Origin: a virus
Lineage: Duplodnaviria > Caudoviricetes
DNA: 31,662 nucleotides
Direction: 5' to 3' (one strand)
Virus record (IMG/VR): IMGVR_UViG_3300050159_000014
Span: 1-31,662 of that record
The first letter of the stretch is position 1, and each line of letters starts with the position of its first letter. The notes under the pieces are model-generated. The model saw only the letters and a program-made list of their open reading frames with translations, was not told where the DNA came from and did no database searches. A program made the translations under genes and the position numbers. This document shows positions 1 through 31,662 of this stretch, piece by piece.

Positions 1-23
1 GTCCAATCCACGCTGCCGTTCCA

Positions 24-96
24 TGTGGTCTATCTGCTTCGGGTTGCATGCATAAAACGAGCGCGAGATAGACCACAAAGAAAGGGTAACCTTTCT
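24..96. other. Two adjacent stem-loops (unassigned structured element)
   Basis: TGTGGTCTATCT (24-35) is the exact reverse complement of AGATAGACCACA (66-77). A second hairpin, AGAAAGG-GTAA-CCTTTCT, lies at 79-96. Both sit downstream of the minus-strand ORF ending at 105. Confidence 0.45.
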
Positions 97-104
97 AAGT
101 ATTA

Positions 105-368
105 TTAATTTACAATTCCCCAATCGTCAGCTAGAACATCTGTCTGAGAGGCTAACCAAGGAACGATTTGATTGTCTGCAGTCTTCATATCAATATGGGC
201 ATGATATTTAACTTCAGTCCCTTCGGGATAGATTCCTAATAGAGGAGCTCTATTAACTTTGAATGTTGATCCTGGCACAAGAAATATAAACATTCCCTTG
301 CCGTTCCATCCATCTCGTGATACTTTATTACCTTGTTTTAATAGATTTAATGCTTCTGAAAAATTCAT
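105..368 (-). CDS. DUF2829 family protein, Tad2-like (Thoeris/CBASS anti-defence signal sponge)
   Basis: MNFSEALNLLKQGNKVSRDGWNGKGMFIFL...WLASQTDVLADDW matches the DUF2829 pattern. Start moved to the ATG at 368 (AAGGA upstream); 87 aa. Confidence 0.8.
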   Translation of the reverse strand: MNFSEALNLLKQGNKVSRDGWNGKGMFIFLVPGSTFKVNRAPLLGIYPEGTEVKYHAHIDMKTADNQIVPWLASQTDVLADDWGIVN

Positions 369-412
369 TTTTAATTTCCTTTTATTGTTTCTTGTATTAT
401 ATATCAATAAAT

Positions 413-1321
413 CTATACACTAAACGGATACTTGATAGCTGGGTGATGCTGATAATTCTCTACAGTCACATCATCTAGTGTAAATATTGTTTCTACATCC
501 TCTAAAGTCTTAATACGAGGATTAATAGTCATCGTAGGAGGGTCAAAAGGAATTCTAGAAGCCTCCACTTGTGCAAGTTCGTATTGATCTTCATAGATAT
601 GAGCATTAACAATCTTGTGATATACTTTACCAGGTTTGTTTCCTGTAATCTGTGCCATAAGTTGAAGAAAGAAATAAGTCTGAACTAAATTGAAATTTAC
701 TCCCAAACAAAAATCCGCACTCCTCTGATTACTTGTAAGATGAAGTGTTCCGTTCACCAAAGAGAATGTATGAGTATGAACACAAGGTCTTAGGCAACCC
801 ATATGAAATTCTCCAACATTGTAGAATGAAAGAATTTCTCCTCTATCATCAATTCCATTTTTTAAGTTATCATAGATTTTTTTGAGTTGGTCTATCTCTG
901 ACGGTACCTTCCTTTCAAAGGAACCTTCTTCAATTTGATCAGCACAAGCTTCTTCTATAAAATCTAATATATGACCTTCTGGAGTCTTCCAATGTCTTCC
1001 CTGAACTCCGTAAACCCTGCCCATATCATCTTCAGACTTGCGATGAGGATTATTCAGCCAAACCTTATTCTCGTTTGCATTGGCATCCCATGTAGTAGTT
1101 CCCAATGCTCTAAAATCAGCCGCAGAAGAATATCCACGAATGTATCCAACAAACTCTGCAACAGCAGATTTCCAATAGGATTTTCTTGTAGTGACTAGAG
1201 GACAATAATCAAACTCCATATCAGCATTGATAATAGTTTTACATTTCTTCCCTGTGCGTTCGTTGTATATCCATTCACCCTCATTGATGATACGATTCAT
1301 TAGTTCTGTATATTGTTTCAT
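413..1321 (-). CDS. thyA: Thymidylate synthase
   Basis: RTG motif, VYGVQGR, catalytic [17 protein letters not shown] and HIYEDQ. Confidence 0.97.
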
Positions 1322-1507
1322 TTATTTTATTCCGTCTCTATATTTGTAGTTATTAATAATATAATTTGCTCTTTTAATGATGTTCTCAAATCGTTCATTT
1401 GTACATCCATAGGTAGGAGATTCGCTTCCTTGTATAGATAAAAGTTCTTCTAACACATTTAGAGTTTCTGAATATTTTAGATGTAAGTCATCATCTTGCC
1501 CGAGCAT
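1322..1507 (-). CDS. Hypothetical protein
   Basis: 61-aa ORF abutting thyA, with an AAGGA RBS. Confidence 0.7.
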   Translation of the reverse strand: MLGQDDDLHLKYSETLNVLEELLSIQGSESPTYGCTNERFENIIKRANYIINNYKYRDGIK

Positions 1508-1511
1508 TTTA

Positions 1512-1667
1512 TTATCCTTTAAATTTTATGCATATGGTTATTAAACTTGGTTCTCTGTAAACTCTATAAACGAATGGCAAACTTCTAGAAGTAGGTCTTC
1601 TGTAAGGAATAAACCATTTATTAAATAATTGAATACCGTCATAAGCAAAAATTATCCATCTATTCAT
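1512..1667 (-). CDS. Small hypothetical protein (not in ORF track)
   Basis: Hand translation MNRWIIFAYDGIQLFNKWFIPYRRPTSRSLPFVYRVYREPSLITICIKFKG (51 aa). It fills the gap and its start overlaps the upstream stop. Confidence 0.55.
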   Translation of the reverse strand: MNRWIIFAYDGIQLFNKWFIPYRRPTSRSLPFVYRVYREPSLITICIKFKG

Positions 1668-1992
1668 TTATTTTTGCTTTCTTAGATTGTGCAACTAAAT
1701 CGTTTAAAATCTTTGCATGGGCTTGGTTGCATTTATCAACGTCTTCAGTTATATCATAAAAATCTACATTCTTTCTTTTGCATTTTTGTAAAGTGTATCC
1801 TCGTTGAGCCATGAACCAAAGAAACCAGTCTATAACATAGATCTGCCCTTGAACCCAACTAGGCTTATCGTCAGCTCCTTCATCCTCGCAATAAAACGAA
1901 TGCATAATCTTAAAGATCTCTTTTTGGTCATGAAAATCTCTTAGTATTTTAGGTAGGTGTTTACCGCTTTTTGTAAATTCATAGGGAGTCAT
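1660..1992 (-). CDS. Conserved-looking phage hypothetical protein
   Basis: Likely start MTPYEF at 1992; motifs HLPxxLRDFHDQK and YVIDWFLWFMAQRGYTLQK. Confidence 0.75.
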   Translation of the reverse strand: MTPYEFTKSGKHLPKILRDFHDQKEIFKIMHSFYCEDEGADDKPSWVQGQIYVIDWFLWFMAQRGYTLQKCKRKNVDFYDITEDVDKCNQAHAKILNDLVAQSKKAKINE

Positions 1993-2431
1993 TTTGAGAC
2001 CTTTCATAAGCAATAGCCTGAATGATCGCATGAAGTTCCGCCAATTCCTCTGTTCCTACTTTTTTAGGGTTAAGGAAAGGGTCACTATAAATTAATTCCT
2101 TATCTTTTCCACGCCACAGAGTGCAACTAAAACCTCCCTGCGCGTATGAGATGCCAGCATGGTCCAAATACCATCCCTCGGGTCTAATCGCCTTTAAAGC
2201 GTCTCTGCTTCGCGTAAAATCAATTTCGTTTTTATTATACGAACGATGAAGGTCAACTTCTTCCCTCAAAGCATTCATAGCATACACGGAACCATCATAA
2301 TCAATTTCAATGATATGGACATCTGCTCCAGCGATATATCCTAACGTTAATATATTGATTTTATCCAGTGTTGTCGTATCATCTGGATTAACTTCTTCAA
2401 TCATACTTAAAATTGCTTCATGAACTTTCAT
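1979..2431 (-). CDS. Hypothetical protein, possible phage ABA-sandwich-like domain
   Basis: DFTRSRDALKAIRPEGW...TEELAELHAIIQAI resembles the YST-xxAA-W...TxxLA-xxAxL layout of that family; recognised by eye only. Confidence 0.55.
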   Translation of the reverse strand: MKVHEAILSMIEEVNPDDTTTLDKINILTLGYIAGADVHIIEIDYDGSVYAMNALREEVDLHRSYNKNEIDFTRSRDALKAIRPEGWYLDHAGISYAQGGFSCTLWRGKDKELIYSDPFLNPKKVGTEELAELHAIIQAIAYERSQNDSL

Positions 2432-2436
2432 ATCAA

Positions 2437-2679
2437 TTATTTTCCTAGTCTGGTGTTAAATTCTACGAATTTTATAAAGAACTTCTTACAATAATCTATT
2501 AAAGCCCACGTCCAAAATACAGGGAATAGTATAGTTCCCGCTAAAACTACTGGAGTATTATACGGATACAACATGCAGCTGTGAGGATTGGTTCTAATAG
2601 CGATCAAGTAGTCCAATAACACAGTCAACAGTCCTATAGAAATGTATATGATACACAACTGAATAATTATAATAGTCAT
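2437..2679 (-). CDS. Small membrane protein
   Basis: Two hydrophobic segments, YISIG...LFPVFW. Confidence 0.7.
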   Translation of the reverse strand: MTIIIIQLCIIYISIGLLTVLLDYLIAIRTNPHSCMLYPYNTPVVLAGTILFPVFWTWALIDYCKKFFIKFVEFNTRLGK

Positions 2680-2906
2680 TTGGAACGATCTTTCTTTAGA
2701 CTCCTAACTTTATCATTGTATTCAACCATCTTATAGAATCCCTGCTCTATCCTCCAACATACGATAATAACCCACCACAAAGGCCATAGAGCAATTGCTA
2801 TAAAGTTTAACACTGGAACATATAAATGTCTCTGATCGTCTCTCAAATACATTAGAAATAATGTCATTACCCCTATGGAGATATAATATCCTAACAATAC
2901 AATCAT
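2676..2906 (-). CDS. Small membrane protein, probable paralogue of 2437..2679
   Basis: Shares YISIG, a second hydrophobic segment with LWPLWW, and FxKxVE(Y/F)N; ATGA overlaps with neighbours. Confidence 0.7.
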   Translation of the reverse strand: MIVLLGYYISIGVMTLFLMYLRDDQRHLYVPVLNFIAIALWPLWWVIIVCWRIEQGFYKMVEYNDKVRSLKKDRSK

Positions 2907-3139
2907 GTAGACCTTTCGATATATTCGTTTAGAGTTTTTAGATCATCTTCGGAGAGCTTGTAAGCATTCACAACATGAACAGAGTTGACGTCAGTAATAG
3001 AATGCTCGTTATCTTCTATGCCGTAATGTATTTGTTTATGGTTCATTACAAGAGTGAACTCCAAAGGAGGCATTTCAGATATGGTTGTTTGGGTTATATT
3101 ACCATAAACCGACTGTGTAATATAAGATATCATCCACAT
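2903..3139 (-). CDS. Hypothetical protein
   Basis: 78-aa ORF with a GAGG RBS and an overlapping neighbour. Confidence 0.7.
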   Translation of the reverse strand: MWMISYITQSVYGNITQTTISEMPPLEFTLVMNHKQIHYGIEDNEHSITDVNSVHVVNAYKLSEDDLKTLNEYIERST

Positions 3140-3203
3140 TAGCGGTATTCCTCTCTAGTAATTCTAGTATTAATAAATTTAGCAAATTGATTCTCTACGA
3201 TCA

Positions 3204-3374
3204 CTATAAAACATCCACCACTTCTTTGGCTATATTAAGATATTGCTGAGCATATTTCCAGATTAAAGCAGCTTCATCAGCTTTAATATGGGACAAGGTA
3301 TGCTCGCATGCTTCTTGATTGGATGAGGGGTACTTGTTAAGAATTTCTTCGAGTTTCTTTAGTTCACTGTTCAT
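3204..3374 (-). CDS. Small hypothetical protein (not in ORF track)
   Basis: Hand translation MNSELKKLEEILNKYPSSNQEACEHTLSHIKADEAALIWKYAQQYLNIAKEVVDVL (56 aa), tightly packed in the operon. Confidence 0.65.
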   Translation of the reverse strand: MNSELKKLEEILNKYPSSNQEACEHTLSHIKADEAALIWKYAQQYLNIAKEVVDVL

Positions 3375-3378
3375 AGGA

Positions 3379-3630
3379 CTACTCAGCTATTGGGCTACTG
3401 GAGGAGATAATCTTGTTGTATTCGTCCGAAGAGTACCAAATATCTCCGAGTTTAGTGTAACAAGATAACCCCACATATTTGGTTTCTCTGCCCGTAACTT
3501 CAGCATACGTCGAACAATTATACCAATCTACTACGGACGTCATTAAGATTATAACACCGAAGAGAGTACCTAAGCTTAAAGCTGCAGCAACTGCAGTTTG
3601 TATAGAATCTAGCATAATATGAACCTTCAC
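3379..3630 (-). CDS. Small membrane-anchored protein
   Basis: N-terminal hydrophobic helix followed by a C...TGRETKY...C segment; exact start uncertain. Confidence 0.65.
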   Translation of the reverse strand: MKVHIMLDSIQTAVAAALSLGTLFGVIILMTSVVDWYNCSTYAEVTGRETKYVGLSCYTKLGDIWYSSDEYNKIISSSSPIAE

Positions 3631-3683
3631 AATAATTAAATTTAATACACATGTTATACAATTTTAGATAAAAATCAACGCTA

Positions 3684-3812
3684 TTATGCTGCAAATTTCT
3701 TATCAATAATGGTTTTAACGTTAATATAGTCCTTGGTCTTATAAGTAGCTCCGCAACGGAATGTAATAATATACATTTGACGTTTGATATCAAAAGTTAC
3801 ATCTTTAATCAT
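3684..3812 (-). CDS. Small early protein (not in ORF track)
   Basis: AGGAGA RBS, then MIKDVTFDIKRQMYIITFRCGATYKTKDYINVKTIIDKKFAA (42 aa), directly downstream of a sigma70-like promoter. Confidence 0.65.
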   Translation of the reverse strand: MIKDVTFDIKRQMYIITFRCGATYKTKDYINVKTIIDKKFAA

Positions 3813-3849
3813 GAACAATTCTCCTACAAAACGTTTAAACAATAAAATC

Positions 3850-3877
3850 ATTATAAAGCTTTCTTTCGTTAAATCAA
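3850..3877 (-). promoter_or_regulatory. Sigma70-like early promoter
   Basis: TTGATT-N16-TATAAT on the minus strand with AT-rich upstream sequence. Confidence 0.6.
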
Positions 3878-3926
3878 TACATATTTTTAAATATAATCCA
3901 AAATATTTAAAAAGGTATTAAACAAT

Positions 3927-3958
3927 AAAAAAGAAGATGAAATAATCCATCTTCTTTT
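3927..3958 (-). terminator. Intrinsic terminator
   Basis: AAAAGAAGATG / CATCTTCTTTT inverted repeat with T-tails on both strands, just after the stop at 3987. Confidence 0.65.
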
Positions 3959-3986
3959 AAAAATACATATCGATATTAATATTAGA

Positions 3987-4184
3987 TTATGCTTTACGCC
4001 AAACTCGGGTACCTGAAGTACCGTTGCGGGTAACGTCTTGCTTTGCAGTGATTGTATATCCTAAGCTATTAGCTGCTGGATAGATATCATTACGAAGTTC
4101 ATATGGGGTTTTATCTGCAATGAAAAGAGATTTGCCTACTGCAAGTTTAGCCAATTTTAATGATGTTTTATTTGATTTTACCAT
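3987..4184 (-). CDS. Small basic phage protein (GTRVWR motif), possibly DNA-binding
   Basis: AAGGAG RBS; LxVGxSxF...GxRVWR pattern; 65 aa. Confidence 0.7.
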   Translation of the reverse strand: MVKSNKTSLKLAKLAVGKSLFIADKTPYELRNDIYPAANSLGYTITAKQDVTRNGTSGTRVWRKA

Positions 4185-4247
4185 CTTTTTAATAACTCCT
4201 TATTTTATATAGATGAGCTGATTTGTATTTTAATAATAGTATAAAAA

Positions 4248-4505
4248 TTATAAATTGTCAACTATAGTTTCTAGTTCTTGTCTAGACAATGCCCCAGAAA
4301 CTCTGTGAATTTCACTATCATCTTGATCTATAAAGATAAGAGTAGGGACAGCTCTAACATTCCATTTAGAAAGCTCTTCTGGGCTGTTATCAGCATCTAG
4401 ATAGACAACTTCAATATTTTTATCCTTTGAGACTTCTTCAACGATGGGTCCTAACACTTTGCAAGGACCACACCAAGAAGCTTTAAACATAATAACTCTA
4501 CTCAT
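4248..4505 (-). CDS. trxA: Thioredoxin
   Basis: WCGPC active site and VRAVPTL cis-Pro motif. Confidence 0.95.
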   Translation of the reverse strand: MSRVIMFKASWCGPCKVLGPIVEEVSKDKNIEVVYLDADNSPEELSKWNVRAVPTLIFIDQDDSEIHRVSGALSRQELETIVDNL

Positions 4506-4507
4506 AA

Positions 4508-4765
4508 TTATTCGAAAATTCCTATAATTTTGGATTCTTTGACGAGGATAAAATCTCCATCATCTAACTTTACCTTTTGAAACTCTCCAAGTTCAAATTG
4601 AACAACATTTCCTACAGTAACGTCGATGCATTTAGTCCCTACTGCTAGCACTGTACCAGATTGTGGAGGCCTATTAGCAACGGATTCAACGATGATCGAT
4701 CCAATCTTGTTAGAAGCTTCGTCTTGTTTAATTAAAACATAATCGTTTAATGGATTAAATTTCAT
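4508..4765 (-). CDS. groES: GroES-like co-chaperonin
   Basis: PLNDYVLIK, GSII mobile loop, GTVLAVG and VKESKIIG. Confidence 0.92.
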   Translation of the reverse strand: MKFNPLNDYVLIKQDEASNKIGSIIVESVANRPPQSGTVLAVGTKCIDVTVGNVVQFELGEFQKVKLDDGDFILVKESKIIGIFE

Positions 4766-4766
4766 T

Positions 4767-5012
4767 CTATAGACCTGCTTGCTTTCTACGGATTTCTCTT
4801 AACATTGACCCTGTATATTTGCTGTTCTTGTTCCATCCAACAAAACGGTTAATGTTAACTTTTTTACCGCCGGGAGCATCTTGTTGACCCACAATAATCC
4901 AGTTAGTCTTCTGAGAAAATTCTTCCCAGTTTGTAACATTAAGATCCCCGTCGATAATAGGCTTCAATTGAGTTGGTTGATCTAAAGTGGTTTCTTCTTC
5001 GTTATTATTCAT
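4767..5012 (-). CDS. Hypothetical protein
   Basis: 81-aa ORF tightly packed in the operon. Confidence 0.7.
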   Translation of the reverse strand: MNNNEEETTLDQPTQLKPIIDGDLNVTNWEEFSQKTNWIIVGQQDAPGGKKVNINRFVGWNKNSKYTGSMLREIRRKQAGL

Positions 5013-5016
5013 TTTA

Positions 5017-5247
5017 TTAAATATCCTTTACTGTTATTAATATTAGAATTGATTTGAAATTTGTTTCTGATTCATACACATACTGTCCAGTTTGTTTCAT
5101 CTTAAATGCGTCTACAAATTCATTATAGTCGATGTCCATCTCTAAGAATGATTTAGCCTTATTATAAATGTCCTCAATGTTGTTAGAAGAAAACAATAAA
5201 GCATACTTTGCAGGTATTGTAGTGTCGAATATAGTATATAAAATCAT
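5017..5247 (-). CDS. Hypothetical protein
   Basis: 76-aa ORF immediately after gp46. Confidence 0.7.
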   Translation of the reverse strand: MILYTIFDTTIPAKYALLFSSNNIEDIYNKAKSFLEMDIDYNEFVDAFKMKQTGQYVYESETNFKSILILITVKDI

Positions 5248-5248
5248 T

Positions 5249-6941
5249 TTATGGTTGACCTTGTATTGTTGCTGGTGGTTTTATTCTTGAAAAATTCCCG
5301 TGTTTTTCCATTTCTATGACAGATCTTACTTTAGATGTTAAATCTGTCTTGTGGCTGACTATAAACACGTTTGTATTTGGTCCACAATTCGTTAGAATAT
5401 TTAGAAATTCTTCAGTTGCATTAGCGTCTAGACTACTATCGAACACTTCATCTAAAAATAATAAATTTGTATTTGTAGTATTCTTAGCCTTAGCGATTTC
5501 TCTCCAAGTTAAGAGAAGAGCATTGTCAATTCTACATTTTTCTCCCTCGCTGAAGATCATGTATTTAAACTTATCTCTATAACGAGACTGAATGACTTCG
5601 TCAAAGTTTTCATCCAATGTAAACTGAATAGGTAATCCCAAGAGATTTAAGTATTCATTGACATGGAAATTAATCTGAGGAATATACTGCTCTATGATCT
5701 TAGCTTTAATTCCATCATCTTTCAACAATTTTTGAACGATATCGTAACGTTGCTTTACCTTATCTTGCTGATCATATAACGACTTAACAGTTTGAATCTC
5801 TTGTTCTAGAATACTAAGATCAGTAAGATTCTTTGAAGTATTGTTTAGAAGTTCTGTTATATCATTTTCTATAGAAGCTTTAGAATTTGTTAAAAACTTC
5901 TTTCTAGATAGTTCATCAGCTAGTTTCTGTTTGAGATCTTGAATCAATGCAGATGCTTTGTTATTGTCTGCTATAATGACATCTAAAGCTTTAATATCCT
6001 CAGCTAATTGGTGATCTACTTCATTGTACTTACTAACGTTGCCTGTCAGGCTATTGATAACATTAGATTTATGATTAGGATCTATATTTTGCTTACAAGA
6101 CGGGCAGGCATCATGAGACGTAAAGAATTCCATGTTCTCCAACTCAGTCTTGATACGACCTTCTAGAGTATATTTTAATTTTCTCTTATTGTCCCTTAGA
6201 ATAGTATACTTATCATCTATCTGAGATGCTATCGAAGCTATCTGTGTAGTTAATTGATCTATCTGAGCTTCATTTCCTTCTAAATCAACCTCAATAGATT
6301 TCAGAGAGGATTCTAGAGAAGACTTTTTGACTAAAGAGTCTTGATGCTTTTTTCTCTTGTAGAAGGGAGTATTTAGATTCAAGATCCTTTAATGTCTCAT
6401 TTACAGAAGACAGCTTCCCTTTCAGAAGAATATTCATAGTAGAAAAGATTTTAATATCTAGGAGATCTTCAATAACTTCTCGTCTCTTAGATGTATCCAG
6501 TTGCATAAAAGGAACGTAATTGGCAGATCCGATTAAGACAATCTGTTTAAATGCGTTTTCATTCATTCCTAAAATAATAGTTTCTAGAAACTCCTGATAA
6601 TCTCTAGTATCAGATGCTTGATTGAGTAGTTTAGAATCTTCGTAAATCTCAAAGATGTTTGGTTTAATTCCTCTGATAATTCTATAGTGTTTACCCTTGG
6701 AAGTAAAATTCAATTCAACTTCAAGACCTTTACCGTTTATAGAATTTACAAGATCAGGTTTATTAATTTTCCTATAAGGTTTGCCGTAGAGAGCAAAATT
6801 AATCCCGTCCAATACCAAGCTTTTACCGGCTCCATTGGAACCTATAATCACAGTTGTTGGAGACTTATCTAAAACAATCTCAACAGGCGTATTGCCTACT
6901 GATAAGAAATTTTTAACTTTAATAGAGTGAAAATGAATCAT
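5249..6941 (-). CDS. 46: gp46 recombination ATPase (Rad50/SbcC-like), interrupted by a one-base frame break near 6350
   Basis: Walker A GSNGAGKS is in 6291..6941; the CPSC zinc hook, FSEGE signature, LLFLDE Walker B and SHK are in 5249..6382. The span of 1693 nt equals 564 codons + 1 nt. Confidence 0.93.
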
Positions 6942-6942
6942 T

Positions 6943-7992
6943 TTATATAACAGAAGCCTCTAAATAAAGATTGTCTAAGATTTTTTTAATTTCATCTTTT
7001 TCGAGAGTATTGTCATTAATATTATCAACATAATCATTCATAAGATCTCTAGTTGAACTGCTGGTTGCTGTAAATGATGTTGGAGTTATATTAACGTAAA
7101 GAGTTGTATCATACACTACTAAATCGATAGTATCAACCTTGTAAAGAGTATCTATAAATTTATCATATTTTTTTAAGTCGGTTTTGACAGAAACGTGAAC
7201 TTGTACAAACTTCCCTTTATAATCATTATAGGGAAACGACCTTTCGTCAATAGTATTTTCATCGTAAAAAATCTTTTCAAATAAAGTATGAGGATTCCTA
7301 ACAAAAGTTACTTGCTGCGTGTCCGTATCGAACACAGAGAATCCTCTAGGGCATCCATAATCCGCCCAAGAAAACTCTGTAGGGGCTCCTAGATATTTAA
7401 TATTATCTTGTTCAGATGGTTGGTGAAAATGTCCAGTCCAAACCTCTTTATATTTCTTAAACAACGCTCTATCCATTCCGTGCTCATTTTTAATACCGGA
7501 ATGCATCTCGAATCCTGCTAGCTCTAGATGACCATACAAGAACTCAGCATTGTCTTTTTGAACATATCTCATAAAATCATGATAGTTAGAATTATTCAAC
7601 CAAGGAAGCATTGTGATATTAACTTCTTCGAATTTAAGAGTTTTAGGTTCTTCAATGATCTCTATATTATCATAAGATGTTAAAAGCTCGTTGATAGAGG
7701 ATACATCATTTACGTTTTTGAAATGGACATCATGGTTCCCCGGAATCATATACATCTTAATCCCGGCAGCCTTTAGAGGATCAAAGAACATCCTTTTAGA
7801 TTTTCGGAGAGATAGTATATTGATTTCCTTGCGGTCATCAAACGTATCTCCACCGTTTAATACGACCTTGATATTATTAGCCTTTAAATATGGAAAGAAT
7901 ATAGTATCATAGAACTTCTTCTGATAATCCTGCATCCATATAGCAGAACTTCTAGCATCAAAGTGGATGTCGTTAATCAGCGCTATCTTCAT
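6943..7992 (-). CDS. 47: gp47 recombination nuclease (Mre11/SbcD-like)
   Basis: DIHF, GDTFD, GNHD, GH and GHFH metallophosphoesterase motifs; adjacent to gp46. Confidence 0.95.
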   Translation of the reverse strand: MKIALINDIHFDARSSAIWMQDYQKKFYDTIFFPYLKANNIKVVLNGGDTFDDRKEINILSLRKSKRMFFDPLKAAGIKMYMIPGNHDVHFKNVNDVSSINELLTSYDNIEIIEEPKTLKFEEVNITMLPWLNNSNYHDFMRYVQKDNAEFLYGHLELAGFEMHSGIKNEHGMDRALFKKYKEVWTGHFHQPSEQDNIKYLGAPTEFSWADYGCPRGFSVFDTDTQQVTFVRNPHTLFEKIFYDENTIDERSFPYNDYKGKFVQVHVSVKTDLKKYDKFIDTLYKVDTIDLVVYDTTLYVNITPTSFTATSSSTRDLMNDYVDNINDNTLEKDEIKKILDNLYLEASVI

Positions 7993-8677
7993 CTTCTACA
8001 AATTCCTCTATATTATAAAAAACTTCTTCATCATTTACGAAAGAATCTATAATAGCAGGAGAATCATCTACAGTCAAGCTCTCTAATTGTTTAATGATCT
8101 CTTCTTTGTCTTTCATCTTTTGTTGATGAAACTTTGTCATCTTTTTGAGAGGTTTGAACTTATCATCTACACCTTTTGTAACGTTATCGACATGTTCCTT
8201 GAGAAAATCTAGATATGTATTTGTATATTCCGCATCGTCGGATCCTTGTTGGATACTATCCATACTATCTAAAATACCAGAGTTCTTTACAATCTCTGCT
8301 TTAATTTCCTTCTGCTTTTTCTCCGCCTTTAAACGTCTTACAGCAGCAAAATAAGCTATTTGTGTGAAATATGCAAAAGGATTCATAGACTTTGCTGGAT
8401 CAAATCTATAGAACGATCTGATACAATTCTCTATACCGTCCCCAATCATTTCATCTTTATACGAATAATTACAGAAATTTGGAGATTTCATTAGATTGTT
8501 GCAAATTAATAAGACAGCTTCCCCTATGTAATTAGGAAGCCTCGGCTGAGGTTTGTTGTGAAGTAGAGCTAATTCAATATCATTATAATGATCTATAATA
8601 GCATTATAGAGTTCTATATTGTTTATATAATCGTTTTTAGGCTTTCTTTTAGCAACTTGTTTTACAGGTTTGTTCAT
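7973..8677 (-). CDS. 55: gp55 late-transcription sigma factor
   Basis: YINNxELY, YIGE, PNFxNYSYKDEMIGDGIENC and NPFAYFTQIAYFA. Confidence 0.95.
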   Translation of the reverse strand: MNKPVKQVAKRKPKNDYINNIELYNAIIDHYNDIELALLHNKPQPRLPNYIGEAVLLICNNLMKSPNFCNYSYKDEMIGDGIENCIRSFYRFDPAKSMNPFAYFTQIAYFAAVRRLKAEKKQKEIKAEIVKNSGILDSMDSIQQGSDDAEYTNTYLDFLKEHVDNVTKGVDDKFKPLKKMTKFHQQKMKDKEEIIKQLESLTVDDSPAIIDSFVNDEEVFYNIEEFVEDEDSAD

Positions 8678-8880
8678 TGATTTTCTATAGTTAATTAGTT
8701 GTTATTAGTATACAATTTTATTATAGAAAATATATTATATAAACTCAACTAAAATAACTGTTGAACAATTATACTTTTTATATTATAATCATTAAGTATT
8801 TAATGAAATGGTGTAAATATCTTAAAGTTTCTTTAAAGAAATCTTATAAGATCTTCTTGGAAATAATTTCTAAACACCAG

Positions 8881-8908
8881 TTGACTCCTTCAAAAACCTC
8901 TATATTAT
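8881..8908 (+). promoter_or_regulatory. Sigma70-like early promoter in the divergent intergenic region
   Basis: TTGACT-N16-TATTAT. A second candidate, TTGAAC-N17-TATAAT, lies at 8761-8789. Confidence 0.55.
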
Positions 8909-8962
8909 ATTTTTATAAGTTAAATCTATCAAACATAAATTATATAATTACGGAGAATCAAA

Positions 8963-9379
8963 ATGACTTTAAAAGTATCACACAAAGAAAATAACGTAGT
9001 ATTTTTGTCTGCTAAGACAAACCTTATGGACACGTTAGAAGAAATCTTAACATCTCCTTCTGAACAATTAATCAACGATACTTTTGAGTTCTCTGCTGAA
9101 GATTTCTACGATGAAGTTGATCCCTTGGATATTATTATAGAAGACCTTATTGCTACTAACATCTTTAGTGCAGGTGCTAATGATTTAGGGAAAGCCTGTG
9201 AATCAATAGAACTTTATTTGGGAGAGCGCCAGGCGATTATAGATTATATTCCTAACAGAAACATTTCAGGAATTAGACTGCTCGTATCTACCCCTGTAGG
9301 AGATTCCTTGATTGTTCATAATCCTGTACAATGTTCTGATATTGAATTTGGAGGTTTTATTGATCTTGTTGAGGAATAA
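8963..9379 (+). CDS. Acidic hypothetical protein
   Basis: GGAG RBS; first gene after the promoter; 138 aa. Confidence 0.75.
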   Translation: MTLKVSHKENNVVFLSAKTNLMDTLEEILTSPSEQLINDTFEFSAEDFYDEVDPLDIIIEDLIATNIFSAGANDLGKACESIELYLGERQAIIDYIPNRNISGIRLLVSTPVGDSLIVHNPVQCSDIEFGGFIDLVEE

Positions 9380-9416
9380 ATATCTTCGACAAAATTAACA
9401 TTAGAGGATTCATCGG

Positions 9417-10043
9417 ATGGTATCTCCAGAAATCGAATACGAGATTAAAATATTAGGAGCCTTCCCTGTGCTAACAGAGGCTTTTAATAGGTTCACTAGA
9501 GGATCTAGTGTTATAAGAGACAGATCTTATAACTTTGACACTATTTACTTGGATACTCTGGATTCTCATATCGAATCTCTAGGATACTCTCTTAGGCATA
9601 GACCTAAACAGTACCCGTTTGGAGATAGTCTTGATCTTAAACAGCTGAACGGAGAAGGAAGATCTGAAATATGTATCAGAGACGATAAACCTTTAGAGCA
9701 GCTTTACACAGAACTGAGCAAGCATTATAGACAAACACTCCCTCCTATAGATAGTTTGATAGAAACATTTACAACAAGTGTCCTCAGAAGAGAATATACA
9801 GCTCTTGTTCCTATAGCAGGAAAGCATATAACTCTTGAGGGGTCTTTGGACCGTATCAAGTATGTTAGAAACGGTAGAGTGTTTGCTGAACAGGATGAAT
9901 TAGAAGTAGAAATTAAACCAGGATTCTCTATGGATCTTTCTGAGGTGTTTGATTATTCTAAAAATAAGTTGACATCTGGGCTAGATGTAGTTTATACTAC
10001 AATGTCAAAAGCTTCTAGAGCTAGAGATTTTTTAAGGGGCTGA
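9417..10043 (+). CDS. CYTH-domain (triphosphate tunnel metalloenzyme) protein
   Basis: N-terminal EYEIK (ExExK-like), IYLDT, GYSLRHR, SLD, ELEVEIK and C-terminal SKASRA. Confidence 0.85.
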   Translation: MVSPEIEYEIKILGAFPVLTEAFNRFTRGSSVIRDRSYNFDTIYLDTLDSHIESLGYSLRHRPKQYPFGDSLDLKQLNGEGRSEICIRDDKPLEQLYTELSKHYRQTLPPIDSLIETFTTSVLRREYTALVPIAGKHITLEGSLDRIKYVRNGRVFAEQDELEVEIKPGFSMDLSEVFDYSKNKLTSGLDVVYTTMSKASRARDFLRG

Positions 10044-10105
10044 ACGGATTGATTCACTGTAGAAATACAGGAGAAGACGCGGGCTCGTTACCCGCCAGTT
10101 CCACC
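10036..10105 (+). ncRNA. tmRNA tRNA-like domain only (mini-tmRNA, no message domain)
   Basis: Acceptor stem GGGGCTG (10036-42) / CAGTTCC (10096-102) with G3-U70 and discriminator A, then CC. Stemless D-loop AACGGATTGA. P2 reduced to TTC-A-CTGTA-GAAA-TACAG-GA-GAA. GAC linker. T arm GCGGG-CTCGTTA-CCCGC. The layout matches the two ends of bacterial ssrA. Confidence 0.85.
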
Positions 10106-10125
10106 CTCAATGTATAGGATATAAA

Positions 10126-10488
10126 ATGACAATAATGATAGACGAATTTCTTCAATGGTTTGAAGGATTTAAAGATGGTGTGGATAGTATAAACAACAGC
10201 ACTATCACTCCAAAACAATGGGAAATTCTCAAGAGAAAACTTCAACAAGTAGCTGATAGTGAACGGAAAATAGCTGTACCTCCTCAATCTCCTTCTTACC
10301 CTCCTATATCATATCCTAATAACAGAGGGTATCATTTCGGAGATTATTTGCGGTCATATCCTATGTGCGCAACGACAGCAGGAGCAATAGGGTCTGCGGT
10401 AGACTCTCACGAAGGCTCTTTGATTGTTAAAGCAAAGCAGGATGCTGTAGATAGAGCTATAGAAAGAGCTTCTAAACGAAAATGGTAG
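10126..10488 (+). CDS. Hypothetical protein
   Basis: AGGA RBS; N-terminal FLQWFEGF...TPKQWEILKRKL followed by a Pro-rich tail. Confidence 0.75.
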   Translation: MTIMIDEFLQWFEGFKDGVDSINNSTITPKQWEILKRKLQQVADSERKIAVPPQSPSYPPISYPNNRGYHFGDYLRSYPMCATTAGAIGSAVDSHEGSLIVKAKQDAVDRAIERASKRKW

Positions 10489-10769
10489 ATTTTAAAAGAC
10501 TAGGGATATATCTAGGAATTGCAGTGTTTAGACGACAGTTGTGTATTCATATTACTCCATTTATCTGGAGAAAATTATATGTATTTGTACCTGATAAACA
10601 TTTAATAACATGCCCTGCAGATTCATTGCACCCATACGCTATATTTTGCGGACCGTTTCATATTTGGAATTTTAATCCTAATGATATGTTTGAAATATCT
10701 CTAGATGTTAATTTTAAAGCTCTTTCATACATTCCGACTGAATTCTATGGAATTAAGAGAATTTTATAG
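10482..10769 (+). CDS. Hypothetical protein
   Basis: 95-aa ORF overlapping the previous stop. Confidence 0.6.
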   Translation: MVDFKRLGIYLGIAVFRRQLCIHITPFIWRKLYVFVPDKHLITCPADSLHPYAIFCGPFHIWNFNPNDMFEISLDVNFKALSYIPTEFYGIKRIL

Positions 10770-10800
10770 TTGATTTTATATCTTTTAAAAGATATAAATA
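10770..10800 (+). promoter_or_regulatory. Composite sigma70-like and T4 late promoter overlapped by a palindrome
   Basis: TTGATT-N17-TATAAA; TATAAATA at 10793-10800; perfect palindrome TATATCTTTT/AAAAGATATA at 10777-10796. Confidence 0.7.
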
Positions 10801-10803
10801 TTA

Positions 10804-10931
10804 TTAGACGCAAATGAAAACATTCGCCAGTTTTATAAAGTAGCTGCATAGTCTCTAACGACTCTATGAAGTGAAACATATAGCAGAGTTTTTTGATAGT
10901 TTTTTCTTGGTACCAGAATTAAAAATATCAA
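10804..10931 (+). ncRNA. Stand-alone tmRNA message-like domain with tag frame ANENIRQFYKVAA-stop
   Basis: TAGAC (10805-09) precedes the resume codon GCA (E. coli has UAGUC-GCA). The frame 10810-10851 begins ANEN and ends VAA-stop. Hairpin CATAGTC/GACTCTATG covers the stop. A 3' stem TTGATAGTTTTT/AAAAATATCAA encloses CTTGGTACCAGAA. Confidence 0.75.
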
Positions 10932-10940
10932 CCTTTTAAT

Positions 10941-10975
10941 AAGCAGTTTTTAGAAATAGAAACTGTTTTCTTTTA
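10941..10975 (+). terminator. Intrinsic terminator candidate closing the message-domain RNA
   Basis: AAGCAGTTT...AAACTGTTT stem followed by TCTTTT. Confidence 0.55.
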
Positions 10976-11000
10976 TTTAACTTTTGACAAAGGACTTATT

Positions 11001-11285
11001 ATGATTCACAAATACTCGATTAAAATGTCTCTGGACTATATGGATGATAAAAACAATATTGTATCTACTGGAGAACTTATTGTTGGCAAGGCTCATACTC
11101 TAGAAGAAGCTTCGGAGATGTTGGAAGATACCAAGCACAGCTTTGTAGATCTTAGTTACGGAATTTCCAATAACGAAAATGTTAATTACAAACGCCGTAA
11201 AGTTCACACTAATAATTTTCTAGCAATGACCTCTAACGGATCTGTCCGTGAAGCTATCAAGACAATTGAAATTATAGAAAATTAA
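11001..11285 (+). CDS. Hypothetical protein
   Basis: AAGGA RBS; 94 aa. Confidence 0.75.
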   Translation: MIHKYSIKMSLDYMDDKNNIVSTGELIVGKAHTLEEASEMLEDTKHSFVDLSYGISNNENVNYKRRKVHTNNFLAMTSNGSVREAIKTIEIIEN

Positions 11286-11344
11286 GCTTATACTTTTATT
11301 TAATTTTGAGAATATATAAACTTAAACAGAGGAATCGAAATAAT

Positions 11345-11674
11345 ATGAATGAGATTTTAGAAAAATTAGAAAATGAGATCAATAAAGAGGATAACGAAAA
11401 ACAACGAATCCAGAATCAATTAGGATCCACTCCTGGTTCGAATCAAGAAGTTAAGGCCATCAAAGCAAAGTTCAGTCAAATCATTTATTCTAATAAATTG
11501 ATTAAAGACGAGCAAGAAGCTAAGAAAGATATCTTCAAGGCTCTTGATACTGATCACGGAATTCCGGTAAAGATTGCTAAGAAAGTTGAAAAACTGTTAG
11601 AAAAAGGATCTGTTACAGAGTTCAACGAAGAAATGGCAGCTATCGAACAACTCTATGAAAAAGTTAGATCCTAG
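11345..11674 (+). CDS. T4 DsbA-like double-stranded DNA-binding protein
   Basis: Helical pattern KDI...HGIPVKIAKK...F.EE...IEQLYEKV parallels T4 DsbA; start moved to the ATG at 11345. Confidence 0.65.
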   Translation: MNEILEKLENEINKEDNEKQRIQNQLGSTPGSNQEVKAIKAKFSQIIYSNKLIKDEQEAKKDIFKALDTDHGIPVKIAKKVEKLLEKGSVTEFNEEMAAIEQLYEKVRS

Positions 11675-12317
11675 TAATTTTATAAAACATGCACAGTCTC
11701 GGGTTAAGCAAAATAATCCCGAGACTGTTTTTTTGATTGGAGGAGGGAAAAGCCTTCTAGAATATCTTCCTGACAAGAATATTCTCAAAGATCAAAATGT
11801 TATAACAGCAAACGATGGTTATTTACTGTTTCCTGAGGCTCTAGCATGTCATTTTGCTGATTGGGTATGGTTTGCTTGGAACCAGCAAAAACTCCTAGAA
11901 ACGTGTTTAAACGAAAATATATCGTGTTGTATCCATCAGGACATTGAAGTGTTTGCTAATTTGTACAATGAACTGGGAATTACTGTATTCCAGAGAGAGC
12001 AGCGTAAGAGTCTAACTAAGAATCCATGTTTTCTCAACGGAGGGAACACTGGACATCAGATAATCAATTTAGCGTATCATATAGGATTCAAGAATATCGT
12101 TTTATTGGGGTACGATTTAACTGAAGATCCTCAAACGCATTGGCATAATAACCATAGAAGACCTACTAATATTCAAAACTTTACAGATTTTATGATTCCA
12201 GAATTTAATACGTTGACTAATTGTAAAGATGATTATAATATAAACATCGTTAACATTAATAAGCGATCTGCTTTGAGATGTTTTGATTTTGGAGAACTCC
12301 AGCAATATTTGAAATAA
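11655..12317 (+). CDS. MAF/DUF115 (MptE-like, sialyltransferase-like fold) transferase
   Basis: VFLIGGGKSL, VITAND, GGNTGHQIINLAYHIGFKNIVLLGYD and IVNIN. Confidence 0.7.
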   Translation: MKKLDPSNFIKHAQSRVKQNNPETVFLIGGGKSLLEYLPDKNILKDQNVITANDGYLLFPEALACHFADWVWFAWNQQKLLETCLNENISCCIHQDIEVFANLYNELGITVFQREQRKSLTKNPCFLNGGNTGHQIINLAYHIGFKNIVLLGYDLTEDPQTHWHNNHRRPTNIQNFTDFMIPEFNTLTNCKDDYNINIVNINKRSALRCFDFGELQQYLK

Positions 12318-12329
12318 AAGGATCATATT

Positions 12330-12494
12330 ATGGATCAGATTAATGTCTCTAACCCTATTGTAGAAGCTATTAATAAGTGTGCGAATATACATCAGGTAGC
12401 TGGAGTATTATCCACTGTGAATTTTACAGAATATCATCCACAATATGCTCTAGATATTATCAATGCAATAATGGCAAAATCAGATGACAGCTAA
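12330..12494 (+). CDS. Small hypothetical protein (not in ORF track)
   Basis: AAGGA RBS; MDQINVSNPIVEAINKCANIHQVAGVLSTVNFTEYHPQYALDIINAIMAKSDDS (54 aa). Confidence 0.65.
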   Translation: MDQINVSNPIVEAINKCANIHQVAGVLSTVNFTEYHPQYALDIINAIMAKSDDS

Positions 12495-12593
12495 CCACAT
12501 CCTAGATGTAGTCGTTGCAATAATACAGGAACGTGGGGAGGAGTCGACGGTCATTTATTTGATTGCGAAGATTGTAAGGATACTTCAGTATAA
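12484..12593 (+). CDS. Tiny zinc-finger protein; start is one base out of frame
   Basis: The frame 12495-12593 reads PHPRCSRCNNTGTWGGVDGHLFDCEDCKDTSV (CxxC...CxxC). The ATG at 12484 joins it if one A is added at 12493-94. Confidence 0.5.
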
Positions 12594-12604
12594 AGGAATA
12601 AACT

Positions 12605-12793
12605 ATGAAACATTCGACGGAAATTGAGTTAGACAGGCTTCTTGCTGAATATCAAAAACTCCCTCCTGAAAAACTCACCGAAGCATTAAAATGTGTGGAA
12701 CAAGATATGGCGGATGCTTTGTTGGAAGGTAACGAATACCGGGCGATTAGGTTATCAGCTTTTATAACACAAGCTCGTAAATCTAAACAATAA
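12605..12793 (+). CDS. Hypothetical protein
   Basis: AAGGA RBS; 62 aa, helical. Confidence 0.7.
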   Translation: MKHSTEIELDRLLAEYQKLPPEKLTEALKCVEQDMADALLEGNEYRAIRLSAFITQARKSKQ

Positions 12794-12820
12794 TAAATGT
12801 ATAAGAATTAAGGAATTAAA

Positions 12821-13420
12821 ATGATGAATAATTATCCAGATAAAATTTATCTGAAAGGTCATATATTCGAAGGAGATTTTTATCAGGAGGATTTTTCGTT
12901 TTCTAGTGTTGATGGATACGTTGAGTATATTCGTGAGTCGAAACCCCTCACACAGCCTAATCAGACGTTGATTGAGGCTTTCAGCGATTCGTGTGTTGCT
13001 TGTGGTAAGAATGCTTCCAATATTGCTTCAAACATGGAGGCTGGTGTTTGTTTTTATGATGGAAAACAACGCATAATTCACAATAAATGCTTAGTAAAAT
13101 TGATTGCAGAGAAAAACAAGAACCTGTCGACAAAAATGATGCTGGATGCTTTGAAGGCAATAGTTGATTTTGATGATACGGATTTTATTACTGATATGTC
13201 AGATGGTGTAGATTCATGGCAATCCAATGGCCTTTCCAGTTTAATAAGTAAAGCTCGTGAAGCAATCGCCGCCGCATCGTCCGCACCTGTTGTGGAGGTT
13301 GTTCATGGCTTAGAAGAAGCATTAAAAGCGTCTGAAACTTACGGTGAATCGCGAAGAAACAATTGGGATATGAAAGCGATATTAGAAGCCGCTCCTTCAA
13401 CTCGCACAGCAGAAAGGTAA
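12821..13420 (+). CDS. Mosaic hypothetical protein with a CxxC...HxxC segment
   Basis: AAGGA RBS; PDKIYL...VEYIR module, CVACG...HNKC and MLDALK...AREAIAAA. The C-terminus may really end at 13427 (LQLAQQKGNV in the +1 frame). Confidence 0.7.
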   Translation: MMNNYPDKIYLKGHIFEGDFYQEDFSFSSVDGYVEYIRESKPLTQPNQTLIEAFSDSCVACGKNASNIASNMEAGVCFYDGKQRIIHNKCLVKLIAEKNKNLSTKMMLDALKAIVDFDDTDFITDMSDGVDSWQSNGLSSLISKAREAIAAASSAPVVEVVHGLEEALKASETYGESRRNNWDMKAILEAAPSTRTAER

Positions 13421-13500
13421 TGTATGATGTTTCCATTCGCACTTTAGAAAATCGTAGACATTATTATTTTTATATTTTCAAGCATTGAGGTGACAATAAA

Positions 13501-14025
13501 ATGACCCAACCAACAAAAGACCAACTTATCGCCGCGAGGGATGCTATTTCTTCCTGTATAAATTTATCTGAAAATCCAAGAATGTCAGACGAAGAAAAAA
13601 TTATCTGGTCGCAAGGCACGACTTTGAAACCGTTTATCCATATCGGAACAATGAAAACAATCCGCACCCTCCTCGACTCCCATATCAACCCGCCTGATTT
13701 GGAGGGGTTGAAGCGGGAAGTTGTTTTGGACATTAGGAAAACACCAGAATTATTACATAAGCACCTTGGTTATAGTATGGAAGAAGTTGTCGGTCATATC
13801 ATAGACCACCTAGCCCCGCGAATTGTACGGGAGGGGTTCGTTGTTGTGCCAGAGGAGCCTACCGAAAAGCAATGGATCGAATACGCCAATGCTTGTCCCC
13901 CATTCACCACATATATGTTCGATGAATGCAAAATTTCCGCAATATGGAGAAACCAGTCTAGGACAGACCACATAGAGGCTTGTAAAAAATCTTACAAGGC
14001 TATGATTGCAGCAAGCAAGGGATAA
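13501..14025 (+). CDS. Phage hypothetical protein with GFVVVPxEPT...YKAMIAA module
   Basis: GAGGTG RBS; the C-terminal module is typical of mosaic accessory phage proteins. Confidence 0.75.
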   Translation: MTQPTKDQLIAARDAISSCINLSENPRMSDEEKIIWSQGTTLKPFIHIGTMKTIRTLLDSHINPPDLEGLKREVVLDIRKTPELLHKHLGYSMEEVVGHIIDHLAPRIVREGFVVVPEEPTEKQWIEYANACPPFTTYMFDECKISAIWRNQSRTDHIEACKKSYKAMIAASKG

Positions 14026-14171
14026 TGATGCCGATTATATTAAGCATTTTTCTGTTTATAGTAAATATTTTTATATCGTATATGAATTTTGGTTGTATTT
14101 CTTTTTTATCGATTGTAGCTTCGGGATTATTTGGAGTCATAATTTATTTTATGTTTGAGGGTATAAAATAA
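14025..14171 (+). CDS. Small membrane protein (not in ORF track)
   Basis: TAATG overlap; MMPIILSIFLFIVNIFISYMNFGCISFLSIVASGLFGVIIYFMFEGIK. Confidence 0.6.
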   Translation: MMPIILSIFLFIVNIFISYMNFGCISFLSIVASGLFGVIIYFMFEGIK

Positions 14172-14294
14172 ATGTTCTATAAATTTATTTGTAAAATTTT
14201 TGGTCATAATTTAATGAAAAATATTCCATCTTATTTTTCAAATAGGTATGGCTTTAAATGTCTTCGTTGTGGTGCAGTAATTAAGAAGGATTAA
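14172..14294 (+). CDS. DUF1660-like small zinc-binding phage protein (not in ORF track)
   Basis: GAGGG RBS; MFYKFICKIFGHNL...KCLRCG (CxxFGH...CxRCG). Confidence 0.65.
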   Translation: MFYKFICKIFGHNLMKNIPSYFSNRYGFKCLRCGAVIKKD

Positions 14295-14295
14295 A

Positions 14296-14886
14296 ATGAA
14301 AAAGATTATAATTTTACTCACAGGAAAACCTGGTTGCGGCAAAGACACCGTAGCTAATATTTTATCAGCTAACCAAATCAACCATCTAAAACTTGCAGAT
14401 CCTCTTATGAAGATTATGTATGCAATGTTTCCTAATTTTAATTATGAATACAATATTAAAATTAACAACGAGAGAGCTCTTAAAGAGTCTCCTAATGAAG
14501 TCTTCCTAGGAAAATCGTATAGAGAATGTATGATTTGGCTAGCTGAAGAGTGTATTAAACCGAAGTTTGGAAAAGATTTCTTTATTAATAATCTACTAGA
14601 ACGTATTGATAATAGTAATTTTCATATGTTTGTAGTATCAGATCTAGGATTTAAGAATGACGAGTTGTCTCATATTGATCCTAATAAATACAATGTAGCT
14701 GTCGTTAAAGTAACTAGAGACAATCTAGATAATATAAAAGACAGCCGTGAAGATATTAATGATGATATCTTCTTTACAATAGATAATAACGGATCTATAG
14801 AAGATCTGAAATTGCGTTGTAGTGTTCTAATGTCAATGATAGAGGATAGCTTACCAGATGACTTTAAACTACCTGTCTCCCAATAA
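14296..14886 (+). CDS. 1: Deoxynucleoside monophosphate kinase (gp1-like)
   Basis: GKPGCGKDT P-loop, LADPL, VVSD and IDNNGSIEDL. Confidence 0.88.
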   Translation: MKKIIILLTGKPGCGKDTVANILSANQINHLKLADPLMKIMYAMFPNFNYEYNIKINNERALKESPNEVFLGKSYRECMIWLAEECIKPKFGKDFFINNLLERIDNSNFHMFVVSDLGFKNDELSHIDPNKYNVAVVKVTRDNLDNIKDSREDINDDIFFTIDNNGSIEDLKLRCSVLMSMIEDSLPDDFKLPVSQ

Positions 14887-15322
14887 GATCAAGGTTATAA
14901 TTGGAAAGTTTCCTGATATCCAAATAACAGCTCAGAAGACAAATATCCCAGGGATAACGTTAAATCCTGTAAAGACCCCAGTTAATTCTAGTCACGATGC
15001 TTGGTTCCCTGGGGATAAGATTGAGTATGAAGATCTGATAGTAACATTTATAGTCGATACAAAACTTGCTGGGTATAAAGCTGTTAGAAGTTGGATGAAC
15101 GAGATCACCGGACAAGACGGGAAGAGACCTGAATACTTTTCCGATATTACTGTAGAGATCCTCAATAATCATTTTGGAATCAACCAAACAATCCAATACA
15201 AATATTGCATGCCTTACCAGATCACCGGAGCAGTTATGGATACTTCTATATCAGAAGAGACTCCTATAACATTCGATTGTGTTTTTAAATTCTCTGATAT
15301 GAATATTATTGATAATACATAA
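14858..15322 (+). CDS. 3: gp3 tail completion / tube terminator protein
   Basis: NYLSP...NIPGITL...PGDKIEYEDLIVTFIVD...WM. Confidence 0.85.
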   Translation: MTLNYLSPNKIKVIIGKFPDIQITAQKTNIPGITLNPVKTPVNSSHDAWFPGDKIEYEDLIVTFIVDTKLAGYKAVRSWMNEITGQDGKRPEYFSDITVEILNNHFGINQTIQYKYCMPYQITGAVMDTSISEETPITFDCVFKFSDMNIIDNT

Positions 15323-15337
15323 AAATTATAGTATACT

Positions 15338-15772
15338 ATGTCAATGACATTAGATGAATTATACTCCGAAATCTCCAAAGACTTTGATATAGACGTTACA
15401 GATCTCACAAGAGAAGCTGCTAAAGGGTCTTCTTTATTTGTTAAGTATATCAGATTATACTCAGACGAATCTATTAAATACGAATTAATGGAAAACAAAC
15501 GTAAAGAGCTTATAATTAAAAAAAGAGATTATTATTCAGGAAACGGCACTCCAGAAGAATATAAAGCTAAACCGTTCAGTTTAAAACTCCGCACAGATAC
15601 TGCGATCAATAAATATATAGAATCTGATCCTGAAGTTATTTTATATGATCAGAAAGTTCTAATCCAAAAACAAAGAGTTAGTATATTGAAAGAATGTATG
15701 GAAGAAATTCGTAGAAGATCTTTTACAATTAAAAACATTTTGGACCATCAGAAGTTTATAAACGGTGGATGA
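15338..15772 (+). CDS. uvsY: UvsY recombination mediator
   Basis: DFDID, YYSG...Y...PF.LK, YIESD and R.FTIKN; precedes uvsW. Confidence 0.9.
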   Translation: MSMTLDELYSEISKDFDIDVTDLTREAAKGSSLFVKYIRLYSDESIKYELMENKRKELIIKKRDYYSGNGTPEEYKAKPFSLKLRTDTAINKYIESDPEVILYDQKVLIQKQRVSILKECMEEIRRRSFTIKNILDHQKFINGG

Positions 15773-17255
15773 TCAAGAAACTATAAACATCTATGATTAT
15801 AATGAGACTTATATACAGCTAGACTCAGACCCTTCTGTTATGGCTGAGATTAGAGAGTATTTTACATTCGAAGCTAAGAATGCTAGATTCCATCCAAAGT
15901 TCAAGGCTAAGCAATGGGACGGCAGAATTAGGCTATTATCAGCAGTCAACAACACGATCTATAAAGGACTTATTCCTTACATAAAAGATTTCTGCGATGA
16001 ACGTGGATATAATTGTGAAATAGATCCAGCTATCTTAAAGACTCTCTCTGAAAATATTCAATTTGATATAGATCATCTTTTAAAATACGTTGATCCTGTA
16101 TTTCCTCCTTACGAATATCAAAAGAAAGCTATAGAGCATGCTATAAAAAGCACTAGATGTCTTCTACTGTCTCCTACAAGTTCTGGTAAATCGTTCATAA
16201 TATATCTGATGATGAGACATTACCTATCTGTGGGTCTCAGAGTTCTTCTCGTCGTTCCCTCTACTCATCTTGTAGAGCAGATGGTGTCAGATTTTAAAGA
16301 GTATCAACCAAGCTTTGATATTGACTATATAACCCATAAAATTTATGACGGGGCTGATAAACTCTCTCATAAACCCTTGACAGTCTCAACGTGGCAATCA
16401 ATAGTAAAGCAACCTAAGAAATACTTTAATGATAATTATGATGTTATAATAGTTGATGAAGCTCATAATTATAAAGGTGAAGAAGTTAGAAAAGTCTTAG
16501 AGTCTGCTGATCAGGTTAAGTATAAATTCGGACTCACTGGAACCTTGGATGATGTGGATATCCACAGATTCACTATAGAAGGCCTTCTAGGGAAATCCTT
16601 CACAGTCACTACAACTAGTGAAATGATAGGAGCAGGATTATCTTCGGATATATCAATTAAACCTATAGTGTTAGAATACGATCAAACCATAAGAGCTTCC
16701 AATAAAAAATTTGAATATAAAGATGAAGTTGAATTTGTAATAGGATGTCAAAAGAGAACTTCATATATTAGTAAACTAGCTCTACAACTAGCTCAAAAAA
16801 ACACAAATACTCTTATTCTAGCAGACAGAGTAGAACATGTAGAATCTCTTTATAATGAGATATCAAAGTATACTAGGAGAGTATACAAGGTAACAGGATC
16901 AGTCGATGTAAAAGAGCGCGAGAGGATCAGGAAGCTTGTTGAGTCTGAAGATGGTATAATTCTAATAGCTACATACGGGACATTTTCTACAGGTGTTAAT
17001 ATTAAGAATATCCAGAATATTATTTTTGCCTTTGCAGGAAAAGCTTACATCAGAACTCTACAATCCATAGGTAGAGGATTGAGACTTGACGGAAAATCTA
17101 ATAAGATGACTTTATACGATTTTATAGATGATTTTGGATTTATATCTAAAAACGGTAAAAAGGCTAATAATTATATATACGAACACGGAATAAAAAGACT
17201 TTCTATATACATGAAAAGCAAATTCAAATTTAATATAGTAAAAATCAAAATATAG
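15765..17255 (+). CDS. uvsW: UvsW DNA helicase
   Basis: WDGRIRL, SPTSSGKS, DEAH, GLTGT, FSTGVNI and LQSIGRGLR. Confidence 0.96.
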   Translation: MDDQETINIYDYNETYIQLDSDPSVMAEIREYFTFEAKNARFHPKFKAKQWDGRIRLLSAVNNTIYKGLIPYIKDFCDERGYNCEIDPAILKTLSENIQFDIDHLLKYVDPVFPPYEYQKKAIEHAIKSTRCLLLSPTSSGKSFIIYLMMRHYLSVGLRVLLVVPSTHLVEQMVSDFKEYQPSFDIDYITHKIYDGADKLSHKPLTVSTWQSIVKQPKKYFNDNYDVIIVDEAHNYKGEEVRKVLESADQVKYKFGLTGTLDDVDIHRFTIEGLLGKSFTVTTTSEMIGAGLSSDISIKPIVLEYDQTIRASNKKFEYKDEVEFVIGCQKRTSYISKLALQLAQKNTNTLILADRVEHVESLYNEISKYTRRVYKVTGSVDVKERERIRKLVESEDGIILIATYGTFSTGVNIKNIQNIIFAFAGKAYIRTLQSIGRGLRLDGKSNKMTLYDFIDDFGFISKNGKKANNYIYEHGIKRLSIYMKSKFKFNIVKIKI

Positions 17256-17256
17256 A

Positions 17257-17285
17257 TTGATTTGCTTTAGACAATCATCTATAAT
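17257..17285 (+). promoter_or_regulatory. Sigma70-like promoter
   Basis: TTGATT-N17-TATAAT followed by a GGAG RBS. Confidence 0.65.
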
Positions 17286-17318
17286 ATATTCTTATCAACA
17301 ATACGGAGAATCATTGTA

Positions 17319-17828
17319 ATGAGCGAAGACGATCAACAATATACAAAAATTAACATTTTAAATTCTTCCAAAAAGTTGATCCACAAGGATTCCAACAACT
17401 TCAAAATATCTGAGGTTGAAAAGAAATACAGTGCAGTATATCTTGGAGAGTTTTGTTTGAAGTCCCCTTCAGAAGGATGGATGAATCAAGCTTATTCGTT
17501 GTTTTATACTCCTAAAGCACACCCTCAAGGATCTAATTATTTTGCTCTGTATTATATGTGGGATCTTGTAAGTTTAGAGACTGGTAAACCTAAACTGTAT
17601 ATCACAAACGGAATATCTGCTGTGGTAGATCCTGAGACTGGTGATAGAGTAATTTATACTGGAGTTGATTGCGGTGATGATGAAATTCTATATTCAGCTT
17701 ATCGTCACGACTATCAAACATATAAAGATTTTATGATTGACGGTGGTAGAGATTATACTAAACGTTCTATGAACGGTAATCTCGTCAGCTTTAAAATTGT
17801 AGATGATCAGATAGTATTAGAGGATTAG
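17319..17828 (+). CDS. Conserved-looking phage hypothetical protein
   Basis: HPQGSNYF and YSAYRHDY...IDGGRDY motifs. Confidence 0.8.
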   Translation: MSEDDQQYTKINILNSSKKLIHKDSNNFKISEVEKKYSAVYLGEFCLKSPSEGWMNQAYSLFYTPKAHPQGSNYFALYYMWDLVSLETGKPKLYITNGISAVVDPETGDRVIYTGVDCGDDEILYSAYRHDYQTYKDFMIDGGRDYTKRSMNGNLVSFKIVDDQIVLED

Positions 17829-17830
17829 TT

Positions 17831-18298
17831 GTGAATATATTTTTAGATTGCGAGTTTAATAGCTTTGGAGGCAAATTGTTATCGTTGGCTATGATCGACG
17901 ATGCTGATACTTATTTCTATGAGATTATACACTACGATAATATAAAATATGATCCTTGGGTATCAGAGAATGTCCTTCCTATCATGAAAACGGATCCTAT
18001 AACAGGAAAATCTAAAGACCCTATCCCATTTCAGGTATTTCAACATAAATTATATGAATATTTAAACCCGTATTATCCAGCCAACATTATATGTGATTGG
18101 CCTGACGATATTAAATATCTTTGCGAAACTCTGATGACCGGACCAGGAATTATGATTCCTCTTAATGAATTGAATTTTTACATGTCTAGGTCTCTAGGAA
18201 CTTCTGGAGCTAAGCCTCAACATAATGCTCTTGCAGACGCTATAGCTATTAGAGATAATTATTACAAACTTCAGAACGATAAGATAAAATTCTTTTAG
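17831..18298 (+). CDS. DEDD 3'-5' exo(ribo)nuclease, Rv2179c/DUF5051-like
   Basis: IFLDCEF, WVxENVLP, DWPDD and HNALADA; GTG start with GAGG RBS. Confidence 0.85.
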   Translation: MNIFLDCEFNSFGGKLLSLAMIDDADTYFYEIIHYDNIKYDPWVSENVLPIMKTDPITGKSKDPIPFQVFQHKLYEYLNPYYPANIICDWPDDIKYLCETLMTGPGIMIPLNELNFYMSRSLGTSGAKPQHNALADAIAIRDNYYKLQNDKIKFF

Positions 18299-19905
18299 AA
18301 GCTTAGATAGTTTCCGAATATAGGATCAGGATTTCTTGTTACAATAGGCATAGACATATATGTATTGTTTACTGGAGATATATTAGCTACTGTATTGTTA
18401 AAACTAGAAGGCTCTCTAGGACCTCCTGTGTTCATAGAAGCTTGTTCTATTTTGCTTTGATTAGACATCATATCAACAGTCCTCTGATCTTGTTTGGCTG
18501 AAGGCTGAACATCTGGGGCTTTTTGATTAGGGTATGCAAAATCATGCAGAGAATCTGGTGCGAATTTCATTTCGTATCCCAGAATATTTATTTTATTGTC
18601 TTCTGGAATAAATTTTTGAAGAGCTGATCTTATAGTGTCTAGGAATCCATTGACTATAGAATCTTTAAGAGAAGTAATTTTATCCGTAATAGTTTTAACA
18701 GTATCATTAAAGAAATCTCCAATGTCGTTGAATATATTTCCCCAACCATCCCATATTCTATATACAAGTATTCCTATTTGATCTGTAATTTTATCATAGC
18801 TGAATATATCAGTACCTATGAGATCATTTAAAGGAGATAGCAATTCGTCTACAATATTTTTAAATGTAGCTTCTATAAGAGCAGCACCTCTCTTGCCTTC
18901 ATCGTAAGCATTATAAGCTCCCTGAGCTCCTGCTATGGCAGCAGCACCTACTGTAAGAATACCAGCACCCTTCATAGCAACTTTACCTACAGTCCCCAAT
19001 ACTCCTGGTACAGCTTTCATAACTTTAGTAAATTTCGAAACTTTTGGAATTTCTTTGGCAACCTTACCGAATGAGCTAGAAAGTTTTCCACCTTCTCCTA
19101 CAGCAAACTTCTCTCCTGCTTTAAAGATGTTTCCTATTTTACCAGCAACTTTAGGAGAAATCTTTTCAAATAGCTTCGGAGCAATTTTAGAAAGAATCCC
19201 TCCAATTATTTTGTTTCCTAAAAGAATTTCGAACAATCCTATCAAAGCTCCTTCCAGCAAAGGAATAAACCTCATAAACATAACATTCTCAAGCATCTTC
19301 CAAAGAGGATTTTTAGAATCTCCTTTGACTTCAGCTATAACATGATCTTTTAAACTAAATGTGTTATCAGCTTTAGCTTTTTGAAGATTAAATTTGGCCG
19401 ACTTCTCAGCTTCTTTAGCTAACCTATTAGAATCTTTAATCACCGCTAGTTGATCTTCATTGATTCCCCAAACATCACTAGTAGCTTTTAAAAGATCTCT
19501 CATAATGTTAGAGATATCATCTAACTCATGATACACCAAATCGAATATATTAGTATGGCCTATATTCTCTTTCTTGATGATCTTGATATCTTTAGCTTGT
19601 TCGTCTACAGCCTTAGTTTGCTTTACCTGCTCTTTATTGTTCCCCATGAGGTCATCTACAAAATCTCCTAGATACCCTCCAATCAATCCAAGATCGGGAA
19701 GCTCAGACAACAGGTAAGATTGCATTAATCCCAAAGAATCTACTAACGTTTTATTTGCAGATCTCATCACAGGAATCATTGCTAAAGCAATAGCAGCAGA
19801 TAAACCCTTTACAGAGGAGTCATTAGAATCTCTAACTTGAATATTTTCAGTAGAAGTATTACCCTTAGGTAAGGCTTTTTTGTTACTAGACGTCTTCTTT
19901 GCCAT
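18295..19905 (-). CDS. Tape-measure / baseplate hub protein (gp29-like)
   Basis: 536 aa with a coiled N-terminus, a Gly/Ala/Lys-rich hydrophobic middle and amphipathic W/F repeats; downstream of gp26/gp51. Confidence 0.7.
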   Translation of the reverse strand: MAKKTSSNKKALPKGNTSTENIQVRDSNDSSVKGLSAAIALAMIPVMRSANKTLVDSLGLMQSYLLSELPDLGLIGGYLGDFVDDLMGNNKEQVKQTKAVDEQAKDIKIIKKENIGHTNIFDLVYHELDDISNIMRDLLKATSDVWGINEDQLAVIKDSNRLAKEAEKSAKFNLQKAKADNTFSLKDHVIAEVKGDSKNPLWKMLENVMFMRFIPLLEGALIGLFEILLGNKIIGGILSKIAPKLFEKISPKVAGKIGNIFKAGEKFAVGEGGKLSSSFGKVAKEIPKVSKFTKVMKAVPGVLGTVGKVAMKGAGILTVGAAAIAGAQGAYNAYDEGKRGAALIEATFKNIVDELLSPLNDLIGTDIFSYDKITDQIGILVYRIWDGWGNIFNDIGDFFNDTVKTITDKITSLKDSIVNGFLDTIRSALQKFIPEDNKINILGYEMKFAPDSLHDFAYPNQKAPDVQPSAKQDQRTVDMMSNQSKIEQASMNTGGPREPSSFNNTVANISPVNNTYMSMPIVTRNPDPIFGNYLSF

Positions 19906-20161
19906 TTCCTGAAGTTTCTGTTGCTTTTGTGATTAGTTTATTGGTATTGACATCTTGATATGTAGCTCCAAACACATACACTGATATAACAAGCCCAGCT
20001 AGCGAGAAAGAAGAAGTTACAAGTGTTTCGTATATCCTTGTATCTGTTCCTTTATATGTAATATATAGAACTATAGCTGCGCATACTGCTAGGGTTGTGT
20101 ATATAATTCTTCTTCTATGAAGCCATCCGTCATTGGCTCTTCCAATAAGATCTTTAGACAT
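19886..20161 (-). CDS. Two-TM membrane protein, holin-like
   Basis: AGGAG RBS; RRR followed by two hydrophobic helices and a charged tail. Confidence 0.6.
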   Translation of the reverse strand: MSKDLIGRANDGWLHRRRIIYTTLAVCAAIVLYITYKGTDTRIYETLVTSSFSLAGLVISVYVFGATYQDVNTNKLITKATETSGNGKEDV

Positions 20162-20169
20162 GTTTTCTC

Positions 20170-20346
20170 CTATGAATGATCTAACATGTCCTTCTTTTCT
20201 TGTAAGTATCTTTCTAGGAAACCTATGTAGATAGATCTTTCCCAGGGGATCATGTTTTCTAGTTCATCTATAGAGTATTTATGATGATTAGCTAAAGTAA
20301 AGTTTGTTGCATAATAAGAAGGTAATGATAGGTCACAGATTATTCT
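20170..20346 (-). CDS. 51: gp51-like baseplate assembly chaperone extension, no start codon (-1 frame of gp26-like gene)
   Basis: Hand translation RIICDLSLPSYYATNFTLANHHKYSIDELENMIPWERSIYIGFLERYLQEKKDMLDHS. An in-frame stop at 20356-58 bounds it upstream. Confidence 0.8.
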   Translation of the reverse strand, partial: RIICDLSLPSYYATNFTLANHHKYSIDELENMIPWERSIYIGFLERYLQEKKDMLDHS

Positions 20347-21071
20347 AAAAAACTTTTAAGACCTACCATCTCAATAGTTTCTTCGTGTCCACAAGAAGAA
20401 CATTTTACAAGCTTTTTATATCTCAACCTAGGAAGATCTTCGAAGAATTTTTTGATCTTAGAGAACTGTGAGTCTGTTAATGATTCGATCCAATCAACAA
20501 GATCTTCTTCTGTATAATCCTTAGTATCAAACAGATCGTCTCCCTTATAGATAGTGTCTATAAATTTAGAGAATACTGAATACACTTGAGTTATATTATT
20601 AGATTCATAGAGAGTCTCTATAAACTGTATGGAAGATAGTGTTGGATACTTTAAAATAACTCCAAACTTTTCACTATCTTCTAGAGATATGTTATTAGAT
20701 GTCTTAGAATCTACAGTAACTTCATTGAGATCAATTTGAATTTCATTGACGTGTCCGCATTTTGATCCATCTTCTTTATCATGATCGCACTTGAATGCTA
20801 CATCGACCACAGAACCTTTAGATTTAATTCTTAGATTTAAGAAGATATATTCAAGATCAACTAAAGCTAACTTATCAACATCTATAGCATCGTAAGTGCA
20901 TCCAGATACAACTGTTTTAATTGTGTCGTATATTGTAGTGTCTGCTTTATCCTGAAAAGCTATCATGATAGCTTTTTCTTCTTTTACTAGGAAAGGTCTG
21001 TACTTAACTTCCCTTCCGTTGGAAGGTAATTTGAGGGTATATGTGGGAACTACACTTTTTGGTAGAGTCAT
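20340..21071 (-). CDS. 26: gp26-like baseplate hub assembly protein
   Basis: LPK...PTY.LKLPS...VKYRPFLVKEEK, DLEYIFLNLR.KSKG, YPT and C..C...GL.SF. Confidence 0.9.
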   Translation of the reverse strand: MTLPKSVVPTYTLKLPSNGREVKYRPFLVKEEKAIMIAFQDKADTTIYDTIKTVVSGCTYDAIDVDKLALVDLEYIFLNLRIKSKGSVVDVAFKCDHDKEDGSKCGHVNEIQIDLNEVTVDSKTSNNISLEDSEKFGVILKYPTLSSIQFIETLYESNNITQVYSVFSKFIDTIYKGDDLFDTKDYTEEDLVDWIESLTDSQFSKIKKFFEDLPRLRYKKLVKCSSCGHEETIEMVGLKSFLE

Positions 21072-21104
21072 TTTACGGTATCACTTTCTTTATAATATTT
21101 AAAA

Positions 21105-21112
21105 TATTTATA
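21105..21112 (-). promoter_or_regulatory. T4-type late promoter
   Basis: TATAAATA on the minus strand, about 35 nt upstream of gp26. Confidence 0.7.
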
Positions 21113-22613
21113 CTGTTATCTTTCCTATTTTACCGTTATAAGAATCTATAACAGCTTCTATTTGCATTCTATAATCTAGAGGAGACAGTATATGTTTTAT
21201 TGACGTTATCAGGTAGTATCCCGAATAATACTTAGAAGGAGTTCCTGTGATAGAGGCATCAACTTCACTAAAATTATAATCAGTCAGATCAATCTTCACA
21301 CAATCTCCTACTTTATGTCTGGAGTTTGCCGGTATCTCGAATTGAATCTTAAAGTTGTTTAGAGCTGCTAAACAGGATATTCTCTTTTGAAGATACTGCT
21401 CGGGACCGATATACTTGGAGTTATCATTGTATCTATAATCTTCTAGGCTTGTTATAGGGTGATTTCTCGTTGACATAACAGGAAGAAAAAGCCTTCTTGA
21501 ATTATACTGTTGAGTTATATCGTTTTTATTAGACTCGTCTAGATATATCGGTGGAAAATCTTTAGGATTATTAACATCTAGAAGATCTCTGTTTGTAGTT
21601 TCCGAATTGTAGAAATCTTTTAAATAATCAAATTCAACAACATTAGTTTCCCCTGTATGGATATCATAAGTCGTTAACGACGATGCGTACATTCCTGAAT
21701 TGATATTTTTAATGATATCATAAGATCGTTGTATTTGAAGTTTTTCTATAGTTTCCGTATCAACGTCTCTTTGAGTGCTTTGTTGATTTTGTGCGGCGTT
21801 TCCGTATTTAAAAGTAACTCCAAGCTTACTATTGATTTCCTTAGTTTCAAATAAAGTTTCTAAACTGACAAACTGAAATCCTCTTTTGTTTTCAAAAAAC
21901 ATAAAATTAGCTATCTCGTATTCATCTGCCCCGTATCTCCCAGGAGCCAACCTTAAAGATTTATTAGCAAATTCTTGTATCATTTCTACAGGCTTCGTAT
22001 AGGGAAACGTTATACAAGGTTCTATGTTTTTAGTTTTTTCTACAAATAATTCTACAGCATTATCTTCTGATACGTTTTCGTATTCAGCTTCGATATTATT
22101 AGAGCTTATATATGGAGATCTTCCAAACCGGGATATCGGTTCAGATAAAGTGTTTGTAGGAAATCTTAAACCTTCATCTGCCGTCATTATTTGAGTAACT
22201 ATTTCTGAAGATCTAAACCCTCTATAAGATTTAGATATCTTCGAGAGTTCATTAGTTTTATATTCAGGGGAAGCAAAGTATAAGGAATAAACTCTTTGAA
22301 AATCTTTTATTTGGTTTACATCGTCTATTCTAATGATATCGAAAGTTCTGTGTATATAATCTATAGCTTGGTTCTCGCTTGAATAATTGTAAGAATAAAA
22401 CTTTAGAGTTAGTTGTTCATTTCCAGAGATAGGAAGTTTATCGAATAATCCTAATGTGTCCGATATAGTGATTTTACCGTTGAGACAGGGGGAGAACATA
22501 TCTTCGTATAATATGAGCCCTTGAAAAATAGGAGCGATATCAATCTTGTCTCCTAGACAAGTCGTCAATATCATCTTCTCTATTGTAGGGGTTCCTGCAG
22601 CCTTTATATACAT
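21108..22613 (-). CDS. Baseplate hub protein (gp27-like)
   Basis: LYED.FSP.L.G.I.I.D...L...LPI.G.E, FMFFEN..GF.F.S and YSGYYLITSIKH; follows gp53. Confidence 0.75.
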   Translation of the reverse strand: MYIKAAGTPTIEKMILTTCLGDKIDIAPIFQGLILYEDMFSPCLNGKITISDTLGLFDKLPISGNEQLTLKFYSYNYSSENQAIDYIHRTFDIIRIDDVNQIKDFQRVYSLYFASPEYKTNELSKISKSYRGFRSSEIVTQIMTADEGLRFPTNTLSEPISRFGRSPYISSNNIEAEYENVSEDNAVELFVEKTKNIEPCITFPYTKPVEMIQEFANKSLRLAPGRYGADEYEIANFMFFENKRGFQFVSLETLFETKEINSKLGVTFKYGNAAQNQQSTQRDVDTETIEKLQIQRSYDIIKNINSGMYASSLTTYDIHTGETNVVEFDYLKDFYNSETTNRDLLDVNNPKDFPPIYLDESNKNDITQQYNSRRLFLPVMSTRNHPITSLEDYRYNDNSKYIGPEQYLQKRISCLAALNNFKIQFEIPANSRHKVGDCVKIDLTDYNFSEVDASITGTPSKYYSGYYLITSIKHILSPLDYRMQIEAVIDSYNGKIGKITV

Positions 22614-23087
22614 CTATAGAGCTTTTCTAAGTTGAGTTTTTAATTCAGCAAGAACTTGAGGAACATAATCTTTTTTGAGAAGTTTAACTTTTCTTTTAAG
22701 TTCGTTTATATTCTGTTCGAAAGTCAGATTAGATACAGGATGAGTTGTTACAGTGTTTGTCCATATACCTTCAGCAGTCTCGTAGTGGTGTATAGAATAT
22801 ATATTTTGAACTCCGTATTTTTCAGATACAAAATTGTATAATTGGGAATCCGACATGCACCATCCTGTATACAGATCATCTATATCATTGATCATTAAAA
22901 TTATCCAGTACAGTTGAGGATCTCCGTAAACTTGATATGCCAATTGTTCGGGAGTTTGACCGTCTTTAACTTGGACATATTCAAATAGCACCGTATTAGT
23001 TTTAATTTGATTTAGGAAGTCTATTCTAATGGTTGTATTAACAACTCCATCCGACGTCTTTGGAAAATTTTCAAATAAGCTAGGCAT
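22614..23087 (-). CDS. 53: gp53 baseplate wedge protein
   Basis: F..FP, V.DGQTPEQLAY.VYGDP.LYWIIL..N, HHYE and E...NE.KR. Confidence 0.92.
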   Translation of the reverse strand: MPSLFENFPKTSDGVVNTTIRIDFLNQIKTNTVLFEYVQVKDGQTPEQLAYQVYGDPQLYWIILMINDIDDLYTGWCMSDSQLYNFVSEKYGVQNIYSIHHYETAEGIWTNTVTTHPVSNLTFEQNINELKRKVKLLKKDYVPQVLAELKTQLRKAL

Positions 23088-23090
23088 CTT

Positions 23091-23843
23091 TTACACTCCT
23101 GGTGTCTTAGTTGTTTTCAGGTCAGTTTCTAAGAACGACATTGAAAGAGTGATTTGGGAAGTGTATCCATCATCCATTAACTGAGTGTTGGATTGAGAAT
23201 ATCCAACACTCACGTTCTGACAGACGCAATAGTTTATAACAGGAAATCCTTTAACGTTCCTAAAATGAATTCCAAATTCAGCAGGAAAATTAAAAAACGA
23301 GTCTGAGTTGTTTTCTATAGAAGGCAGAGAATGTTTAGTGAATGTTTTAATGATATTGTCTATGATCTCTGATTCTTGTTGAGAATATGGCAGGAATGTC
23401 CATTGCCAAGAAAATGATCTAGGCTCAGATCCGTTGTATAAAGCTTGTTTCTTTGGATTGGGAGTAAGAGCAGCGATCTTTTTAAATGTATCTCCTACAG
23501 TAAGAGATGCCATAGTTTTACCTATAATAGCAGCACCATCGAGAACACTGGAAGATCTTAAAACATCTCTAATCCCTTCTATCATTCTAAGATCAGTCAT
23601 TTCCCAAGAATGGCTATAGTTATTTTGAACATTATCAGGAAGAGGTAGATATACCCTCTCTAAAACCGTTGGAGGATGTTGAGATAGTTTAATATCTCCT
23701 TTAGGCTTCTCTATTTTCCCAGATGATGCCGGAGCAGAGTCTTTAATCCAGTTACGGTCTCTGAACTTTACAATATCGAACGACATGTAAGGATAATTGT
23801 TATCAGCTTTGTGACCCAAATCAATTGGATATCTTATAGACAT
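23091..23843 (-). CDS. 48: gp48 baseplate tail-tube cap
   Basis: RYP, VYLPLP, NP....LY.G...RSFS..W.F.P.S..ES and L...F.E. Confidence 0.85.
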   Translation of the reverse strand: MSIRYPIDLGHKADNNYPYMSFDIVKFRDRNWIKDSAPASSGKIEKPKGDIKLSQHPPTVLERVYLPLPDNVQNNYSHSWEMTDLRMIEGIRDVLRSSSVLDGAAIIGKTMASLTVGDTFKKIAALTPNPKKQALYNGSEPRSFSWQWTFLPYSQQESEIIDNIIKTFTKHSLPSIENNSDSFFNFPAEFGIHFRNVKGFPVINYCVCQNVSVGYSQSNTQLMDDGYTSQITLSMSFLETDLKTTKTPGV

Positions 23844-23854
23844 CTAGAACCTTT

Positions 23855-23888
23855 TAATAAATATACATTTAATACTTAATTATTTATT
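23855..23888. promoter_or_regulatory. Overlapping oppositely oriented late-promoter pair
   Basis: TAATAAATA at 23855-63 (plus, towards gp4) and AATAAATA at 23881-88 (minus, towards gp48). Confidence 0.55.
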
Positions 23889-23898
23889 GTTGAGTTAT

Positions 23899-24354
23899 AT
23901 GGCTTTAAACAACGCTAAATCCGGAAGATACTACCCAAAGAATCCTCAGAAATATGCTGGAGATCCTAATAAGATCATCTATAGATCTATGTTGGAGAGA
24001 AATCTTATGGTTTATTTTGACAAGACTCCAAATATTACTAAGTGGGCGTCAGAAGAGATAGTAATTCCTTATATAAATCAACTAGATAACAGTAGCCATC
24101 GATATTTCCCGGATTTTTTAATAGAATATATAGACACGAATAATAAACTTCGCAAGATGCTTATAGAGGTTAAACCGTACAGCCAGACCATAGAGCCCAA
24201 GCCTAAAAAGAATAAGAAGACTATGTTATTCGAAACTACTACATGGTTGACTAATAAATCTAAATGGGAAGCTGCAGAGGCTTGGTGTAAACAACATGAT
24301 ATAGAATTTAAAATTCTCACAGAAAAACAAATAAAACCACAGCCGAAATCTTAA
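23899..24354 (+). CDS. 4: gp4 head completion nuclease
   Basis: GRY.PKNP.KY.GD...IIYRS, WASEE..IPY, RYFPDF, IEVKP and NKSKWEAA; ATG at 23899 preferred. Confidence 0.93.
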   Translation: MALNNAKSGRYYPKNPQKYAGDPNKIIYRSMLERNLMVYFDKTPNITKWASEEIVIPYINQLDNSSHRYFPDFLIEYIDTNNKLRKMLIEVKPYSQTIEPKPKKNKKTMLFETTTWLTNKSKWEAAEAWCKQHDIEFKILTEKQIKPQPKS

Positions 24355-24360
24355 TAAATA
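24352..24360 (+). promoter_or_regulatory. Late-promoter variant
   Basis: TAATAAATA immediately upstream of gp2. Confidence 0.4.
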
Positions 24361-24365
24361 ATCAT

Positions 24366-24962
24366 ATGATAGAGAAGACTGAAACAATCACTCAAAGACT
24401 CGAAAAGCTTGCTAGGCAAAGAGGTCTGGAACCTTTTGCTATGAAGTCTATGAATTGGTTTATAGACAAAGCTAAATCTGTTAACAGAGCTGACGCTCGT
24501 AAAGAATTGTTCAAGCATGGTAAGAAGAAAAACGGAGCTCCTGCATTGGGGAGAATGTACTTCTACCAGTATAATGCTAAGACTAAAGATCAGCTGCCTT
24601 ACTGGGATTCTTTTCCTTTGATTTTTATGCTAGAGCTTAAAGAAGATGGTTTTTTAGGAATAAATACCCACTACCTACCTCCAAAAGCTAGAGCTCTCCT
24701 GATAGATAGGCTTTTGAGTCTCAGATCTAACAAAAAATATACAGATTCCGTCCGTTTACGGATGACCTACCAACTGCTAAAAAACATTCCAAAATATGCT
24801 CTATTTAAACCCTGCCTGAAGAGATATTTGTTTTCTCATATAACGTCCAGAATAATAGAAATTCCTCATACCGAATGGGAAGCTACGGTGTTTCTACCAT
24901 TACAACAATTCAATAAAGAAGTAAACTCTAGAATCTGGTCAGATTCTATGAATGGAAAATAA
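24366..24962 (+). CDS. 2: gp2 DNA end protector protein
   Basis: GRMYFY.Y..KTKD.LPYWD.FPL, GFLGIN.HYLPP, KPC.KRYL and W.DS. Confidence 0.95.
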   Translation: MIEKTETITQRLEKLARQRGLEPFAMKSMNWFIDKAKSVNRADARKELFKHGKKKNGAPALGRMYFYQYNAKTKDQLPYWDSFPLIFMLELKEDGFLGINTHYLPPKARALLIDRLLSLRSNKKYTDSVRLRMTYQLLKNIPKYALFKPCLKRYLFSHITSRIIEIPHTEWEATVFLPLQQFNKEVNSRIWSDSMNGK

Positions 24963-25503
24963 TCATATGACAAGTATCAACGACATCATCTCTCAAGTAA
25001 ATAAAAATTACTTCACCAAACCTAATAGATATTCTGTAGCTATTAATGGAGGGTATGGAGAAACTGTTGTTGGAGACGCTTCTAGAGATGTTATGTTCAA
25101 CTGTGCTCAAGTAAATATTCCCGGATTAAATATAGGAACGACTCAGCACCGTAAATACGGTCAGGGTGTTCCTACATTCATGCCAACAGGAAAATCTTTT
25201 ACAGATTGTACATTATCGTTCTATGAATCTGAAAAAATGAATGAGAGAGCTTATTTCTCTCAGTGGGCTTCTTCTATTCTAGATTCTAAAACAGGACGTC
25301 TAAAGTATTTTGATACTATCAAGAAAGATATCACTATAACTCAATATGATCTTAGAGATAATATTACATATCAGTGTATTTTGAGAGAAGTTTTCCCTTC
25401 TAACGTATCCCCTTCTGATAGATCTTATAGTGCTGAGAATACAGTATCTCAGTTCGTTGTGTCGTTTCAGTTTAGATCGATGGAAGAGATTTTCAGTAAA
25501 TAA
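24952..25503 (+). CDS. gp54/gp19-like baseplate tail-tube initiator
   Basis: KPNRY.V, C....IPG, ER.YF..W and ITITQYD...L.EVFP; the start may be 24967. Confidence 0.8.
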   Translation: MENNHMTSINDIISQVNKNYFTKPNRYSVAINGGYGETVVGDASRDVMFNCAQVNIPGLNIGTTQHRKYGQGVPTFMPTGKSFTDCTLSFYESEKMNERAYFSQWASSILDSKTGRLKYFDTIKKDITITQYDLRDNITYQCILREVFPSNVSPSDRSYSAENTVSQFVVSFQFRSMEEIFSK

Positions 25504-25507
25504 TCGC

Positions 25508-25540
25508 TTGACTCTTCAAGAAACTTCTATAATATAAATA
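25508..25540 (+). promoter_or_regulatory. Sigma70-like plus late promoter
   Basis: TTGACT at 25508; TATAAATA at 25533-40. Confidence 0.65.
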
Positions 25541-25560
25541 ATATGAACAAGGAATACGAT

Positions 25561-25933
25561 ATGAAAACATTTAAAGAATTTTTAGTAGAAGATACAACAA
25601 ATGGTAATTCTGGTAGATTGACTATGGAAGAAATCCATAAAAGAGCGGAAACTACATCACGAACACGCGAACTTAGTTAGTGAGATGAGGAAATATACAT
25701 GGGACGATGAGCGTACTCCTGATCTCCCAAAAAGATCTAAGAAAGAAAACGGTATGAAATCAGAGCATAGAGAGAAGATGGATGATAACTTTCGATATAA
25801 ACTCAGAATGTATCCAGGAGACATTACACCATCGATGTTGCATAATCAAGCATCTAAAGCTCTAGGGTTAAACCTAAAAAAGCTCCTCCTCTATACAAGG
25901 GAACGGAATAATAAAAAGAAAATAGATCTTTAA
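25561..25933 (+). CDS. Putative internal head protein (MKTFKEFLVE start), broken by frame shifts
   Basis: AAGGA RBS and late promoter. The first frame stops at 25680; the +1 frame (ERKLHHEHANLVSEMRKYTW...) continues into the tracked ORF 25685..25933. Confidence 0.65.
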
Positions 25934-25951
25934 GATCTATTTTCTTTTTAT
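25911..25951. terminator. 20-bp perfect inverted repeat, probable bidirectional terminator
   Basis: ATAAAAAGAAAATAGATCTT-T-AAGATCTATTTTCTTTTTAT. Confidence 0.7.
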
Positions 25952-25956
25952 AAATA
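25949..25956 (+). promoter_or_regulatory. T4-type late promoter
   Basis: TATAAATA 5 nt before the ATG at 25962. Confidence 0.6.
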
Positions 25957-25961
25957 TATCC

Positions 25962-27239
25962 ATGACAATCATCTCGGATATATTAAGCAATTCTACATCA
26001 TACACTCCAGAGAATACAGATATAGACTATCACAAGTCTCATCTGAATATTCTCTTGCAACAGTTGAAACGCAAGACTAATATAGAACAATCCAAGGTCT
26101 GGGATTATATTGCAGTCGAGAATGATCCGTTCTTCTCTAGAAGATATCCTTCCAATAACAATAAAATATCCAAGATAATGAGCAATGTCTCTACATATCA
26201 GACAGCTCTAACAGCAACCCTCAACCAATTATATCTAGCTAAAGTTTATAATTTTATACCGAAGAACCTCTTGGATACTATAAAAACATTATCTGGACTA
26301 GCTGATACTACTAATAACCTTCTTCCTACAATATCTCAACAGATCCCGTTGCAGATGATAGAGCAGGCTCTCCTAACAGATCTTTTAAGTTATTTTGATA
26401 ACGGACAAGCAACATATAATGATGTTTTAAGTATGTATAGTTCTGTTCTACAGAATGCTGAGCTATTTCAAAATATTCAAACAGGGGATCTTAAATCTAT
26501 TTTATCGTTGCCTCTTAAGCAGTTCTTGCCCGAAGAATTTTCAGTTATCTTGGAAAGCTTGGCTTATCTAGATCTGCTAGATGAAATTTTTACAACAGAT
26601 GACGATAAGAATAGTTTCAATTTAGCTATTTTAAACATTTTCAAATCAACCGAATCCAATACAGTATCTTCATATGTTAATCCTGACGAATTTCAAAATT
26701 ATAATATATCATATTCTGATCCTCTAGGGATAACTCACCAGGATTCTATGATGTCTCAGATGGCATCTAATATATTTTCTAGTATAAATCCTCAATTGAA
26801 TTCTTTATATTCTCAGCACAATATAAGCTCTCAACATGCTTCTAATATCACAACATCGTTAGAACAATCGTTTAGCACCTCCATAGTCGATCCAATATTA
26901 GATTCGGGAATCCTTTTGCCGGATTTGACAGATTGTTCTAATACTATTAAGGCTAACGCTAATAACGATGTCATCAACTCCTTTAAAAATTGTTTTGTTT
27001 TGTTCCAACAAGAAATCATCAAGAGGATTCCTGAAATATCTCAACAATCAACATCGTTCGATTATCTTGTTAATATTAAAAACAATCTAGAATTAAGAGA
27101 TCGATATATAAACACAGGATCATCAATAGAGAATCTCCAAGAAATTCGAGATTATATAGAAACAAATACAACATCTAAGCTTTCAGACAAACAGCTAGAT
27201 GATTTGTATATAAAAATCAAAACCGTATTAAAGGATTAA
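25962..27239 (+). CDS. Hypothetical late protein (S/N/Q/L-rich, helical)
   Basis: 425-aa ORF between a late promoter and gp5. Confidence 0.8.
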   Translation: MTIISDILSNSTSYTPENTDIDYHKSHLNILLQQLKRKTNIEQSKVWDYIAVENDPFFSRRYPSNNNKISKIMSNVSTYQTALTATLNQLYLAKVYNFIPKNLLDTIKTLSGLADTTNNLLPTISQQIPLQMIEQALLTDLLSYFDNGQATYNDVLSMYSSVLQNAELFQNIQTGDLKSILSLPLKQFLPEEFSVILESLAYLDLLDEIFTTDDDKNSFNLAILNIFKSTESNTVSSYVNPDEFQNYNISYSDPLGITHQDSMMSQMASNIFSSINPQLNSLYSQHNISSQHASNITTSLEQSFSTSIVDPILDSGILLPDLTDCSNTIKANANNDVINSFKNCFVLFQQEIIKRIPEISQQSTSFDYLVNIKNNLELRDRYINTGSSIENLQEIRDYIETNTTSKLSDKQLDDLYIKIKTVLKD

Positions 27240-27246
27240 TAATATA

Positions 27247-28401
27247 ATGGATATGTTATTTGCAGGTAAAAACGGGTTCGTTTGGTGGTTTGGAAAAGTT
27301 GAAGAAAATAACGATGATCTTGGGATAGGTCGTGTGAAAGTCCGTATAGACGGTTGGCATAATCCAGATGATACTGAACTTCCTACGGCAGATCTTCCTT
27401 GGGCTGGAATTATTATGCCGGTTGATAATGCGGGAGTAGGAGGAGCTGGAAGAACTCCTGTTGGAATGCTTCCAGGAACTAGAGTTGCTGGATTTTTCTT
27501 GGACGGTGAATCTGGCAAGCAGCCTATGGTTTTTGGAACTCTCGTAGGATCAGCTATAAGCACAGTAGAAAGAGCTGTAGAAGAAGGTTCGACTCCTCAA
27601 CAACCCTCTGTATTAGATTACATCCCAGGAGCTTCCATCTTTACTAGAGAAGGAGATTGTCCTGAAGGATCTACTACAGAGACTACATCGTACAATGAAC
27701 CAATCTCCACAATTCCTTCTGATATAAAAATTAATAAAGACGAGTGGTGTTTGCCTTGCACGGGATTTGTGTCGTCTGCATACGGAGAAGTTCAAAGAAG
27801 AAGTCATAGAGGTGTTGATATATGTCCTGCTGGATTTTATAAACAAACTTCACCTGGGGCTTCTCATGTGGGAGGCATTCTTAGAGGGCCTACTGGAAAC
27901 CCTGTATATGCTGCAGCAGATGGTAAAGTTGTTTATAGGTGGTCTAAGGATCAAGGACAAAAAGGATCTCTAACAACATACGATAAAAACAAACAAGGAT
28001 CTAGATCTTTTGGGAATGCTATTGTTATACAGCATAACACATCTACAGGGCCTTTTGTTACTGTATATGCTCATCTAGGATCCAATCAAGATCCTTCATT
28101 AGATTCAGCTAATTCTGGAGTGCTAGTTAATGTCGGAGATGTTGTTACAAAAGGTCAGCAAATAGGGACAATGGGAAGAACCCACGTCTGGGACAGTTTA
28201 ACTCACTTGCATTTTGAGATAAGAGTAGGAACAGGTCTTCCTGCTACACCTAACCATATAAACCCCGGAATAGTGTTTCCTCAGTTATCTCATAGACACA
28301 ACTCATACAGAAGTTGGGTAGATTCTCAAAATAAATATAATATAGATCCAATATTCGACCCTAAAAAAGCTCCTGTTATAGCTAGAGATAGACCTGTATA
28401 A
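27247..28401 (+). CDS. 5: gp5 N-terminal part: OB-fold plus M23 metallopeptidase
   Basis: FVWW.G.VE...D.LG.GRVKVRI.GWH, LPWA and V.GFFLDG...QP are gp5 OB-fold motifs. HRGVD, VYAAADGKV, YAHL, V.VGD.V.KGQ.IG and HLHFEIR are M23 motifs. Confidence 0.9.
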   Translation: MDMLFAGKNGFVWWFGKVEENNDDLGIGRVKVRIDGWHNPDDTELPTADLPWAGIIMPVDNAGVGGAGRTPVGMLPGTRVAGFFLDGESGKQPMVFGTLVGSAISTVERAVEEGSTPQQPSVLDYIPGASIFTREGDCPEGSTTETTSYNEPISTIPSDIKINKDEWCLPCTGFVSSAYGEVQRRSHRGVDICPAGFYKQTSPGASHVGGILRGPTGNPVYAAADGKVVYRWSKDQGQKGSLTTYDKNKQGSRSFGNAIVIQHNTSTGPFVTVYAHLGSNQDPSLDSANSGVLVNVGDVVTKGQQIGTMGRTHVWDSLTHLHFEIRVGTGLPATPNHINPGIVFPQLSHRHNSYRSWVDSQNKYNIDPIFDPKKAPVIARDRPV

Positions 28402-29276
28402 TGACTAAGAAAATTGAAATTGATATTAGATCCAATGTTCCTGAACTATCTTACGGGACAGGTCAAGGAAAGTCTGTTGATATTAGATCCGCTAGACTTA
28501 ATCATATTATTACAGCAGATGATAAGGTTATCCTGACCGAACCTTCGTCGCAATCTCATAGCCAATACCCTTACAATAAAGTAGATCAATCTCAATCGGG
28601 ACACATTAAGGAAGTCGACGATACTCCAGGAGCTGAACGTTTAATGGAGATGCATAAATCCGGGACATTCTACGAGATTCTTCCAGACGGCACTAAAATA
28701 GCTAAGATATTTGGAGACGATTTCTATATTGTTTTAGTTGATCATACGTTAGTCGTTGGAGGGAATCTTAATATAACCGTTCAGGGGGATGCTAATTTTC
28801 TAGTCAAGGGGAATATGAAAACTAAAGTTGGAGGAGATTATGAACTCCAAGTTCATGGAAACATGACTACTAGAGTTCAGGGCTCTGAGCTGCATTATAC
28901 AAAGGGACCTGTTGATTTTCAGTCAAATTCGAACATATCAATGAGATCTCAGGGAAACTTTGTGGTAGATTCTACAGGACATTTAAACTTGCAGTCAAGG
29001 TCAAAGGTGACTTTGAGATCTCAGGGGCCCGGTCAATTCTATTCTACAGGAAATCTTGATCTAGACGGATCTAAAGTATATTTAAAAACTCATAATACCG
29101 ATCCTGGAAAACTTAATATAAAATCTAAAGATCCTACAGGAGGATTATCTATTCCCGATACCGTTATATCTCCAAATAGAGAAACTCTAATGAAGCTTAG
29201 AACTGACAATAAATTGATTTTAGGATTAGATGATGATATAAAGAGTTATTCGAAAGATCGTTCTAAGATCATTTAA
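28401..29276 (+). CDS. 5: gp5 C-terminal part: beta-helix needle
   Basis: YPYNKV...SGH..E.DDTPGAERL...H.SGTFYEI and VxGNxxxx repeats; TAATG overlap with the previous gene. Confidence 0.9.
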   Translation: MTKKIEIDIRSNVPELSYGTGQGKSVDIRSARLNHIITADDKVILTEPSSQSHSQYPYNKVDQSQSGHIKEVDDTPGAERLMEMHKSGTFYEILPDGTKIAKIFGDDFYIVLVDHTLVVGGNLNITVQGDANFLVKGNMKTKVGGDYELQVHGNMTTRVQGSELHYTKGPVDFQSNSNISMRSQGNFVVDSTGHLNLQSRSKVTLRSQGPGQFYSTGNLDLDGSKVYLKTHNTDPGKLNIKSKDPTGGLSIPDTVISPNRETLMKLRTDNKLILGLDDDIKSYSKDRSKII

Positions 29277-29297
29277 AGAATATCACCAAGAAGATCT

Positions 29298-29306
29298 TAA
29301 TAAATA
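29298..29306 (+). promoter_or_regulatory. Late-promoter variant
   Basis: TAATAAATA in the intergenic gap before 29403. Confidence 0.45.
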
Positions 29307-29402
29307 TATTAAAGAATATTTAAAATTAACATATGTGTTCATTAAATACTTAATGATTATATATTATGTAGAGACAACAGTCAACTAAAAAGAGAACAAC
29401 CA

Positions 29403-31262
29403 ATGAAAACGTTTAAAAGTCTAAGAGAGTCAACTATAGAAGCTTCCATGAACCCTACAGTAGATACAAATATAATCAATAATTTGGTGAAGTTCTCTCA
29501 GCAGATCTCCCAGTCATTTCAGCCAAACTTGACAATTTTAATCAATAAGATTGAATCTGAATTGAATAAATTTGCTCTGACTTTAGGAGATGTCGATACT
29601 GATACTCCTTTTGAAGACGAAGGAACCGATGATTATATTATACATTTTTATTCTACAAAAGAAGTTGTAAAAAATGTATTCTTGACTTTATCTTGGAGAA
29701 GGATTCAAGGTCAGCAATTTGAATACACCACAGACGGATCCAAACTCGTCAATGATGTTAATTTGATAGTTAATCTTGTAGATCCTACGGATATGGACAG
29801 CATCTTAAATAGTGATGACGAAGAAGAAATGACGTTTGTTAGAATGGATGAATCTAAGATCAGTGATTTAAAAAACGAAATAGGAAAAGACTATGAGGGT
29901 AAGCTTCCTACAGCAGAAGACATGGGATATTTTCATGGAAGCTGGGGAAGGAAAGATAATCCTTATAAAAAAGGAACAATACATCATAAACATTATGAAT
30001 CTGGCCATATTGCAGGAACAGATGATAGAGAGTCTAATGCAATGCACTATCCGGGGGAGGTGGATGAATCAGGGAGTGATCGTATTGATAACATTGAAAA
30101 GTCTGTTCAAAAAGCTCATCTACTAGCGTCCCAAAAAAATATCAAAGGTTTATCTAATCATATAAGCTCATTGGACAGAAAAACAAGAGATGCTATCGAA
30201 GATTCTTTGCTATCTCATAAAGAAAACGGAACATTCTACAAAAAACATATATTAGGATTAACAGAAGAATCTCTAAACGAGATTTCTAAAAGCAAACTAA
30301 ACCAGTATGTGAAAAAAGCTTCGGACGATCTAGCAGTAACATCTCAGCTTCAAGGTTCAGAACTTCAAATTAGAAATAATACAAATCATGAAGGCGAATA
30401 CGATAGAGCAAATAAGAACGTTCAAGATTATGCTGCCATTAGAGCAAGACGTAAAAAAGGTATCGCTAAAGCTGTAGACAAGCTCACAGAAGAATCTTTA
30501 GAATCTCGCCCAGATCTTCAAGGATGGCACGACGGATACAATAATCATCCAAAACCTGGCAAAAAAAGCTTAAACCTCTATTACAGAAATAATCCAGATC
30601 ACATCTCAATGTATCATGCTTCGTACGACGAAGGTAAAAAAGAAGCTGAAAAAGACTCTAAACAAGTAAACGAAGCTCGTGGTAAATACGAACAAGATTG
30701 GGACAAGTCTAAATCGAAGATCGTAGACTCTCCTAAATCAACAAAAGATAAAGTTGTTGATAAAATGAAAAAATCTTTCAAGGAACTTAGATGCAAGCTT
30801 CAAGAAGAATCTTTAGAAGAAGCTTATAATTTTGATGTGTTGCTAACAGCTACTCATGCTGATACTGGAGAAGAACTAACTCATCAAACAACAGTTAAAG
30901 CTACTGATACTGAAGATGCTTACGAAAAAGCTAAAGCAGAAATGCTTTTAAAACATCCTAAGGCAACTTATGTAGCAAATATTCATACACCTTCCGGCAC
31001 AATGATAAAAGAAGCTTCTGACCCGACAGACGTTCTTAAAATTAACGTACCTGCATTTATTCGTTGTATGGAATATGCTATGGAAGACGTTAAAGAGGAT
31101 GCTGAACTTCACGAGTTTGTTGAACATCTTTTAGCAATGTCTAAAAATCAAGATGTATTGGACACAGATGCTTATGAAAAGGCTGTAGAGGCTTGCTCTA
31201 AAGAAGAAGCTGCCCAAGCTCTGAAAAATCTGCACGACAGAGAAGCATCTAAGAAAGATTAA
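29403..31262 (+). CDS. Modular putative internal head protein with repeated prohead-protease-like (L/I/V/M)xE sites
   Basis: Starts MKTFKSLRES; internal MDES, VDES, LTEESLNE, LTEESLES, VNEA, LQEESLEEA and IKEA. Confidence 0.75.
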   Translation: MKTFKSLRESTIEASMNPTVDTNIINNLVKFSQQISQSFQPNLTILINKIESELNKFALTLGDVDTDTPFEDEGTDDYIIHFYSTKEVVKNVFLTLSWRRIQGQQFEYTTDGSKLVNDVNLIVNLVDPTDMDSILNSDDEEEMTFVRMDESKISDLKNEIGKDYEGKLPTAEDMGYFHGSWGRKDNPYKKGTIHHKHYESGHIAGTDDRESNAMHYPGEVDESGSDRIDNIEKSVQKAHLLASQKNIKGLSNHISSLDRKTRDAIEDSLLSHKENGTFYKKHILGLTEESLNEISKSKLNQYVKKASDDLAVTSQLQGSELQIRNNTNHEGEYDRANKNVQDYAAIRARRKKGIAKAVDKLTEESLESRPDLQGWHDGYNNHPKPGKKSLNLYYRNNPDHISMYHASYDEGKKEAEKDSKQVNEARGKYEQDWDKSKSKIVDSPKSTKDKVVDKMKKSFKELRCKLQEESLEEAYNFDVLLTATHADTGEELTHQTTVKATDTEDAYEKAKAEMLLKHPKATYVANIHTPSGTMIKEASDPTDVLKINVPAFIRCMEYAMEDVKEDAELHEFVEHLLAMSKNQDVLDTDAYEKAVEACSKEEAAQALKNLHDREASKKD

Positions 31263-31264
31263 AA

Positions 31265-31662
31265 ATGAAAACATTTAAAGAATTCCTAAAAGAAGATACT
31301 GTATCTAGATGGAAAAACTACGATACAACTAAAATACCTGTAAAATCTCATATTTCGTATGATGAAAAACAAAAAATGTATCGTCATGAGTTTAGAGACG
31401 ATGCTGGTAATCAATGGGGAAGTGAGACGTTTCATAAAACTCAAGAACGTGCTGAAAAAATGTTTAAAGATCCTCATACAGTGCTTAAAAGAAATAAAGG
31501 CGATAAAACATCTTTTGTGTTTAAGGACAAAGAATTGAACGAAGCTTGGATAGACGTCGAGGGTGCAAAACTTAAAAGGCATTCCGAACACTTGTCGGGA
31601 GCTATTATGTCTCAACATAAAGATCTTAATGAACCTTCTAACCAATCTATATCTGCAAAGTC
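31265..31662 (+). CDS. Putative internal head protein, runs off the window (not in ORF track)
   Basis: Open frame MKTFKEFLKEDTVSRWKNYDTTK...ELNEAWIDVEG... with no stop before the window end. Confidence 0.8.
   Translation, partial: MKTFKEFLKEDTVSRWKNYDTTKIPVKSHISYDEKQKMYRHEFRDDAGNQWGSETFHKTQERAEKMFKDPHTVLKRNKGDKTSFVFKDKELNEAWIDVEGAKLKRHSEHLSGAIMSQHKDLNEPSNQSISAK

Follow-up and report, generated by a model that had tools for sequence, protein, structure and literature searches.

Tagging tmRNAs have been described with carrier and message either on one molecule or on a base-paired pair, and their genes take three forms, standard, intron-containing and permuted, beside which stand forms without a coding sequence, including a 'Standard, no CDS' class of nine sequences and Jakoba mitochondrial and Mallomonadaceae plastid forms, in a database that has 79 phage sequences (Nawrocki 2025, PMC11915505). 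The tmRNA of Mycobacterium phage DS6A consists of the tRNA-like domain (TLD) alone (Hudson 2014, PMC4131195), and TLDs of this type are reported as tmRNA inhibitors (PMC4131195, PMC11915505); phage tmRNA genes are also described for phage Melnitz (Buchholz 2022, PMC9004378) and in PMC12656738, with no split form in the available parts of those two papers. The four nucleotides that precede the resume codon are bound by SmpB, and in the translocated state A86 stacks on its Tyr55 (PMC8363625). One SmpB bridges the TLD and the resume region, PK1 spacing does not set the frame, and a TLD with SmpB accepts the peptide and makes poly-alanine without a template (PMC3929946); in simulations, PK1 anchors the message during loading (PMC13692277). 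Within the openly accessible literature covered, neither a message-only gene nor an unlinked pair of TLD and message was found.

Here we describe a locus at which a tmRNA is probably encoded as two unlinked genes, one for a mini alanine-acceptor domain and one for a free tag message (Table 1). It lies in a stretch of viral DNA of 31,662 nucleotides (the window), a 31.7-kb fragment of a T4-like phage (CheckV completeness 17%) that carries gp46/47-like nucleases, UvsW/UvsY and baseplate genes. No close cultured relative of this phage was found (late sigma factor below 50% identity, tail tube below 30%), and the window is present in leaf-litter metagenomes. At 5249-6941 (- strand) the gp46-like SMC nuclease subunit appears to be spread over two ORFs that overlap, of 216 and 377 aa, which may reflect a frameshift or a split gene.

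Table 1. Features of the two halves and of neighbouring genes, in window coordinates.
Feature	Position	Strand	Remarks
Late sigma factor	7973-8677		T4-like marker gene
CYTH-like gene	9417-10043		Pfam E 0.0009, below cut-off
Predicted promoter of TLD precursor, TTGACA-18-TATACT	9969-9998	+	sigma-70-like; 11/12 consensus match
Self-contained mini TLD of tmRNA	10036-10105	+	acceptor stem, D loop, short helix 2, T arm, A73-CC
TLD acceptor stem	10036-10042/10096-10102	+	G3·U70 present, plus unusual G4·U69
TLD T arm	10079-10095	+	T loop non-canonical
TLD discriminator A	10103	+	
Encoded CC of TLD	10104-10105	+	terminal A must be added
120-aa ORF, likely filler	10126-10488	+	weak PHROG 28500 match, E 0.003
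95-aa ORF, likely filler	10482-10769	+	no Pfam or PHROG family
Predicted message promoter, TTGATT-17-TATAAA	10770-10800	+	sigma-70-like; overlaps T4-type late promoter
T4-type late promoter TATAAATA	10793-10800	+	overlaps sigma-70-like site
Resume signal	10805-10809	+	U-5 and A-4, counterparts of E. coli U85 and A86
Tag reading frame ANENIRQFYKVAA-stop	10810-10851	+	13 codons, Ala-Ala-stop end; no in-frame start codon
3' hairpin as in alphaproteobacterial two-piece tmRNA coding pieces	10893-10931	+	conserved loop 10906-10918
AU-rich terminator-like hairpin	10941-10968	+	12 bp, then T tract; fold only

The preliminary description of this DNA had named misassembly of an ordinary ssrA gene as a possible objection. 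Contigs from eight runs were compared, all of them 2025 leaf-litter metagenomes that may belong to one campaign, and no assembly joints were seen in the region. In runs X3 (9837-11405), X4 (9850-11150) and X5 (9850-10948) one contig spans both halves, with one difference each; contigs of X1 and X2, which are possible sources of the record (X3-X5 are not flagged as such), also bridge them, and those of X6, X7 and X8 cover pieces. With single contigs from separate runs bridging both halves, misassembly is ruled out.

Folding confirms a complete TLD in unpermuted order with both acceptor strands on one small RNA, as had been read from the sequence at the outset, and caps helix 2 with a short GAAA hairpin. 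Its G3·U70, A73 and CCA end (of which CC only is encoded) are those of a standard tmRNA, while a tag frame enclosed between the 5' and 3' TLD strands is absent, the tag standing 704 nt past the encoded CC; an unpermuted mini TLD without an internal tag frame is the DS6A type. The predicted TLD promoter is the joint best site in 8500-12500 and ends 37 nt before the domain. Among ten aligned TLD-only RNAs, 96.3% of cells are paired, 10 of 16 pairs have changed on both sides, and G3·U70 is present in all ten. No gene of the window was called by ARAGORN, and a search of 5000-17000 against Rfam returned no tmRNA, RF00023 included, at E<=1, so standard tools miss this gene; related TLDs reach 68.9 (L003), 56.3 (L047) and 43.7 bits (L065) against RF00023, for which the cut-off is 47.

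The CYTH-like gene lies directly upstream of the TLD in the window and in two other phage contigs (L287 and L234); in the window its stop codon overlaps the TLD 5' end and the TLD promoter lies inside its end. Both protein ORFs that had been placed between the halves are present, and tblastn found no match for either in the ten other message loci described below.

The second half had been described as a promoter-to-terminator unit. Its promoter consensus, resume signal and tag frame stand; the putative terminator is partly supported, the hairpin being present in the fold and no terminator being called by the scan, this hairpin included. Three other TATAAATA sites occur in the window, upstream of ORFs in the structural-gene region. 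Assuming the usual promoter geometry, we take the first message base to be 10805 or 10806 (-5 or -4), and this predicted start falls at the base that SmpB grips; on the geometry we presume for T4 late promoters, loci with an 8-nt spacer would start at -3 and lose A(-4). The frame is preceded by an in-frame stop at -15, after which no start codon follows, and frames that lack a start codon but follow a resume signal are known to be read by trans-translation. A resume context with AN(D/E)N and AA-stop was observed once in the window and not at all in 150 Markov-3 simulations of it. No acceptor or helix-2 strand is present on the message, and ahead of the resume codon, where the promoter and an ORF end lie, there is neither a 5' acceptor motif nor a D-loop motif. 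The conserved 3' loop corresponds to the 3' end of the RF01849 consensus in Rfam, and a stem of 6-9 bp closes it in all 11 message units (shuffle p 0.0025-0.089, the window being weakest). From its motifs the RNA would appear to be of alphaproteobacterial origin.

Two other readings of the tag were rejected. That it is the C-terminus of an upstream protein is ruled out for the window by the stop at -15, and for six other units as well. The other is a mini-gene for a T4-type late small protein with an MKT-type N-terminus: the ATG frame in question (+1, MKTFASFIK) exists in the window only, relatives reading MITIS, TTML or TIII there.

By gene form, the locus belongs to neither the standard nor the permuted family, though it probably works like them. 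The permuted two-piece tmRNA (RF01849 alpha_tmRNA, RF04321; our scans yielded 139 complete phage genes that broadly take this form) shares with it the AN(D/E)N...AA tag type, the resume signal and 3' hairpin loop on the coding piece and, in the L255 TLD, an alpha-type T loop; an origin of the message from an alpha-type permuted coding piece is a connection the preliminary description had missed. That form is transcribed as one precursor, in which the acceptor piece comes first and the coding piece starts with the 5' acceptor strand, and its pieces are held by base pairing, whereas in the present locus a single small RNA carries both acceptor strands and the message, with its own predicted promoter, has neither acceptor strand nor PK1, no pairing having been found. 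Standard one-piece tmRNA (RF00023) has the same 5'-to-3' order of TLD strands, G3·U70, A73, resume rule and AA-ending tag; here, in contrast, the message lies outside the helix-2 loop and there is no pseudoknot ring. The DS6A and 'Standard, no CDS' RNAs are likewise unpermuted mini TLDs of ~65-80 nt with alanine identity and no tag, but none is described with the separate downstream tag gene seen in five loci here. Nine of the phage permuted genes (L120, L135, L169, L180, L188, L189, L193, L201 and L221) have ~43-50 nt from the 5' acceptor strand to the resume codon, too little room for PK1, which tempers the anchoring role that simulations give to PK1.

Message scans of viral contigs recovered ten further distinct units without a 5' acceptor strand (11 with the window; the near-duplicates L062 and L280 were left out of the count). 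Four of them (L287, L234, L255 and L273) are preceded at 192-265 nt by a TLD-only gene on the same strand, and in all five loci with a TLD-only gene this lies 190-770 nt upstream of the message; L234 and L287 being near-identical, the five represent four independent loci in two clades. What fills the gap differs: two ORFs in the window, and a tRNA, a 52-aa ORF or ~110 nt in the other four. The claim of a physical split is thereby supported by this layout in four other contigs, by the message's own promoter and by its lack of acceptor and helix-2 strands; a message lying downstream cannot remain joined to a TLD whose 3' CCA is free. CYTH/ORF94/DsbA-like/MptE-like synteny is common to the window and L287, at protein identities of only 32-63%, with 93/127 nt identical in the message and 397/627 in the CYTH gene; L287 and L234 keep the gene order of the window and not its two filler ORFs. 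A tRNA-like gene lies between TLD and message in L287 and L234, differing though the phages are near-identical, and ARAGORN gave no call for that of L287.

Co-occurrence of the two halves, which had been proposed as a check, holds in part: the five loci have the TLD upstream, and against these stand four of the 11 messages (L277, L288, L247 and L235) with no TLD on contigs of 3.4-20.9 kb, three of which are estimated to be 7-12% complete, as well as 50 TLD-only contigs without a convincing message. The remaining two messages (L249 and L275) follow a complete permuted tmRNA or, at a contig end, its coding piece, of which they are eroded duplicates; in L249, L062 and L275 the duplicated coding piece has an eroded acceptor strand and an intact tag and hairpin. 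At L249 (=L060), L062, L275 (=L067) and L280 (=L069) this second coding piece lies downstream of the permuted tmRNA and a 69-aa ORF, and two different tags occur within one phage. Two other message-only candidates (L085 and L083) turned out to be complete permuted genes. In three contigs of 240-354 kb (L239, L251 and L263) a tag-like frame, ANEKFATIAA, lies close to tRNAs within an extended non-coding region, with no alpha 3' loop and no recognised TLD; these were excluded from the count and are possibly divergent tmRNAs.

Searches with blastn of three split-locus stretches, the window and L247 returned tRNAs, complete tmRNAs or chance matches only, and no cultured representative. Neither model matched in six isolate genomes (0/6, in a run with no positive control), and 0 of 16 promoter-plus-resume matches in bacterial genomes was a message. 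No smpB gene was found in the window or in the five fragmentary contigs searched, and for this reason host SmpB is assumed below.

To place the message promoters in context, we used a control sample that was not selected for promoter, drawn from two scans, the second covering 120 of ~2600 stretches, and consisting of 142 distinct loci with at least 150 nt upstream (shorter ones were dropped): 139 complete genes, 12 of which were missed by the regular expression and classed by eye, and three orphans. TAAATA stands 7-11 nt before the resume codon in 3/3 orphan units and 1/139 complete genes of this sample. A sigma-70-like score of at least 9 with a -10 box ending 10-11 nt before the resume G was found in all six long-clade units, two of which (L234 and L235) were found only by a pattern requiring TAAATA, compared with 0/139 complete genes; the five short-clade units score 6.5-8.5. 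Scanning for promoter plus resume start with the tag end left free gave 29 matches, two of them with the 3' loop and an Ala-Ala-stop end, and neither feature in the remaining 27. Many complete permuted phage genes among L236-L290, a set selected for that motif, also have TAAATA 7-10 nt before the resume codon, where it could be an internal late promoter making a message-only RNA.

The tag frame itself shows several marks of constraint. The A at -4 is invariant in all 11 message-only units, and seven, the window included, have no in-frame start codon; the other four (L288, L277, L255 and L249) have one upstream, at no common position. Between L255 and L273, a one-base deletion in the tag frame is accompanied by a compensating insertion, and between L235 and L277 codon changes are four synonymous versus two non-synonymous (p 0.014, for one pair only). 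An in-frame Ala-Ala-stop ends the frame in 11/11 units with third positions free to vary, nine of the 11 having been found by patterns that require Ala-Ala-stop somewhere, though not necessarily in frame. The frame is by these marks under selection and hence likely translated.

Pairing between the halves finds no such support. A 6-bp complementarity, flagged at the outset as possibly chance, is just that: shuffles and non-cognate pairs of TLD and message do as well, the latter giving complementary matches of 5-7 nt, and neither the L287 nor the L234 TLD contains the window's 6-mer. Computationally, none of the five cognate pairs shows specific pairing, which is the outcome of the proposed interaction prediction; duplex energies lie within shuffle range (100-181 of 200 shuffles as good) and cofolding gains 0.5 kcal/mol at most.

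TLD-only RNAs are frequent elsewhere. Two pattern scans of viral contigs yielded 1 and 51 of them, ~66-83 nt long, in diverse phages (L002-L053); most of them have helix 2a, a small hairpin as cap and an internal loop rich in A. Within 2.5-3 kb of these 52 RNAs, a strong tag frame was found in the window only. When 50 of the 52 contigs were searched whole, pattern matches appeared in 2/50 and weak matches of the message model, which is biased to alpha-type messages, in 1/50, none convincing on inspection; among near-complete TLD-only records, 0/4 had a message. TLD-only RNAs thus often occur by themselves, like the RNA published for DS6A (Hudson 2014), a precedent that the preliminary description had overlooked.

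Taken together, we consider it somewhat more probable than otherwise that the two halves perform SmpB-bridged trans-translation together, with the message free. RNase P and 3' nucleases would trim the TLD precursor, and the TLD, its CCA completed, would be alanylated. With host SmpB and EF-Tu it would enter a stalled ribosome and take the nascent chain. Once translocation has emptied the mRNA channel, the free message would thread into it and dock on SmpB through A(-4); its predicted 5' end lies only 4-5 nt ahead of the resume codon and, being free, could enter without the pseudoknot ring. The ribosome would then add A-ANENIRQFYKVAA and stop, and the AA end would target the protein for proteolysis. 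The preliminary description had likewise proposed a message supplied in trans, by which the phage might control rescue and tagging separately. What would set this apart, and we put it at a little better than an even chance, is a ribosome that switches to a free RNA neither covalently joined nor base-paired to the carrier, with the frame set by the 5' end that the promoter defines, at the adenine bound by SmpB; interchangeable tags could then be loaded by one carrier, and in some phages the message may be loaded through a complete tmRNA.

Several observations count against a free message: the odd T loop and G4·U69 of the window TLD, the need for the message to compete by diffusion, the 50 message-less TLD-only contigs, the reported inhibition of tmRNA by the DS6A-type TLD, the anchoring by PK1 in simulations, the four of 11 messages without a TLD on their contig, and the two that follow a complete tmRNA instead. 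Some of them would suit a scheme in which both RNAs are decoys, the TLD titrating SmpB and inhibiting host trans-translation and the untranslated message binding the SmpB resume surface or another tmRNA partner. DS6A-type inhibition (PMC4131195, PMC11915505) speaks for it, as do the viral contigs, which yielded 52 TLD-only RNAs and, in the 50 searched, no message; a decoy, however, needs no open frame, and the compensating indels, the synonymous bias and the universal in-frame Ala-Ala-stop point to translation, which leaves it unlikely. A lower probability still attaches to host tmRNA loading the phage message in trans, so that the host tag is replaced, with the phage TLD a separate, optional inhibitor or helper. 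The messages without a TLD on their contig (L277, L247, L235 and L288) and the second messages beside a complete permuted tmRNA (L249, L062 and L275) speak for this, yet a free message should lose the competition against the tethered one of the host, the TLD-only gene, where present, keeps its upstream position in all five loci, and the contigs are fragmentary.

That the pieces are decaying relics of a broken permuted ssrA is improbable. The odd T loop and G4·U69 could be read as decay, and such genes do break, as the erosion of the acceptor strand in L249 and L062 shows; against this, both halves are kept across phages whose neighbouring proteins are 32-63% identical, the message is identical at 93/127 nt between the window and L287, against 397/627 for the CYTH gene, new promoters stand at a fixed distance from the resume codon, and the stems covary. 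The decay in relatives that had been raised as an objection to the split is contradicted by the same conservation, spacing and covariation. We regard as least probable, and very doubtful, that an ordinary two-piece tmRNA forms from the two transcripts by base pairing or ligation: the 6-nt complementary stretch would fit, but the duplex energies, the cofolding gain and the absence of the 6-mer from L287/L234 all stand against it, and no intron features were seen.

The arrangement with a free message likely arose when an alpha-type permuted gene was duplicated in tandem and two deletions followed. One deletion would have fused the 5' strand of one copy to the acceptor piece of the next, and the other would have removed the acceptor strand of the second coding piece; this would leave the TLD first and the message second on one strand, as in all five loci. 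The L249 and L062 loci look like the duplication intermediate.

If trans-translation with a free message is borne out, the template for a degradation tag need not be tethered to its tRNA-like carrier, which would offer a modular tagging tool and a new phage route to handle ribosome rescue. A natural unlinked pair makes it testable whether the tether is needed or whether SmpB and five upstream bases are enough to set the frame. TLD-only RNAs are in addition far commoner in phages than the one published case, and ARAGORN and Rfam miss such genes. Complete tmRNA genes also stand un-annotated in the GenBank records of cultured phages: permuted ones in Caulobacter phage phiCbK (L296:2470-2840), CcrColossus (L297) and S-CAM1 (L299), and a standard one in GodonK (L298).
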